From NCBI GenBank assembly GCA_963726195.1, contig CAVSBO010000003.1, positions 480,001 to 544,000 of the forward strand: DNA of 64,000 bases, written 5' to 3'. The translations under genes were made by a program, and so were the position numbers. The DNA is from Candidatus Thorarchaeota archaeon. GTDB lineage: Archaea > Asgardarchaeota > Thorarchaeia > Thorarchaeales > Thorarchaeaceae. Positions 1-64,000 of the stretch are shown here, piece after piece; positions within the stretch are counted from its first letter, which is position 1; every line of letters starts with the position of its first letter. A model generated the notes under the pieces. The model did no database searches. It saw only the letters and a program-made list of their open reading frames with translations, and had not been told where the DNA came from.

Positions 1-273
1 CAAGGAGCCGATGGGCAGTTCTCCAGCAGGAAACAGTCCAACCACCGGTTCCTCGTTGCACCGGGTCGAATCCCGCACCCAACGGAGTGTTCGGCCCTAT
101 GCAACTCCGTTCTCGTCTCATTATATAAACAACCCAGTGAGACATGACATTACGTTAAGTGGCCGCCCTATGGGTGTTCCGTTTCCAAACCGATTGGCAA
201 GAACTACTTGAGAACATCTGATGATTTCGCATCTGTAGGCGTTTAATAGCGGATACAATAGTAGTACCCTGGG

Positions 274-1416
274 TCATTCTTCGTGGTCATTCAACCTCAG
301 CCAAACCGGATTGGCACATGATACCGCCTCCGTCTTTCCTCCTCCTGTGACACCTCTCTGACAATGTCTGAGTACGTCTGCAGATTCTGAGCCATGGGAA
401 GCAAACGGGTCCGGTATTTGTTGGCGCTCAGCCCAGAATAGACAAAATGCGCCCACAAGAGGGCCATGAGCGCAAACAGCGCGATGAAAACGTAATACGA
501 CAGCACATCCCCACCTAGTAGTCTTTCTCCTTGGCCAATCAAGAAAGAAATGAGCCCGAGGAGCAAAAGCATAACCAGCGATGGGACATCAAGCCCATAG
601 AGAATTCCGGCGGAGACCCAACCGGGTCCATCAAGCCAGCTTCTCTTCTTTCTGCGGTCAACATATCCCAGGCTGCATCGGCCTTCTCTTCCACAAGTGA
701 GCCACATCCCAATGCTAAGATTTCGGCAGCGAATATGAAAAGCACTACTGCAAAAATGACAGGCAGTTCGGATTCAGTTAGAGGAAGGGGATGCAGAAAA
801 ATCAGGGCAATGAACATCGCGAGGATCATAAGGCTGCCTGAAGGAATGCCGACCAATAGGAAGCGCCAGAATGTCTTGACGAGAAGCAGTCTCACTTCTA
901 CTGCATCTTTCAAGTCCGCATAGGCGCGAATGAAAAGGACGTATCCAGTGGCGATCCCCAGGAAGATACGTACGTAGTCCCCGAGTCCCAAGAGCCACCA
1001 GAATGCGGAAACAAAGGTCATGATTGCGACAGACCAGTTGGCTTCCTTGTCCAACCTCACTAGTTCCTCGTTGTTGACCTGTTTACGAAGAATCTCACGC
1101 AACACCAGTTAGGATTAACGTCAATCGCGTCGCGTATCAGCCTGGTTGTATCAAGGGTGTGCCAATTGGATGTTACGACCTCGACTCTCATTGGCCCTTG
1201 ACGACTACCCGATAGATGGACCGCCAGCTGGCGGTCCTCCCAAGTCCATGTGCAAATTGGCCGTGAGTATCCGTTGTTCCGTACGGCTGGCTGAGGCCGC
1301 TCTACGGGACAACCGAGTTCACCACAGAATATGCGAAGAAGACTAGCGTAGCTTTCCATGACATCAAAGATGTCCTCATCATCCTTTGCATGATTCACAG
1401 CTTTGATAGATGCCAT
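274..1416 (-). CDS. Hypothetical multi-pass membrane protein, probably one gene split by indels (ORFs 1060-1416, 539-1105, 297-707)
   Basis: Three overlapping same-strand ORFs whose coding-like segments abut; several hydrophobic TM-like stretches; no family recognised. Confidence 0.45.
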
Positions 1417-2048
1417 TGCCCCTTGCTCAGAAGAAGACTACTAGACGCTAAGACAACTGGATACGCTCGCCTATTTCTGTTTTGCCGCTCATGACCAGTA
1501 CGATACCATGTGAGCATACCGGAAGGCAACAGGCTCTGAAATGCGTCCGGCCAATTCGGTTCTCGTGTCTTGACACCAACCTAGGTTCGGCGATTACACT
1601 GCTGGTCTTGGCCACGCTTTGGTTCTCGCCTTATCTGGCATTCCAATTCAAACGGCGGAGATTTACGGACACATCTTTCTTTGCTTTGTCCTCGCCAATC
1701 TCCATGGAGTTGTCTGGTCGGGAAATCATTAACGACGACGTGACCCAGCTTCTTGAGGCCCTCGGACGTTCAGCCGGGAAAAGACACAACAGAGTCCGAC
1801 AGTTGAGTCGGAGCGGCCGAACACCCATCTACGCAGCAATCCACAAAGAACCCGTCTCTTGCCTGAGCGACTATCATCCACTTGGAAGTTCAGAATAGGT
1901 GAGGATGACTACATAATAAGGCCAGATTGGACATCCTCCACGGAAGGCATCTATGTCGCTGCAAAGGTTTATCATCAATACACCATGAAGACGATGTGAC
2001 TGAGGACGATATCGCACCTCAATGTTTCGCAATCGGGGGCCAATACAG

Positions 2049-4002
2049 GTGATTGTAGAATCGATAAGAGTGCAGAATTTTCGATCGATAAGGGACCAGA
2101 CTCTTGCACTCGACGAACTAACGATGCTTGTGGGTCCTAATGGCGCGGGGAAGTCTTCGTTTCTGAAGGCCCTGAACCTCTTTCATACTCCAAGTGCAGC
2201 CTACAACGAGGACGATTTCTACAACAAGGATAGCAGCAGAGAGATTGTCACAGCTGTAACATTCGGCTGCCTGACCACCGTAGAGAAGGAATTGTTCCGC
2301 AAATACGTTGAGGGCGACAAACTGACAGTTGAAAAGGTGATGACTTGGCCCAAAGACCGAACGAGTCAGAAGTATCACGGATCCAGATTGATGAATGAAG
2401 AGTTCAGCCAGTTCAGGAAGGCAACCGGCCAAAGTCTCAGAGCGGAGTACAACAAGCTCCGCGAGGGTAAGTACAAACACTCCCCGGCCTACACAAACAA
2501 GGAAGACGCTGAGCAATCATTACAGAGTGGGAGAGTTCCAATCCAACCAACTGTACGAGACAACGGGACGATGGTCAGTTCTTTGGCTTCAAGGAGGTTG
2601 GGACTGCGCATCTTGAACGATTCTGGAGGTACATATTCGTTCCGGCCGTGAGAGATGCCTCAGAAGACGCGCAGGAAAGCAAGGACAGCCCCCTAACTGA
2701 GATTATGAACCTCGTAGTAAGAAGCGTGTTGCAGAGTCGAAAGGAGATACAACTACTAAAGGAGCGAACTGAGCTCAGACTACAATGCTATAATGGATGA
2801 AGCGAAACGCACGGAGATGCGAAATCTCGAGACCAGTCTCAATTCCTCTCTTCGCACCTATGTCCCGACTGCGAGTGTTCAGCTGAGCTGGGACCTGACG
2901 ACTGAAGTTGACATTCCTTCACCCCGCGCATACGTCAACCTCGTTGAAGACGATTATCCAACTCCTGTCGAGCGTTGCGGACATGGACTTCAGCGAGCAT
3001 ACATCTTGACCATGCTTCAGCAACTGGCTTATGCCCAGGCTGCGGCCAAGCTGGCAGAGGACGAAGCTACCGGAGAAATACCAGGTGCCGAGCCAGGCTA
3101 TCTGATTGGCATCGAAGAACCGGAACTGTATCAACACCCTAACAGACAGCGCCACCTATTCAAGATTCTCCAAAAGCTCGTCCCGCGGCGGTATTGAAGG
3201 TATCGCAAAGAATACTCAGATAATCTGCAGTACGCACTCGCCACTTTTCGTTGACATCAGGTTGTTCAGCAATATCAGACGAATCTACAAAGTTCAAACC
3301 CAAGCAGAGAATCCAAAGGAGAGTATAGTGATCAGGACGACCCTTGACGACGTGGCTGCTAGGATTGGCTTTGCGGACCAGAAGCCACAGGGCACGTTTA
3401 CTGGCACAGCCCTCGAACCAAGGCTTCAGACTCTCATGACACCGTGGATGAATGAAGGCTTCTTTGCGGATGCCGCAGTTCTGGTCGAGGGCGAAGAGGA
3501 CAGAGCGCTAATCCTAGGAGTAGCCCAGACAATGGGATGCAATCTCGAAGGCAATGGCATCTCTGTCATTCCGTGTATGGGAAAGACTAACCTCGACCGA
3601 CCTGCAACTGTCTTCAGCTTGCTCGGCATTCCAGTGTACATGATTTGGGATTCTGACCACGAAGGCAAGGATGCCCTTCCCGAAGACAATCATAGGCTTC
3701 TGAGGTTGTTGGGTGTGGCCGTGGAAGACTGGCCCGATGAGATTGCAGACAACTATGCATGTTTCGAGCATACCATCTCAAAGACGTTCCAGGAGGAGAT
3801 TGGAGAGGAAGTATTCAGTGATCGTCTGAAAGCATGCCAAAGCAGATTCTCTATCAGGAAGAAAGACCATGCCATGAAGAACCCTCTTGTAATTCAGAGT
3901 ATCGTCGAAGAAGCCAAGACATTGGGACACACGAGCAAATCGTTAGAAGACATCGTCACGAGGTTGACTCGACTCGTTCACCAAGAGGCAAGCGAGAACT
4001 AG
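2049..4002 (+). CDS. OLD-family ATP-dependent endonuclease (ABC ATPase + TOPRIM), frameshifted
   Basis: Walker A GPNGAGKS, signature CGHGLQR, Walker B IGIEEPELYQHP, H-loop STHSP, TOPRIM VLVEGEED and WDSD, spread over frames at 2049-2651, ~2550-2790, 2793-3197 and 3106-4002. Confidence 0.88.
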
Positions 4003-4254
4003 ATTCATCTTGACGTAAACATCATTCTCAACGATTCGTGACATCAACGCGATGCGCTGTCGCGCCAACTTGAGCCGGAATCTGGCATGTGATGCATGGG
4101 CAAGAGGGATCTGCCAAGAATCTCAGCGTGATCGCAGTATGAAGTTGGTGGTTTAAAGGAAGGCCTCAATACCCCAGAAAACACAAATAACCATAGGTCA
4201 ATAGACCATTTGCGCCATTAGGCTTTGCCCTTAGGGTTCAAAGCCAGCAGAGAT

Positions 4255-4339
4255 GCCGCCGTAGCCTAATGGTTATGGCGCAGGTCCGATAAACCTGTAC
4301 CCTTCGTGGTTTGGGGGTTCGAGTCCCCCCGGCGCATCA
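4255..4339 (+). tRNA. Atypical tRNA, anticodon GAT (Ile), with long class-II variable arm
   Basis: Cloverleaf: acceptor GCCGCCG/CGGCG-C (one G missing), D stem GCC/GGC with GG loop, anticodon stem CAGGT/ACCTG with loop CCGATAA, 15-nt variable region TACCCTTCGTGGTTT, T arm GGGGG-TTCGAGT-CCCCC, then A-TCA. Confidence 0.8.
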
Positions 4340-4538
4340 CTATGTTCTCGAAGGTCGGGCTTAGGGATGTGATACTCGCTTCATGCTCGTTGATTGTTTC
4401 AGAAAGATGCGTCATCCGAGTAGGAGTTTCCAGAATCATCGCTGATAGAGAGATCTTGCTTCTTCTCAAACATGTCGGGGGTCACGCAGCAGCTTGATGG
4501 ATGCCTGTCGCGCGTGACTCCGACGTGAAAAATAGAGA

Positions 4539-5584
<1,046 letters not shown>

Positions 5585-5776
5585 GTTGATTCACGACCTT
5601 GGCTGCAGCAGACTGAATCTTACTGAAAAAGCTTGTCAACAACATCGATAATCATTGGCCGCACGTTTGGCCATTGACCTTTGGGGTTCATCAACCACAA
5701 GCCCTGCCTTCGCCAAGACTTATCTAGCGGCTTGCGTATTTGGAAAGGCTATACTTCTCGCTACAAGGGGAGAAAT

Positions 5777-8354
5777 GTGAAGAAGATAATCAAATTCGGC
5801 CTTTCCTTGGTGGGACCTATCGTAATGATAGTGATTCTCACCATGCCGATAGGCCCACTGGCTGGCGGTCTCGGGATACTGCAGCCAATCGGTGGCATCT
5901 TCGATGTCGGGCGAGCCGTCACCGAACCCACCGCACAGACTGTGAACTTACCCGGTCTCACCGCCCAAGCTACTGTGCTTGTCGATCAATGGGGAATACC
6001 CCACATATACGCAAGCACAGTTGAGGATGCATACATGGCCCTAGGCTACCTGCATGCAAAGGACCGTCTTTTCCAGATGGTCATACAGAACTACCTAGCT
6101 GAAGGCCGCATCTGTGAACTGGTGGGTGCCTACGCAGCCAGCTCGGACAGGTTCTATCGCACGATAGGGCTTGCAAGAGCGGCGCAGAGAACACTCGACT
6201 GGTACGTGGCGAACAGTGCAAACCCTGACATCGCGTCTGGTCTCAAGGTCATTGACGCTGAGTGCGCTGGAGTCAACGCCTTCATCAAGTCGATGACAAG
6301 CGTCACGACGCCCTTGGAGTTCAAGATTCTAGGATTCACACCACAGCCTTGGACTCGTCTGGATGTATTCGTCTGGGCAAAGATGATGACGTGGGGTCTG
6401 TCTGGCGACACGTACGACCTAGAAAGAGAATGGGTAAGGACCACAGTCAACAACGACACTATGTACAACCAACTCTTTACTGATGTGATGCCCTTCGAGA
6501 TTCCCATAGTGCCTGAGCAGACAAACCTGAGCATCGTCACATATCCGAACGCACCTGGAAACGTCACGGTGTCAGCCTATCAACAGAATCCTGTCGTGGA
6601 GAAGACTGCCGCAGAGGCATTGATACCTCAGGCAAAACTCCAGGCGGTAATGAAACTCCTTGCGTCCATAATCCAGGCTCCTGGGCCGGATGACATCATA
6701 GGTAGCAACAACTGGGCTGTCAATGGCTCAAAGTCTACAACGGGGAAGCCGATACTGTGCAACGACCCTCATCTTGGGCTTCAAGCACCATCACTCTGGT
6801 ATGAGGCACAAATCGTTGTGCCCGGTCAGACTCAATGTGATGGGTGTGACACTGCCGGGCCTTCCTGCAGTGCTTCTAGGTCACAATGACCACATTGCGT
6901 GGGGCTTCACAAATGTCGGTGCCGATGTCACGGATGTCTTCGTGGAGAAACTGAACCCTGCCAATTCATCTCAATACTGGTACAATGGACACTATGTTCC
7001 ATTCAAGGTCTACGACGAAACCATTCACACAAAAGAGGGAACTGACATACCCTTGCAAGTCAAAGAGTCAGTACATGGTCCTTTGATTGATTCTGCATTG
7101 AGCACCTACGGAACCGACACTGAGAGTCAGCCGAACCTCGCAATGAATTGGACTGGGTACGGCGTCACTCATGAACTCCTGGCAGCGGAGATGCTGAACC
7201 GTGCAACCAACCTCGCGCAGTACTTTGACGCGCTATACTTCTGGGACAGTCCTGCTCAGAACATCATATACGCAGATGACGCAGGACACATCGCGATAAC
7301 CTGCGCAGGAAGATATCCAATCAGGGCAGGATACACAGGTGAATACCCGGTGGCTGCGTACAACGACTCAGTTGGAATGGTAAGCTACATTCCGTATGCG
7401 TACATTCCACGCTCAGTCGACCCAGCACAAGGCTACTTGGCGTCTGCGAACCAGAGGTCAATAGACTGAGCAAGTACGGGTACCAACTGCTGGGACCATT
7501 CGATGATGGCTATCGTGGTCGACGCATCAACTACCTGCTCAATAGCACTCCAACTGTTTCCATAGACGACATGAAGAGGTTCCAGGCGGACTCGTTGGAG
7601 GTCGCTGCCCAACAGATCGTGCCTTATGTCGTAGCAGCTTGGGACTGGTTGGGAGATGGCAATAGCGACCATTGACAGTGTAGCCAACGAACTCAGCAGC
7701 TGGAACTACGTGATGGATACAGACACTTGGGCTCCAACGGTCTGGATGTACCTGAAAGATGCCATTCACTACCTGACCTTCGACGAACTGCGATCCATTA
7801 ACCCAGATCTTCCTCTATCTCGCACACCAGTACTGGAGAAACTAATCAAAGACAATAACGCCTACTACTTTGACGACCACACGACGACCGGCAAAGTGGA
7901 GACCCGCGACCAGATCTTGGTGGAAGCCCTGCATAGAGCAGTAGATCAGATGGTCCAGCAATATGGCAACGACAAAGCGAATTGGCTCTATGGTCTGTAC
8001 CACAGGGTCTACTTGGACCATCTGGCTGGCTTCACGTACATAGGCGGTGGACCTGCCCGTGGACAACAGACCCTGAATGCTGCAGGTGGATGGAGGGTCA
8101 CGCATGGACCTTCCTGGAGAATGGTGGCTGATCTCAGCAACCTTCAGAAGTCGTACGGCGTCTATCCGGGTGGACAGAGCGGCAACATGTTCAGCCCTCA
8201 CTGGGACGACTTGTTCAAGCTCTGGTATGCATACAACAAGACAACGCAGCAGTACGGATACCACCCAATGTACTTCTACTCGACCGCAGCGGCGTTTCAA
8301 GCAGCTGACACAGCCGGAACAATGATCGAGAGAACCATCACCTTTGTGGGCTAG
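5777..8354 (+). CDS. Penicillin acylase family (peptidase S45, Ntn hydrolase), membrane-anchored, frameshifted
   Basis: N-terminal TM, DQWGIPHIYA, HAKDRLFQM, catalytic GSNNWAV...NDPHL, SANQR, PGGQSG...HWDD; pieces 5681-6889, 6723-7469, ~7470-7665, 7656-8354. Confidence 0.92.
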
Positions 8355-8359
8355 GAGGC

Positions 8360-8782
8360 ATGGCAATGAGAAAACTCGATGATATATTCCCAAACCTCGG
8401 ATTCGTGAAAGCGCTCATCGTCGTGATCGTACTGGCTATCGCTCTTGAGTTGAGCGGAGCATGGATTACAATGCTGATCGCTGGAGCGTTCGGAGGTCTG
8501 TTCACAAGAAAGACCTTACACGCATTTCTAGTGGGGCTGCTAGGTGTTGGCCTCGCATGGGGCGTTCTCTTCCTGTACCTGTCCATGACAGCCCAAGCCA
8601 TGGCCATTGCGAACATCTTCATAGGGCTCCTAGGCCTACACGGCATGGGCTGACTCGTGTTGTTCGTGAGCATCCTCATTGGGGCATTGCTCGGGGGCTT
8701 CGGCGGCCTGCTTGGAAGGTCTCTGGCTGAAGTTATAGACGACATGTCAGGCAAAGGCTCTGCCGCGGCCACTCCAGCGTAG
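8360..8782 (+). CDS. Small Gly-rich membrane protein with in-frame TGA at 8651-8653
   Basis: The hydrophobic reading frame continues past the TGA (LVLFVSILIGALLGGFGG...) to TAG at 8780-8782. Confidence 0.65.
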
Positions 8783-8788
8783 TATCCG

Positions 8789-9418
8789 TTACAGCGAAAC
8801 GGCCGGAGACTTAATGGGCTCCGGCCTTGTTTCTTCTTTTTGCTCGGGCTGAGTGGCTACGTGAAGTGACCGAAGTCCGAAGAATCTCAGAATAAGCGTG
8901 ATAGCGACAGCCGAGAGAGCGGCGACAGAGGCGATTATGAGCACTCCTGCTGGGGTCCATGCAGCGACTTGATCGATTGAGATTTCAATGTGCTTGCGGA
9001 AGATAGAGTCACTATAGTAGACAACATACCACCTGCCACTTTCTGGCACTTCGGTTCTCCAAGAACAACTAGACACATGATCCTTGGTCAGAATGGTTGT
9101 TGCTTGCTTTCCGTTCACCCAGAGATCGTGGTTCTTCTGGTCACAGATCATGATGCTTGCACCTTGAATCAACCAAAGGTCATACTTGGTTTGGTCGCCC
9201 GGAAAGAGGTCGCCGTCCTGCTTCACTTGGAGGGTTCCTGAGAGAACATCGTGGGCATTACAGTCGAATGCATACTGCTCTGATGACCAAGCCTCCAGCC
9301 AGAAGTCACGAGTCCCAGTGAAAGCAGATCCTGGCCGGACAAACAAGCCTTGGACCACGAACAACGAGACAAAAGCCGCCACGAAAACAACAAGCAAAGA
9401 CCGTTTCCCGTACCGCAT
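8789..9418 (-). CDS. Signal peptide + GOLD/p24-like beta domain + C-terminal TM protein
   Basis: Signal-like N-terminus, DVLSG...ICD...W-x-x-x-VPESGRWYVVY motif, TM helix, short tail; paralog of 16017-16703. Confidence 0.6.
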   Translation of the reverse strand: MRYGKRSLLVVFVAAFVSLFVVQGLFVRPGSAFTGTRDFWLEAWSSEQYAFDCNAHDVLSGTLQVKQDGDLFPGDQTKYDLWLIQGASIMICDQKNHDLWVNGKQATTILTKDHVSSCSWRTEVPESGRWYVVYYSDSIFRKHIEISIDQVAAWTPAGVLIIASVAALSAVAITLILRFFGLRSLHVATQPEQKEETRPEPIKSPAVSL

Positions 9419-9629
9419 TTCTGAGAACCCCTGCACGGCACTGAGTTATGGTGCCCAAGCTCCCACATATGTCTTGTTCAGCGAAGACCAAGTCTCAGGC
9501 CCATGTCCCTAGGCCCCGGTTGCGGGTATTCTCTCAATGCCAACCCGCACGCACAAGGCCGTCATGCAACTCAATGGAATTGCTTTTTAGTCCGGCTTGG
9601 TCAGTTCGGTCATCTTCTAGGTGAACACC

Positions 9630-10820
9630 ATGCATCGCGAAATCGCCAAGGGCGTATACTACGTTGGAGTTGATGACCATCATACTGAGTTGTTCGAGAA
9701 TCTTTGGACTTTGCCCTACGGTGTTTCATACAACAGCTACCTGATAGTCGACGAGAAAGTCGCACTGATTGAATGCGTCAAGGAGCCATGGTCTGCGGAA
9801 TGGCTGGCCAACATCCGCGAAATCGTAGACCCGTCGAAGATAGACTACATCATACTCAATCACATGGAACCTGATCATACGGGTGCATTGCCAGACTTGG
9901 CCAAGGTCGCAAAGAGAGCTGTCATTGTTTACACTCAGAAAGCTTCGGATATGCAGAAGTCGTTCTACAATACCCGCCTCCCGGAGAAGATAGTAGGAGA
10001 CCTTGAGGAGATTTCGCTTGGCAGCAGAAACCTCAGGTTCATTCATGCGCCATTTCTTCACTGGCCAGAAACGATGTTAACCTACGACACGAAGGAGCAT
10101 GTACTGTTTTCATGCGACGCCTTTGGCTCATTTGGAGCTCTCAATGGGAACCATTTTGACGATGAAATCAACATGGAGATGGTCGAATCAGAAAGCAGGC
10201 GATACCTGTCAGCAATAATCGCGAGTTATCTGAAATTCATTCAGCAAGGCATTGCCAGAGTCAAAGAACTGAACTTGGATGTCAAAATGATTGCACCCAG
10301 TCACGGACCGATCTATCGCAAGAACCCCACGTGGATTGTTGAACGATACGCAGAGTGGAGCAATCCTGAACTGGAGAAGAACTGTGTCATAGTGTACGGA
10401 ACCATGTATGGTTTCACTTACAGATTGGTCATGATATTGAAGAAGGAACTAATCAACCTCGGCGTGGAAGTCAAGACCCATAACGTCTCGGTCTCAGAGT
10501 TGAGCAGAATCATAACCGACACCATGCGAGCGGGAGTGATAGTGCTTGGTTCACCGACCTACGATGCTTTTCCCTTTCCCAGAATCCAGACTGTCGTCGA
10601 TGAGATGGAGTGCAAACGCTATGCCAAACGTCCGATTGGTCTCTTCGGTACTTACGGTTGGGGAGGAGGAGGTCTAAGGAGACTTCAGAAGCAACTCGAC
10701 GGGATGGGATTCAGCATTCTTGAGCCCGTCATAAGCGTGCATGGCCAGCCAAACCCGCAAGAAGTTGAGGACTGCAAGAGACTTGCCAAGGCCATCGCGA
10801 GCGTTCTCGGACGGAAATGA
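9630..10820 (+). CDS. fprA: Flavodiiron protein (FprA, A-type flavoprotein)
   Basis: GVSYNSYL, HMEPDH, HWPE, FSCDAFG, PSHGP and a flavodoxin domain (YGTMYG, GSPTY, TYGWGGG). Confidence 0.95.
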   Translation: MHREIAKGVYYVGVDDHHTELFENLWTLPYGVSYNSYLIVDEKVALIECVKEPWSAEWLANIREIVDPSKIDYIILNHMEPDHTGALPDLAKVAKRAVIVYTQKASDMQKSFYNTRLPEKIVGDLEEISLGSRNLRFIHAPFLHWPETMLTYDTKEHVLFSCDAFGSFGALNGNHFDDEINMEMVESESRRYLSAIIASYLKFIQQGIARVKELNLDVKMIAPSHGPIYRKNPTWIVERYAEWSNPELEKNCVIVYGTMYGFTYRLVMILKKELINLGVEVKTHNVSVSELSRIITDTMRAGVIVLGSPTYDAFPFPRIQTVVDEMECKRYAKRPIGLFGTYGWGGGGLRRLQKQLDGMGFSILEPVISVHGQPNPQEVEDCKRLAKAIASVLGRK

Positions 10821-10883
10821 CCCACCTGCATCATGACTGGTAATGAGAACGTACTCTATGCTCAGACTTAATAGCACCGCCAA

Positions 10884-10933
10884 CCGAAAGCCGAAACATT
10901 CTGTCTCAAAGAATGAGAGACTCCGGCTTTCGG
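10884..10933. promoter_or_regulatory. Perfect 10-bp inverted repeat in the rubrerythrin promoter/leader
   Basis: CCGAAAGCCG (10884-10893) and CGGCTTTCGG (10924-10933) with a 30-nt spacer, just downstream of TATA-like CTTAATA (10867). Confidence 0.5.
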
Positions 10934-10970
10934 AGCCAAGATGATCACTGAGCAGAAGGAGAGAGACGCT

Positions 10971-11555
10971 ATGGAATTCAAAGGATCAAAGACTGAAAGA
11001 AACCTCGTGGCTTCTTTCGCTGGAGAGTCTCAGGCTCGAAATCGTTATACTTACTACGCTGACAAAGCGAAGGAAGAGGGCTACATTCAGATTTCGGCCG
11101 TGTTCGAGGAGACCGCAAACCAAGAACGTGAGCATGCTGAACGATACTTCAAGCTACTGCAAGAAAACAACGCAGCAAACGCTGTCAAGGTCGAAGCAGA
11201 GTTCCCTGCTCGACCCTTGGGTAAGACCGAGGAGAATCTGAGAGCGGCTGCAGCAGGGGAGCACTACGAGACAACCTCAATGTACCCCGGCTTTGCAGAC
11301 ATCGCAGACAAAGAGGGCTTTCCTAAGATTGCTGCTGTTTGGAGAGCAATTGGCAAGGCAGAAGCATGGCATGAGCAGCGCTACAACACACTTGCCGACA
11401 ATGTGGCCAAGGGTCGCGTGTTTAAGCGAGAAACAAAGGTCAAGTGGCGCTGTCAGAATTGCGGCTACATTCATGAAGGCACAAGCCCTCCAGAGATGTG
11501 TCCTGCTTGTGGCTATCCTAAGAGCTACTACATGGTACACAGCGCCGAGTTCTAG
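10971..11555 (+). CDS. rbr: Rubrerythrin
   Basis: FAGESQARNRY, EREHA, GEHYE, AEAWHE and a C-terminal rubredoxin domain WRCQNCG...CPAC. Confidence 0.96.
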   Translation: MEFKGSKTERNLVASFAGESQARNRYTYYADKAKEEGYIQISAVFEETANQEREHAERYFKLLQENNAANAVKVEAEFPARPLGKTEENLRAAAAGEHYETTSMYPGFADIADKEGFPKIAAVWRAIGKAEAWHEQRYNTLADNVAKGRVFKRETKVKWRCQNCGYIHEGTSPPEMCPACGYPKSYYMVHSAEF

Positions 11556-11990
11556 AAACGACAGTCAGATAACACCTTGACCTCGAATGTCTGTTTCAGC
11601 ATCAGCAGGGTCAAGGTGTTTGTAACTGGCAAATCATCCCCAATTAGAGGAGTGGAGGTCCTCAAGGAAACAACAGGAGGGGGTGTCGAGGAGTTAGTGG
11701 GGTGATCTACAATCAGCGAATTCCTGTTGAAGCCTCCACTCAAACAGCACGACGCGCCTAGCCCACATTTCTTTGTGTGTGTTATGACATAACCAAGCAC
11801 ACTTTTCCCGATTAGAACACGCTCTTCTCTCAGGTAAGAACGGAATTCCCAACGCTCCGGGTAAGACATTCGGCATGAACGCTGGCGCCATTGATCACAT
11901 GGTCAAGCTGCAGCAGGGTCGTTGCTCTTTTGCCAAGACCCCACACGCGCGGCTGCAATGCCTGGCAGCCCATGCCAGAACAGATCACGG

Positions 11991-12716
11991 TCATTTCGTT
12001 GAACTTGCTGCACGTCCTTTTTTCCGGGGTGGGGCACATGCCTCATCAAGCAAGAAAGCCAGCGTTAGGTTGAACACTGCGTCAGCCGTCTTCTTGTCTA
12101 CCTTGAACTGTTTTGGATGAACAGAAACGGTCCTGTATTCGTTGAGCTGCTTGAAAAGATTCTCATACACTTTCGGGATGCAGCTTCCGAATACAGCCCT
12201 ATTCCTCACGTATAGGTCGGCGAGTTGACCAAGCGATAACCTCATTTCCGGGTCTGACTGTTCCAAAGTCTTCCGGCTCTTCGCTAGTAGAATCAAGAAC
12301 AATCTGCTCTCCACAGCAACTGAGCTATTGACTACCGCGGACCAATAGCAAGCTTTCCAAGAGGCAGTGAAAAGTCTTCATTGATTCTGTCTGCTTCTTC
12401 ATCAGTCAGTTGCCCCAGTCGTAGCAAAGAGGTGCTCTCCACGCTTGAGTATAGGCTTGAAACCTCACCAAGTGCCTCAGGCAGGTCGTCTTTGCTCGAG
12501 TCTGTGCCTGGCGCCAGTCTATACAGAGCTTTCTCGAGCTTGTCATATCTCTCATCTATCCGGACAAGGAAATCAATCATGGAATTCAGTAGGCTTCGAT
12601 AGGTAACAAAATCGACAATGTACCGCCAACTCTCAAACTTGACTCCCTGCGCATCTTCCATCAGCTTGTCGCAGTGGTCGGGAAGATGAAGTGCTATCGA
12701 GAACGTAATCTTTCAA
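11991..12716 (-). CDS. Putative HEPN/DUF4145-like domain protein, frameshifted
   Basis: ORFs 12332-12661 and 11991-12314 join across a frameshift (AVVNSSVAVESRL...LSLGQL...LNEYRTVSVHP); contains an R-x4-H motif. Confidence 0.55.
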
Positions 12717-13253
12717 TGTCAGGAATCTCCTGCCGTCACGGCCAATGAAACTTCATTCTTGTTTAGAATCAGAACCGCGGGCAAGTGGGGGTGTGCGCTT
12801 ACCCAAGGACTTCACCCAAGGACTCGTCACATACCTACCTCAGAGCAATTTCAAGTTCAGTCCTGTATTTGAATGTTGCATTAGACTAGAAGAAACCAGT
12901 GCGCAAGGCTTATCTCAGAACTCGCAACAGTGAGAGCAGGTGTTTCTAATTGAGTGGCAAAGCTGTCTCTATGATATTCATGGTAATCGTATCCGTCGCT
13001 GCGCTCTTGATGGCTATGTTTTTCCTTTTGTCAGGCTGCCTATGACCCGACCCTGACTTGGGATCAGCGTGTCTATGATGGTGCCGTTGGGATAGTTCTG
13101 ATTGCGATTCTTCTTGGGGTCTCAGTCACGTGCGTCTTCCGTGGTGCTAGAGTTAGGATAGGTTGAGGCGTTAGGCTCTGCCGTTGTTGCTGATCACTTG
13201 CTTCGCTACCTTGTTGCCAAGACCAATACTGGCCTCCGACCCGGCGAAAGGTC

Positions 13254-13646
13254 GTGGAATCTCGCAGCGACACGTTGGCCGAGCACAAAGATCAGATCAG
13301 TGAGGTTGAGAGAGCGTGGAACTATGCCCGCTATGTGGCATATGTCAATACTGGTAAACACCACACGCCGGCCGAATTGATGCAGATTAAGGAAAACGAT
13401 TATGAAGCCTTAGCAGCATTACTAAGGTCCACGGGAAAACCGGACTGCGAACGTCTAAAGTCTCTCTTGTCACTCATGCTAGTTCCTCATCGTTATCTTC
13501 ACACTCTATGGCCGGCCCCTCTCTATTCTCAGATTCTCTATTTGCCATTTCGTAACAGAGACGAGCACAAAAAGAGATGGGTACAATACCTATTGCGAAA
13601 AGTGCAGTTACTGATTGAGCATTGCCTTGGTCAACTTGAGATTTAA
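13254..13646 (+). CDS. Hypothetical protein
   Basis: 130-aa ORF with helical, protein-like composition; 5' end uncertain. Confidence 0.45.
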   Translation: MESRSDTLAEHKDQISEVERAWNYARYVAYVNTGKHHTPAELMQIKENDYEALAALLRSTGKPDCERLKSLLSLMLVPHRYLHTLWPAPLYSQILYLPFRNRDEHKKRWVQYLLRKVQLLIEHCLGQLEI

Positions 13647-13921
13647 CCAATAGGACAAGTATTGCCAACAGGACTATCAGGATGGGTACTAAGAATACCC
13701 TTGTTCTTGTTCTAATGTTTTCTCACCCCACATTTCCCGCCCTCACCAAAATCGTGCTCTTACCGTAATTGCGTGTCCCGCGGAAAAGTAGAGCGCAGTG
13801 TCAGATAAGTTAGACGATTTATGTCTGTGTCAGTCTGGCGACGAGCTTGATCAGTTTGTCGAGCCTCTGAGCGATGGCCGCGAGCTCGTCCAAAATCTGG
13901 AAATGTCTCTTCGTATTGATG

Positions 13922-14569
13922 TCATGTTAGTTCACTTCGTTTCTTGAATACGTACAGAGCCCCAACGTTGTCGCGGATATGCTCCTTCAAAAGTTGAAGT
14001 TCAGGTAGCAGGGTTAAGTACTCTTGAAGCGGCCGGAATATCTGGTACCTGCAATCTGTGTTTGAATCGCCAAATGGGCTTCTGTACCAAGTGTAAACAA
14101 ACAAGATTTCATCAGTCCACTTGGAGAGATTTCTGAGTATTGAACGAAAGTCTTGATCCTTCATCACATGAAAGAGAACATCCATGCACAGAACGACTTG
14201 CCTATGAACTTCAAGTGTTTCACTCGCATTAGCGCATATGAAACTCAAATCAGGATACAGTCGTCTGTCCTTAGTTATAACATCTGGAGAAAAGTCTATT
14301 CCCAAGTATGAAAGACATGACCGTTTCTCCCAGAAGTGCAGATCACCACAGCCCACATCGAGAACTGACTTGGTTTTCACATCGACGTACTGCCCTATGA
14401 TTGACCACTTCCAGTTTCTTTGTTCACCAGATGACCCTGCACCGCTTGTAAGGCCACTCTTGTACCTGTTATCCCAGTAGTCACGATCAGATGAGAAACT
14501 GTCATCAACTTTGAGTCCGAGCACTTTCCTCAATTTGCCTTTTGCTCTTAGCGCTAGATTATTGGGCAA
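13922..14569 (-). CDS. Class I SAM-dependent methyltransferase
   Basis: YWDNRY..G.TSGAGS N-terminus, VLDVGCGD motif I, GIDFS, MDVLFH. Confidence 0.88.
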   Translation of the reverse strand: MPNNLALRAKGKLRKVLGLKVDDSFSSDRDYWDNRYKSGLTSGAGSSGEQRNWKWSIIGQYVDVKTKSVLDVGCGDLHFWEKRSCLSYLGIDFSPDVITKDRRLYPDLSFICANASETLEVHRQVVLCMDVLFHVMKDQDFRSILRNLSKWTDEILFVYTWYRSPFGDSNTDCRYQIFRPLQEYLTLLPELQLLKEHIRDNVGALYVFKKRSELT

Positions 14570-14805
14570 CTATTTCACCCTACAGCTGGCGCAACCTTTT
14601 ACTCTACTGCGTCTGTGAAGCATCCTCTACTTGAACCTCACGAAACTGGGCAATGACTTTCCTGCGACAGTTACACCAGAGTGGATTGATATCAGTCATA
14701 TCAGTAATCTGCAGTTCGATTAACGTTCTTGGGTCCCCACCGACTTCTGCCGATGGAAACGCTTTTATATGCACCTTTCGCCTCGCTCGCCGTAGGCAGG
14801 AGGCA

Positions 14806-15145
14806 ATGGTGATGGTCAAAGATATTGACCGCTTTCTGGATTCTTTCATCACGGTAGTCATAGCTTCAATCCCCATATTCCTTGTCGCAGTGAGTCTTCT
14901 GGTCCAAAGGATTTGATGTGATTGTGAATAGAACTATGCAGACCTACTATTTGGTGCCAGCAAGCATGCAGGTTTTTGTAATCCAGATTGTTTTCTCAGT
15001 TGGCTCTCTCGTTCTTGGTCTTTGGAGCAGAACGTCTGATGACACTCCATCAAAGGAGCAAAAACTCTATGCTTCACTCATCTTGTATCTAGTATCCATC
15101 GGATTCTTCCTAGTTTGGCTATCGGCTATATTCACTTTTACTTAG
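14806..15145 (+). CDS. Small membrane protein (3 TM), frameshift near 14912
   Basis: GGAGG ribosome-binding site before the ATG; hydrophobic segments in ORFs 14653-14916 and 14918-15145 abut. Confidence 0.5.
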
Positions 15146-15183
15146 ATTCCCAATCATCTCGGAGACCGTGAAGCATCGCATCA

Positions 15184-15369
15184 GTGAGCAAGAAAGGCGA
15201 TACAGAGCCCGAAATCAGTATGGCGATGGGACACATTCAAGATGATGGCCCAAAACCCCCGCAGAAGCTTCGTGATGGGCCTCCTCATTGGGTGACGCAT
15301 ATATACTTAGAAAGAGTGGATTGCACACATGAACGACTCCAAGATTCAAGGAGAAGGGAGATGATATGA
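15184..15369 (+). CDS. Small hypothetical protein
   Basis: 61-aa ORF whose stop overlaps the next start (ATGA). Confidence 0.35.
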   Translation: MSKKGDTEPEISMAMGHIQDDGPKPPQKLRDGPPHWVTHIYLERVDCTHERLQDSRRREMI

Positions 15370-15596
15370 GAATCTTTCCGAGGGATTACTGGTACTGGTA
15401 CAGAGAAGACTTGGGGCGGTGGGGAATAGCACCACGTTCTACTTTCTTAGAATTATTTGTGCCTGTTGTCCTTGCCATGGCAGCTCTGATATCACTGTGG
15501 TGCTTTGCTCTGCTGGTGCTGCCTTTTCTATACAATTTCTATTCAACGTATCAGAGGACCAAGCCCATTGACGAGATTCCTTTCAGGTTCTTCTGA
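15366..15596 (+). CDS. Small membrane protein
   Basis: GGAG SD; hydrophobic hairpin. Confidence 0.5.
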   Translation: MRIFPRDYWYWYREDLGRWGIAPRSTFLELFVPVVLAMAALISLWCFALLVLPFLYNFYSTYQRTKPIDEIPFRFF

Positions 15597-15651
15597 GCGT
15601 TCTACCCGAGGAGACTGAAACAGACGTGAAGAAAACCGAGGAGATAGGCAA

Positions 15652-15858
15652 GTGACTGACAAAAAGAAGAAACAAGAAGAGAAAAGTGTTCTGCAGTTGA
15701 TTAGTGAGAGATTAGACGAGATTGCTGACGCGGCTTTTTGCTGCGAGGCGGCCGCGAATACGGACGCGATATGTACCATTCCAGGCACGGTGGATGACAT
15801 AAAGGCTATCATCAAAAAGGAAGAACTGAGGGAAAGGGAAAAGCATCATCACCTTTAG
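15652..15858 (+). CDS. Small hypothetical protein
   Basis: GGAG SD, GTG start, charged helical 68-aa ORF. Confidence 0.45.
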   Translation: MTDKKKKQEEKSVLQLISERLDEIADAAFCCEAAANTDAICTIPGTVDDIKAIIKKEELREREKHHHL

Positions 15859-16016
15859 TAGAGTGCCTAGTAATTGAGGTCTGTTCTGCGATTCTGCCGA
15901 CGGAAACGTGTGTGTTGGCGGGTCCCCGAAATCACCGTGCCCATATTCGCTAAACGGTGTACTCGCCTATCCCACAACCATCTGACGCCTCAATGTCAGT
16001 ATGCTGCTGATTCCGC

Positions 16017-16703
16017 CTAGGCATCGGTATCCAAGAGACGTTGTCCACAGTTAGGGCAGAATCTTGTCCCGGGTGCCAGACCTGCCTGACCACAGGATGG
16101 GCACAAACGACTCGGTGCTGGTGCAGTGGGCGGTGCCTGCGTAAACACAACTCGCTGAACTGGCCTTTTCGAAGGCGAATTCAACCAGTGGAAGACGAAG
16201 GCCAGCGCCACCACAATAATGACCAAGGCGATGCCTAGTGCTTGGATTTGAATCGGCGAGACCGGGATGGCCGCCGGGGTTCGACTATGAGAACCTTGGA
16301 AATATGCGATGGAGAAGTTGCTGTTCCTGTTCTCGTAGACTGTGTACCAAGTCCCTGCTTCGGGAACCGTGACACTCCAAGAAACGCTCCATGTTGTAGT
16401 TTGAATATTCGCATTGTTTGTTGAATAAACCTTCGTCGGATTCTGTCCGCCTTGGTACAGACCGTAGTTTGAATCATCGCAGACGAAGAAATCCAAATCA
16501 TCGCCTAACGCAGTGAAACTGCCCGAGAGGACGTCGCCCTTCTCGCATGTCCAGTTGAAGCCTTTGTGTGACGGGGGATAAAGAAAGAAATCAAAATCCA
16601 CCAGAGGCCGGGATTGATGTGTGTTAACAAAGCCAGTGGTCGCCAGTACGGCAGATGGCATGGAGAACGCAAGGAGAACCATAAACAACAAGAACTTCTT
16701 CAC
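16017..16703 (-). CDS. Signal peptide + GOLD/p24-like domain + TM + cytoplasmic double zinc ribbon
   Basis: Signal peptide, GDVLSGSF...FFVCD...WSVTVPEAGTWYTVYEN, TM helix, CPSCG...FCPNCG. Confidence 0.7.
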   Translation of the reverse strand: MKKFLLFMVLLAFSMPSAVLATTGFVNTHQSRPLVDFDFFLYPPSHKGFNWTCEKGDVLSGSFTALGDDLDFFVCDDSNYGLYQGGQNPTKVYSTNNANIQTTTWSVSWSVTVPEAGTWYTVYENRNSNFSIAYFQGSHSRTPAAIPVSPIQIQALGIALVIIVVALAFVFHWLNSPSKRPVQRVVFTQAPPTAPAPSRLCPSCGQAGLAPGTRFCPNCGQRLLDTDA

Positions 16704-16830
16704 GGTAAACCCCTCTCGACAAAGACCTACAGACTCGCTTCATCCTTATTCCCTTTTCTGTTTATGGAGATTCAGATTTCCAAACGAGAAGTGCTCCACA
16801 CCGTCACTGCCACACGTGGCTGTTGAGCAG

Positions 16831-17052
16831 TCATTCCCGCGACCGGGTCTGCCATCCTCTGAGATACCATTCGACGAGGGCAAACATGAGTAGAACGACA
16901 AGGGCCCTCCAGAAATCGACTGAGCCCGCCGTTATGTAAGGTATGAACCAAGCAGCCAGAAACACAACAACCAGTGATACAATCAATCTAGCAATAGCGT
17001 GAGAAACGCTTCGCTTCTTCACCTTGTTTTCGTGTTCATTGGTTTCTTCCAT
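16831..17052 (-). CDS. Small 2-TM membrane protein
   Basis: Two hydrophobic helices in 73 aa. Confidence 0.6.
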   Translation of the reverse strand: MEETNEHENKVKKRSVSHAIARLIVSLVVVFLAAWFIPYITAGSVDFWRALVVLLMFALVEWYLRGWQTRSRE

Positions 17053-17249
17053 CTCAAGCGTCCCTGCTGTTCGCCTGCACCACTTGCCACCGGGTTTCGT
17101 GATATCGATTCATTTCTGATACTGCCGGCTGTGCGGATGAGCCATTCGAGAAGAGGGTGCTATATTCGCTTTGTTCGTCTGTGCTTGCACCCCGATTGTC
17201 ATTTCGAGTGGAGTTCACAAGTCTTATGGCTCTCAAACTGGATGGCCCT

Positions 17250-18594
17250 CTATTCAGGCTTAGTGTGACGCTTGTAAAGGAACGCGCGACATTCTGTCCA
17301 GAAACTGGATGCGTAGGCCCTAGGCTCACGAAGGCTCAGATAAACGAAAGAGCCGACGAAGCGGAGTACTGTGCTCAACATCATCATCGTGAATACAGCG
17401 CTGTAATCTCCGAGAAGTGGCGCCATAGCCTGACCAATAATGCCTGATATCAATGAGCCAAAGAGGAAGACTACTCCTGTGAAGGTGTTGTAGACTGCGA
17501 TATGAGACCCTCTCTCGCCTTCTGGTGATACATCATAGATGTAGGCTGTCGCCGCGTTGTCCGAAGCGGCTGATGCAATACCTGAAACTGCGTTTGATAC
17601 GTATACCAAGGTGGCATCCACGGCCAAGATGTAGAGCAGCGGCACCAAGAAGTATATGGCTCGTCCCAAGAAGATCAGGGGTCGTCGTCCGACTCTGTCG
17701 CTGAGCTTGCCGAGAGGCACAGTGAAGGCAACAGTGAACGCGATTGATACTGCTGAGGCAATAGCAATCTGCAGCAAGGTCATCTTCAACCAAACGACTG
17801 AAACTATTATGAAAAAGGGCCAAGCCATCGACATCGCAAACGAGAAGAACGTAGCTGTGAAGCAGAGCCTCCGAAAGTCGCCGGGCCGCGTAAGAAGCTT
17901 CAGCATAGGAGGGAATCCGTGCTTTCCGTTGCCATTCCGGGGATTCTCCTTTATCGTGAAACAAAGTACCGCTGCAAGGAGACCGGTCACTGCAGTCAAA
18001 TAGAATGGGAGATAGTATGGTTCTCTCCAAGCCTCTACGGGCGGAAACATAATCGGACCAAGAGGACCCCACCAGGCTCTGAAGTAAGACATCAGCCCGG
18101 GGACAATCGTCATGTATCCCGCCAAGACTGTGGCCAAAAGCGCAGCTACGTTTGTGACCATTCCTAACCGGCCGAGCTCGGTTCCTCGTTTGGACGGATG
18201 AATCAGTGCGCCAACCAGTGAAAGCCACGTAGGTATCTGTATACTCAGCAGTATTGACTCAACGGTATAAAGAAGAATCAAGTTCAGCGGCGAGGTTGCC
18301 CAGAGAAAAAGATAGACTGTTACTAGGCCGGTCAGAGTACCGAATGCAACGAAGAGCTTGTTGTGTCCTATTCTGTCAGACAGAGCACCCCATGCAGGCT
18401 GAAGAATCGCAGGGCTGATGTTTGCCGACACTTCTGAATAGTCCCATCTCGGCGAAATTCGCGCCCAGTCCTAGTACATAGGCGCTGAGAAAAGGACTGT
18501 AAAGGCCCTGAGAAAAGCTCGAGACATAGAACCAACTACATATACACTGGCGAGGAAGCTTCTCAGCAATGGGCGGTGCTTCTGACTCGCTCAA
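17250..18594 (-). CDS. MFS transporter, frameshift near 18430
   Basis: Motif A twice (GALSDRIG, GKLSDRVGRR); about 12 TM. Confidence 0.9.
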
Positions 18595-18737
18595 CCAGAT
18601 TCGGGCCTTTCAGTTCGGGCCGGTCTGATACGCCATTTAAGAGTAGTCGTGACTACCTCATTCTTTCCCAGCACCAAGATTGACCGAACAGGTTATCTGC
18701 TCTGCTAACAAGACCGTGTGCTCGGCCTGACTACCAT

Positions 18738-19848
18738 ATGCTGACAAGTAAGGTCTACATACAGAGATTGGAGAAGCTTCGTGAGTCGATGCGCTCACAA
18801 GATGCCGGTTTTGCCCTTCTCACTCCATCACCCAATTTCCGATATCTGACAGACATCGTCTACGAGATGCGGGAACGACTTGTCGCATTTCATCGTCAAG
18901 GAGCGACGGAGAACCATCGTCGTTGCTCCAAAGTTTGACGTCTCGAATCTCTCCAGGGACACGTGGATCAAGGAATTCCTTCCTTGGAACGAAGATGAGA
19001 ACCCATACTTGATGGTTGCGAAGGCCGTTCGTTCAAAGCCAAAGGAGTGCGTAGCTCTGTTCGATGACCACATGCCAGTGGGGGTTTTGTGGGCTCTCGA
19101 GAAAGCGGTTGGCGGTTTCAAAAAGACTCTGTCGATGACTCCGCAGCTTGAGTCCATGAGGATTGTGAAGAGCAAAGAGGAAGTAGAGCTCATGAGGAAA
19201 GCGAGCAGCATAATCGGAGAATCTGTCAGCAAGGCAATGACTCAGGCCAGACTGGGAATGACTGAACTCGAGATGCAGCAACTTGTCATAAACGAGTGTG
19301 CTCGGAGTGGCGGCGCGCCCACCTTCACTACTGTACAGTTTGGTGAGAACACTGCACTTCCACATGCAGATTCTGGAACAAGACAGCTTCGGAAGGGCGA
19401 CATCGCCCTGTTTGACTGTGGCTGTGAAGTGGAGGGCTATAACACTGACATCACTAGGGTAGCGGTCGCTGGCAAGCCTTCAGCAGAGCAGGCATCAGTA
19501 TACTCGATTGTCCTCAAAGCACAACAAGCCGCGATTGATAGAATCAAGGCGGGTCTGACCTGTGAGAAAGCTGACAATCTCGCTCGGCAGGTGATAGAGA
19601 AAGCTGGGTACGGTGTCTACTTCACGCATAGGTTGGGCCATGGTGTTGGTCTGGAGGTCCATGAGCCTCCATACTTGGTCAAGGGAAACTCGATGCAGCT
19701 CAGAGCTGGCATGACACATAGCGTTGAACCTGGCGTCTACTTGGAAGGCAAGTTCGGCATTAGGATAGAAGACACTGTGCTCGTGGACGAAACAGGATGT
19801 GAAGCCCTCACTTCATCCCCAAAGGACTTGTTCCAAATGAATCTGTAG
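18738..19848 (+). CDS. Xaa-Pro peptidase (M24B), frameshift near 18885
   Basis: Creatinase-like N-terminus; PH, DCG, TDITR, HRLGHGVGLEVHE, VEPG, RIED metal-binding motifs. Confidence 0.93.
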
Positions 19849-19859
19849 AGGTAGGTCTC

Positions 19860-20450
19860 TTACTCTGATTGGTCCTTGGACCTCTTCGACATGATCTCAT
19901 CAACCTTGGCCCGGTCTTCCTCAGACAGGCCCTTCATGGCTTCTGCTGACTGGCGAAACATGTGATTCATGAGCACCGCATACAAGCCAGGAAGTGCCTT
20001 TTCAGTTTCACACCGTTCCTTGAACTCCTGTTCCGCGGTCTCTCTGGCCTCGCGCAGCGAATCCTTCTGAACTTCGCCCTTTCCAATTCCGGAACAGTTC
20101 TTCTCAATTACCCGGAACTTTGTTCCATCGTAGTCGAGTGGATAGGTCCGGCAAGATATGGGACGAGAATACCTAATGGAGCATGCGTTTGAGTCTTCAT
20201 GATAAAACATACACGCGGTACTCTCGGGATCCTTCTTGAGCGGGCGTCGCTGGGTCTCAATGCCGATTGAATCCTCCTCGGACTCTGGTGCGACCAGAAC
20301 GAGTCCGGGAATAATGTGCGAAAGATAGTCTTGTTCAGTCCATCTCGAGATGTCGCCAATCGTCACATTGACGTGGGCACGAGTGCAGCAGACCCTCTGC
20401 GGGCAGTCCTGTTCTTGGCATTTGAAGCTGTACTTTGACTTGTCTGACAT
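19860..20450 (-). CDS. YkgJ-family cysteine-cluster protein
   Basis: C..C...CC, CMFY...CSI...RP.SCRTYP, C.GIG pattern. Confidence 0.85.
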   Translation of the reverse strand: MSDKSKYSFKCQEQDCPQRVCCTRAHVNVTIGDISRWTEQDYLSHIIPGLVLVAPESEEDSIGIETQRRPLKKDPESTACMFYHEDSNACSIRYSRPISCRTYPLDYDGTKFRVIEKNCSGIGKGEVQKDSLREARETAEQEFKERCETEKALPGLYAVLMNHMFRQSAEAMKGLSEEDRAKVDEIMSKRSKDQSE

Positions 20451-20643
20451 CAATATCACCAAGACGTCTTGCACATCATGGAATCCACCAGTGAATCTTA
20501 ATGGTTTCGAAGGAGGCCTAAATGCTCTCCTGTCCTCTCCGCGGTCAATATGTTTAATACAGCCGACTAGGGGCTTTCGACCCGAGTGCGACCCGGATGG
20601 CGTTGTTCATGGCGAAGGTGTGTCATCCGGCCTGCGGAGGTTC

Positions 20644-23408
20644 ATGCCAATAATGGAACAAGATTGGCACTCGATTGATGAACAGGCAGTGATGGACGCA
20701 CTTGGGACCAGTCGAGCTGGTTTGGATAGGGGAGATGCAGGGGAGAGGCTTCTGCAGTACGGACCTAACGAATTGGTGAGAGCGGAGAAGGAATCTCCTA
20801 TCAGGATGCTGTTGGGTCAGTTCACCGATGTTCTCATTGTCATTCTGCTTATTGCCGTGGCAATCTCTTTCGTCGTGGGAGAAATGGTTGACGCGATTCT
20901 CATCCTGATAATTGTGATCGCCTCTGCGGCCTTGGGTTTTGTTCAGGAGTACCGGGCTGAGCGTGCACTTGAGGCACTTCAGAAGATGTTGGCGCCAACA
21001 ACCACGGTCGTCAGAAACAATATGGCGGTAGAGATTACAACACAGGACGTAGTTCCGGGTGACATACTCCAGTTGAAGGAAGGGGATAAGGTTCCTGCAG
21101 ATGGTAGGGTGATTGAATCCTTCAACCTGAGGGTAACAGAAGCGGCGATAACTGGGGAATCAATACCTGTACAGAAAAGTACCCCGAAACTCCCTCGAGA
21201 CACCCTCCTGTCTGACCGGAAAAACATGGTGCTTTCGGGAACTGAAATCGCCGCGGGCAGGGGCGTTGCGGTGGTAACTGCCACGGGTATGGCGACGGAA
21301 TTTGGGAAAATCGCTCACGAAGTAACTACTGTGGTCAAGGAACAGACTCCGCTTGAGAAGCGCACAAACGAAATAGGCAAGTGGCTGGGTGCTATTTCTC
21401 TCACTGTATGCCTGACTGTGATAGCCGTGGGCGTTGTAAGAGATGTTCTTGCGCATGGATACTTGCGTCCTGCATTCTTTGTGGAGATGGTTCTCTTCGG
21501 AGTCTCGCTCGCCGTGGCAGCTGTTCCGGAATCATTGCCTGCAGTTGTGACAGGCAGCTTAGCAATAGGAATGCACAGAATGGCAAAGAGCAACGCACTT
21601 GTTCGCAAAATGTCAGCCGTTGAGACACTTGGTTCGACGACTGTGATATGCTCTGACAAGACAGGAACCATCACAAGGGGAGAAATGACCGTCCGAGAGG
21701 TTCGCATGCCCAACTCGAGAATCGGTGTTACAGGAGAAGGGTACGAACCCACTGGCAAGCTTATTGATTACCGAAGGTGACTCCTCCGTCCAAACAAGAG
21801 AAGGGTTCAGACTACTAATGAATGCGTGCATACTCTGCAATGATGCAGACCTCGTTCTTGAGAACGCGAAGTGGAGAGTCAGAGGCGATCCCACCGAAGG
21901 TGCTCTTGTAGTGTTGGCAGAAAAGGCGGGATTCCACGTCTCCGAAGTACGCAGCCGCTGCCCGAGGATTGGCGAGGTCCCCTTCAGCTCTGAAAGAAAG
22001 CGAATGAGCGACAATGCACTATGGAAATGAAGACTGTAAGATTGTTTACCTGAAGGGAGCACCGGAAGTTGTACTTAACCGCTGCTCAAAGATACACGAG
22101 GCCGATGGTATCAAGATCCTGAGCGAGGAGTCGAAGCAGGGATTTCTCGAAGATGCAGAGATGATGGCCCAGAAAGCATTACGGCTTCTTGCATTTGCTT
22201 ATCGTGAAGGCAAACACATGGATGACTCCTCGGAAGACACGCTCGAAAAGGACTTGGTCTTTCTCGGGATTGTGGGGATGATCGATCCTCCTCGTGGTGA
22301 TGCGATAGAGGCCATAAGGGTCTGCAAGTCCGTTGGAATAAAAACGGTCATGATAACTGGTGACCATGCTCTCACTGCAAAGGCAATAGCGAAAGAAGCC
22401 GGAATATACGAAGACGGCGACCTAGTGCTCACTGATGCGGAAATGGAGAAAATCGATGACAGCAGTTTTGAGCAGATGGTGGAAAAGGTCTCGGTGTACG
22501 CAAGAGTCTCGCCAATTCGCAAATTGAAGATTGTCAGGGCTTGGAAGAAGCGTGGCAAGGTCGTGGCCATGACCGGGGATGGCGTGAATGATGCACCGGC
22601 TCTCAGGCAGGCAGACATAGGAGTTGCAATGGGCCTAACAGGAACCGACGTCACGAAGGAAGCGGCCGACCTCGTGCTTGCTGATGATAACTTCGCAACC
22701 ATTGTGAAAGCGATCGAATTGGGCAGATGGATATACGACAACATCAAGAAATACCTAGCCTACCTGATCCAGACCAACTTGGTCGAAATCGTAATGCTCT
22801 CTGTTGCAGTTCTCATAGGATACCCGCTTCCTCTCATACCGGCCCAGCTGCTCTACATCAATCTCGTCACAGACGGTTTCCCAGCAATAGCTCTTGGATT
22901 GGGCCCTCCAGATCCTGATATTATGCAGAGACCGCCCAGAAGTCCCAATGAGAGTATATTCAGCAAAGAGGTAAAGCTGTTCTATGTAATCTCTCTCTTG
23001 ATGCAAAGCCCCGTTTTTCTCTACGTATTCGTGAGCATTGTTCCTCTTGGCGCTGCTGAGGGAAGCACGCAATTGTTGTTGGGCAGAAGCATCTTGTTTT
23101 ACATGTTTGTTTTCATGGAGCTTGTCGTCGCGATCAAATGCCGGTCTCTGAGATACTCGATCTTTCGGATTCGACCCCATCGGCTTCTGTGGCTGGCAGT
23201 AATTGGCAATGCGGTTTTGACTATTGGACTATTCAGCGTACCCTTTATCGCTGACGCTTTCGGTCTGGTCCCAATTGGCACGTTCGGTGTCGAGGTCATT
23301 GTGATGGTGTGCCTGCTCACTTTTGTCTCTCTGGAAATTGCCAAATATCTCGTTAGTAAGTTCAGCTTGCCGAATGAGGCGAAAACTCTTCCGACAACTC
23401 TGATGTGA
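20644..23408 (+). CDS. P-type cation ATPase (type IIA, Ca2+-like), two frameshifts
   Basis: [48 protein letters not shown]. Confidence 0.95.
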
Positions 23409-23464
23409 CCAAGAACGAGGATGACTCGCCATGTGAGATCAGTAACGGATAATCCGTGCTGAAA

Positions 23465-24308
23465 CTAATGAGTAAGCCGCTTCTCAAGCCAAGTGTACAT
23501 ATCGTTGAGAACCTGTTCCCGACCCACTTCCCCATGCAGTTCATGATAGAATCCGTCATAAAGTCTCCAAGTCTTGTCAGCAGAGCCGAGCCTCTCGAAA
23601 AATGATCGAGTCATGTTCGGATCGACCGCCACGTCGTCACCGGCCTGTTGCACCAAGATGGGAAGCATAATCATTGGTGCAGGCTTCGAATCCCTCGCGC
23701 ATCGCCTTGAGAGCGGACCGGCCAAACCTGGCGGTCACCTTGTCAAACCTCAACTTGTCGTCCTTGTGCGCCTGCACCACCTCGGGGTCATGTGACGCAT
23801 ATTCGAACTCAAGGGAATTACCGAACCGGTGTTTCACGTTGAGCACCGACAAGATTGACGCGGCAGCTCTCGTCCCTCTGCCAATCTTGAGACGTTCAGA
23901 GACAGCTGGACATGACAGAAGCGCACCTTCCACTCCGCGGGGATATGTAGCCACGTATCTAATCACGTGAAGGCCGCCAAGGGAATGACCGAACACGAAA
24001 GTCAGTTTGTCATGGAATCTGTTCCTGACTTGGTCGACGATATTCTTCATGTCCTCCTTGTACTCGTCGAAGCTCATAACGTGGCCTTTCAATCCTTCAT
24101 AGTGGCCAAATCCTCTCATGTCAGGAGCAAACGTTGCGACTCCGCGTTGAGCAAAGTACTCTCCTATGTTCTTCAGCGTGAATCCATGACTGCCCAACCC
24201 GTGGATTGCTACGAGAAGCGCACGTGGTTTTTCATCCGCGGGCATCCATACTGACATGAACATCCTAGTGCCGTCGTATCCGACGTAATTGCTCTCCTCG
24301 TAAGTCAT
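23465..24308 (-). CDS. Alpha/beta hydrolase (lysophospholipase/monoacylglycerol lipase-like), frameshift near 23670
   Basis: HGLGSH, DMRGFG, GHSLGG nucleophile elbow; D and YHEL catalytic residues lie in the downstream frame. Confidence 0.9.
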
Positions 24309-24385
24309 TGCGACCAGGCTCTTCGAAACACAAACGCTCTATTAACGTTGGGGCCACAAGCCTGTATGCGAGTGAATGAACCACG

Positions 24386-24419
24386 AAAAAAGAGAGAGCA
24401 AGCCCACGGATGAGTGGGC
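24386..24419 (-). terminator. Hairpin + pyrimidine/T tract after hbd
   Basis: GCCCAC/GTGGGC stem followed on the minus strand by TTGCTCTCTCTTTTTT. Confidence 0.5.
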
Positions 24420-24429
24420 CGCCTTTCTA

Positions 24430-25317
24430 TCAGCCCGTGAACTTGATAGGCTTTGGAGGATCAGTTGAGTAATCGTAGAAGCCTTTGCCCGATTTCCGCC
24501 CAAGCCATCCGGCCCTAACCATCTTCCGAAGCAACGCCGGGGCCCTGTACTTGCTATCTTTAAACTCCTCCACGAAGTAGTCTGAAATGTACAGCGTTGT
24601 ATCAAGTCCCACAAAATCGAGCAGTGTCAGAGGCCCCATTGGCCAATTGAGCCCAAGCTTGATTGCAAGGTCCAAGTCCTCGACCGTGGTGACGCCTTCT
24701 TGGATGGCGAATACAGCCTCCATCATCGCAGGCACGAGAACCCTGTTGACTGCAAAGCCGGGCGCCTCCTTCACCACAACCGTTTGCTTACCCACCTTGG
24801 TCGATACTGCCTTGATGGTCTCGACAGTCGCATCGTCGGTGGCTTGACCTTTGATTATCTCTACGAGCCCCATTACCGGCACGGGGTTAAAGAAATGCAT
24901 CCCGATGAATTTCTGAGGCCGCTTTGTGACCGCGGCCATTTGTGTGATGCTGATACTGGATGTGTTAGAAGCAAGCACCGCACTCTGGGGTGCAAACGAA
25001 TCGACCTGCTGCCAAGTGTCGAGCTTGAGTTTCACGATTTCAGGTATAGCCTCAATCACAAGGTCGACATCCTTCACAGCTTCCTTCAGGTCAAGAACTC
25101 CTTTGATTCGGCGCATCGTCGAATCGATTTCCTCTTGGGTAATCTTGCCTTTCTTGAGACCTCTTTCCAAGTCGCCCTTGATCGTGGCAATTCCTTTATC
25201 AATGAACTTCTGTTCGATGTCCCTCATCTTGACATCGTATCCGGCTCGAGCGCATACATGGGCGATGCCATTGCCCATCTGACCTGCTCCAAGGACGGCT
25301 ATCTTCTTGATTTCCAT
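24430..25317 (-). CDS. hbd: 3-hydroxybutyryl/3-hydroxyacyl-CoA dehydrogenase
   Basis: GAGQMGNGIA, EAIPE, SNTSS, GMHFFNP, PMGP, DFVGLD, GRKSGKGFY. Confidence 0.95.
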   Translation of the reverse strand: MEIKKIAVLGAGQMGNGIAHVCARAGYDVKMRDIEQKFIDKGIATIKGDLERGLKKGKITQEEIDSTMRRIKGVLDLKEAVKDVDLVIEAIPEIVKLKLDTWQQVDSFAPQSAVLASNTSSISITQMAAVTKRPQKFIGMHFFNPVPVMGLVEIIKGQATDDATVETIKAVSTKVGKQTVVVKEAPGFAVNRVLVPAMMEAVFAIQEGVTTVEDLDLAIKLGLNWPMGPLTLLDFVGLDTTLYISDYFVEEFKDSKYRAPALLRKMVRAGWLGRKSGKGFYDYSTDPPKPIKFTG

Positions 25318-25491
25318 CGTGACCTTCCTCATGGATGTTATTCGGTGCTCGACTGGTCGATTGAGCTCGTAATATGTTTGACTGTCGGCGGCTGTCCCGG
25401 CCGAGACTGCACAAGTCGCGTCATGTGACCCCATTATGTGTCCCCCTGTTGTGGCTTCGTCTTATATCGAAACGAAAGAACCGACGGCATG

Positions 25492-25633
25492 CATGAGACA
25501 GCGGCGACGAATGGGATGGGAGCATTCCATCCCGAGGCCCGGGGTCCATCCCCATGGCCCTCGGGGACCGCCTGAGCATTTCTCTCGTATCTCCCGCAGC
25601 CTCTGCAAGACTCACGCAGGGGCTGCTCTCATG
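25492..25633 (+). ncRNA. Candidate structured non-coding RNA (multi-stem, ~142 nt)
   Basis: Closing stem CATGAGA/TCTCATG; hairpins GGGATGG/CCATCCC, CCCGAGG/CCTCGGG and 11-bp GCAGCCTCTGC/GCAGGGGCTGC; TATA-like CTTATAT ~25 nt upstream; intergenic. Confidence 0.5.
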
Positions 25634-25764
25634 GAGGTTGCCTATGTGAGCAGACTAATAACGGATAACCATTGGCCCGGAAGGACAGACGGTCCCCGAT
25701 CGCAGCAGAATAGACTTCAGTTCGATAGGAGTGTTCGACGAAAGCTGGGAGGACAGAAACTCGA

Positions 25765-27264
25765 ATGACAGTAACGGCTCGATTCTTCGGTTTGAAGGAC
25801 TCTCCCCCAGCTATTCTTGGCATGGCCAGAGTAATGGGCATCTTTCTTCCGTTGGTGGCCGCTACTGTTACTTTCTCCACCACCTTCTACGTAATCTTCG
25901 TCGCTGAAGCATTGGGCAAAGGCGACTACATTCAAGGAATGGCGCTCATCGGCCCGCTTATTGTCGTTGAGATGGCGGCTCAAACTGCATTGGACTATCC
26001 CACGGGCAGTGTAGGAGACTGGATTGGACAGCGGTTTGTACTATCACTTTCATTCGGACTCTATGCAGTCACATTCTATCTGATATCACGGGTTACCTAT
26101 GATACTCCGTACCTACTTCTCGTCGTCATATACGCTATCCAAGGAGTGGCCGATGCTCAGCAGAGCGGCTCTTGGGGAGCATGGTTCGACAACAACTACA
26201 GGGTCGCTGTTCCGAAGGACACGGATCGAAAACAATACGGAGTCATGCAGGGTAGAATCGGCATGCTATTTCAGATTGTCTCGACCTTGGCACTGATTCC
26301 CGGAAGTGTCATGGCACTCATCTTCGGTAGGACATGGGTCTTCCAGCTGCAATCCATATTGTGCGTAGTGATAGCTATCTCACTTTTGTATGTGATGCGT
26401 GACTTGCCCGAGGTCAGGAGTAACCGGCAAAAAAGGCCAACCACAAAGGAATATGGTTCGCTCTTGAAATCAGGCGTCAGTTATCTGACGAATAATCAGT
26501 TCCTCAAGTATGTCGTATTCGGGTCAATGCTCGCAACTAGCTCGATTATAGTGTGGGGAAATCTCATACTTTTTCCCATGTACTACCTGTACTTGCTGGC
26601 GGATGTTGCTGTGGCTTCCTTCAGAACCATGCTCTTCATACCAGGAGTCTTTTCTCAAGGTGTGTCGGGCAGCTGGTCAAGGAGGTTCGAGCCAAAGACA
26701 TGGATTCCAAGATTCAGAGCTCTTGAGACGTGCGGGTTTCTTTTCTTCGTCGTCTTTGCAGCAATCATGTTCTTGCTGCCGCCCTCGACCAACCCTACAA
26801 TGGTTCAGCTATTCATTCCTTTCACAAGTATCCCGATAATACAGATACCCTCTGGCAACGCATTCCCACTGTTCATCATATTCATGACTTTCGTATCAAC
26901 CGGCTTCTTCGGAGGGTTTGCAGATATCCTCACTCAGCGCCTCATCATTGATACAATACCCAACAGAATCAGGAACAGCATGTATTCGCTCCAGCCAGCC
27001 ATTGCCACAATTCTGGCGATGCCGCAGATTGCGCTGTTCGGATGGCTCACGAGGATATGGGGCTTTCCTCTCACACTGCTTTCTTGTGGTTTGATCTCTC
27101 TTCTTGGAGTGTTGATGATCAGGAAGGGAATGAAGTTTCCTCGTCCAGTCGCGGCTGATGTACCCACTGTTGCCACGACCACACAGAAAGAGGAGGGGCG
27201 TGAGTCACTAGCAGACCCCTTGAACGAGACTGACGCTGATTCTTCCAATGAGCCCCCCAAGTGA
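25765..27264 (+). CDS. MFS transporter
   Basis: DYPTGSVGDWIGQR motif A, about 12 TM. Confidence 0.88.
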   Translation: MTVTARFFGLKDSPPAILGMARVMGIFLPLVAATVTFSTTFYVIFVAEALGKGDYIQGMALIGPLIVVEMAAQTALDYPTGSVGDWIGQRFVLSLSFGLYAVTFYLISRVTYDTPYLLLVVIYAIQGVADAQQSGSWGAWFDNNYRVAVPKDTDRKQYGVMQGRIGMLFQIVSTLALIPGSVMALIFGRTWVFQLQSILCVVIAISLLYVMRDLPEVRSNRQKRPTTKEYGSLLKSGVSYLTNNQFLKYVVFGSMLATSSIIVWGNLILFPMYYLYLLADVAVASFRTMLFIPGVFSQGVSGSWSRRFEPKTWIPRFRALETCGFLFFVVFAAIMFLLPPSTNPTMVQLFIPFTSIPIIQIPSGNAFPLFIIFMTFVSTGFFGGFADILTQRLIIDTIPNRIRNSMYSLQPAIATILAMPQIALFGWLTRIWGFPLTLLSCGLISLLGVLMIRKGMKFPRPVAADVPTVATTTQKEEGRESLADPLNETDADSSNEPPK

Positions 27265-27428
27265 TGAACCACAGCTGAGCAGCCGGCACGGAGCATATCG
27301 AGAATAATGGAAATCATGACAAGCTTATTATCTGTAGGTATGGTTGAATGAAGTGGTGATATGTGTGTCAGAGCGGCCGGGTTTCATGACTGTGCAATTC
27401 TCTGATTCAGGTCTGGCGACAATGGGTC

Positions 27429-28138
27429 ATGAGAACGAAGATGATACGTGAAGAAGACGTGAAATTCGAAGGCGAGGAAGGTAACCTGGAACTGACCGAC
27501 GTTAGACTTGTCTGGTACAAGAACCCTTCCCATTCAGCTGGCCTCAAGAAATTCGCTGTGATTGCAGGAGCTGTTGCCGGTGCAGCATTGCTGGAGGGCA
27601 TGGGTTCCCAAGTCAAAGGAATCGGAGGCGCTGCGATGCGGAGCGCAGGAAGAGGTCTAGGTGTCGCTGCGGTCTTTGGTGCGTTGTCCTCATGGAACCA
27701 AGACTCGTTCGTCAACAAGGACGCGAACGGGCACGCTGAAAGCGTAGCGCTTCCTCTTGTGGCATTCGCCCAGGCTCAGATTATGGGTGACAAACTTGTT
27801 CTGCCGCTGAAAAGCGGAGGCGACATGCGGTTCGAGTTCAAGCACCCCAAGTTGATTACTGCTTTCATAGCCAATATCAATGCGGCACAGGAACAGGGCA
27901 AGTGTCCTTACTGTGGGGCACCATCTAGAGGATTGACTTCATGCGCACAGTGTGGGGCGCCGCTGGAAGGTGGACGCGCAGGTGCTGCTCCGACTGGACC
28001 TGCACAGGGTACGACAGTAGTGGTAACTGGACCTGACCTCCTCAGCAGGGTGGACGTGGTGGCTTCTGCCCTAGGTGTGGGCAGCCTGTTCGCGTTGGTG
28101 CAAGATTCTGCGATGCATGCGGACAGAGCCTACGATAA
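27429..28138 (+). CDS. PH/GRAM-like domain with Gly/Ala-rich hydrophobic insert plus two double zinc ribbons; frameshift near 28035
   Basis: G.L.LT..RLVW motif; CPYCG..CAQCG; the alternative frame gives FCPRCG...FCDACGQSLR* ending at 28138. Confidence 0.65.
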
Positions 28139-28241
28139 CAAGCGATTCAACTGGGCAGGCGATGGTCCTGCCCACAGAGGCTTTTTTCCAGCGTGGCTGG
28201 AATCCTCTTAGTCGGGAGTAAGTCTACCAAAGTGAGCGGTC

Positions 28242-29000
28242 TCATCGAAAGATATCTTCCGCCTTGGGCCGGGGCACACTGTGGCCGCGCTCGTCACCCT
28301 CTTCGTATTCATATCCTCTAACGACAATCACAGGCGTCCCTTCACCTGCTTGCCCCATCACGTGCTCCACAGCAGCCGCAATTTCATCTATTTGGCAGAC
28401 AGTTGACCTCTCGATCACCCTGCCGTAGAGGTCGGTCTTTCCCTTGTTGTACTTGAAAGCATTGATGCCTGCGCACCCTATTGCAAGATTCACAGACCCT
28501 TTCCGCCATGGTCTTCCCTGAGTATCAGAGATAATCACAGCAAGCTTGCGAAGGCCTGTTCTGCGCACCAGAGACTCGCGTATCTGGCCGGCACTGCCGT
28601 CCGGATCCAAAGGGAGAAGGACATAGCCACCTGCAGGAGCGTTTGAATGGTCTACTCCACTGAAGTTGCACACAAGCCCGTACAAGGTTTCAGTTATCAA
28701 CACGCGTTCAGTGCGTAGAACTTCATGGCTTTCTCTCAAAGCGAGCTCAGCTTGAACTGGATCGAACCCGTTACGTTCTGCAATCTCCTTCGCTCTAGGC
28801 GAGACTTGGACCTCTTTCTGGTCCATGGTCCTGCCCTCTGCCTTGGACACAAGAGTATGTGCTATGACCAAGACATCTCCATCTTTCAGGTGAATCTTCC
28901 GCCGACTGAGTGCAGATACCATAAGTTCGGCAACGTCGGCAGGACCGTCAATCACTGGTATGTCAGGAACTGCAAAAACCTCAATCTTCTTAGCACCCAT
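28242..29000 (-). CDS. cofE: Coenzyme F420-0:L-glutamate ligase
   Basis: VSKAEGR, SGVDHSN, LLP.DPD.SA, ISDTQGRPWR.G, DLYG, DEIAAA, EGTP. Confidence 0.93.
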   Translation of the reverse strand: MGAKKIEVFAVPDIPVIDGPADVAELMVSALSRRKIHLKDGDVLVIAHTLVSKAEGRTMDQKEVQVSPRAKEIAERNGFDPVQAELALRESHEVLRTERVLITETLYGLVCNFSGVDHSNAPAGGYVLLPLDPDGSAGQIRESLVRRTGLRKLAVIISDTQGRPWRKGSVNLAIGCAGINAFKYNKGKTDLYGRVIERSTVCQIDEIAAAVEHVMGQAGEGTPVIVVRGYEYEEGDERGHSVPRPKAEDIFR

Positions 29001-29288
29001 TCTTGCGGTCTCAAACGGCACAGGCACGGCAAGCCGGAAAAGTCTGCCTATATTAGTCATCAGACACACATTGTTATGACCTAGAGAAACCATGACTTGC
29101 CCGACCGGTCCCCCATACTTTGACGCTGAGGAACGCTGAGTAACAACGGGAAAATGATAAATGCACACCGTAGAACTCATCCGGGCCAAATAACGTATTC
29201 AAGTAGTCTAGTAGAGAAACGTACGTTCAGCGAACACGGGCTTTGGTTATGCACGCGCTTGCACGAACTTGGATTTGAGGTGGATTGA

Positions 29289-31466
29289 TTGACTCCGACC
29301 GGAAAACATCCTGCAGGAAAGAAAGCCAAGAAAGCTGAAACAGCAAAGACTGCGAAGAAGGCACGTCCAGAGAAGGCCGTCAAGAAGAGCGGCTCCGTCA
29401 GGGCACCAAAGAAGCTGGCTGCGGGAAGGAAGGCAAAGAAGAGCGGCCGAGCAAAGGCTGCAAGCAAGCCTGTATCCACAAAGACTGCACCTGGAGTCGA
29501 AGTTCCAACTGAAGAGTCTGGTGAGATTCGTCAGGGTACAATAGCCAAGTTCATGCGCAAGCGAACTCAGCTTGTCGGTTTCGAAACCGGGCTCAATAAG
29601 CACACTCAGTATGCAATTGAGTTCCTCGATAACTCCGCCGACGCAGTTGAGAGCCTATGGTGGAAACAAGAAAGAAAGCCTAGGCTCAGTGACCAGCTCG
29701 ATCCGAAACTGCAAGAAGAAATCAAAGAGAGACTCAAGGATCAGCTTACGGACACAATCGCTTTCAGCAAGAAGATTGAGAAAGATGTTCGAGATGAAAA
29801 GCCCGTCGACATACCACCAAGACCGAAAGAGAATCTCGAAGCACACCTCACCCGATTCAGGAAATTCCTCGTACCCTTCAGGAGTTTCATCACAAAGCAT
29901 GAGCCTCTTATTGTGATTCAAGTGACAGAGGTGCTAATGCCGGACCTAGTCCCGGTCGACCAAGAAGAAGGATTCAAGGTCTACGAGTTCATTTGCTTTG
30001 ACACCGGTATCGGTATGGTTCCAGCAGACCTGGAGAGATTTGGCATCTATCTTGCATCCAGTAAGTCTGAGCATCTGAAGCAGACCAGAGGAAGTCAAGG
30101 CTTCGGTGCGCCGTCTGCTTTTAGTGATGCTCAGAACACCACTGGCAAGCCAATATTCGTGGTCACCAAGAGATTCAACAGCGACAGAACGACCGTGGCA
30201 GAATTCTACACGACCACTGCCAACACGAAGGAGTATGTCAATGGGCCCCTAGAGATGGATCTTCCACTGGAGCATGGTACGTACGTGAAGCTCTACTATC
30301 TCAATATCCAGTACAAGCGGGGCTATGCTGATACCTATGCTGAAATGGCATCCCTCTTGGACCCACATATCACGATAGTATTCATAGACCCTTACGGGGA
30401 GATACACGTCTATCCGCGTCGAGTCGGTGCCGTCCCAGACGAACCAAAGTATGCCCAAGCCCATCCTGCGAGCATAAGAATAGGGGAGTTCCAAGACCTG
30501 CTCCGTGAGACCACAGAACGTGACCTACAAGGATTCTTGACGAGGGGCTTCTGCAGACTCAGCTCAAACAAAGCCAATGCAATTCTGGAGAAAACAAACA
30601 AGGAACTTGGAATCCGCAAACTCGATAAGATAAGCGGCCGAACGCCTACCGATTCTCTGTCGAAGACTGAGATAGAATACCTCTACAAGTCCTTCTCGAG
30701 CGAAGAATATATCGCACCGCCGACTGACACTGTGGTTCCCGTGGGAGAGGAGGTCTTCGAAAAAACCATCAGGTCTGCCTTCAAGCCCGAATTCGCAGCT
30801 GCGATCACAAGGAAGCCGACCTCGGGCAAAGGGCTTTCATTCGCCGTAGAGGTATGTATCGCTTATGGCGGTGAAATAAAGTCTGCATCTTCTGCCAATG
30901 CCGTGCTTTGGAGATACGTCAACAGAGTACCCAAGCTCAGGGACAACAGCGACTGTGCCACATGGAAGGCAACCGCTTCAGTAAACTGGAAGAACTACAA
31001 GCTTGACGTATTCGACAACGGTATACCAAGAGGACCCGTGATGCTCTTCATACATGTGTGTGGTGCTTACGTCCACGTCATGTTCAAGGGACAGAGCAAA
31101 CAGGCTCTCGCGGAAGATGAGGTACTTATCAGAGAAATCAAACTCGCGCTCGAAGACACGGGAAGGAAGTTCAGGTCCTTCATCACAAAGCGGGACACTG
31201 CGCAACGCAAGGCGAAAAGAGCAGGTATTCTCGCGATGTACGCAGACCAGTTTGCTCACAGTCTGGTGACAATCGCAAATGATGGCAAACGCAAAAAGCT
31301 ATACGATGCTGAAGTTGTCGCACAGAAGCTCAGGGACGCCATATCGGGCTTCGAACTTGAGGCCGATGAAGAAGAGGTTGGAATGGACGTACTCGGTGAA
31401 GAGCTGGTTTCAGGTTCCTCTGCCAGCGAAGAAGAAGGCTTCTCATCTGGGGGCAAGGATGAATAG
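29289..31466 (+). CDS. top6B: DNA topoisomerase VI subunit B
   Basis: GHKL motifs EFLDNSADA, DTGIG, RGSQGFG; HP, RYVNRVP, W.NY, V.FK..SK; Lys/Ala-rich N-tail and acidic C-tail. Confidence 0.95.
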   Translation: MTPTGKHPAGKKAKKAETAKTAKKARPEKAVKKSGSVRAPKKLAAGRKAKKSGRAKAASKPVSTKTAPGVEVPTEESGEIRQGTIAKFMRKRTQLVGFETGLNKHTQYAIEFLDNSADAVESLWWKQERKPRLSDQLDPKLQEEIKERLKDQLTDTIAFSKKIEKDVRDEKPVDIPPRPKENLEAHLTRFRKFLVPFRSFITKHEPLIVIQVTEVLMPDLVPVDQEEGFKVYEFICFDTGIGMVPADLERFGIYLASSKSEHLKQTRGSQGFGAPSAFSDAQNTTGKPIFVVTKRFNSDRTTVAEFYTTTANTKEYVNGPLEMDLPLEHGTYVKLYYLNIQYKRGYADTYAEMASLLDPHITIVFIDPYGEIHVYPRRVGAVPDEPKYAQAHPASIRIGEFQDLLRETTERDLQGFLTRGFCRLSSNKANAILEKTNKELGIRKLDKISGRTPTDSLSKTEIEYLYKSFSSEEYIAPPTDTVVPVGEEVFEKTIRSAFKPEFAAAITRKPTSGKGLSFAVEVCIAYGGEIKSASSANAVLWRYVNRVPKLRDNSDCATWKATASVNWKNYKLDVFDNGIPRGPVMLFIHVCGAYVHVMFKGQSKQALAEDEVLIREIKLALEDTGRKFRSFITKRDTAQRKAKRAGILAMYADQFAHSLVTIANDGKRKKLYDAEVVAQKLRDAISGFELEADEEEVGMDVLGEELVSGSSASEEEGFSSGGKDE

Positions 31467-33682
31467 TGGCGGGAGAGAAGGAGAACAGCCAGCCTGAGCA
31501 GACCACCCTCGGAGAGCTCGTCGAACGAAAGAAGTCGGGGAAACATAAAATGAAGTCAGCGAAGAGCAACAAGCAAGCTCAGAAAGGCAGCATTGCCAGT
31601 TCACATGGCAAGAAGACCAACAAGAAACCGGATTCTGCAAAACCAAAGAAGAAACAATCCTCGAAAGCCGCGCCCACCCCGAAGGCGGCAAAGCAGAAGC
31701 TGCCCCGTGGCAAGCCCGGAAAAGAGAAGAAAGAACAAGCAACAGAAGGACTTAGCACTAAAGTTGCCCCGGCCGTTCTAGCTCAGGAGGGCACTCCTCT
31801 GAATCTCTTGCCAGGTGTGGGAGACAAGCTGAATCAGAAGCTAACCTCTGCAGGTTACGACTCAGTAGAGAAATTGTCCAAGGCGAGGGCCGATGCAGTC
31901 TCACGTAAGGTCAAGGGTCTGGACATAGAGGAAGCGAAGGAGATCATTCACACTGCCACAGAGTATCTTCATGGCAAGCTCGCTGCGGAAGAGGTGTCAT
32001 TAGAGGAAGCGGCTACTCCAGCCGGTCAGACAGGCCATCCATCTGCTGGCGAGAGTGCAGCTCAGACCGGAGCCGCAAAGTCGGCTGAAGAAAGTGCGAA
32101 GGCGCCAGAATACGATATTAAGCTCACTGAGTTGCCAGGAGTTGGCCCAAAGCTTGCCGAGAGATTCAGAGAGGCAGGATATGATTCCGTCGCACGCGTT
32201 TCGAGATCCCGTCCCGACGCTCTGGCACGTACTGTCAATGGTCTCAGCAAAGATCGCGCCAAGTCTATTGTCGCCGCTGCCAGGGAGGCTATCACCTCCA
32301 GGCAGCTCGCGGAATTAGCAGAAGAGGCTGCGAAGACACCTTCAGAGGCGAAGAAGGTCAAACCCGAAGCTGGAAGCAAGAAACGAGGGAAAGCAGAGAT
32401 TCCAGAGGCAGCCATCTCACCCCTGCTGCGAAAAGCAAAATCCAAGCAGCCGATTGAGAGACACCCGAAACCCGTTACCAAAAAGTCAGGGCTCCCTGTT
32501 CCTGAGGCAGTCATTGAACTGCGAAAGGAATTGAAGGCGCGTTATCGTGCTGCGGAAAAGGCCGAAGCAGCCGCAGGAGAATCGGAAGCATCTTTCGCTC
32601 AAGGCACTGTGCAAGTCGCCAATCTCACATCGGACGAGACCATCGCAAGGTTGGTTGAAGCCGCTTTGGAGGTACTCAATGAGACAATGACCACTGGCCG
32701 TCCCTCGTTCGAGATACCGAGCAGGTCCTCTGACAACATTGTCTGGGACGAAATCAAAGACTTGCTGCTTCTTGGCATGCGCACCATATCTCGGCCCTAT
32801 CACTCTCTTGCATCAGTTTTGGACGCGACAAGGACTGCCCGAGTCATGGAGATTGTCTACCAGCTTCTGAAATCCGGTCTCCATGCAACGAAAAGGGAAC
32901 TCTACTATGCAGATGTCAATCTGTTCAGGGACCAGAGATACAGTGACAAAATCATTGAGGACGTTGCTTCGATGCTGCCGACAACTCGTGACAGCATCCA
33001 CGTTGTGGCAGCCGCAAGAGGCTCTGCAATGGGAAGGATTGTCATTAGAGATGCAGGCGACAGAATAGACCTCACACAAATGGGTACGGGCGGGTGGGCT
33101 ATAACGCCTTTCTTGGACCAGGTCGAAATAGTCGAAAGTGATGCGGAGTTCATTCTTCTTTCGGAAAAGGATGCAGCAGTCATGAGGCTGGCAGAAGCCA
33201 AGTATTGGAACAAGCAGCCCTGCATAGTGATTACTGGGAAGGGATCAGGCGACATAGCCACGAGGGCGTTCCTCAAGACAATGGTGAAGGAGCTTGAAAT
33301 CCCAGCATTCGCTCTGATGGACTCAGACCCCTACGGCCATTATATCTATTCGGTCTTTCTGAGAGGCAGCAAGCGGCTCAGCTATGAATCACCTTTCATA
33401 GCCACGCCGGAGCTCAAACTTCTGGGAGTCCTCAGTAGAGACCTAGATGAATTCAAAGTCCCGAAGAGCGTCCGCATTCCCATGGAGCCTGCTGACATCA
33501 AACGTGTGAAAGAGATGCTTAAGGAGCCGTTCGTGCAGAAGAACGATCCTTGGGTCGAAGACCTGCAGTTGATGCTGAGACTCAAAGAGAAAGCAGAGAT
33601 TCAAGCTTTTGCAAGTCACGGCTTTGAGTATCTGACAGATACTTACATTCCACGGAAACTGGAAACCGGCGACTGGATTTAG
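31466..33682 (+). CDS. top6A: DNA topoisomerase VI subunit A (Spo11 homolog) with long N-terminal extension containing two HhH domains
   Basis: KRELYY catalytic Tyr, EKDA, GKG..D.ATR, DSDPYG, KAEIQA; two LPGVG.K....L/F..AGYDSV repeats near 31796 and 32117. Confidence 0.95.
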   Translation: MAGEKENSQPEQTTLGELVERKKSGKHKMKSAKSNKQAQKGSIASSHGKKTNKKPDSAKPKKKQSSKAAPTPKAAKQKLPRGKPGKEKKEQATEGLSTKVAPAVLAQEGTPLNLLPGVGDKLNQKLTSAGYDSVEKLSKARADAVSRKVKGLDIEEAKEIIHTATEYLHGKLAAEEVSLEEAATPAGQTGHPSAGESAAQTGAAKSAEESAKAPEYDIKLTELPGVGPKLAERFREAGYDSVARVSRSRPDALARTVNGLSKDRAKSIVAAAREAITSRQLAELAEEAAKTPSEAKKVKPEAGSKKRGKAEIPEAAISPLLRKAKSKQPIERHPKPVTKKSGLPVPEAVIELRKELKARYRAAEKAEAAAGESEASFAQGTVQVANLTSDETIARLVEAALEVLNETMTTGRPSFEIPSRSSDNIVWDEIKDLLLLGMRTISRPYHSLASVLDATRTARVMEIVYQLLKSGLHATKRELYYADVNLFRDQRYSDKIIEDVASMLPTTRDSIHVVAAARGSAMGRIVIRDAGDRIDLTQMGTGGWAITPFLDQVEIVESDAEFILLSEKDAAVMRLAEAKYWNKQPCIVITGKGSGDIATRAFLKTMVKELEIPAFALMDSDPYGHYIYSVFLRGSKRLSYESPFIATPELKLLGVLSRDLDEFKVPKSVRIPMEPADIKRVKEMLKEPFVQKNDPWVEDLQLMLRLKEKAEIQAFASHGFEYLTDTYIPRKLETGDWI

Positions 33683-33837
33683 AGCCCCGTCTCTCGAAAC
33701 GTGAAACAAAGCTCACATCGAAGCCTTCGTTAGCACGGTCGAGAATCGTGTTATGTGGCACTAGTCAGCATTTTCATCAGAACCAGAAGTGCCTTCCTTC
33801 CGAACCAACAGCGACACGACTACGGACAGACCCTCTG

Positions 33838-35223
33838 TTAGGCCTTCCTTACCTTTCTATCAAGAGTGGCAAGCTTCCGTGAATCTCCTGCTTCTCGGAA
33901 TTTCTCAGCCGCTTCCTTGTACTTAACCAGAGATTCTCTCGACTGTCCACTTTTCGCAAGTGAGTCGGCCTCTGTCTCCAGCTCCCGTCCCCATGCGGCG
34001 TAAGACTCACGTACTCTCTCGGCGCACCTAGCCCTCTTCTTAGCATCCGTCGAAAACATGTAGAACTCTCGAGCCTTCTTGAACTGGACGATAGCCCATT
34101 CGAACTCACCTGACTTCAGATGGCGTTCACCTTGTATGCAATGAGATTCTGCGAGAGAATCGTAGCCATCATCAGCTCGTCTGGTGCTCTCTTCAACCAT
34201 CTTGCCGTTTCCTGCTTTTTCAAACAGCCTCTTTGCCATCTCGAAAGATTCAATCGCACTCTCGTGTTCATTGTCCTTCAGCTTCGCCATGCCAAACTCA
34301 AGTCTAGCCCTGCCCATCGCATCATAGACATACGGCGGATACTCGAACTCGTCTTGAGTAATGACCGCACCACACTTGGGGCACGAAGGCGTCTCCAGCT
34401 CGGGCATTGAGATCGTAGTTCCAATCTTGGTCGGTTTGCCAACAACCGCGTCGATGAAATCGCGGCTCGTGACTCCCCGGCCTTCTGGGAACAGGTGCGC
34501 GACCGCAGCCTTCGTAGAGACTGTGCTCATTTCTGCTTCTGGATGGTGACGCGCTTCCTCATCACTGACCTCCGGTGCCTCAGATACAACCTTCGGCGGC
34601 GCCACCTCTTGAAACGGATTGCCTTCCTTGACATCGCTGCTTTCAATCTCTTTTGTGACAGGATACTCCCACGTAAGGGTCGTATCCTCTTGAGAGTGGG
34701 GAATCCGTTTTTCTTCCTGCCGCGCTGCTGGCGCTGGAGCAGCGGCTACGGGGGTTGCCTTCTTTCCAGTCGCGACCTGGGCTCCAGAGTCTGGCACTTG
34801 GGCGTCGTCTGAATCCCAATCAGACAGTAGGTTCTCGAACTCCTCGTCATTTGTCAGCTGGTCTGAATCGGCACCAGCAGGGAGTTCTCCAAGGTCCGAT
34901 TCTTCTAATGCCGGGAGAGTAGCTGAATCCTGTTTGCTGGACGATGCGCTCTGTGCCGTTGCCGTCTCCTTGGCCTCGTCCAACATTCCCAGCATCCTGT
35001 CCTCGAGGTTCGACAATGATGTGGGTTTCGTCTCTCCTTTCGAAGTCTGGACCATCTTCGACCTGGTGGTCTCTGTATCCAAGCCGTCCAGGTCTCCTGA
35101 AAGCTTCTGACCGCAACTATAGCAATGCGTAGAACCTTTCCCAAGTTTAGCCCCGCAGCTTGGACACACTACTTGGTCCTGCATCAAGATTCCTCGTCGC
35201 ATGGTCAGTTTGAGCTCTGGCAA
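33838..35223 (-). CDS. Zinc-ribbon + acidic disordered linker + TPR/alpha-solenoid protein
   Basis: N-terminal CPSCG...CYSCG, long D/E/P-rich region, CPKCG, then repeated A...F..A helical units. Confidence 0.75.
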   Translation of the reverse strand: MPELKLTMRRGILMQDQVVCPSCGAKLGKGSTHCYSCGQKLSGDLDGLDTETTRSKMVQTSKGETKPTSLSNLEDRMLGMLDEAKETATAQSASSSKQDSATLPALEESDLGELPAGADSDQLTNDEEFENLLSDWDSDDAQVPDSGAQVATGKKATPVAAAPAPAARQEEKRIPHSQEDTTLTWEYPVTKEIESSDVKEGNPFQEVAPPKVVSEAPEVSDEEARHHPEAEMSTVSTKAAVAHLFPEGRGVTSRDFIDAVVGKPTKIGTTISMPELETPSCPKCGAVITQDEFEYPPYVYDAMGRARLEFGMAKLKDNEHESAIESFEMAKRLFEKAGNGKMVEESTRRADDGYDSLAESHCIQGERHLKSGEFEWAIVQFKKAREFYMFSTDAKKRARCAERVRESYAAWGRELETEADSLAKSGQSRESLVKYKEAAEKFREAGDSRKLATLDRKVRKA

Positions 35224-35338
35224 TCACTCCTTTGAAAGGAAGATTGCCAGAATTCGCATATGAATGCTCTTCGTATCTGCATATCAAACAACAGTGCACA
35301 CTTTCATTATGTCGTGATAGACGGAGCCTTGCCACGAC

Positions 35339-35923
35339 CTAGATGCGGTACATCATCCAATATACAGCCAACGTAACTGCGATGCCAATCAGTATGCCAC
35401 CTACCAACTGAGCAAGTGTGTGTTGCCTGAGGATTCTTCTGGCCCACACCACAGCAATCCATAGGATCACGACAGGAAGAGCCGCCATTCCATAAACACA
35501 CATGAGAGCCGTCCCGGGTCCAGCGACTCCTGCAGCATGCACCGATACCTTCGTCCTGAGAGTCGCAGTCATTACGCCGAGGGTAACGCCAAAATAAGCT
35601 GCAGCAAGAACCCTCATGATATCGCACTGGAACAACCAATAGATCTCATACGCAGCAACATAACACAGCAAGGAGAACGCGAAGAATCCAAGTCTCATTT
35701 CCCGAGCAGAAACATCAAGGTCCACCTTTCCCCTGTAAGCCTGAATGACGATGGGCAGGACTGGTGCCGCCACCATCAGAGTAAGGCAGATCATTACGCT
35801 TTCAAGGGGACTAAGAAGCGGACCAAGAGTGATGGGCGGGAAGAATGACATGATTATGCCCACGTAGAGATTGATGAATGGAGCAGGGGTCACTCTTGAT
35901 ATGGCGCGGGCTGCTGAGAACAC
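35339..35923 (-). CDS. PAP2-superfamily-like membrane protein
   Basis: Multi-TM with K.S.H and W.R.....HT..Q...G motifs. Confidence 0.7.
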   Translation of the reverse strand: MFSAARAISRVTPAPFINLYVGIIMSFFPPITLGPLLSPLESVMICLTLMVAAPVLPIVIQAYRGKVDLDVSAREMRLGFFAFSLLCYVAAYEIYWLFQCDIMRVLAAAYFGVTLGVMTATLRTKVSVHAAGVAGPGTALMCVYGMAALPVVILWIAVVWARRILRQHTLAQLVGGILIGIAVTLAVYWMMYRI

Positions 35924-36190
35924 GTCGACCCTGAAGTCCTAGTAGCTCGTCGTGGTACCTCAACGTATTTCACCAGACACGACTGCTCTGCGCATTCCTT
36001 CGCGCTTCAATCTTTCCTCAAGGGAGAAGGAATCAGGAGTATTGACTAGGTCTCGATGATGCGCTACCAAGCCAACTCAACTGGCTCTGCTTGTGGATAT
36101 GTGACAAGAAACCTTTTTTTCCTCGAGTTCCCACCCTCGCTGACAAGGAGAAGGCATAAGCTCCTCACGGATGTGCAAATGATGCCCGCA

Positions 36191-36490
36191 ATGCCCAAGC
36201 GTGAAATTTTCGAGAGGATTATCCAGAACATCACCTCTAAGTTCCCGGATGTGTACGCGGCACTCTTCATCAGCCCGGAGGGCTTCACAATTAACACTTG
36301 GGGACTGACTGCGGAACGCTCAGAGGAGGTCTCTGCACTCTTGGGGGCCCTAATTGGGAAGACCAAGGAATTCATCGGGCAGATGTTCAAGGAAGGGCAG
36401 CTTCAATTCATTCAAGTCCAGACATCCTTAGGCGGCGTTCGAATCGCGCCCCAAGAGGAATTCATTCTTGTGACTCTGACCCACACGTAG
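36191..36490 (+). CDS. Roadblock/LC7 domain protein
   Basis: ~100 aa; helix-V.AA.FISPEG..I-helix(SAL)-beta pattern typical of Roadblock/MglB. Confidence 0.85.
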   Translation: MPKREIFERIIQNITSKFPDVYAALFISPEGFTINTWGLTAERSEEVSALLGALIGKTKEFIGQMFKEGQLQFIQVQTSLGGVRIAPQEEFILVTLTHT

Positions 36491-36567
36491 GCTTCAATCT
36501 GACCTGGTCGCCGCGTGAAGGCGATGGTTAATATGGAAGTCCGCGTCTGTTCGTTTGAGGTCCGGGT

Positions 36568-37497
36568 TTGAGTTCCGAAGCTTTTAGCACTCAATCGTTG
36601 ACCAAGCTTTACGGTCAAACACTTGCCCTCGAGGAAATCAGTGTCCGTGCACCGAAGAAAGCAGTTGGCCTCCTAGGGCCGAATGGCGCAGGAAAGACGA
36701 CTCTGATTCGAATCCTGATGGGCGTCATCCGATTCAATTCAGGCTCCGTGACCGTGCTCGACAAAACGATGCCCGCTTCACTGAACGACATAAGAGACCA
36801 TGTAGGCTACTCGCCAGAGTTCTCACCAATGATTCCTGATATTTCTGCACAGAAGTATGTGACATTCATGGCCAGACTCTCGGGAATGAGTGCAGTTGAA
36901 GCCGCTCAGAGAGCTCACGACACACTACACTACGTTGGGCTAGGCGAAGAGAGGTACAGACATCTTAGCGAGTTCAGCACGGGCATGATGCAGAAATGCA
37001 AGCTGGCAACCGCTCTTGTCCATGATCCGGAGCTCCTAATACTGGATGAGCCGACAGATGGACTCGATCCTGCGGGACGGCATCAAATGCTCGAGCTCAT
37101 TGAGAAACTGTACGTCGAGGAGAAGAAGAGCATAGTCCTGTCATCGCACCTTCTATTTGATGTTCAGCGGGTCTGTGACTGGGTAGTTATACTCGGAAGG
37201 GGTCGCGTTATCGCCAATGGTGATGTCTCAGAGATGCTTACAGATAGCTCAGGGGTACTTAGACTCAAGATTGCCGGAAACCCGGAACTGCTGGTTTCCA
37301 GGCTGAGGTCAAATGGCATGGATGCAACGAGTGACGGGCAATACGTGGACGTCCAGCGAACTGAAAACGTTGAGATCAAGGTCTTGGAACAAATCCAAAA
37401 GGAGCGCTCATTAGGTCTTCGCTATCTTGGACCCAAGACCAGGACACTAGAGGATGTGTTCCTATCACTTGTAGAGGGGAGGAGTGATATGGAATGA
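36568..37497 (+). CDS. ABC transporter ATP-binding protein
   Basis: GPNGAGKT, FSTGM, LILDEPT, SSH. Confidence 0.95.
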   Translation: MSSEAFSTQSLTKLYGQTLALEEISVRAPKKAVGLLGPNGAGKTTLIRILMGVIRFNSGSVTVLDKTMPASLNDIRDHVGYSPEFSPMIPDISAQKYVTFMARLSGMSAVEAAQRAHDTLHYVGLGEERYRHLSEFSTGMMQKCKLATALVHDPELLILDEPTDGLDPAGRHQMLELIEKLYVEEKKSIVLSSHLLFDVQRVCDWVVILGRGRVIANGDVSEMLTDSSGVLRLKIAGNPELLVSRLRSNGMDATSDGQYVDVQRTENVEIKVLEQIQKERSLGLRYLGPKTRTLEDVFLSLVEGRSDME

Positions 37498-38475
37498 GCA
37501 CAGAAGGCACCGACGAAACTTATGTTAGGAAATTCGGGTTCCGGCCGTTCACTGGTACAAGACTGGGCAGGCTTTACAGAATCATGTCCGTGGCATGGTT
37601 CAACCTCATTGAGACCATTCGTCGGTCAGGATTCACCAAATTCCTGTTGGTCATAATGATTATCAACCTCCTCATGCAGGATGTCGTAATCATAGTTCTG
37701 GTCAAATTCGTTCCGCTTGGATTTCTCGGAGTCACAGTAAACGACCTCTTTCGGGGAACATATATTGATTCGGTATTGGGAATGGTTGCAATCTCTAACC
37801 GGGTAACTACCTTGAACGTGACCTTCATCTCGTCTCTTGGGATAACCTCCGTGGGAACTAGCTTCCTTTGGCTTCTCCTTCTATCCATGGTAGGTGGAGG
37901 CCTGATTGCTGATGACAAGTCTATATCGAACCACAGAGACCTATTTCTCAAGGATAACACGTCTTGAATATGTTCTTGGGAAACTTCTCAGCTTGGTACT
38001 GTTCTCAGCCTTCCTTCTGACATTTCCGGCGATTATTCAATACGTTCTCTTGTGCATGGGCCTAAGCGTTGGCTTTCTGGATAACATAGGACTCCTATTC
38101 TGGGCAATGGGCTTCACACTGTTGGCGGCACTTGCATTGAGCATGGTTATCCTTTCACTGTCCAGCCTCACTAAGAGAAGAAGCCTTGCTTCTCTGACTC
38201 TCTTCATATTCGCCGTAATGATGTCGAGCCTTCCTACAGCGTTTGGACTTTGGTATTTGAGCGAGCCAGTCACGCTTCTAGTCGACTTTGTGGGCTGCAT
38301 AGCCCTGTTTGGTGCCATCATGTTAGGCTATAGCTCTGTCTTGGTCAATGGGTCCCAAGTCTTCTTCTACAACGGCATCGGACTTGAAGCCTCCATGATT
38401 CTCTCCGTCGTTGCACTTATCTTTGTCTTTGGACTGGTTACCCTATTCATGACAATTCTAAGAGGTGACAGGTGA
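37494..38475 (+). CDS. ABC-2 type permease, frameshift near 37915
   Basis: Multi-TM; GLIADD...ETYFSR...EYVLGK motif split across ORFs 37494-37967 and 37906-38475. Confidence 0.82.
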
Positions 38476-39419
38476 TGCCCGCAATCCATCTTGAAGAGGT
38501 TTCCAAACGCTATGGTGAGGTAGTTGCTCTGAGTAGGTTCCATATGGCGGCACATGAGAATTCAATCACTGGGTTCGTCGGTCCAAACGGTGCCGGCAAG
38601 TCAACCACGTTGAGAATCATCACAGGGCTAACACGTCCCGACAGTGGGACAGCAACAGTTTTTGGCGAGAACCCATATGATAACGTGTCTGTCAAGAGTC
38701 GACTAGGATTCGTTTCGGAACACGATGACCTCTATTCGTGGGCAAGCGTCCGCTCGTCTGTGAAACAACTTGCTCGAATCAATCTTCCCTGGCCTTCGAA
38801 CATCGATTCTGCTGTCGACAAGGCAATCGAGGACGCGGGCATGACCAAGTTTTCCAAAAGGAAGATTTCCACTCTCTCCAAGGGAATGAAACAGAGGACG
38901 AAGATTGCTGCCGCCCTCGCCCACAGACCCGACCTCCTTGTTTTGGACGAGCCTCTGAGCGGCCTCGATCCATTAGGGCGCAGACATATCATCGACCTTC
39001 TAAGAAGTCTCAACAAGAATCAAGGTGTCACGATACTGATTTCGAGTCACATACTTGAGGAACTGGAACAAATCGCTGATAGGGTAACCCTCATTCATCG
39101 TGGACAGACTGTCGCAGAAGGCGACCCTGAAGGAATCAGAAGACTTCTCTATCAGTTTCCGCATGAAGTCATGTTTCAGTCAAGACCGGAAGACGCGAAA
39201 GCATTGGCCAGCGGTCTCGTCGAGCTCCAGGAGATTGTCCGAACAATCAGCTTTGCTCAGACAGACAACGGTCTAACAGAATGTAGAGTTGTGACACCCA
39301 AGCCAGAGCAATTCTGCGATGAGCTTGTCAGAATCGCAGTTGAGAAACACGCCCCTGTTTTGCACCTCGATACGCTATCAGAGAGCATCGAGAAGCTTTT
39401 CGAGTACCTAATTTCGTGA
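38472..39419 (+). CDS. ABC transporter ATP-binding protein
   Basis: GPNGAGKS, LSKGM, LVLDEP, SSH. Confidence 0.95.
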   Translation: MMPAIHLEEVSKRYGEVVALSRFHMAAHENSITGFVGPNGAGKSTTLRIITGLTRPDSGTATVFGENPYDNVSVKSRLGFVSEHDDLYSWASVRSSVKQLARINLPWPSNIDSAVDKAIEDAGMTKFSKRKISTLSKGMKQRTKIAAALAHRPDLLVLDEPLSGLDPLGRRHIIDLLRSLNKNQGVTILISSHILEELEQIADRVTLIHRGQTVAEGDPEGIRRLLYQFPHEVMFQSRPEDAKALASGLVELQEIVRTISFAQTDNGLTECRVVTPKPEQFCDELVRIAVEKHAPVLHLDTLSESIEKLFEYLIS

Positions 39420-40234
39420 GATGGTCAGCCATGGAGAGACAAATCCCATCGTCTGGAACTGCAGAGAAGACTGAAACCGCGAACCCGGTTATAGGAGTCA
39501 TTGAAAGAGGGCTTGCCCTCCTCACTTTATTTGTCACTGGTTTTCTAAAGGATAGAAAGGGCCAGCTCCTTGTCTTCTTGGGCCTATTGCCAGTGGTCCT
39601 TGTCGTTGTCACAAATGTCGTGCCGAGCCTGTCCTACCCAGCGGGACTGCTGTACTTAGACATTATCCGCCTCGTGTACGCAACCTTGTTGGTACCGTTG
39701 TTTGGGCTATTGCTTGGCACTGCGGCGGTGAACGAGGAAATAGAATCGCATACCATCATGCAGTTAGTTTCTAGGCCTGTGAGGCGCGTCGAAATAGTGT
39801 TCTGGCGGTATATATCCACAATAGTCGCAAGCGCCTTCGCCGCGTTTCTTGCCACTGGTGTTATGTACATCTGGTTCGATATTGTCGCAGGTATCGATAT
39901 CGGGCTACTGGTGGGTTCGTGGACTTTCTTGACCGTCTGCAGTTCTGTTTACTGTGGAATTTTCATGTTGCTCGGCATCGCATTAGCAAAGCCATTGTTC
40001 TGGGGAGTGCTGGTGGTACTCTATGAAGAGCTCCTAGGCGCAATCTTCTCATTCATCGGCGGTCTCCCGTACTCTCTCTCTGCTCACATGAGCAACATGG
40101 GAAACATCTTCCTCCCGTTCAACTATCATATTTCTGGCTGGGACCCGGCATCATCGGTTGTCGTCCTAGTTGTCATTCTTGTAGGATCCCTCGTGATAGC
40201 GGCATTCCTGTTTCACCGTAAGGACCTATCATAA
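39416..40234 (+). CDS. ABC-2 type permease
   Basis: EEIESHT...SRPV.R.EI motif, 6 TM. Confidence 0.88.
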   Translation: MRWSAMERQIPSSGTAEKTETANPVIGVIERGLALLTLFVTGFLKDRKGQLLVFLGLLPVVLVVVTNVVPSLSYPAGLLYLDIIRLVYATLLVPLFGLLLGTAAVNEEIESHTIMQLVSRPVRRVEIVFWRYISTIVASAFAAFLATGVMYIWFDIVAGIDIGLLVGSWTFLTVCSSVYCGIFMLLGIALAKPLFWGVLVVLYEELLGAIFSFIGGLPYSLSAHMSNMGNIFLPFNYHISGWDPASSVVVLVVILVGSLVIAAFLFHRKDLS

Positions 40235-40471
40235 ACGAAGCTCATCGCGATGTACAGAGAGAGGAACCAGATTTCGTGGCAAGTCAATATAAGCCAGCGA
40301 TCTCGTACGGTCGACAAATTCTGGAGCACAATCAAACAAGATTGACAATTGGTTGACCGGAGCGCACCGTGTCTTAGTGCTGTTTTTATATCGGTCAGAG
40401 CGACAGAATCATAACCATATCCTTGATTTACTCGCGCGAGGATACCCAAGCACCTGAGGGAGGCAATCAAA

Positions 40472-41521
40472 ATCCCAAAAGATAAGGACTCTGAAGATAA
40501 CGCGGACGCAGACTACGAGCAATTCGAAGGCGAAGCTCCAACAAAGGAAGCTGTCGGGCAACCAGACAGCGGGGCAAGCGTCACTGGTCTCGACATGACT
40601 GACCTTCCGGGTGTCGGCCCGGCCATTGCTAAACGCCTCTTGGAAGCGGGCTACAGAAGCGTCGAGGCCATTGCAGTAGCATCTCCTCCCGAACTCGCCG
40701 CAGCAGGCTCGATAGGCGAAACCACCGCGACAAAGATAATCAAGGCGGCAAGAGAGATGCTGGACATCGGGTTCGAGACCGCCGACTTGTGTCTAGAACG
40801 CCGAAAAAACGCAGGCCGAATCACAACCGGGTCAAAAGCACTTGACGACTTGCTGGGTGGAGGTATAGAGACCCAAGGCATCACTGAAATGTATGGCTCG
40901 TTTCGATCCGGAAAGACACAGATTGCTCACCAGCTCTCGGTGAACATTCAGCTTCCCCCCGACAAGGGAGGGTTGGGTGGAACTGCAATCTACATTGACA
41001 CAGAAGGTACATTCAGACCTGAACGTCTTGTCGACATGGCAGAAGCTCTGGGCCTAAACATAGAAACAGTCCTGAAGAATGTGGTATGGGCACGGGCTTA
41101 CAACTCCGACCATCAGATACTGCTATGTGATCAAGCCATGGAAATGGCTCAGGAAAAAAACGCAAAGCTCCTGGTGTTGGATTCAGTAACGAGCCACTTC
41201 AGGGCAGAGTATACGGGAAGAGGTACCCTCGCCCCGAGACAGCAGAAACTGAACAAGCATCTCCACCATCTGCAGAGAGGTGCGGAAATCAACAATATGG
41301 CAGTGTACATCACGAATCAGGTGATGTCGCGTCCAGATGCATTCTTTGGGGACCCGACCGCGCCCGTCGGTGGTCACGTCTTGGCACATGTCCCGCAAGT
41401 GCGCTGTTACATACGGAAGTCTAAGGGTGAACGAAGAATCTCCCGCCTAGTTGACTCGCCAAACCTGCCCGAAGGCGAAGCTGTCTTCACTGTTGTGAAA
41501 GATGGCATCAGAAACGTCTAG
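40472..41521 (+). CDS. radA: DNA repair and recombination protein RadA
   Basis: N-terminal Hh[44 protein letters not shown]; frame is open 41 codons upstream of ATG 40595, back to an ATC following GAGGGAGG. Confidence 0.97.
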
Positions 41522-41571
41522 CCCATCGTGAACTCGCCGCCGCTACCAGTGTATCACCACGCTGATTCCGT

Positions 41572-42927
41572 TCAGCTGAAGTGAGCATCATCCAGAATCG
41601 CCGCCACCTCGCGGCACCAGGTGTCGAATAACTCAGGTCGTGCTGGATATTCGGCATATGCCTTGCTCACTTTCTTCATGATGCTCGCTGCCCTCTGAAG
41701 TTTAACCAGGAGACCGGGCCGCCCGGCAGACCTTTTGACTCTCCGCAGCTTGTCGACCAAGCCAATCGATAGGCCATCGCCCCGGTTCGCGCGCATGAGA
41801 TCCTCTGGCTCAAGCACGCGTCTCTCAAAGCCGAAATCGATCTCCTCGTCGCTGACATCCTGAAGGAATCTGCGAAAGATCTCAAGAGAAGCAAGACGCC
41901 TTCCAAAGTCTGATAGATACGTCGTATTATATTGCCAAAGTCCTCTTGCTGATGTGTCCTCTCTCGCTATGGCCTGCTTGGCAATTTCACCAAGAATCAC
42001 TCCTGCACGCATGCCTGCTCCAATTCCTCCTCCATGAATAGGATTCACTTGAAGAGCTGAATCCCCAACAAAGGCAATTCCGTCGGCCACCAAGCTCATC
42101 AGTGGACGCCTTACTGGCACTGCGCCACCTGCGCTCTCGATGATGTCGCTGCCATGAAAAACCTCGACACGCTCTTTGAAGCTCGACAGATAGGACTTGG
42201 GAGACGCCTTACCTTCACCGCCGGTTACTCCGACTCCCACATTTGCTTCCTGCGGTCCCCTTGGAAACAACCAAGCATAACCCGACGGCGCGACTCTTCT
42301 TCCTAAGAATACTCGGGCAATGTTTGCCTCGGGAAGGGGCTCTTTAAGGTGCAGAATCTCCCGGTGACAGAGGGCAATATCACCTTTGGCAACTCGCTTT
42401 TCAACCAGCGGATGGTCGAGCTTGGCCCTGATCACTCCAGCTAGGCCTGATGCATCAACTACAAGCTTGGCTTGAACTGTCTCAGTCTCACCTGCTTCTC
42501 CGCTCTTGTACACCACGCCGACAACTTGATCGTCCTTGGTCATCGGACCGGTCACGTGACACTCGGGGAGAAAAGTCACTCCAGCCTGAATCGCTTCATT
42601 CAGCAGACGTTGGCCGAAGTTCAGCCGATGCAGTATCCAGCCGTCAAATTCCTTCCAACCTCTGACCTTCATTTCGTTCACTATGCCAGGAGGATAGATA
42701 TCGGCACCGTCGATGGTATTCAGAATCTCCGCATCTTGCGGATAGTCAATCCCTGTGGCGTCGAAGTGCGACCTGCTTACCTCATCTCCGCAAACCTTCT
42801 GCCCGACAAGCTCTCTTGGCTTTCTATCAATCATCAGTGTCTTGAGGCCCAGCTCTGCACATCTGCGAGCGGCTGCACAACCCGCAGACCCCGCACCGAC
42901 TACTACTACATCCACGGTCGTGTTCAT
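41572..42927 (-). CDS. Geranylgeranyl reductase family (digeranylgeranylglycerophospholipid reductase-like)
   Basis: VGAGSAG, KVCG, PSGYAWLFP, GDSA..VNPIHGGGI. Confidence 0.9.
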   Translation of the reverse strand: MNTTVDVVVVGAGSAGCAAARRCAELGLKTLMIDRKPRELVGQKVCGDEVSRSHFDATGIDYPQDAEILNTIDGADIYPPGIVNEMKVRGWKEFDGWILHRLNFGQRLLNEAIQAGVTFLPECHVTGPMTKDDQVVGVVYKSGEAGETETVQAKLVVDASGLAGVIRAKLDHPLVEKRVAKGDIALCHREILHLKEPLPEANIARVFLGRRVAPSGYAWLFPRGPQEANVGVGVTGGEGKASPKSYLSSFKERVEVFHGSDIIESAGGAVPVRRPLMSLVADGIAFVGDSALQVNPIHGGGIGAGMRAGVILGEIAKQAIAREDTSARGLWQYNTTYLSDFGRRLASLEIFRRFLQDVSDEEIDFGFERRVLEPEDLMRANRGDGLSIGLVDKLRRVKRSAGRPGLLVKLQRAASIMKKVSKAYAEYPARPELFDTWCREVAAILDDAHFS

Positions 42928-43051
42928 CGCAGAACGACGGAACGTACCAACGATATAAACTCCGACCTAAGCACATCTTTTGCTCCTGTTCCAACATACT
43001 CTCACGCTAGAACTACTCTAATGATGGGTACTCTAGTCTAGTGTTGGTCAG

Positions 43052-44227
43052 CTAAACGTGCTTGAACTCCACGACCACGACTGACACCATTGTGATAATG
43101 ACAATAAGGGCAATGACTGGGGGCATCCAGTTGAGGAAGACTGCGAAGTAATGCAGTATCGTGTGGGGGTCGAAGGCGATCACCAGCAAGTCTCCGTAGA
43201 TGAATAGGAAACCGTAGACCGCGAATATTGGATACAGGATAGGTCCTCCAGTAATCACGAGCAACAAGACAATCACTGCAAGCTTGCTCTTCGTTGGATC
43301 CAAGATCCTGAGAGGAATAAGCTCCTCGTCGCTGAAACGAAAATAGTAGCTCACCAAGAACGAAGGTGCCATGAATCTGATGAGCTCAAGGACTTGAATT
43401 CCGAGCTGAAGAGAAAGCAGCATGAATGTATGAACCAGCATGTACATGAGAAGGATGCTGTTCAGCAGCGGCTGTGACTCATTGTACACGCTAATGGCCT
43501 CGATGAGACCAATCAACACACAGAAATTCGTGAAGAACAGACCAACGTGACCAATAGCGCCTTTGATGTACTGAATATGCCTAGACATTGCTTTCACCAC
43601 TGACGCCCGCCAAGGAGCTGAGATTGTCTTGGACGGTCTCGTGGTATGTATACCTGACTGTACAGAATCGATTGCGGCAACCGGTCCAAGCTCGCGTTGT
43701 TTTTCCATGGCGCGCAATACCAATTCTGTGAACATCCTGTTGATGTTCTCGCCGGTCCTGACTGACGTCTCATAGTGCAGGACATCGAGCCATCTTTTAA
43801 CCATTAGCCCGGCTTCAGGCGGCACAAGGCGATCTGGCCTGTCGACCTTGTTCGCTACGACAGCAACTACGGCATTGGGACAAACCGTTATGAACTTAGT
43901 AAACCATTCACCAACATCTAGGAACGTCTGCGGCCTAGTTACATCATAGACAATAACTGCCATCGACGAGCCAGCCATGTACCTGCGCCTCAACTCATTG
44001 TAGGTGGGTTGACCGGCCAAGTCCCATAACACGATTCTTGCACTAATCTTGGACCCGTTGGGACCTTGGACCTCGACGGTCTTCAGGGCAAAAGTGGTAC
44101 CAATGGTTGCTATGTAGCGTTCATTGAAACTGTCCTCTGTGTATCTCTTGATACAGCTTGTTTTCCCCACGGCGCCGTCACCCAAGGCAACCAGCTTGAA
44201 CATGTGGGAAACCGGCTCAGAAGACAA
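43052..44227 (-). CDS. Rab-like small GTPase read in frame into a multi-TM membrane domain (possibly two genes; second ATG at 43588)
   Basis: G1 GDGAVGKT, G2 TIG, G3 WDLAGQ, G4 NKVD, G5 ETSV; then a ~40-aa linker and ~178 hydrophobic residues. Confidence 0.88.
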   Translation of the reverse strand: MSSEPVSHMFKLVALGDGAVGKTSCIKRYTEDSFNERYIATIGTTFALKTVEVQGPNGSKISARIVLWDLAGQPTYNELRRRYMAGSSMAVIVYDVTRPQTFLDVGEWFTKFITVCPNAVVAVVANKVDRPDRLVPPEAGLMVKRWLDVLHYETSVRTGENINRMFTELVLRAMEKQRELGPVAAIDSVQSGIHTTRPSKTISAPWRASVVKAMSRHIQYIKGAIGHVGLFFTNFCVLIGLIEAISVYNESQPLLNSILLMYMLVHTFMLLSLQLGIQVLELIRFMAPSFLVSYYFRFSDEELIPLRILDPTKSKLAVIVLLLVITGGPILYPIFAVYGFLFIYGDLLVIAFDPHTILHYFAVFLNWMPPVIALIVIITMVSVVVVEFKHV

Positions 44228-44402
44228 GTTTGATACTTCCTATAGAATATGCTGAACAATAACACGTACGGCTGAAGGCCATTTAACGATTCTAGAAAAA
44301 CCATATTGGTATATCTGGGAGATATGCCAACAACTGTCGGACAAATCCTTTTCTTGAGGATATTGCCCTCTAAGGACCGTTCAGGTGCAGTGATGAGCGC
44401 AT

Positions 44403-45047
44403 ATGGCTGAGCAGTTCCTAAGTCGATTGTCACAGATTGAAGCTAGCATTGCTTCACTAGGTGAGACTCTGAAACGCATGATCACGATTCTTACGTCAGT
44501 GACAGAAATAAAGTCAGAACTGAGAGTAACCAAGCAGGAGATACTCGACGCCGTGAGCAAACAAGCTCAAGCCCGTGCTCCTGCTGGATCTGACGAAACG
44601 AGCCGTGTGGTCAGGGAAGAGTTTCAGAGATTGGAGAGATCGCTTACAGAATCCATAGAACGACTTAGGACCGAGATTGCTGACTCCATTCGGAGCATTC
44701 AGACTGCTGCACCAGCATACGGCGGAGAAGCTCAGGCCGCCGCGGTGGCCACCTCGCCCGCAGCCAGCAGGGTGCCGGCAGACAAGGCTATGCAGGTGGC
44801 TGATGTCCTTCAGGGCATCATCGGATCACTCAAGATGGGTTGCATCGCGGGTGACGTTGTCCAGACATTGGCGGACTCGAAGACAGCCATCATGAAGATT
44901 GTGCCAAGCGACGCTGCCATGGTCAAGATTGACCGTTGGACAGGCATGATTGCAGCGTATCCTAAGCGAAACGAACTCCAAGCCAAGGATATACTAAAAC
45001 TCAAACAGGAAATCAAAGCTGAAATTGCCAAATACCAGCCAGCCTAG
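44403..45047 (+). CDS. Coiled-coil protein with C-terminal Vps28-CTD-like helical bundle
   Basis: Heptad-rich N-terminal half, Ala/Pro linker, C-terminal SLKM...A.D...KI..W...I......L....I..L pattern. Confidence 0.6.
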   Translation: MAEQFLSRLSQIEASIASLGETLKRMITILTSVTEIKSELRVTKQEILDAVSKQAQARAPAGSDETSRVVREEFQRLERSLTESIERLRTEIADSIRSIQTAAPAYGGEAQAAAVATSPAASRVPADKAMQVADVLQGIIGSLKMGCIAGDVVQTLADSKTAIMKIVPSDAAMVKIDRWTGMIAAYPKRNELQAKDILKLKQEIKAEIAKYQPA

Positions 45048-45061
45048 ACAGTGAAATCGCC

Positions 45062-45447
45062 CTAGCCGATTAGCTTCTTTGAGGCAATTACTCGCAAAAC
45101 GTCAGTTGATGTGACTATTCCAATAATATCGTTGCCCTCGATTACTGGTATGTGCCTCTTTCCACTCTGATGCATCAATGCTATGGCCTGTGCTAAATCT
45201 GCATCTGGCCTGATGGTAACTACGGGACTGCTCATTATGTCTTCTAGGGTCAGCCGATGGTAGACTCCCTCAGACAGTAGCTGCGCTGCTATGATATCTT
45301 TCTGCGTCACAAGCCCCGCAAGAACCTCATTCTTGGTGACAATCACACTGCCTACGTCTTCTACCGCCATGATCTGGCAGCTTCAACGACGGGAGTAGCC
45401 ACATCTGCTGTGACAATCACGGAGGTCATGAATTCCCTGACGCGCAT
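45062..45447 (-). CDS. CBS-pair domain protein, frameshift near 45375
   Basis: MRVREFMT...; VGSVIV, GLVT.KD, IMSSPV, IPVI, GIVT.TD. Confidence 0.9.
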
Positions 45448-45485
45448 GCTAACGCCTCTCAATAGTGATCATCATGAAGTACAGC

Positions 45486-46088
45486 TCACATTTTCGGTGT
45501 TCGTTCCGCAATTGCTTTGACCAACACGATTTGTGCTATATGCATGAAGACATCCGAGACAGCAGTACCCATCTTTGCCGATGTCTCGAAATACTCAGCT
45601 TGAAACCAGTTCTTGAGCATTATGCCAGGCTGCTGGGGAACCATCCTCTTTGATTCGAGGTCTATCTTGTTTGCACATATAATAGCAGGTGCGTCCGGAC
45701 AGACTTCGCGGAATGATTCATACCACGTATTCATTGCCATAAACGTCTCGGGACGCGTCACATCGTATACTATGATGGCTCCCGAAGCGCCCCTCATGAA
45801 TTGCCTTCTCAGTTCTCTGTACGTGGATTGTCCGCCCATGTCCCATATTATAAGACGCACAGCCCTGGAAACTCCCGACTTGTCGGAGACCCTTGCATCC
45901 TTTGTCGCGAAAGTAGTGCCCACAGTCTGCTTGTACTCATCATCAAAAGCGTTCTCAGTGTACCGGCGAAGCAGCGAAGTCTTTCCCACCGATGCTTCGC
46001 CCAGAAGTACAATCCTGAACTTGTAACCTTCGAAAGCAGAGTCATCTGTGGCACTCGGCCTACCAGTTCGACCCACTTTCTCAGTCAT
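45486..46088 (-). CDS. Rab-like small GTPase
   Basis: GEASVGKT, TVG, WDMGGQ, NKID, ETSAK; no C-terminal prenylation Cys. Confidence 0.93.
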   Translation of the reverse strand: MTEKVGRTGRPSATDDSAFEGYKFRIVLLGEASVGKTSLLRRYTENAFDDEYKQTVGTTFATKDARVSDKSGVSRAVRLIIWDMGGQSTYRELRRQFMRGASGAIIVYDVTRPETFMAMNTWYESFREVCPDAPAIICANKIDLESKRMVPQQPGIMLKNWFQAEYFETSAKMGTAVSDVFMHIAQIVLVKAIAERTPKM

Positions 46089-46241
46089 TATGCAGCTACT
46101 CCTAGTGCTTCTCGCATTCCGGTGTGAAGAAGACCCCTCGCCTGTGACCTTATATCTTTTCTCCGGTCAGAAGGCGACTTGGCGTCACCAAGCATCGTCA
46201 CGCACGACGGCGTGCACATGTTCGACCGCTCAATCAATGCA

Positions 46242-47900
46242 CTAGGGCAGCCGGAACTCGAAAGCTACCGTTGGGTTGCCAATCCCGAACTGGCTGAGCA
46301 CCTCGGGCGATACTTCACCGAAGGAACCAATTCGTGCTTGACCCAACAAGATGTCAGCGCTTCTTCCGTCCACAAATGACAGATTCTTGGCCGAGACAAA
46401 TCTGAACTTGCCATCAAGACCCAGGTTCCTTAGCACGAATGTGAGCTCTGTGATCATGTTCGTCAGATTAACACGACCGTCCGACACCAGCCCACAAACT
46501 GATGTTATCTGTGCAGAGCGGGTCTCCGATCCTTCTTCCGGACTGATAACATCACCCACCTCGAATATCCTATGCGGGTAGTCCGCGTGCTGGTTCTGGC
46601 TTGTGAAGTCGAGGAGGGCAGGAAGCAGAGAGTTGCGAAGAATCGAGTAGTCTAGGCTCTTTGGATTACCGGTTGTAACAAGCTGGCTGTCTCGCATCAT
46701 CTTGGAGTTCATGATATCTGGCGAACTCATTACGTAGGTCATCACTTCTTGGTAACCAACTCCCACCAGCAAGTCACGAGCTTTGTTCTTCAACCGTGTC
46801 TTTGGGAGTAAGCGCCCGGCCGTCGTTGTGAGAGGCATCGTAGGCTGTATCTTATCGAATCCGTACCCAATTGCGACGTCCTCCATTACGTCGACACCGT
46901 GGAGTATGTCGGTCCTGAACGGGGGAACTTCCACTGCTACCTTTCCCTTGCTGGTCACCTTGGCTCCGTAGCACATCCTCTTCAGACAGTCAACAACGTC
47001 TTGGTCCTCAAGCTTGAGTCCGGTCAGTTGCACAACATCATCAGTTGTTACAACCATCTTCTCAGGCCTCAAATCGGGTGTTTCCGTTTCGGTCCCGTCG
47101 GGGTACACTACTGTCACTGACTCTATCTTGCCACCTCTATCAGCGACAGACGTAAGAACTATGTTGAGCGCTTGGTCCACGCATGACTTCTGAGTTCCGG
47201 TGACCTCGACGAAAATGTCGTGAATTTCGACAGTGAGGCGGCCCAAGTCATTGCTGTTGATGACAGGCGGGAGGCTCAAGATTTGATCCTTCGAGTCCTT
47301 CAGAACAGGCCATTTCTTGAAGCCTGATATGATGGGACCGTAAAGCAGCCCCTTCTCGTGTGTCTTGAGAATAGTCGGACCATCGATTGCAACATCTTGA
47401 CCCAAGGGGGCAAACTTGATTGACTCCGGCTTCTCAGGTGCGTATATCACCGGGAACTCTATGTCATTCAACACATAGAGCCCGATGCTTGCCTTCTTCC
47501 TGTTTCTGCCATGAGTCGTTGTGAGGAGTTCTTGAAGATGCATGTAGTCCTTCAGGAGGTCATCACTCATTTGAACGCCCTTGACAATGCCGCAGGAAAT
47601 GAGTGGCCTGACTTTCTCCAGCCCGGGCTTCACGATAACTTGCTTTCCTGACTTCCTAACCAAGAAAGTCTTGAGTCCCGTCTCAATGCCCAGGAATGCT
47701 TTGATTGTCCTTGCGATTCCCTCAGCCGAGAGCATATCCTGCCTATCGGGATTGACTTCGACTTCTATGATGTTCCCCTCAAGTTTCTCTATCTCGACTT
47801 TGAGAAGGAATAGTGTTTCTTCGAGCTTCTGCGTTGTCAGTCTCTGACCAATCAGCTGGAGCAAGTCGTCTAGTCTGCATTCAACTATCACTGCACTCAC
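46242..47900 (-). CDS. pheT: Phenylalanine--tRNA ligase beta subunit
   Basis: EVNPDRQDMLS.EG.AR, SLPPVINS, R.DILH..D..ED.AI.YG; GTG start overlaps the pheS stop. Confidence 0.95.
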   Translation of the reverse strand: MSAVIVECRLDDLLQLIGQRLTTQKLEETLFLLKVEIEKLEGNIIEVEVNPDRQDMLSAEGIARTIKAFLGIETGLKTFLVRKSGKQVIVKPGLEKVRPLISCGIVKGVQMSDDLLKDYMHLQELLTTTHGRNRKKASIGLYVLNDIEFPVIYAPEKPESIKFAPLGQDVAIDGPTILKTHEKGLLYGPIISGFKKWPVLKDSKDQILSLPPVINSNDLGRLTVEIHDIFVEVTGTQKSCVDQALNIVLTSVADRGGKIESVTVVYPDGTETETPDLRPEKMVVTTDDVVQLTGLKLEDQDVVDCLKRMCYGAKVTSKGKVAVEVPPFRTDILHGVDVMEDVAIGYGFDKIQPTMPLTTTAGRLLPKTRLKNKARDLLVGVGYQEVMTYVMSSPDIMNSKMMRDSQLVTTGNPKSLDYSILRNSLLPALLDFTSQNQHADYPHRIFEVGDVISPEEGSETRSAQITSVCGLVSDGRVNLTNMITELTFVLRNLGLDGKFRFVSAKNLSFVDGRSADILLGQARIGSFGEVSPEVLSQFGIGNPTVAFEFRLP

Positions 47901-49406
47901 CTCACGAAGTACTGTCGACGAAGCCAGCTCAGATCTTTTGACAGGACTTCTCGTATGTCGGATATCTGCATGGACGCCATGTACAGCCTCATGGCACCTA
48001 TTCCCCAAGCTCAGGACTGGATCCTTGAGTCCAAGTGGCCGGGTCACCTCGGGTCGAAAGATTCCTCCAGGCGCCACTTCAAACCAACCGAGGGTCTCAT
48101 GTTTAGCGAAGACCTCAACGCTTGGCTCCGTGAACGGGAATTGACCTGGCTTGAACTTCAGCTTCTCCACGCCAACCCTTCTGCATATCTCGCTTAGATA
48201 GCCCATCAAGTCTCGGAGAGTCAGACCTTTGTCCATGATGATGCCCTCGCACTGGTCGAACTCCTGTGCATGTCGTGGGTTTATCTTCTCGGCCCTGAAG
48301 TTTCTGTCAACGATGAACATCTTCTGGGGAGATTCCCGATGCTGGCTGAGAAACCTAACCGAGACAGGCGTGGTGTGAGAGCGAAGGCAAAGTCTAGATG
48401 ATACCTCATTGCTAAATGGCCATTCCCAACCTTTAGACCCGGTGTCACCTCCGTTCTCATGGACTGCCTTAACCAGAGAGTAGTATCCCTTGTCAAGGAT
48501 TAGGCCGTGATCGAAGGGTTGTGTAACGCGAAATTGATCTTGGACCTCTCTGGCCACATGGTCCTGCGGCACGAACAGTACATCATTGTTCCAAAACTCG
48601 GTCTCAACGTAGGGTCCGTACCATTCGGAGAATCCAAGCCCGACGAGAATCTCCCTGAGCCAGTCTGTGAACTCTGCATAGGGATGCTTCTTGCCATAGT
48701 TGCAGGAAGGAGCCTCAATCTCCACATTGTAGGGTTTGAATGATTTGCCTCTCCAAGAGCCGCTTGCCAATATCTCTGGAGTCAGGTCTCCGATTCCTTC
48801 GTGCTCCTGTGCCAACAAATCCTGTGCAAGCTTCTGGCTCTCGCCCTTCACTTGCGACGCATAACTCTTGATGGTCTTGGGCGTGGCGAGAGACCTTTCG
48901 ATGGCTTGGTCGAGCGCTTTTCGAAGTTGCGGGGGAACTTGAGTTTGGCCGCCGTGGAGGAGACTCAGCACTTCAACAACCGGCGAAACGGCGTTCGTAG
49001 CAACGGTCTCTAGTATGGAGTCATTGCCAATCCGGGTTACCTTGACCCATCCGTTCCTTCGTGCCCAATTGACTGCTATCCCTTTCGACACTGGTGTGAG
49101 ACGTGCAGCGGTCACAGCCTTTTCTAGCTCGCTCTTTCCGCCCAGATTCTTGACCGAATTGAAGAGTCGTACCTCGGGCAGACCGTCGTTGACATAACCA
49201 CGACCCTCTTCTGTCAGGGAGAACACAGTGGACTCTTGAGTGTCGATGGTCACGAGACCCTTCGCGGCAAGCGACATCAATATGGAGACGATTCGTGGCT
49301 CGCTCTCACCTAGTTTCTCTGCGAGATTGGCCGCCTTGACTAGACTCTTTGCTGATATCAGTTCGGCAAGTACCGGTCGTTCGCCTTCTGTCAAGTGTTC
49401 GCTCAT
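47897..49406 (-). CDS. pheS: Phenylalanine--tRNA ligase alpha subunit, +1 indel near 48011
   Basis: GLPE, GKKHP, FVPQDH.ARE.QD, LRSHTT, FPFTEPS, GIFRPEV; the true end AWGIGAMRLYM...WLRRQYFVR* is in another frame. Confidence 0.95.
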
Positions 49407-49791
49407 ATGTGAACCAGAACTCCTAGCGACTTTCGCCAGTTATGCGAGTAGAAAACCCCACCAAGTCTATTCCCAACTGAGAAAAAGAATCCTATGAGAC
49501 CGCTGTGAATTGGCAGGGCCACATTCCTTTCGCACCTTTGATTCGGAGGTTGCCACTGACCCCTTTTTTAACCTTATCATGCTCCGGGCTTTCACGGCAC
49601 AGGAGGGAGCAAAGCACGCCGGGCTTGACTTCTCAGTTGGGCCAACCAATCGATGATTAATGCGCATTCAATAAGCCAGTTACATAACGTTAAAATAGAG
49701 TGCCCCTGCGACCTCTCTGTGAGCACTTGGATGCGTCTCCTTGTTCTTCGTGGTTCTGCCATCTGAGAAGGCAGGAAGTGGATGTCCATTG

Positions 49792-50877
49792 ATGGTTGAC
49801 CGATACCAACTGAAACGGAAACTCGCAGAACTCAAGGCATTCAAGGGTAGGCAAAGCTCATTCACAACTCTCACGATTCCTCCAAACAAGGCACTGGCGG
49901 ACGTGATTGGCTTCGTGAGGGCAGAACTCGCTGGATGTGAAAACATCAAGAGTAGGGTCAACAGAAGAAATGTTGCTGACAATCTGACAGCTATTCTGAG
50001 CGAGCTGACGAAGCGACAGTTTTCAGTCCCAGCGAATGGTATCGCATTCTTCTATGGAATCCAAGAGGCAGAGGGAGGAGGAACGGCTCAGGAAATCAGG
50101 GAAATCTTGGTACCTCCTGCTCCACTCACACAGTTCGTTTACATATGCGGCCGGGAGTTTGTGGTCGACGAACTGTTGGCGATGACCCAGCCAAAGAGCC
50201 TCATAGTAATTGTTTTGATCGAGGGAGGAAAGGTCACAGTTGGATACTTGCGCGGCAAGCATATGGAACTCGTACGCGACGAGGACTACTACATCATCGG
50301 AAAAACGAGAGCAGGCGGACAGAGTGCCAGAAGGTTCGAACACATTCGAGATGGATTGATGCTCGACTTCTTCAAACACGTTGGTCGTTTGCTGAACGAA
50401 CTGCTTCTGCCAAACATCGCGAACATTGATGCTATCGTCGTTGGTGGAAACACTATAAGGGCTCAGGAGTTCTTGGACAAGGGTGAGCTCGACTACCGTC
50501 TGAGACAGAAAGTGGCAGAGACCATAATCTCTGTGAGCCAAGTTGACGAGATAGGATTGTACGAGGCCATGAAAGAGGCGTCGAGAATCCTGAGGGAGAC
50601 AGAAATCTACGCGGAAAGACAGGCATGGGACAGCTTCCTTGAGAGCCTGATGAAAGGCTCATCAACAATAACGTACGGAAGGAAGGAAGTCTTGGAAGCC
50701 CTCAAGGGTGGTCGTGTTCAGAAACTGTTGATACTAGAAGACAGCCCTGATCTCACCGATGGCCTCATGCAGGAAGTCTCGAACTACAAAACAGAAATGC
50801 TGGTCTTCTCAAGTCAGACAGAATCAGGCTCGCAGCTACGCGGCTTTGGCGGCATCGCTGCGACGCTACGTTGGTAA
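49792..50877 (+). CDS. prf1: Peptide chain release factor aRF1/eRF1
   Basis: NIKS, YICGREF (YxCxxxF), GGQSARRF, C-terminal FGGIAATLR. Confidence 0.93.
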   Translation: MVDRYQLKRKLAELKAFKGRQSSFTTLTIPPNKALADVIGFVRAELAGCENIKSRVNRRNVADNLTAILSELTKRQFSVPANGIAFFYGIQEAEGGGTAQEIREILVPPAPLTQFVYICGREFVVDELLAMTQPKSLIVIVLIEGGKVTVGYLRGKHMELVRDEDYYIIGKTRAGGQSARRFEHIRDGLMLDFFKHVGRLLNELLLPNIANIDAIVVGGNTIRAQEFLDKGELDYRLRQKVAETIISVSQVDEIGLYEAMKEASRILRETEIYAERQAWDSFLESLMKGSSTITYGRKEVLEALKGGRVQKLLILEDSPDLTDGLMQEVSNYKTEMLVFSSQTESGSQLRGFGGIAATLRW

Positions 50878-50880
50878 TCA

Positions 50881-51306
50881 TCACTTTCTTTCTTGTCCTT
50901 GAGGCAGCTGAGGAAGCTTACTCAGGGTCTCGATGTCATTTGACCAACCGACTAGTTCCGTTGTAATGCCATTGATGTATTCCAAAAGAGACTGCTGGTA
51001 TTTGTGCATGTGCTCCTGTGCGAACTTCCTGTATCTGCTGGAGTAATCATGCACTCTTTCTGGCAAGCCAGTCGACCACATCTGCAGGACGAGCTCTGCT
51101 TTGCGATCCTGGAGAGCCTTCTGTGCTATCTTGGTATTACTGCATTTTGTCAGGAGATCCTCCAAGGATTTCTGCGTAGATATGGTCGCTGCCACGAGCT
51201 CCTTTGCGTCCGCCTTGGTGCTCTCATCTTTGGTTGAGTAATAGACCTGCTTCAACCGTCTCTTGCATTCCATAACACGGGCGAGAAAGCGCGCCAGTTC
51301 GTGCAT
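50881..51306 (-). CDS. Hypothetical all-helical protein
   Basis: ~141-aa charged helical ORF directly downstream of the Cas4-like genes. Confidence 0.65.
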   Translation of the reverse strand: MHELARFLARVMECKRRLKQVYYSTKDESTKADAKELVAATISTQKSLEDLLTKCSNTKIAQKALQDRKAELVLQMWSTGLPERVHDYSSRYRKFAQEHMHKYQQSLLEYINGITTELVGWSNDIETLSKLPQLPQGQERK

Positions 51307-51313
51307 GGTCTCG

Positions 51314-52015
51314 TCAGAACCACTTACCAAGATGACTCTTTTGCTGCAGGACTGAATACCTGCATTCTCCTGACTTCCCGAAGGCGCATGCAGCACACTT
51401 CCGAGGGTTTGGAGATGCATGAGGCTTTTGTCCAGCATACCAGAAGGAATCCAACCTGTGGAGCACATCCAACACCCGGGCAGGTTTGTATCTTCTCGGA
51501 AATGTACGGCCCTTGGAGCATACTATGCATCGAGATGGAAGGGACCTGTTTGCACATAACGAGGCATCTGCCTGTTTACAGTATATTACAAGAAGGATTG
51601 TGCATCCGCAATCGACACCTCGGCTCGCGAAAGCCAGTGAGTATAACCCTGCCTGAAAGAAGTCCTCCGGTCTTCCATTCGTAGGCAGATGACGGGTAGG
51701 AAACTTTCTTTCAATCATCATCGTAAGCATAGGAGTCTCACCGAAGCGAAGAATGGCTTGGTCGAATCTTCCTCTAAACCCGTGTTCGGGACAGGATACC
51801 ATTTGCTCCTTGAATATGTAGCAACGATCCGAACTGACGTTTCTAGTTCTGCCATCAAGGAAGTCGTCAATATTCCCTTGTCCCGCAACGCATTCGCTCA
51901 GAATCCGCGCGCTTGATCTCGGCAATTTGCTTATTCGAAACATGGTTAGTATGATGGCCCCTCCAACAACCGCCAGCCCAAATACCTGAGGGGCAAACGA
52001 GTCCATCATCATCAC
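51314..52015 (-). CDS. Cas4/RecB-like PD-(D/E)XK nuclease core with N-terminal TM
   Basis: GRFD...IERKF...FQAGLY motifs and C-terminal KCAAC-x6-C; hydrophobic N-terminus. Confidence 0.8.
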   Translation of the reverse strand: MMMMDSFAPQVFGLAVVGGAIILTMFRISKLPRSSARILSECVAGQGNIDDFLDGRTRNVSSDRCYIFKEQMVSCPEHGFRGRFDQAILRFGETPMLTMMIERKFPTRHLPTNGRPEDFFQAGLYSLAFASRGVDCGCTILLVIYCKQADASLCANRSLPSRCIVCSKGRTFPRRYKPARVLDVLHRLDSFWYAGQKPHASPNPRKCAACAFGKSGECRYSVLQQKSHLGKWF

Positions 52016-52269
52016 CCCCAGATGGAGACAATCAAAGTAACGAGAGCGAATGCGACGAGCAGAGCGATGATACCGAGACGGCGTTTGGCACTGGGCCTAG
52101 GCATCGTGTCTCCGGTCTCGTGTAGCCAAGACCCTACTGAAGCGGCCCTAGTCTGAATCGTATCACGGCCCTGTTCCATATACAGACGATACTCACACTG
52201 AAACTGAGTTCTCAAATCCGTAACGTCTCGCCAAATGTGTTCAGGCTCGGAGGGAGGTGGCGAAGGCAG
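52012..52269 (-). CDS. N-terminal moiety of Cas4-like nuclease with C-terminal TM
   Basis: VTDL..QFQCEYRLY...G...HE matches the Cas4 N-terminal Cys and motif-I His, followed by a TM helix; frame is open from CTG at 52269. Confidence 0.7.
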   Translation of the reverse strand: MPSPPPSEPEHIWRDVTDLRTQFQCEYRLYMEQGRDTIQTRAASVGSWLHETGDTMPRPSAKRRLGIIALLVAFALVTLIVSIWG

Positions 52270-52444
52270 TCAATCAACTCCTGCAGTCCCGTTCGGCGCG
52301 TACTCTGAAAAGGAGCACCATACTCAGCACATGGTTGAGGGACCAAGACGAGTCCAGTGGCGCTTTCTTTATATTGGACTTTCATAGTTGGTAGCTTTGC
52401 ACAAACACATCCGCTATGCCACAGGCATTAATATGGGTGATAAG

Positions 52445-52864
52445 ATGCCAAGCACTTACGAAGGAGCAACATCCGGCAGGGTTCTGGTTTTTGATGAGAG
52501 CGACAGTGTTCGGTTTCCCAAAGCGTTCAAGACAGCATTGGGCACTAGCAAGGGACTCATGGTCCTCGCACACAAGGACCGACTAATCCGAATCTACCCA
52601 ATAGAAACGGATGAAGTGAGCTTTCTCTCGCTGGAGATAGGGAAGCTGACAAATGACTTTCTCACGAAGCTGTCGCAGATTTTCAAGAAATCGGGACTTG
52701 TCGACCTGCTATATTCAACCGGTGTCTGCCTCCGTGGAACGAAGTGCTTCTACGAGTGCTATTTCTCACCAAAACAACTCTCAGTTGGGCTAGATGAGCT
52801 TCGAGGATCGCTCAAGAGCCTCGAAGGCGTCAAGAATGTCGTCATAGAGAAAGTGCCATCGTAA
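52445..52864 (+). CDS. AbrB-like + ACT-like domain regulator (putative)
   Basis: D....V.FPK swapped-hairpin-like N-terminus; ACT-like C-terminus (L..LEGV..V.I). Confidence 0.55.
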   Translation: MPSTYEGATSGRVLVFDESDSVRFPKAFKTALGTSKGLMVLAHKDRLIRIYPIETDEVSFLSLEIGKLTNDFLTKLSQIFKKSGLVDLLYSTGVCLRGTKCFYECYFSPKQLSVGLDELRGSLKSLEGVKNVVIEKVPS

Positions 52865-53085
52865 TCATTTCTCTCATCCGCAGGACTGCCCTTCACGTTC
52901 CTTTTTGACTGAGTGGATTAGTCTGTTGAAGGCGTGTCCGCTAGGCGAGCATCGTCTCTGCTCACTGCTCTGACAAACAGGTCGTCCTCAACAAGAGCTA
53001 TGGAGGCATAGACGAGAAGCCAGAGGAGAGTCACAATTCTTAAGTGACGGATGATTGGGACAGTCGCTAGCCTCTGGTGAACCAT

Positions 53086-53511
53086 ATGCCCGGAACTACC
53101 TTGACTGAGATTAAGTGCGACAAATGCCAGAAAGTCTTCGAAACTGAGGTCATAGAGCACATCGATCTCGCAGAAGATGGAAGCCTAGCGACGCAAGTCA
53201 AGTCGGGAAAGCTGAATCGAGCAGTCTGCCCCCAATGCAAGAAGGTCACGTACAGGGAACGCCCCGTGGTACTCAACTTCGAGCCAGAGAATCTCATTGT
53301 CCTCTTTGATACATCAGCAAAGACACCTCAAGTGAAAGAGACGCTGAGAAAGGAGTACGAGACTCTAATACATTACAACGAAATCTTCGAGGAAGTTGGG
53401 AAGGAAACCGAGTTCCGAGTCATCAGTGAGCTGAACGAGTTGAAGAAGCTCATCGACGATTACGTCAAGAGTCACTGGCTGTCAGAATCAGAGCCGCTTT
53501 TTCCCAAGTAG
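53086..53511 (+). CDS. CpXC domain protein
   Basis: CDKC..F...ID......L...V..G.LN...CPQC. Confidence 0.85.
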   Translation: MPGTTLTEIKCDKCQKVFETEVIEHIDLAEDGSLATQVKSGKLNRAVCPQCKKVTYRERPVVLNFEPENLIVLFDTSAKTPQVKETLRKEYETLIHYNEIFEEVGKETEFRVISELNELKKLIDDYVKSHWLSESEPLFPK

Positions 53512-54555
53512 GAACTCCTCGACCCAACGCTCTGCTTGGTACATCGTTGTGGGCACTGGCGGCTTCTTGAATCCGTATGCGGATATTGACTCAAGAGAAC
53601 CACCGATTCCCCTCGTCAACGCAAGCTTCGAACCTCGGATAGCGTCCATCAATACCTGTCCGGCGTTAGGCCCGTCGGTGACCTCCATGCGGATGTCTAT
53701 CGTGATGGGTGCTCCTCCGAACTGCTTACCAGTGATGTAGAAATACGACTCTCGGCCATTGTTCAGGAAATTGACGTAGTCTGATGACCCCGCGACCATT
53801 GGCGCTTCGTATGGAAGATCCTGACTTATGGCTGCAGTCTTTACTTCACGCTTTCTCATACGTCCACGATAGTGAGAATCAAGCGATTCTGCGCCTCCGC
53901 CTACGTCCAGCTGAAAGCTCTTGTCAACATGGACTCCTCGAGCAACTAGTAGTTGCAGTATGCTACGATGAAGAACCGTGGATCCTAGCTGGTCTTGGAT
54001 ATCATCTCCCACTAATGGAATCTTTCTCTCCTTGAACTTCTTGCCCCACTCGGGATCCGAGGCAATAGAGACTGGCGTGCCGTTGATAAAAGCGCATCCG
54101 GCTTCAAGGCAAGCGTTTGCATAGAAACTGGTGGCCTGCTGCGCCGACCCTGGCAACAGACTAATCGCAATTTCAGCACCGGAGTTCTTCAAGGCCTTCA
54201 CAACATCAACGTCCGGAGAAGGAGAAATCTTCACGAGAGTTTTGAGATTGTCGTCGACTCCATCAAGCAGAGGCCCTCTGAGAACCTTGACTCCGGTCTT
54301 CGGCACATCGGCGAAATGAATTACGTTGTTTGGTTCCGCGAATATCGCACTGGCAAGATCGACACCGACCTTCCGATCGGTGACATCGAATGCAGCAACG
54401 AACTTGATGTCCCTAACGTGATAGCCTGCAAAGTCAGGGTGGCTGATACCTATGAGATCTCCATCGCTCTTCGCGTCTTTGTAGAACTGAACCCCTTGAA
54501 CAAGCGCACTTGCGCAGTTTCCTATGCCGAAGAGAGCTACCTTGATTCCATCCAT
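53488..54555 (-). CDS. ino1: Inositol-3-phosphate synthase
   Basis: GIGNCASALVQG, FVAAFDV, GDDI..QLG.T..HR, SDYV, D.PN.G...DAIR. Confidence 0.93.
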   Translation of the reverse strand: MDGIKVALFGIGNCASALVQGVQFYKDAKSDGDLIGISHPDFAGYHVRDIKFVAAFDVTDRKVGVDLASAIFAEPNNVIHFADVPKTGVKVLRGPLLDGVDDNLKTLVKISPSPDVDVVKALKNSGAEIAISLLPGSAQQATSFYANACLEAGCAFINGTPVSIASDPEWGKKFKERKIPLVGDDIQDQLGSTVLHRSILQLLVARGVHVDKSFQLDVGGGAESLDSHYRGRMRKREVKTAAISQDLPYEAPMVAGSSDYVNFLNNGRESYFYITGKQFGGAPITIDIRMEVTDGPNAGQVLMDAIRGSKLALTRGIGGSLESISAYGFKKPPVPTTMYQAERWVEEFLLGKKRL

Positions 54556-54682
54556 TAATCGTACCTCAGGTTCAGAGGATATTCTGCTTTTGGCTCAAGA
54601 CTGTCCTTTAAAGTTTTATGGATATAGAATAGTATTGTGCGGAATGGGCACCCAAGAGCAGCAAGCCAATTGGCAGGCTTCA

Positions 54683-55844
54683 TCAGAGGCTGTTTCCAAG
54701 CAGAACTGTAACGTCAGCAACATCGATGCTGCTCCCGCTGAGCTCCTTTCCTGCGCTGAGATTGTGCTCACAGAATGGGCAGGAGCTGGCGATGATTCGG
54801 GCCCCAGTGGCCTCCGCTGTTCTGATTCGGTCTGCTGCAATCCTCTTTGCCAACTCAGGGGCAAACGACTTGAGCCCACCACCTGCACCGCAACACATGG
54901 CTGCCTCTCGACTGGGGTCCATCTCGACCAGCTCCACGCCGGGTATCGACCGAAGGATGTCTCTAGGAGCATCATAGACTCCGAGTTCACGCCCCATATG
55001 ACACGGATCGTGATAGGTGATTCTCATTCCTTGCGCCCGACCCTTTGGTCTGAGGCGACCATCCTTGATGAGCTGTTGTGCGAACTCCGTTATGTGAAGG
55101 ACAGGCGGCAATTCGATTCCAAACCTGTCGGGATAATCTTTCCTCAATGCCCTCAAACAGCCCGCACAAGACACAACGATTCTTTCCGCTCCGGTGTCGG
55201 CGATGCTTTGAGAACACGCTTTGCGCATTTTCCTCTGCCTCCTTTGTTCGTCCCGTTCTAAGCATCACAGACCCACAACATGGTTCATTCTCCATGACCG
55301 CGAAGTCAACTCTTGCGGCCTTCAGTACTTGAGCCGTCGACTTGGCAACATCAGGAAGCCTTAGTCCGGTAGTGCAGCCGACGTAATAGAGAGTCTCACC
55401 ACGAGTTGGCACCTTGAAACCCAGCTGACGGACCCAGCTCCTCTTTGCAGAGGCGTTTTCGGAGTAGGGATTTCCAGTCCGTGCAATAGCTTGCGCGAGT
55501 GAATCGCGGGTGTCATTGGGGATATCCACGAGTGTCGATCTCACTTTCTCGAGGCAATCTTTCGCATTGAATTCTGCGGCGCATATCTGAGCACAATTCC
55601 CACAAAGCGTGCAGGTGTAGAGAGACTCCGCATTCTCTGCAGTTCTCTCGAGCTCGCCATCAAGAAGAGCAAGAGCGATTTGGACCTTGCCTCTCATGAA
55701 GCTGGTCTCAAAACCGGTCGAAGCCTTCCAAACTGGACAGACACCGTTGAAGCCTTCATCTTCGTATACGGCGTTGCGGCATATACCACATCTGCGGCAT
55801 TGCAGAAGATTCTCTCTCAGTTCTTCAAGGTCGATTTCGGTCAT
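54683..55844 (-). CDS. (Fe-S)-binding CCG-domain oxidoreductase subunit (GlpC/HdrD-like), frameshift near 55220
   Basis: Two CxxCxxC..C clusters; YVGC, CCG, SCAGC, YHDPCH, CCGAGGG, SCPFC. Confidence 0.9.
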
Positions 55845-55845
55845 G

Positions 55846-57252
55846 TCATATCCCTGCCATCACACCCGGATTCATGATTCCATTCGGGTCGAGTAGCTTC
55901 TTCACAGATTTGACGAACTCAACGTATCGTTCAATATCTGTGACACCGTCTACCCAGTACGGTGCGAGCTTGAAAGGAACTGCACCTGTTGCGTACAAAC
56001 GAGGCGCGAGCTCCGCATGTGCCTTTCTCACCTTTTGTTCTTCTTCCTTGTCGGCAGGATCGTAGAATATCATCGGATACAGATTGTAGGATGCGTGGTC
56101 TGTCAGAAAGCCCGCGGTATGACCGAGCAGTCCGTATTTGTCCATGACCTTCCATATTTCCTCGATTGACTTGTGCCAGTTTGTGATAGTCTCGTGATGG
56201 TACAGTATTCTCCAGTGCCAACCATGGGCATAGGAGGATCTGGCAAAAACCCACATCCGGTCTGTCCATTCTCCTCGGGGAAGTTCTCTTATGCCGATGA
56301 CCTCACCCGTGAGCTCTGAACAGATACGTTTCGCTTCCTCAGCGTCACTATTGAGCTGGTCCTCTCTAGTCCTTCCAATGGTTAGCGAGACTGTGTAGGG
56401 GGGCCATTCGTATTTTGGAATGCCATATTCTTCCCCAAGCATGTCCATGAAGAAGTTCAGAATCCTGCCTTCGTAGAGTGTGGCGAACAGCGAGTTGACA
56501 TCATTGTTCCTCAGTTCCAGCAGGAATTTCTCCGCATTGGAGGAATCGTCGAAACCATAGGTGTTGTAATCGAAATAATGCATGCGTTTGAAAGCCTTCA
56601 GCGAAACCTTGGTAATGATTCCGAAGCTTCCCAGGGAGCCGATGAACAAGCCAGTGATATCGGGGCCGAATGCGTACCTGATGAAAGGACCAGGAGCATT
56701 CGGGTTCGCCTCGGAACCAGTCTGAATGATTTCTCCATTCGGAAGAACAACTTCCAATCCAAGCACCATTTCTGCGATAGGACCGTACGTGCTCGAACCA
56801 GGTCCTGCTCCATTAACGGCAACATTGCCAGCCACTGTGCAGACTAGTGAAGACTCAGGATAGATTGGGACCCACAGATCATGAGTGCTCAGGAACTTGT
56901 CAAGCATCCCGTAGGTTACTCCGGCACCCACAGTGACAGACCGAAGGTTCTCGTACAGAGTTATCTGATCAAGCCGCATGAGTTCAACAACGAGACTGTC
57001 GGGCTTTGGAATGACCTCCCCTTGGAGACTTGAACCGCCGCCTCTGGGCACAATCGTGATTGCTTGGTCATTGGCCAGCTTCAGAATCTGAGAGACCTCT
57101 TCGGCATTCGCGGGCCGAACGACTGCGCCAGGCAATACCGCATCATAACCTGTGGAGGCAGATGCCGAGTACGCAAGCAGAACATCTTTGCGAGTCGAGG
57201 CATATTCATTGCCGACTATATCACCCAGTTGCCTGACAATCTTCTGGTCCAA
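55846..57252 (-). CDS. FAD-binding oxidoreductase (GlcD/VAO-type)
   Basis: PRGGGSSL.G, GLEVVLPNG, G.DITGLFIGS.G.FGIIT, DP.GIMNPG. Confidence 0.92.
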   Translation of the reverse strand: MDQKIVRQLGDIVGNEYASTRKDVLLAYSASASTGYDAVLPGAVVRPANAEEVSQILKLANDQAITIVPRGGGSSLQGEVIPKPDSLVVELMRLDQITLYENLRSVTVGAGVTYGMLDKFLSTHDLWVPIYPESSLVCTVAGNVAVNGAGPGSSTYGPIAEMVLGLEVVLPNGEIIQTGSEANPNAPGPFIRYAFGPDITGLFIGSLGSFGIITKVSLKAFKRMHYFDYNTYGFDDSSNAEKFLLELRNNDVNSLFATLYEGRILNFFMDMLGEEYGIPKYEWPPYTVSLTIGRTREDQLNSDAEEAKRICSELTGEVIGIRELPRGEWTDRMWVFARSSYAHGWHWRILYHHETITNWHKSIEEIWKVMDKYGLLGHTAGFLTDHASYNLYPMIFYDPADKEEEQKVRKAHAELAPRLYATGAVPFKLAPYWVDGVTDIERYVEFVKSVKKLLDPNGIMNPGVMAGI

Positions 57253-57278
57253 CTATCAGACCTCCGCAAGGATACGTT

Positions 57279-57605
57279 TTAGAAGATATGCCGAATCTTC
57301 ATCAGGTCGCTGGCCGAGCCTTTCACTTTCAGCTTACGAGTTAGTATGGCTGAAGCCGCACCCATTTCCTCCATGAAGAGCTTGCGTATCGTGTCCGCGT
57401 CACTCTCAATTCTCATGTCGGGATTGTCGATGGGACCGTCGTGCACCGTTATGTTGTTGTCCTTCACAATGAAGTTGTACTGCCTGCCATCTTTCAGAGT
57501 GAGCATGGCTGTTCTCTGCCAGCCTTCAATGGCTTCCTTCGTTTTCTCGCGCTCTAGTCCAACGACTATTCGCTGTCTCATTACTTCCAGCAAGTCATCA
57601 GCCAT
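57279..57605 (-). CDS. SCP2 sterol-binding domain protein
   Basis: PD..I......A.SA....KLKVKG SCP2 pattern. Confidence 0.88.
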   Translation of the reverse strand: MADDLLEVMRQRIVVGLEREKTKEAIEGWQRTAMLTLKDGRQYNFIVKDNNITVHDGPIDNPDMRIESDADTIRKLFMEEMGAASAILTRKLKVKGSASDLMKIRHIF

Positions 57606-57639
57606 TTGTTAGTTCTCTCCAGTGATAAGAAGCGCTGTT

Positions 57640-57810
57640 AGCCCGTTTTAGTTGTTTCCGTTGTCCGAAACTTGTCCATTCAGGACATCGTCCAGAACGG
57701 CGTTCGGTTCCTGTTTCATCGCGGAGCATGTGCCTCTCGCAGAGGCATGAGTCTCTCCGCTCTTGCAGGCGTTTTGAGTCTCCACCCAACTGGCGGCGAC
57801 TGAACGTAAA
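57640..57810 (-). ncRNA. Predicted omegaRNA (reRNA) overlapping the tnpB 3' end; guide from the flank
   Basis: Hairpins (e.g. TGCCTCT/AGAGGCA) downstream of RuvC-III ending at AACGG; position as established for TnpB elements. Confidence 0.65.
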
Positions 57811-58865
57811 TTCATGGCGGCGTTCAGGTCCCGGTCTGCTTCGAAGCCGCAAACCGCGCACTTGTACGTTCTCACAGAGAGCGGTATCTCATACTTGACG
57901 GCTCCACAGTTGGAGCATCGTTTCGTGGAAGGATAGAATGGGTCCGCCTCCACGACCGTTCCTCCGTTCCAGTTTGTCTTGTATTCCAGCTGGCGGAGGA
58001 ACTCTGCTATGCCTGCGTCCGCGAGATGCTTTGCTAGGTGGTGGTTCTTCAGTAGACCGGCTACGTTCAGGCTCTCCACACCGATGACTGACTTGGTTCT
58101 CGCCAGCACCGTTGTGGTCTTGTGCTGGGCATCCCTGCGGATGTTAGCAATTCTGAGTTCAAACCGGGCCAACCGAATTACAGTCTTGGCACGATTGCTG
58201 CTTCTCTTCTTCTTCCTTGCAAGAGACCTTTGAATTCGCTTCTTCTTTCGCTCCAAACGTGAAAGAGGCCTTGGATTTGCGATAACAGTTCCGTCGCTGA
58301 CTGTGGCGAGCTTCGAGATACCGACATCAATGCCGACCACGGGACCAGTGTTGTTCGGCACCTCGATTTCCTCTTCTACACAAAGACTCACAAACCACTT
58401 CCCGGCCCTTTCTGACACAGTCACCGACAGAACGTGAACTCCCTTGGACGGCAGGTAGCCCTTTTCCTTCAGCCGAACAGCGCCGACTCGGGGTAACTGT
58501 ACCGAATCATGGAATACCCTGATGGTTCCATTAAGCCTGAAACTGCCTACACCGAGTCTTCTGCGCTTGAACTTCGGGTATCCCGCCCGTCCCTCGAAGA
58601 AGCTCTTGAATGCTCTATCGAGGTCTCGGAGTGCTTCCTGCGGCGCGCACTTGGAGACCTCGTACATCCATGGGAACTCCGTTTTCTTCAAGGCATTCAG
58701 TTGCTTGTGCAACCCGATGGCATTCGACGATGTTCCTGTCTTCTCGTACGCCTCCTTCCGTCGAGCAAGCCCCCAATTGTATGCAAACCTCGCTGTGCCA
58801 CAGTGTTTGAGCAGTGTCGTGCCCTGGACGTTGTCAGGGTCCAGCTCTGTCTTGTAGGCTTTCAT
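57648..58865 (-). CDS. tnpB: TnpB RNA-guided endonuclease
   Basis: HTH AYK.EL..G.ARFAYNWGL, YPKFK, RuvC GIDVG / VESL / DRDLNAA, zinc finger CSNC..CAVC. Confidence 0.95.
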   Translation of the reverse strand: MKAYKTELDPDNVQGTTLLKHCGTARFAYNWGLARRKEAYEKTGTSSNAIGLHKQLNALKKTEFPWMYEVSKCAPQEALRDLDRAFKSFFEGRAGYPKFKRRRLGVGSFRLNGTIRVFHDSVQLPRVGAVRLKEKGYLPSKGVHVLSVTVSERAGKWFVSLCVEEEIEVPNNTGPVVGIDVGISKLATVSDGTVIANPRPLSRLERKKKRIQRSLARKKKRSSNRAKTVIRLARFELRIANIRRDAQHKTTTVLARTKSVIGVESLNVAGLLKNHHLAKHLADAGIAEFLRQLEYKTNWNGGTVVEADPFYPSTKRCSNCGAVKYEIPLSVRTYKCAVCGFEADRDLNAAMNLRSVAASWVETQNACKSGETHASARGTCSAMKQEPNAVLDDVLNGQVSDNGNN

Positions 58866-58960
58866 GACCTTCGTCTTCTTGCGACCTCCGTCGCCGCTCA
58901 GAGCAGTTAGAAGCCTGTCCATATGTGATCTCAATTGGATATTAAACCCGCCAAGGGTTT
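57658..58960 (-). mobile_element. Non-autonomous IS607-family element (tnpB, internally deleted tnpA); left boundary approximate
   Basis: tnpB gene; right end ...AAGTTTCGGACAACGG; tnpA-like remnant MDRLLT...GGRKK at 58922-58875. Confidence 0.7.
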
Positions 58961-59054
58961 GAGTCCCTCCGACACGAACGGGTTTTCGATGGTCACGCAA
59001 CCCGCCCTACACGGGCAGCAATGCGAGTGTTTGCACTTGAAATACAAACACCCT

Positions 59055-59106
59055 AAGAAAAAACAGAGAGGGGTCGGGCGATGACTCACGTGAAGCCAAC
59101 CCGACC
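59055..59106 (-). terminator. Hairpin + T tract after eda
   Basis: GGTCGGG/CCCGACC stem followed by CTCTCTGTTTTTTCTT on the minus strand. Confidence 0.45.
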
Positions 59107-59158
59107 GAGTCTACCAATCTTCTTGTTGGAAGTATGTGAGCGGTGTTTCTGACACTGC

Positions 59159-59812
59159 TCACTTCTTTCTGTATTTCCGGACTATTTCCAAGAACTTCTT
59201 GACGTTCTCGGTGATGATGTCATAGCGACCGTCCTTGATGGCCTTGGCATCTGCTATTGCACTGCCTACACCGAGAGCGAATGCTCCCGCTTCAAGCATC
59301 GGTCCGGCAGTCTGCAAATCGACGCCGCCCGTTGGAATCAACGGTATATGCGGCAGCGGCGCTCGGACAGCCTTGATGTAGGCAGCCCCACCGACTTCGC
59401 CGCACGGGAACACCTTCACTGCATCAGCTCCCCAAGTGTAGGCTTGGAGTATCTCAGTTGGGGTGAGTGCCCCCGGGAAGCAAGGCTTAGAATACCGTCT
59501 AGCCATCTCTATGAGCTCTTTGGAATATGACGGAGCCACAATGAACTCGCTGCCAGCAAGTATGGCCCTTCGAGCTGTTTCTGGGTCCAGCACTGTTCCT
59601 GTGCCGACAAGCACCTTGTCGCCCACTTTGTCTGTCAGCTTCTGTACGACATCAGTAGCGCCTGGCACACTGAAAGTTACCTCAATGATGTTGACGCCAC
59701 CATTAAGGAACGCATCTGCAACCTTCATCGCAACATCAGCAGAGTCCACTCTGATGATAGGGATGAGTGCGGTGTCACGAACGAGCTTCATAGCATCTTG
59801 TTTGTCCCACAT
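59159..59812 (-). CDS. eda: KDPG/KHG aldolase
   Basis: PIIR, EVT, G.GTV, PGALTPTE, KVFP, PTGGV. Confidence 0.93.
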   Translation of the reverse strand: MWDKQDAMKLVRDTALIPIIRVDSADVAMKVADAFLNGGVNIIEVTFSVPGATDVVQKLTDKVGDKVLVGTGTVLDPETARRAILAGSEFIVAPSYSKELIEMARRYSKPCFPGALTPTEILQAYTWGADAVKVFPCGEVGGAAYIKAVRAPLPHIPLIPTGGVDLQTAGPMLEAGAFALGVGSAIADAKAIKDGRYDIITENVKKFLEIVRKYRKK

Positions 59813-59823
59813 GTTGTTATCGC

Positions 59824-60818
59824 CTACCTCTGAATGCGAAGTCCTTTGCCGCCCTTTACGAGCGCCTCGACTTCGGATTTGTAGATATACGCAAGGTCAC
59901 CGGGCACTGAGTGCTTCAACGCAGACAGAGCAGCACCATAGTCGACTGCCTGTTGAATGTCCTTCAGCTCAAGGTAGCCGTAGATGAAACCTGCACTGCA
60001 TGAATCGCCTGCTCCAAGCCTGTCGACTATCTCAACGTCGTATTCGGCGCTCGGATAAATCTTACCTTTCGAGTAAGCAAAGACTGACCACTTATTCAGC
60101 CAGACCAGTGGAGTCTTGCGGAGGGTTATGAGAACGACTTCGAAACCAAACTTGTCTGCAAGCTTCTTTGCTACCTCCTGATAGTCTTTGCCTTCTATGC
60201 CATAGACAACCTTCGTGTCTTCTTCAGTCGTGATTAGGATGTCAATGTTCTTAGACGCTGGCTCAGTGAACGCTCGAGCCTGCTCTGGAGTCCAAAGCTT
60301 GCTTCTGTAGTTGACATCATAGGAGACCTTGCAGCCCTGTTCTTTTGCTGTCCTCATAAGCTTCTTCCGTCGCTTTTGCACACGAAGGACTGATTGCGGG
60401 AGTTATTCCGCTGGTATGGAAGAGCCTCGTGCCCTTGAGAATCTCTGCCCAACGAACCTCTCCGGGCTTGATCTTGCTTATGGCAGACTGCTCCCTGTCA
60501 TATATCACTCGCTGAGCCCTTGGTGCCGAGCCGAATTCTACAAAGTAAGTTCCGCAGCGGCTGTTTGCGTCCCACAGAATATAGGACGTATCGACGCCCT
60601 GTTCCCTTGCTTTGTTGCGAATGAAATGACCAATGGAGTTGTCTCCAAGCTTCGTCACATACGCGGTTTTCAGGCCCATTCTCGCACAGGCAACCGCGAC
60701 ATTCATCTCCGCGCCGCCCGCATTCGTATTGAAGTCTATTTGCCTGCTCAATGCGCATGAAGTTGGGAGGGGAGAGTCTTAACATCACCTCTCCGAAGGT
60801 GACAACATCGTATCCCAT
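59824..60818 (-). CDS. kdgK: 2-keto-3-deoxygluconate kinase (PfkB family), two frameshifts
   Basis: FGEVMLRLSPP, GGAEMNVA, VIYDR..SA, SGITPA, D.NYR.KLW, VDRLGAGDS. Confidence 0.9.
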
Positions 60819-60910
60819 TGAATCACACTCGGATGAGTTGTTTAACTGAGTGAGATACGCTCTAGGCCGATGTTAAACTTGTCGAAGTGTTGCTTTCATC
60901 TGCAACTGTT

Positions 60911-63262
60911 TCAGGCTACGCCGCTGCTGAATTCGGTACGAGCAATCACCTCGTCCTGAACAAACGGATCTAGTTCGATGAAGTATGCACTATACCCTGC
61001 CACCCTAACTATCAAGTCTCTGTGCTGGAGAGGGTGAACCTTTGCATCCTCAAGCGTCTCTCGAGAGAGAACGTTGAACTGGACGTGCAATCCGCCAAGC
61101 TTGAAGTAGGCATCGATGAGTCCTATGAAGTTATCACGACCGGCCGCAGATGAAAAGATCTGGGGGCTGAACTTCATGTTGTACAGGGTTCCATTGTAAC
61201 ATAGGCCATGACCCAACCGGGCCACTGACTTCATGGCGGCAGTGGGACCGTGGACGTCCCTATTGTGAGCTGGTGAGACTCCATCTGACAGCATTACTCC
61301 CGCACGGCGACCGTCGGGCGTAGCTCCCACGGACTCTCCTTGAGGAATATACATCGACACTGAGAATAGCGCTGCATGATAGGGACCATTGCGGGTTGTC
61401 ATCCTGCTCTGTACAGATTCGCAAAATGCCTTTCCAATTTCACGAGCTATCATGTCAACACGTTCAATGTCATTGCCATACTTGTCGGGGTCGTTCTCGA
61501 ATCGAACCCTCATATCTTCAAAGCCCTCGTAGTTCCTAGAGAGAGCATTCAGAATCTGTTCCATTTTCACCTTCTTGGTTTCGAAGACTTGCTTTCTCAA
61601 GACTGAAAGTGAATCTGTGGCAATCGCAATACCAACGCCCTGAATTCCTCCAGCGTTGTACTTTGCTCCGCCCTCCTGCATTGTCCGGCCTGTTTCGACA
61701 CAGCCCGTGAGGAGAGATGAGATGAAGGAGGTAGGTGCGAGCTTTGCGTGGACTTCGGCGGCAACGCGGTCCGCCTTGGTGAGAAGATCGACTGTGTAGT
61801 CAAGCTGCTTTCTATATGCACCCCAGAGATCGTCATAACTCTTGAAAATGCGAGGATCGCCGGTCTCGATTCCTACCATCATGCCGGTCTTTGGGTCCTT
61901 GCCGTTGTTCAAAGTGATTTCAAGGACCTTGGCGAAGTTGACGAAACCGATGTTGGGCCTGACGTCTGCCTCTCCCTCGATTATAGGTTCGACACAACCG
62001 AGGATTGAGTAGTCAAAGGTCTCCTTGGTGTCAACGCCCTTCTTCTTCATCATCGGGATAATGACTTCATCATTGAACAGACCGGGCATGCCAAGACCCT
62101 TTGACACAACTTCAACAACCTTGAGCTTCGCATCCTTGGGCGTCTTGCTGTGCCAGCGGAAGGAGACCGTGGGCTGCGTGACTCTCATATTCTTCGTTGC
62201 CTCGAGGGCAAGATATGTGACCTCGTTGCTTGCATCGTTTCCGCGCTCGTCTTGTCCACCGATTGTCAGGTTCTGGAACATCGGGTGCCCCGCGAATGCA
62301 ACGCTATAGTACTCATCTCGAAGCTTGATTAAGGAAGAGAACTTCATCCAGAGCATTTCGACCAGCTCTAGAGCCTGGTCTCTATTGATTTTTCCCGACT
62401 TGACATCCGCAGCATAGTACGGATACACGTATTGATCAAAGCGGCCCGTTGATATCGAGTGGCCATTACCTTCGGTCTGAACGAGAAGCTGGACGAACCA
62501 GAAGGACTGCAATGCCTCTTGGAAGCTGGATGCAGGCTTCATCGGCACAGTACTACATATCCTTGAGATCTCTTGTAGTTCCTTCTTACGTTGTGGGTCT
62601 TTTTCTTCATTCGCCATCTTCGCCGCGAGGGTGCTGAATCTTCGAGCAAAGCGGTCGATAGCGTTGATTTCGATTTCCACAGCATTATAGAATGAGGTCT
62701 TCTCAGGATTGTTGCGAGCTTGACTTCGCAGCTTCATCACCTGTCCTAAGACTGATCCGAGACCTGTCTGGATTACCTTCTTGTAGTCAACAATGACATG
62801 TCCTATCCCTGTACCGGGGGCACCAATGGTGAAGAGACCCGCTTGAGCTGCTCGCTGAGATTCCTGGGGCATGGTCTGAGCACAAATCTCAGCAGTGCTC
62901 TTGCCGCGCCAATACTTGAAAACCTCTCGCAGCTTGTCCTTGTCGTCCGGCCCTAGGTCGAACTTCTCTGTCCGCCTCTTGTCGAATCTGTCTAGCTCCT
63001 TTTCAATCCAAGTCCAGCTATACTCAGGGAAAATCTGACAGGACCTTGGGGTAGGACCCATGTTACCGACTATCAGCTCACCGGGCTGAATCTGTATGGT
63101 CATGTTGTCCAAGACGTAGGCGAATGCCTTCGCCAATCTATCCTTCGTTGGCTCGTTCTCGTGTTGGCGCAAGTATTGTGTGAATAGGTACGCTCTTTCC
63201 GAGGATATGGTCGGGCGAGAGTTGAGCATACGGTCTCGCATCGCCATTGTGCGGGAGGTCAT
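60911..63262 (-). CDS. Glycyl radical enzyme (PFL superfamily, dehydratase/eliminase-like)
   Basis: G.GH, GHSIS.GRFDQY, GCVEP Cys loop, TPDGR, VRVAGYS Gly loop. Confidence 0.93.
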   Translation of the reverse strand: MTSRTMAMRDRMLNSRPTISSERAYLFTQYLRQHENEPTKDRLAKAFAYVLDNMTIQIQPGELIVGNMGPTPRSCQIFPEYSWTWIEKELDRFDKRRTEKFDLGPDDKDKLREVFKYWRGKSTAEICAQTMPQESQRAAQAGLFTIGAPGTGIGHVIVDYKKVIQTGLGSVLGQVMKLRSQARNNPEKTSFYNAVEIEINAIDRFARRFSTLAAKMANEEKDPQRKKELQEISRICSTVPMKPASSFQEALQSFWFVQLLVQTEGNGHSISTGRFDQYVYPYYAADVKSGKINRDQALELVEMLWMKFSSLIKLRDEYYSVAFAGHPMFQNLTIGGQDERGNDASNEVTYLALEATKNMRVTQPTVSFRWHSKTPKDAKLKVVEVVSKGLGMPGLFNDEVIIPMMKKKGVDTKETFDYSILGCVEPIIEGEADVRPNIGFVNFAKVLEITLNNGKDPKTGMMVGIETGDPRIFKSYDDLWGAYRKQLDYTVDLLTKADRVAAEVHAKLAPTSFISSLLTGCVETGRTMQEGGAKYNAGGIQGVGIAIATDSLSVLRKQVFETKKVKMEQILNALSRNYEGFEDMRVRFENDPDKYGNDIERVDMIAREIGKAFCESVQSRMTTRNGPYHAALFSVSMYIPQGESVGATPDGRRAGVMLSDGVSPAHNRDVHGPTAAMKSVARLGHGLCYNGTLYNMKFSPQIFSSAAGRDNFIGLIDAYFKLGGLHVQFNVLSRETLEDAKVHPLQHRDLIVRVAGYSAYFIELDPFVQDEVIARTEFSSGVA

Positions 63263-63306
63263 AAGAACCATAGGCGCGTGAAGACTATATATCATTCATC
63301 ATGTGG

Positions 63307-64000
63307 TCATCTGCTCTTCTTGAGCAGCTTGGGCAAGTAAGAGTCGAGGCGCCCCAGAGTATCCTGAATCACCTCGGTAGATACTGCATAACACAGTCTC
63401 AGGTATCCTTCTCCGTATTTCCCGAACCCTGAACCATGCACCAAGACTACGCCAGTGTCATCAAGAATCTTCACTGCTAAGTCGAAAGACTTCATCTTGT
63501 ACGCCGAAACGTCTGGGAAGACATAGAATGCTCCTCCAGGAGGGTCGACCTTGATGCCTTCGATTGACTGGAGACCTTTTGTGATGACGTCTCTTCGCTT
63601 TCTGAACGTATCGAGCATCGTCTTGACACAATCTTGGGGGCCGTTGACCGCGGCCTCGGCAGCTTTCTGGGAAATCGCTGTCGGCATCGACAGGATGTGC
63701 TCCTGCAGTCTGACCATTGCGGCAACTACCTCTTCTGGCCCGATTGCGAAACCTATTCTCCAGCCGGTCATCGCATAGCTCTTGGAGAACGAGAAGAGCG
63801 TCACAGTCCTTTCCTTCATACCGGGCAGAGAACCAATGAAGAGTGGCTTCTCTGTTCCGTACCGGAACTTCTCGTATGCTTCGTCAGCAAGCACGAAGAT
63901 GTTCTTCGCAATTGCCAACTCTGCTATCTTCTTGAGTTCCGAGCTGGGGATCGTGGCTCCAGTTGGGTTGTTTGGATAGTTGATGACAAGAAGCTTCGTC
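63307..64000 (-). CDS. PLP-dependent class I/II aminotransferase (5' end beyond the window)
   Basis: NYPNNPTG, DEAY, SFSKSYAMTGWRIG, GAFY, YLRL. Confidence 0.93.
   Translation of the reverse strand, partial: TKLLVINYPNNPTGATIPSSELKKIAELAIAKNIFVLADEAYEKFRYGTEKPLFIGSLPGMKERTVTLFSFSKSYAMTGWRIGFAIGPEEVVAAMVRLQEHILSMPTAISQKAAEAAVNGPQDCVKTMLDTFRKRRDVITKGLQSIEGIKVDPPGGAFYVFPDVSAYKMKSFDLAVKILDDTGVVLVHGSGFGKYGEGYLRLCYAVSTEVIQDTLGRLDSYLPKLLKKSR

Follow-up and report, generated by a model that had tools for sequence, protein, structure and literature searches.

Members of the archaeal family Thorarchaeaceae appear to have extended the A subunit of topoisomerase VI (topo VI) by an N-terminal arm of approximately 345 residues, in which tandem (HhH)2 modules and lysine-rich tracts follow a conserved motif, QTTLGELV, whose sequence resembles PIP boxes. 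We consider it probable, with some reserve, that this arm is a DNA tether that holds topo VI on its substrate, perhaps docked on the clamp PCNA. Topo VI is the archaeal ancestor-type enzyme for both plant topo VI and the meiotic Spo11 complex, and the means by which it locates DNA substrates and stays on them are under active study. The Asgard hosts considered here are gyrase-less, histone-bearing relatives of eukaryotes. To our knowledge, tandem (HhH)2 arrays on a topoisomerase have until now been seen as a peculiarity of Methanopyrus topoisomerase V. We describe a type IIB enzyme bearing such an array, whose copy number evolves from genus to genus; the enzyme also has a candidate clamp-docking motif. 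A literature search, thin on subscription journals, found no paper describing the HhH-Top6A architecture.

A topoisomerase VI operon with an extended A subunit

The window, a stretch of 64,000 nucleotides from a Candidatus Thorarchaeota archaeon, contains top6A as a single stop-free open reading frame on the forward strand (31466..33682, +; 738 aa plus stop), and orthologues sharing 61-81% identity are present in all of the same-family genomes. A sequence-only reading of this DNA had reported an uninterrupted Top6A of about twice the normal length with two repeats ahead of an intact core. Both repeat peptides indeed lie in frame within the one ORF, and the interval assigned to them, 31790-32310, runs from the start of the first HhH module to the end of the second, which we place at 31787-32311. 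Pfam searches detect HHH_5 twice (E 2.8e-17), followed by TP6A_N, Topo_VI_alpha and the TOP6A-Spo11 Toprim domain.

The catalytic core has the features expected from these assignments. The 5Y-CAP domain (TP6A_N, PF04406; aa 455-513, 32828..33004, +) is matched at E 9.4e-20 and the Toprim domain (PF21180, TOP6A-Spo11; aa 562-732, 33149..33661, +) at E 8.5e-53, with Topo_VI_alpha between them in the order listed. The catalytic tyrosine motif, RELYY, occupies aa 477-481; its Y481 is invariant among 35 orthologues, as are the Toprim residues E567 and D619-x-D621 (SEKD at 566, DSDPYG at 619). The region immediately preceding the core (aa 347-440, 32504..32785, +), in which AF2 places helices at 347-369 and 389-410, aligns with the N-terminus of Sulfolobus shibatae Top6A (2zbk_A) and probably represents the Top6B-binding N-terminal helices; an extra N-terminal helix has been described in Asgard and eukaryal TopoVIA (PMC9665070).

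Directly upstream lies top6B (29289..31466, +), encoding a protein of 725 aa with a Lys/Ala-rich N-terminal tail, a GHKL ATPase domain, a transducer domain and an acidic C-terminal tail. Pfam matches Topo-VIb_trans at E 4.2e-42 and HATPase_c_3 weakly, and an N-box (EFLDNSADA) and a G1 box (DTGIGM) can be read directly in the translation. A motif in the acidic tail, ETETD..GSDLVADVPLG, is kept family-wide. The GTG start codon of top6A (31466) overlaps the top6B stop codon in the sequence TAGTG, and top6A is translationally coupled to and co-transcribed with top6B. An alternative in-frame ATG is present at 31550; the GTG is favoured because the conserved motif at aa 12-19 precedes this ATG. The same genome carries a second, compact topo VI operon; this paralogue is euryarchaeal-like, and the extended one TACK-like. 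Judged by its sequence, the ORF at 31466-33682 encodes the catalytic subunit, A, of a true topo VI. Its earlier designation as a Spo11 homolog is thus correct as a statement of homology and not as one of role: an ATPase-competent Top6B is encoded directly upstream, and Top6A is therefore a topoisomerase subunit rather than a Spo11-type break maker.

Layout and distribution of the N-terminal arm

Read from its N-terminus, the arm and the domains that follow it are arranged as QTTLGELV, a Lys-rich tract, two (HhH)2 modules, a Lys-rich linker with SGLPVP, the probable Top6B-binding helices, 5Y-CAP and Toprim. The terminal motif is followed by a disordered Lys-rich tail (aa 21-107, 31526..31786, +; pLDDT <50). 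Residues 1-107 together include 28 K+R versus 9 D+E (net +19), and K/T-rich tracts occupy the same place in the Top6A of relatives. Module 1 (aa 108-170, 31787..31975, +) is a Pfam HHH_5 domain that scores 64.5 bits against the module profile and is modelled as a five-helix fold (AF2 pLDDT 81-89). A disordered, acidic and Ala-rich linker of differing length among relatives (aa 171-215, 31976..32110, +; net charge -5, pLDDT ~40) separates it from module 2 (aa 216-282, 32111..32311, +), the better conserved and basic module, which scores 84.3 bits (net +5; AF2 pLDDT 89-94). In module 2, G225, G227, K229, G238, Y239, R244, R247 and G259 are invariant among the 35 orthologues, and both hairpin glycines are kept. 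Each module contains two HhH motifs with hairpins of the Gly-hydrophobic-Gly type (LPGVG and KGLD in module 1, LPGVG and NGLS in module 2) within a five-helix domain, and the modules superpose on solved (HhH)2 domains at approximately 1 Å rmsd. The arm ends in a second Lys-rich stretch (aa 283-346, 32312..32503, +; net charge +8) that terminates in K-x-SGLPVP, with SGLPVP at aa 341. In this motif S341 is invariant, and K339, L343 and V345 are each shared by at least 90% of the 35 orthologues; the N-terminal regions of Top6A inspected in three Asgard genomes outside Thorarchaeaceae do not show it. A full-length AF2 model built from the 35 orthologues has a mean pLDDT of 52 and a poor core, the alignment having too little depth and diversity, and is confident only for the two HhH modules. 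The (HhH)2 modules, modelled at pLDDT 81-94 with disordered linkers between, are predicted to fold independently.

A whole-protein search revealed the HhH-Top6A fusion in 25 of 25 Thorarchaeaceae genomes, representing 16 genera and including the genome of the window. The best 120 database homologues listed all combine HHH_5, TP6A_N and Toprim, and all are Thorarchaeota-like. Its in-frame recurrence in 25 genomes and at least 120 database proteins makes the fusion far more than chance. As to its occurrence across Asgard archaea, which the sequence-only reading had suggested surveying, the fusion is found throughout the Thorarchaeaceae searched, and searches of the sister family and of 15 other Asgard genomes did not detect it. 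Top6A carries two modules here and 2, 3, 4, 5 and 7 across genera, and neighbouring copies are each other's nearest relatives. This combination of varying number and kinship between adjacent copies argues for tandem amplification, which fits a dosage-type role in DNA binding.

The arm as a putative DNA tether

The short linear motif at the N-terminus, SQPEQTTLGELVE (aa 8-20, 31487..31525, +), includes QTTLGELV at aa 12-19, in which Q12, T14 and L15 are each shared by at least 90% of the 35 orthologues within an otherwise low-complexity tail. A motif of this type is present in 24 of the 25 complete N-termini of the family. It resembles the C-terminal PIP boxes of PolD-DP2, FEN1 and PolY in the same genome, and also QATLGEML in a GNAT protein. 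Of the PIP consensus, Q-x-x-[LIM]-x-x-[FYW]-[FYW], Q12 and L15 fit and the aromatic pair is replaced by L18 and V19; bona fide PIP boxes of the same genome have an aromatic residue at position 7, and in several genera positions 7-8 of the Top6A motif are not even hydrophobic (QMTLDAAN, QTTLGEHE, QSTLLEHD). The motif lies near the N-terminus, with Lys-rich flanks. Modelling of PCNA with Top6A aa 1-45 gave a median-run score of 0.79, compared with 0.00 for the best control, a result that may reflect memory of the many solved PIP-PCNA complexes. Of 80 solved complexes 58 attain the score mark used, as do 2 of 110 mismatched pairs; these counts are rough here, since alignments of our own were used. 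The runs share at least 65% of their contacts, at a partner pLDDT of 53, and the modelled interface joins PCNA residues 40, 43-47, 123-128, 226 and 242-249 to Top6A residues 8-16 and 18-20. In the model this interface is the canonical PIP groove (PCNA IDCL/C-tail). The model supports, and does not prove, clamp docking, and QTTLGELV may dock Top6A on PCNA. In another Asgard family, a Top6B of 4185 aa has a near-identical motif, KQTTLDEIS, within its K/T-rich C-terminal tail.

In the mechanism we propose, the basic tracts and the (HhH)2 hairpins would grip the backbone of duplex DNA with no sequence preference. Two arms per A2B2 enzyme would then raise local DNA affinity and keep the enzyme on its substrate. 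The arm may also aid capture of a second duplex where two cross, a role that tandem (HhH)2 domains play in topoisomerase V, and the terminal motif may dock topo VI on PCNA, which would place it at replication forks. The sequence-only reading had offered extra non-specific DNA-binding modules as one explanation of the repeats. We infer, from what is known of the domain family and from the conserved basic residues, that this is the best-supported reading. It is favoured by the invariance of K229, R244 and R247 within a module of positive net charge, by the strongly basic tracts (+19 and +8) that flank the modules, and by the finding that, among solved chains, the top match of module 2 is a topoisomerase V repeat (residues 615-686, E 5.5e-12), ahead of every RadA.

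(HhH)2 domains can bind other proteins as well. The modules could accordingly be adaptors, pairing for example with the module on Rpo6 or with other HhH-tagged proteins and bringing topo VI to the machinery of transcription or of other processes. The protein-binding (HhH)2 domain NusA AR2 is among their close structural matches, similar HHH_5 modules occur in the same genome on Rpo6 and on a membrane protein, and L32e, S25e and a protein kinase carry related modules elsewhere. This arrangement is nevertheless improbable, given the conservation of both hairpin glycines and of basic residues of the kind that usually contact the DNA backbone, the Lys-rich tracts that flank the modules, and the amplification to 7 copies, which is more readily explained by avidity for a polymer than by one-to-one pairing.

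It is very unlikely that one or both modules possess AP/dRP-lyase activity, making Top6A a combined topoisomerase and repair enzyme. Topoisomerase V, whose repeat provides the top solved match, does join both activities (PMC9489208), and the invariant K229 lies just after the first hairpin of module 2. The match to topoisomerase V 615-686 does not by itself show a lyase domain, however; hairpin-adjacent lysines are common among non-catalytic HhH domains, and module number and sequence vary freely across genera.

The sequence-only reading had also raised the possibility that the repeats mimic the N-terminal domain of RadA and physically link the break-forming enzyme to the recombinase or its partners. 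The resemblance is real as far as family and fold are concerned. Like RadA-N, the modules are HHH_5 domains; they share 38-42% identity with RadA-N of the window and superpose on the RadA N-terminal domains 1pzn, 3ntu and 1t4g at 0.9-1.1 Å over 54-55 residues with 35-44% identity (module 2 on 1pzn, 1.1 Å over 54 residues). The radA gene (40595-41521, +) has the N-terminus quoted and lies 6.9 kb downstream of top6A, in agreement with the ~7 kb reported, and no more than ~10 kb separates the two genes in 20 of the 25 Thorarchaeaceae genomes, radA usually lying downstream on the same strand. The closeness to RadA-N does not extend to special kinship. Against the Top6A-module profile, Rpo6-HhH (65.9 bits) scores above RadA-N (53.0), which is followed by the membrane-protein module (51.9), and a Rad51 domain is present in only 6 of the 125 best global relatives. 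RadA-N sequences form an exclusive Asgard-wide clade of nine rows, six of them Thorarchaeal and three from other Asgard genomes, outside which the Top6A modules fall. A clade joining the modules to Thorarchaeal RadA-N is rejected (delta lnL 169, p-AU 0.0003). A single origin for all Top6A modules is neither supported nor clearly rejected (p-AU 0.066), on a module tree of only 60 columns in which 92 of 150 inner branches are open. Phylogeny thus argues that the modules were not copied recently from radA, and by sequence the modules are generic, mobile HHH_5 units, a grouping that the sequence-only reading had itself listed among the grounds against its proposal. The sister family, in which the HhH fusion is absent, also has radA 2 kb from top6A, so the linkage is older than the fusion, and in the window opposite-strand genes and ABC-transporter genes separate the two. 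A search of aa 1-440 for FxxA motifs of the BRC/polymerisation type found none free, the only F..A being FREA at 234 within a module helix, and the modules are followed by Top6A rather than by a RecA-type ATPase core. Finally, the enzyme has a full ATPase partner, and its breaks are therefore transient. We regard coupling to RadA as very unlikely. Because the RadA link is unsupported, the arm has no bearing on the coupling of meiotic breaks to the recombinase.

The remaining alternative, that the long ORF is an artefact of assembly chimerism, a missed frameshift or a wrong start and that the real Top6A begins at about aa 340-400, can be considered effectively refuted by conservation of the arm: the source is a metagenome-assembled genome (88.9% complete, 19 contigs) and a short isoform from an internal start is possible, but the identical in-frame architecture recurs across independent assemblies from 16 genera and at least 120 database proteins, conservation within the arm extends to folded domains and two motifs, and the top6A start overlaps the top6B stop.

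The tether reading can be carried one step further, to a replisome-coupled topo VI. Here the QxTLGE[LV][VI] of each A subunit would bind PCNA while nearby duplex is gripped by Lys-rich tracts and (HhH)2 modules, and the design of a clamp-binding tip on a long DNA-binding arm would have been built by two Asgard lineages on different subunits of the enzyme. We put this forward tentatively, as a proposal somewhat more likely to be wrong than right. If it is true, it would suggest that selection in Asgard archaea strongly favours a topo VI tethered at forks. Should the arm hold the enzyme on DNA and PCNA, it would offer a possible connection of topo VI with the replisome in these organisms, a natural test of how accessory arms tune the processivity and targeting of type II topoisomerases, and a source of portable modules for enzyme engineering comparable to the HhH domains of topoisomerase V.

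Comparison with known systems

Canonical archaeal Top6A, represented by the S. shibatae (2zbk_A, 389 aa), Methanocaldococcus jannaschii (1d3y) and Methanosarcina mazei (2q2e_A) proteins, shares with the Thorarchaeal subunit the 5Y-CAP catalytic tyrosine, the acidic Toprim residues and an operon with Top6B, and aa 404-738 align with 2zbk_A at E 2.9e-57. The Thorarchaeal protein differs in its ~345 extra N-terminal residues, with the PIP-like motif, two Lys-rich tracts, two (HhH)2 modules and SGLPVP. None of these elements was found in solved Top6A, the sister family or the 15 other Asgard genomes searched. The modules also differ from the RadA/Rad51 N-terminal domain, in that they are not nested in the RadA-N clade, lack an FxxA motif or RecA core after them, and are no closer to RadA-N than to the Rpo6 or membrane-protein modules.

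Very large appendages on topo VI are likewise found in other Asgard families, in the form of giant Top6B proteins with open frames of 4185, 4191, 3473 and 2293 aa. These were detected by a Pfam transducer search of five chosen genomes and missed by a phylum-wide Top6B search at E 1e-40. Their appendage is on the B subunit, is C-terminal and is approximately ten times longer than the Top6A arm. The Thorarchaeal module profile has no match in the 4185-, 3473- and 2293-aa proteins, and their repeat type therefore differs from the Thorarchaeal modules. Three of the best global HhH matches that had been candidates for giant Top6B (P0127, P0196 and P0144; 2086-3135 aa) are really M23-peptidase/SLT proteins with HHH_5. 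Type IIA topoisomerases, too, bear non-catalytic DNA-binding or targeting appendages, namely the C-terminal domains (CTDs) of GyrA/ParC and of eukaryotic topo II. These offer an analogy only: their folds are unrelated (a beta-pinwheel or disordered), they belong to another enzyme family, and no homology is implied.

The closest parallel is topoisomerase V of Methanopyrus kandleri, a type IC enzyme with 12 tandem (HhH)2 domains, 3 of which have AP/dRP-lyase activity. Both enzymes are topoisomerases carrying at least two tandem (HhH)2 modules. Their catalytic domains, type IIB in Top6A and type IC in topoisomerase V, are unrelated; the module array is N-terminal in the former and C-terminal in the latter; Top6A has 2-7 modules joined by long disordered linkers compared with the 12 packed domains of topoisomerase V; and the Top6A arm, unlike topoisomerase V, has Lys-rich tracts and a terminal PIP-like motif. 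[quoted passage not shown]

A topoisomerase VI operon with an extended A subunit

The top6A gene is a single open reading frame without stops at 31466-33682 (+), encoding 738 amino acids. Pfam places within it, in order, two HHH_5 domains, TP6A_N (aa 455-513), the all-beta Topo_VI_alpha element, and a Toprim domain of the TOP6A/Spo11 type (aa 562-732, E 8.5e-53), which bears out the sequence-only reading of two HhH repeats preceding an intact Top6A core; the span it gave for them, 31790-32310, runs from the start of the first repeat to the end of the second, placed here at 31787-32311. The protein has the catalytic motif RELYY (aa 477-481) as well as E567 and D619-x-D621 of the Toprim domain; across 35 orthologues, Y481, E567, D619, and D621 never vary. 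Upstream, the ORF at 29289-31466 encodes Top6B (Pfam transducer match, 4.2e-42), in whose translation the GHKL N-box and G1 box are legible, and the top6B TAG stop overlaps the top6A GTG start. Given this partner, its GHKL motifs, and the stop/start overlap, the 738-aa protein belongs to a genuine topoisomerase VI operon, as its A subunit, and is not a Spo11-type break maker; its description as a Spo11 homolog thus holds for homology but not for a break-making role.

The N-terminal ~345 residues of Top6A, here called the arm, carry near their start the motif SQPEQTTLGELVE (aa 8-20), the sole conserved island in the tail, with Q12, T14, and L15 at least 90% conserved. There follow a Lys-rich disordered tract (aa 21-107; net charge +19 over aa 1-107), a first (HhH)2 module (aa 108-170; pLDDT 81-89), an acidic/Ala-rich linker of variable length (aa 171-215; pLDDT ~40), a second module (aa 216-282; net charge +5; pLDDT 89-94) with invariant G225, G227, K229, G238, Y239, R244, R247, and G259, and a Lys-rich linker (aa 283-346; net charge +8) with a conserved K-x-SGLPVP at its end. 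By alignment, the helices at aa 347-440 are the counterpart of the Top6B-binding N-terminus of canonical Top6A (PMC9665070), and the core (aa 441-738) comprises the 5Y-CAP and Toprim domains.

Top6B has tails of its own, Lys/Ala-rich at the N-terminus (29289-29510) and acidic at the C-terminus (31330-31463). The latter holds a motif, ETETD..GSDLVADVPLG, that is kept across the family Thorarchaeaceae but that neither of the two further Asgard Top6B C-termini inspected contains; the tails are lineage-specific. In another genome (G007:C16:12222-16115) top6B and top6A share a reading frame with one stop codon between them, for which the genome search gave a single 1364-aa open frame (705 + 1 + 658); this may be read-through or simply the way the tool counts.

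Kinship of the modules and the radA neighbourhood

The repeats had been read as close matches to the N-terminal domain of RadA (RadA-N), and the RadA encoded at 40595-41521 does begin with the peptide quoted in that reading. Superposition of one module on the N-terminal domain of RadA from P. furiosus, M. voltae, or M. maripaludis gives 0.9-1.3 Å over 54-58 residues (35-44% identity), and the Top6A modules are 38-42% identical to the window's own RadA-N. The modules are RadA-like at the level of fold and family, and not specifically. When the window's genome was searched with a profile of the Top6A modules, a module of the RNA polymerase subunit Rpo6 scored 65.9 bits, RadA-N 53.0, and a membrane-protein module 51.9; Odin-type RadA-N, at 58 bits, did no worse than the Thorarchaeal RadA-N at 53. 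The top sequence match of module 2 among solved structures is a topoisomerase V repeat (E 5.5e-12), followed by P. furiosus RadA (3.8e-8), a family X polymerase, H. marismortui L32e, and M. voltae RadA. A global search covered 1.84 billion representatives, and the best 125 matches, when scanned for domains, contained HHH_5 in 124 cases, Rad51 in six, and L32e in five, with S25e and a protein kinase as other partners and many proteins made of HhH only. In a module tree of 60 columns, which resolves little beyond the RadA-N result, nine RadA-N rows, six Thorarchaeal and three of other Asgard genomes, make up a clade with no other members, and monophyly of all RadA-N rows was not rejected (p-AU 0.43). 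A constraint that joins the Top6A modules to Thorarchaeal RadA-N cost 169 log-likelihood units and was rejected (p-AU 0.0003); one that keeps the Top6A modules in a clade of their own cost 77 (p 0.066). The profile scores, the ranking of solved structures, the partner domains, and this rejection argue against modules that are specifically RadA-like. The repeats fall in with generic, mobile HhH domains; the match to RadA-N is one of fold and family, not of specific kinship.

HHH_5 modules near those of Top6A were seen on other proteins among the global matches (P0124, P0128, P0129, P0133, and P0131); such modules occur as two to four tandem copies on ribosomal protein L32e, and also on S25e and a Ser/Thr protein kinase. 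Outside the window, its genome encodes an Rpo6 (G000:C4:382340-383032; locus L015 1114-1806, minus strand) with an N-terminal HHH_5 module, a Lys-rich linker, and a C-terminal Rpb6 domain. ORFs of 211-235 aa with an Rpo6-like module are present in most family genomes, and a long structured N-terminus of Thorarchaeal Rpo6 is mentioned in a 2026 paper (PMC13257274). A 536-aa multi-pass membrane protein, also outside the window (G000:C3:56800-58407; locus L014 121-1728, plus strand), ends in an HHH_5 module that looks cytoplasmic and clusters tightly with its counterparts in eight other family genomes. The HHH_5 module is widely re-used on nucleic-acid-associated proteins. That in Top6A the modules serve as protein-protein adaptors is improbable.

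The sequence-only reading had also raised, speculatively, a physical link between the break-forming enzyme and the recombinase. In 20 of 25 family genomes radA is indeed no more than about 10 kb from top6A, on the same strand and downstream in most of them. The two genes are in separate operons; in the window, a Zn-ribbon/TPR gene and another gene on the opposite strand, then ABC-transporter ORFs, stand between them. Because radA is 2 kb downstream of top6A in a sister-family genome that lacks the fusion, whereas the two genes are hundreds of kb apart in two Odin-type genomes, the linkage predates the fusion; it is an order-level synteny and provides no evidence of a functional tie. With modules that are not RadA-specific and an arm in which no free FxxA motif was found, the proposed link is not borne out, and modules that couple the enzyme to RadA are very hard to credit. 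We attach equally little weight to a lyase activity carried by the modules. The radA frame itself has no stop in the 56 codons that precede its ATG (40427-40594); this stretch is acidic and contains no ATG, GTG, or TTG.

Distribution of the fusion and other topoisomerase VI forms

A whole-protein search found a long Top6A with HhH matches in all 25 family genomes (the window's own and 24 others, from 16 genera), and HHH_5, TP6A_N, and Toprim occur together in 120 of 120 database proteins among the matches listed; homologues in databases carry the name Candidatus Thorarchaeota. Top6A open frames measure ~400-480 aa in the one genome of the sister family, which belongs to the same order, and in 15 genomes of other Asgard families. 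The arm had no match in the Top6A of these 16 genomes, and the module was absent from all four of their Top6A proteins that were extracted. The HhH-Top6A fusion is a stable family-level trait and, since every family genome searched carries it, the concern that it might be missing from close relatives falls away; that the long ORF is an artefact can safely be dismissed. Most genera have two modules per Top6A, one has three, and three have four, with five in one genome and seven in another, and the open frames reach 954 aa. Within one array, adjacent modules are more closely related to one another than to any other module, which shows that the arrays probably grew by tandem amplification.

In other Asgard families, Top6B transducer domains lie within open frames of 4185, 4191, 3473, and 2293 aa. 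The Thorarchaeal-module profile had no match in the giants of 4185, 3473, and 2293 aa, and their repeat type therefore differs. The 4185-aa Top6B ends in a K/T-rich tail holding KQTTLDEIS, almost the same as the motif of the window Top6A. In genomes of Asgard family f9 (e.g., G114:C63:9949-12465 and G068:C1:87830-90421) the Top6B match is split (query 1-353 and ~390-582) within open frames of 1000-1180 aa, suggesting that a large insertion, for instance an intein, interrupts it.

Thorarchaeota are reported to lack DNA gyrase (PMC9348778). A second, compact topoisomerase VI operon lies in the window's genome, outside the window itself (G000:C16:46330-48944; locus L034 1331-3944; minus strand), where a gene for a 525-aa Top6B-like protein overlaps that for a 351-aa Top6A-like protein; both subunits have full Pfam domains and no arm. 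This compact Top6A is only ~30% identical to the window Top6A and is closest to that of M. mazei (E 3e-61), whereas the core of the extended form is closest to S. shibatae Top6A (2.9e-57). Most Thorarchaeota have a compact copy, as do several other Asgard genomes.

The N-terminal motif and the proposed role of the arm

All complete family N-termini have a basic stretch followed by [VI]-Q-x-T-L, with G-E-[LV]-[VIL] mostly next. C-terminal PCNA-interacting peptides (PIP boxes) in the window's genome read QTSLTDFL (PolD DP2), QRSLTDYF (FEN1), QTALTQFL (PolY), and QATLEQWV (XPG-like nuclease). Two further proteins outside the window, a 1120-aa protein with an N-terminal GNAT acetyltransferase domain (G000:C3:438423-441782, L076; end MVQATLGEML) and a DUF2797 protein (G000:C4:273452-274519, L079; end QTGLLDFL), have what look like C-terminal PIP boxes, and neither is known as a PCNA partner.

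Complex models of the genome's single PCNA (30-sequence alignment) with Top6A aa 1-45 (also as an alignment) scored 0.79, 0.79, and 0.81, and the best of three controls 0.00; 58 of 80 solved complexes reach the scoring mark, as do 2 of 110 mismatched pairs, counts that are rough here, as our own alignments were used. The runs share at least 65% of contacts, with a partner pLDDT of 53, and the modelled contacts (Top6A 8-16 and 18-20 with PCNA 40, 43-47, 123-128, 226, and 242-249) trace the classical PIP groove. Since many PIP-PCNA complexes have already been solved, such a pass may show likeness rather than binding. The motif is without the aromatic pair of PIP boxes, and its positions 7-8 are non-hydrophobic in several genera. 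Docking of PCNA by the terminal motif, as modelled, is possible, with the balance somewhat against it. No report of a PIP interaction between Top6 and PCNA was found in the literature searched; the nearest precedent is the co-purification of topoisomerase VI subunits with NucS from P. abyssi extracts (PMC4929162).

The window encodes a canonical Top6A extended by a lineage-specific (HhH)2 arm, variable in copy number, and a candidate clamp-docking tip. Databases label such proteins 'helix-hairpin-helix domain-containing protein' or 'Type 2 DNA topoisomerase 6 subunit A', and no paper describing the architecture was found in the literature searched; for specialists in topoisomerases, the protein is well worth studying biochemically. 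We favor a role for the arm as a DNA tether, which is probable. Its Lys-rich tracts and (HhH)2 hairpins would bind the duplex backbone non-specifically and, with two arms per A2B2 enzyme, would raise affinity and residence time on DNA; they may also help to capture crossings, and the terminal motif may dock PCNA. More speculatively, the acidic Top6B tail beside the basic arm could modulate it. Such a tether would have a parallel in topoisomerase V, whose tandem (HhH)2 domains wrap DNA, stimulate its relaxation, and lend processivity to other enzymes (PMC9489208).

Follow-up and report, generated by a model that had tools for sequence, protein, structure and literature searches.

A Rab-like GTPase gene paired with a membrane-protein gene in a conserved Thorarchaeial neighbourhood

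According to the available text of Tran et al. 2024 (PMC10933270), Asgard archaea possess many Rab-like GTPases without the means by which eukaryotic Rabs are placed on membranes, namely lipid anchors, escort proteins and known receptors (neither a Rab escort protein nor a geranylgeranyl transferase was found in the Asgard searches that it describes), and how, or whether, these GTPases meet membranes is an open question. The same question is raised by a locus in the window (i.e., the whole stretch of 64,000 nucleotides from a Candidatus Thorarchaeota contig that was analysed here), in which two Rab-like GTPase genes (GTPase-A and GTPase-B) are found together with the genes for a membrane protein (TM), a helical protein (CC214) and a CBS pair (Table 1). 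A sequence-only reading had regarded these genes as one candidate trafficking module. Our analysis instead favours, with moderate confidence, a bicistronic GTPase-A/TM core in a conserved neighbourhood, with TM as the membrane partner of GTPase-A and with the apparent fusion of both genes in the window being an artefact.

Table 1. Features of the GTPase locus, in window coordinates.
Feature	Coordinates	Strand	Basis
GTPase-A, Rab-like small GTPase (~202 aa)	43622..44227	(-)	Pfam Ras, alignment, tree
TM, membrane-protein gene (~180 aa)	43052..43600	(-)	Separate ORF in relatives; alignment; AF2
1-nt insertion site, GTPase-A stop read as TCAG	43618..43622	(-)	DNA and pairwise alignments
Divergent intergenic region GTPase-A/CC214 (175 bp)	44228..44402		Sequence read
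CC214, helical protein (214 aa)	44403..45047	(+)	Alignment, AF2
Stand-alone CBS-pair gene, broken in the window	45062..45447	(-)	Pfam CBS, alignment with relatives
GTPase-B, Rab-like small GTPase (200 aa)	45486..46088	(-)	Pfam Ras, tree

The ORFs as found in the window (43052-44227(-), 44403-45047(+), 45062-45370(-) and 45486-46088(-)) bear out the orientations read earlier, with CC214 divergent from GTPase-A and convergent with the CBS gene. The divergent intergenic region contains AT-rich boxes that are candidate archaeal TATA elements, and the distance between the CC214 and GTPase-A starts amounts to 124–431 nt in 58 of 60 loci. GTPase-B lies upstream of the CBS gene, with 38 nt between its end and the CBS start (ATG 45447), and adjoins it in 53 loci; the two genes probably make up a second unit of transcription.

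Both GTPases match Pfam Ras (PF00071) over model positions 1–160 (E-value of 1.8e-36 for GTPase-A and 1.5e-44 for GTPase-B) and belong to the Ras superfamily by their full G domain with a G1 P-loop, G3 DxxGQ and G4 NKxD. Specifically, GTPase-A carries GDGAVGKT (G1), WDLAGQ (G3) and NKVD (G4), and with G1 to G4 intact its switch machinery is, as far as its motifs tell, in place; its G5 motif is SVR in the window vs. SAK in nearly all relatives. The nearest solved structure to GTPase-B is the Thorarchaeota Rab 7EZB (E-value of 9.2e-36), and the 59 further PDB matches listed after it are all Rab/Ypt proteins (Rab3, Rab21, Rab7, Rab5, Rab2; E-values of 1e-30 to 1e-26), so that among solved structures Rabs are nearer than Ras, Arf or Ran. 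The C-terminal tails of the GTPase-A orthologues and of GTPase-B contain no cysteine at all, and thus none of the motifs used for geranylgeranylation (CC, CxC or CAAX). NCBIfam, run on four window proteins, returned nothing specific beyond small_GTP and a generic CBS entry.

The five motifs from which a duplication had been read (i.e., GTTF, Y.ELRR..M.G, YDVTRP.TF, VCP.A and VP...G.M.K.W) are indeed shared by GTPase-A and GTPase-B, which are 44% identical over 160 aa and are each other's closest paralogues among the ~11 Ras-like genes of the genome. In a maximum-likelihood tree the A clade (support 100/99) and the B clade (96/92) are sisters (97/88), with the single TM-adjacent GTPase of the sister family (from genome G025) as their outgroup. 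The duplication was thus read correctly and, as judged from this tree, took place locally in the ancestor of the Thorarchaeial family. GTPase-A itself is well conserved, with a mean column identity of 74% across an alignment of 23 orthologues.

What had been described as a membrane domain downstream turned out to be a gene of its own, since TM is a separate ORF of 178–182 aa in 22 of 22 relatives. In each of these genomes it lies on the same strand as GTPase-A at a spacing of 1–52 nt, and no other gene separates the two in any of the 59 further loci (taken from species-representative genomes) where both are present. TM has four long hydrophobic helices, modelled by AF2 at residues 2–39, 45–74, 106–138 and 145–181 (pLDDT of 79.6, with only one of five models being confident), and the positive-inside distribution and the fusions suggest that both its termini and the conserved loop YYF...LDPTKS are cytoplasmic. 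TM in the window matched no Pfam family, and its 23 orthologues had no common Pfam family at E≤10. In whole-genome profile searches for PRA1 (PF03208) and Yip1 (PF04893) at E≤1, TM (C3:523052-523600) remained unmatched, as did all 23 orthologues against these two families; a genuine Yip1 gene is located elsewhere in the genome, on contig C13. Structural and language-model searches gave a similar picture: the best Foldseek match of the TM model in the PDB had an E-value of 0.99, every TM-score in an ESM Atlas fold search was below 0.5, and the 30 nearest clusters in a language-model search (best score 0.85) had no common Pfam family. Stand-alone TM homologues make up at least 120 clusters (173 counted) vs. 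one fused form, and among those listed the source names are all "hypothetical protein".

That fused form (P0001, 374 aa, known from a single metagenome contig) arose independently of the window sequence, by a 35-nt deletion in which stop codon and spacer are lost and GTPase-A and TM become joined in frame. Since the GTPase and TM pair is also kept in the sister family, operon spacing, sister-family retention and independent fusion together make GTPase-A and TM the only pair in the locus with independent support, which we regard as robust. A complex prediction of GTPase-A with GTP, Mg and TM scored 0.00 in both runs, which counts neither for nor against binding.

The gene order proposed for the module was examined across Thorarchaeia and is kept, all five genes being contiguous in most Thorarchaeial loci, so that the module is not refuted in the way which the sequence-only reading had named (lost gene order, and no interactions predicted or observed). 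The same block retains the flanking RadA, GGR, PurA, PheRS and aRF1 genes, and the setting is thus a conserved neighbourhood of Thorarchaeia (Asgard archaea) with a lineage-specific Rab-like GTPase gene amid housekeeping genes. A roadblock protein is encoded elsewhere in the window, at 36056-36490. The same genomes conserve a control locus unrelated to this one (HerA-B3_4-HAD-par172-DHH-TPR) just as well. Because the housekeeping genes and the control locus are as syntenic as the putative module, synteny within the family says little on function, and by itself it does not prove a five-gene module. In other genera a further gene intervenes between GGR and TM; considered as a candidate regulator, it was rejected upon recognition as adenylosuccinate synthetase.

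The synteny of unrelated genes and the similar behaviour of the control locus also favour the view that no functional linkage exists at all, with the GTPases, TM, CC214 and the CBS protein each acting independently and being neighbours by descent in a slowly rearranging region. The TM homologues of other Asgard families point in the same direction: in five of these families no GTPase occurs within 5 kb, and the neighbours are GAPDH, ThyX, SepRS or MoaB genes, whereas a sixth has a non-orthologous Ras GTPase at a distance of 1.4 kb from the TM homologue, with an aminotransferase gene in between. Together, these homologues without a GTPase outside Thorarchaeia indicate that the TM family is older than its association with the GTPase and also functions apart from it. 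Nevertheless, the close, same-strand spacing of GTPase-A and TM is uninterrupted in every locus holding both, whereas insertions occur elsewhere in the block (in one genome an SPFH gene and a gene of no assigned family between CC214 and GTPase-A, and in a second genome integrase, HNH and AlaX-like genes on both sides of CC214), and the independent in-frame fusion likewise argues against chance neighbours. We therefore consider a complete lack of linkage unlikely, albeit with some real chance of being correct. The adjacency of GTPase-A and TM could in part be inheritance as well, as the whole neighbourhood is syntenic, housekeeping genes included. A family-f12 GTPase near a TM homologue was rejected as a GTPase-A orthologue, as it groups with another paralogue (with a long-branch caveat).

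In the window itself, GTPase-A and TM form one ORF. The GTPase-A stop site was compared by DNA alignment with three same-genus genomes and pairwise with genome G002, and the frame was checked by pairwise alignment of window positions 40000–50900 with G002, looking for indels of a length not divisible by three. Only three such indels fall in coding sequence, each of 1 nt. The first is an inserted base at ~43620 that changes the GTPase-A stop from TAG to TCAG, so that the frame runs on into TM, the second is a deletion near 45375 that breaks the CBS gene, and the third, at ~48012, makes PheRS alpha lose the end of motif 3 and yields the neighbouring 1054-aa PheRS alpha-beta ORF. The Vps28-NTD/EAP30 gene of the same genome is also shortened relative to G002. 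As the CBS and PheRS alpha indels lie within 4.4 kb and a further truncated gene occurs elsewhere, the assembly was judged indel-prone, and, to judge from the alignments, the fusion, the short CBS gene and the 1054-aa PheRS ORF most probably go back to 1-nt indel errors made in assembling the genome.

The fusion could also be genuine, i.e., a real 1-nt insertion creating a membrane-anchored Rab-like GTPase. A single inserted base both abolishes the stop and opens the TM frame with no stop in between, and the inserted C sits between T and A, outside a homopolymer run, whereas such runs are the usual place of sequencing indels. Moreover, the deletion behind P0001 implies that a fused form is viable. 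Against this stand the two other 1-nt indels nearby, one of which disables the essential PheRS alpha, the truncated gene elsewhere, and the closest relative (92% protein identity), in which both genes are separate, so that a genuine fusion in this genome appears quite improbable. This alternative concerns the reality of the fusion alone and is compatible with TM being a functional partner of GTPase-A. Programmed readthrough or frameshifting as the source of the fusion was rejected, since the frame relation and the spacer vary among relatives.

CC214 had been called Vps28-like, and this holds at the level of fold for residues 126–209, while the sequence comparisons do not support it. The protein starts with a helical hairpin (residues 2–57 and 65–101), which a disordered linker rich in Ala and Pro connects to a four-helix bundle at the C-terminus (residues 126–209, window 44778–45029); the AF2 model of CC214 has a pLDDT of 78.9 over its full length, with values above 90 for the C-terminal domain. 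With this domain, Foldseek placed the Vps28 CTD structures 2j9w, 2j9v and 2g3k on top (probability 0.98–1.0; TM-score by target 0.67–0.70), and VIA aligned it to 2j9u with a Z of 10.0 and an rmsd of 3.2 Å over 91 residues. In the same comparison, however, a designed four-helix bundle scored level with it (Z 10.1), and CheA HPt only slightly lower (Z 9.1). The Vps28 CTD would thus be the best natural fold match of the modelled CC214 C-terminus, yet the match is not specific, the fold being a generic four-helix bundle.

From sequence, homology to Vps28 was not detected. PF03997 (VPS28) had no match on CC214 at E≤0.1 and, genome-wide, matches another gene on contig C13, while a profile of the C-terminal domain run against 1.84 billion proteins retrieved its own family only and reached no Vps28. 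Three long repeat proteins matched by that profile (P0023, P0029 and P0030) were set aside as TPR or coiled-coil noise. Aligned by hhalign to Asgard Vps28 (alignment A4), the CC214 alignment A3 gave a probability of 0.35%, and alignment A8 gave 2.6% with an E-value of 0.018, where 77 columns of the C-terminal domain align co-linearly and a conserved Trp is matched. PDB sequence searches with CC214, as a single sequence and as profiles, yielded nothing but noise (apolipoproteins, designed helices and the like), and an exhaustive HMM search found just its own family and its paralogue par172. The N-terminus of CC214 is a different helical hairpin that lacks the Vps28 core motif, its gene lies outside any ESCRT gene cluster, among GTPase, CBS, PheRS and GGR genes, and the Vps28-NTD motif of this genome sits in an EAP30 fusion protein on another contig.

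The CBS pair is real (Pfam CBS, PF00571, E-value of 6.7e-21 over two stretches). Its 102-aa ORF in the window represents the 3′ portion of a ~128–134-aa gene whose start, the upstream ATG 45447, opens a different frame, and intact ORFs of 134–148 aa occur in 20 relatives. The two CBS motifs and the ~134-aa size resemble stand-alone CBS-pair proteins of archaea and bacteria, from which this gene differs in being indel-broken in the assembly. The CBS protein is linked to the GTPases only by its position.

In its fullest form, the trafficking module would unite both GTPases, TM, the CBS protein and, in the role of a Vps28-like adaptor, CC214 in one GTPase-regulated membrane-remodelling or sorting system, speculatively tuned by adenylate binding to the CBS protein. 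The conserved gene order agrees with it, as do the fold match, the co-linear hhalign alignment and the shared narrow phyletic range of CC214 and the A/B GTPase clade (family f1 and its sister family f2). Specifically, CC214 is present in 24 of 24 same-family genomes and in the one sister-family genome, where it stays together with the GTPase and TM genes, and in 0 of 15 genomes of other Asgard families. In contrast, the housekeeping neighbours and the control locus are equally syntenic, insertions beside CC214 are tolerated in the two genomes mentioned above, the CBS gene is missing in genome G014 and in the sister family (which also lacks GTPase-B), and par172 is linked to a DHH/RecJ-like gene and not to GTPases. 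Given also the tie with unrelated bundles, the low hhalign probabilities and the profile search that ended within its own family, the link of CC214 to the GTPases is only positional, and the five-gene module is, in our judgement, very doubtful. Highly improbable is a bolder, analogy-based version, in which GTPase-A/TM would represent protein-based anchoring that predates prenylation, comparable to Rab with a PRA1/Yip receptor, and CC214/par172 a detached, highly diverged Vps28 CTD through which the GTPase switch would be coupled to ESCRT; the Vps28 NTD of Thorarchaeia is itself fused directly to EAP30/ESCRT-II.

The favoured explanation, a bicistronic GTPase-A/TM core, would have GTPase-A followed by the ~180-aa four-helix membrane protein in one unit, with TM serving as membrane receptor, anchor or effector of GTPase-A. 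Docking could involve the cytoplasmic N-terminus of TM and its conserved cytoplasmic loop, with a conserved C-terminal tail ([KR]P[FS]K) as a further candidate determinant of recruitment, and the result would be a nucleotide-dependent switch acting at the cell membrane. CC214, divergent from GTPase-A, might be involved to the extent that its position suggests.

Among known systems, Thor-Rab (7EZB) is the closest: as far as the available text of its description goes (Tran et al. 2024, PMC10933270), it is an Asgard Rab-like protein with a Ras core and Rab-family-like switch/interswitch motifs and, as in GTPase-A and GTPase-B, with a short tail devoid of a prenylatable C-terminal Cys. It is a different paralogue, GTPase-A and GTPase-B being a sister pair specific to Thorarchaeia, and the position of GTPase-A directly upstream of a membrane-protein gene is a context not found in that text. 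The PRA1/Yip3 and Yip1 Rab receptors are alike by analogy only, in combining a small GTPase with a ~180-aa four-helix membrane protein with cytoplasmic termini; by that analogy, the pairing would offer GTPase-A a route to the membrane. TM differs from them in matching neither Pfam family and in the lack of a prenyl group, and its binding to GTPase-A is putative. The Vps28 CTD of ESCRT-I (2J9U, 2J9W, 2J9V, 2G3K) shares with CC214 an up-down, C-terminal four-helix bundle of ~90 residues that is preceded by a helical N-terminal part and a flexible linker, but CC214 lacks the PF03997 match, core motif and ESCRT gene cluster, its hhalign probability is at most 2.6%, and Thorarchaeia hold a separate Vps28-NTD/EAP30 fusion protein.

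Two cautions follow for this lineage, namely that 1-nt indels in this assembly create false fusions and truncations, and that synteny within the family is too conserved in Thorarchaeia to indicate function. GTPase-A/TM is a moderately interesting variant of Asgard Rab-like systems: the strictly conserved pairing, fused at least once in nature, leads to the testable hypothesis of recruitment by a protein receptor, and it may show how Asgard GTPases that lack a lipid anchor reach the membrane.

The window (G000:C3:480001-544000) belongs to a genome of 2.9 Mb in 19 contigs that is 88.9% complete, and the locus is flanked by RadA and a geranylgeranyl reductase (GGR) gene on one side and by PheRS and aRF1 on the opposite side. 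Both Rab-like GTPases matched Pfam Ras (E 1.8e-36 and 1.5e-44), the 102-aa open reading frame (ORF) matched Pfam CBS (E 6.7e-21), and no match was found among protein-family profiles for CC214, the helical protein encoded between GTPase-A and the CBS gene. The genome has 15 roadblock genes; one of them, a roadblock/LC7 domain gene 7 kb from GTPase-A (36056-36490, + strand; Pfam E 2.1e-08), is a candidate GTPase regulator.

Features of the locus and related genes elsewhere (plain coordinates refer to the window; G000, genome of the window; G002, G008, G023 and G025, compared genomes; L, fetched loci)
Feature	Location	Strand	Length	Remark
GTPase plus membrane ORF	43052-44227	-	391 aa	
CC214	44403-45047	+	214 aa	
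CBS ORF	45062-45370	-	102 aa	
GTPase-B	45486-46088	-	200 aa	
PheRS alpha-beta ORF	46242-49406	-	1054 aa	indel near 48012
P0001	L144:803-1927 (JGI 3300001371)		374 aa	natural in-frame GTPase-A::TM fusion; 35-nt deletion vs G023 and G008
par172	G000:C4:320087-320605 (L036:7087-7605)		172 aa	CC214 paralogue
Vps28-NTD/EAP30, G000	G000:C13:104434-104679 (L110:7434-7679)			
Vps28-NTD/EAP30, G002	L111:6722-7459			
Vps28-NTD/EAP30, G025	L112:5107-5904			

The 22 relatives examined first all encode the GTPase (~200 aa) and the four-helix membrane protein (TM; 178-182 aa) in separate, adjoining ORFs. Alignment with three same-genus genomes revealed one extra base in the window, which changes the TAG stop into TCAG and moves the frame into that of the membrane gene. 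Near 45375 the window is short of one base compared with all relatives, whose CBS ORFs are intact (134 aa), and the true start of the CBS gene is ATG 45447, in a different frame from the 102-aa ORF. Pairwise alignment of 40000-50900 with G002 yielded only three non-multiple-of-three indels inside coding sequence, each of 1 nt (~43620, 45375 and 48012). The last, an insertion, throws PheRS alpha into the beta frame ~40 codons ahead of its stop, and the conserved C-terminal GIG..RL segment is thereby lost to out-of-frame residues; in relatives alpha and beta are two genes or are parted by one stop, and the joined PheRS ORF is, judging from these alignments, an artefact. Since an essential single-copy PheRS cannot be broken this way, the assembly is indel-prone, and with such an assembly the window's in-frame GTPase-membrane fusion is most probably an error. 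That this fusion is genuine in the window organism, a question separate from the functional readings, is unlikely.

GTPase-A and GTPase-B share 44% identity across 160 residues, and every motif that the sequence-only reading had listed as common to them was present in both on pairwise comparison. GTPase-A is the best paralogue of GTPase-B among ~11 Ras-like genes in the genome. The proposed duplication was borne out by a maximum-likelihood tree that combined orthologues taken from 15 genomes with this genome's remaining paralogues and with GTPases of other Asgard families, and in which clade A (support 100/99) and clade B (96/92) were sisters (97/88). Since the sister family's single GTPase (G025), which adjoins the membrane gene, was outgroup to both (98/93), the duplication was local and occurred in the family ancestor. 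The window's GTPase-A carries SVR at residues 155-157 (43757-43765); almost all of 22 orthologues have SAK as their G5 motif there. We take the Ala-to-Val position to be the counterpart of Ras Ala146, substitution of which accelerates nucleotide exchange; a sequence error would explain SVR just as well. In alignment A6, most GTPase-A orthologues have a short, conserved basic tail, [KR]-P-[FS]-K-x-[TV], which runs up to the stop codon ahead of the TM gene and may be a docking peptide. The nearest solved structure was Thor-Rab (7EZB), followed by eukaryotic Rabs. No C-terminal cysteine was found in the GTPase-A and GTPase-B sequences, a lack also reported for Thor-Rab, for which neither an escort protein nor a prenyl transferase was found (PMC10933270). 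Asgard Rab-like GTPases and their missing lipid anchors are already known.

In the AF2 model of CC214, a helical hairpin forms the N-terminal part and four helices pack into a confidently predicted bundle at residues 126-209; the Ala/Pro-rich linker is disordered and varies in length. Foldseek ranked Vps28 C-terminal domains highest (2j9w, 2j9v and 2g3k; E 0.07-0.4, TM-score by target 0.67-0.70), and exhaustive structural alignment gave 2j9u a Z of 10.0, which falls under the level where helical bundles become specific and is level with a designed bundle (Z 10.1) and the CheA HPt domain (Z 9.1). Profile-profile comparison with Asgard Vps28 gave a probability of 0.35%, or, for a C-terminal-domain profile including the paralogue, 2.6% (E 0.018), in an alignment that is co-linear across 77 columns and pairs the conserved Trp. 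When 1.84 billion proteins were searched by profile, the only matches were CC214, par172 and repeat noise, with no Vps28 among them. The label "Vps28-CTD-like" is therefore fair as a description of the four-helix-bundle fold, but homology is not established. Most Asgard families have a canonical Vps28; in Thorarchaeia only its N-terminal part matches, weakly, in a 245-265-aa protein on another contig that is fused to an EAP30 (Vps36, ESCRT-II) domain and is without the Vps28 C-terminal bundle. The G000 copy, truncated to 81 aa, is likewise shortened compared with G002, probably by another indel. CC214 was present in 24/24 family genomes and the one sister-family genome, and was not found in 15 genomes of other Asgard families. 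Its paralogue par172 has the N-terminal helix and C-terminal bundle in common with it and lies upstream of a DHH/RecJ-like gene in each of 10 genomes, inside a conserved HerA-B3_4-HAD...TPR block.

TM was modelled by AF2 as four long helices (pLDDT 79.6; confident in one of five models only). In the alignment, basic residues are located at the N-terminus and in a conserved loop with YYF and LDPTKS, the remaining loops being acidic or neutral; this distribution, together with the fusions, suggests that the N-terminus, this loop and the C-terminus are cytoplasmic. TM matched no Pfam family and neither the PRA1 nor the Yip1 profile, and fold searches gave no convincing match. Stand-alone forms constituted at least 120 clusters, and every source name among the matches listed for these was "hypothetical protein". 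Homologues occur in six other Asgard families, in five of which no GTPase was found within 5 kb; in the sixth (f12), a Ras GTPase, rejected as an A or B orthologue, is located 1.4 kb away, beyond an aminotransferase gene. Since these homologues have no orthologous GTPase nearby, the TM family is older than the GTPase association. At the f12 loci (L131-L141) the TM homologue is convergent to the Ras-family GTPase, and this three-gene arrangement was kept in 10 fetched loci (nine of f12 genus g27, one of g34).

GTPase-A and TM are encoded on one strand with a spacing of 1-52 nt, and nothing interrupts them in the loci that contain both. In an additional set of 63 loci, taken from species-representative genomes, 59 contained both, directly contiguous in 59/59, and the sister family retains the GTPase next to TM, though GTPase-B and CBS are absent. 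A search for longer forms returned one other fused protein, P0001, on a metagenome contig where PurA and GGR are again the neighbours. Its deletion takes out stop, spacer and start codon, and the junction is unlike that of the window and of a type not made by sequencing errors. On the same contig, a roadblock/LC7 homologue adjoins a 354-aa gene, presumably RadA, in the RadA position.

The order RadA-GGR-(PurA)-TM-GTPase-A-CC214-CBS-GTPase-B-PheRS-aRF1 was retained almost everywhere in 23 loci; in the 63 further loci CBS adjoined GTPase-B in 53, and the GTPase-A/CC214 start-to-start distance was 124-431 nt in 58/60. However, the housekeeping genes of the block, and in the same genomes the control locus around par172 (HerA-B3_4-HAD-par172-DHH-TPR), were equally conserved, and within-family synteny is therefore no evidence of function. 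Insertions around CC214 are tolerated: SPFH/Band 7 and unknown 320-aa genes separate it from GTPase-A in G024 (L023:3393-5894), and in G005 a phage-type integrase gene replaces GTPase-A/TM beside it (L020:6933-8087), with an HNH and an AlaX-like gene beside CBS. CBS is missing from G014 and from the sister family. Purely inherited synteny, with no linkage between the genes, is nevertheless rather doubtful, since GTPase-A and TM are uninterrupted wherever both occur, stay together in the sister family and were fused independently in P0001. A full five-gene module, the trafficking system proposed by the sequence-only reading, is decidedly improbable given the equally syntenic controls, even though the gene order is conserved in Thorarchaeia.

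The conserved pairing of a GTPase with an unannotated TM family, and its independent fusion, were not found in the literature searched. With slightly better than even confidence, we favor a reading in which GTPase-A would be a nucleotide switch that is recruited to its co-encoded membrane protein or acts on it, GTPase-B and CBS would form a second unit, and CC214 would be a neighbor.
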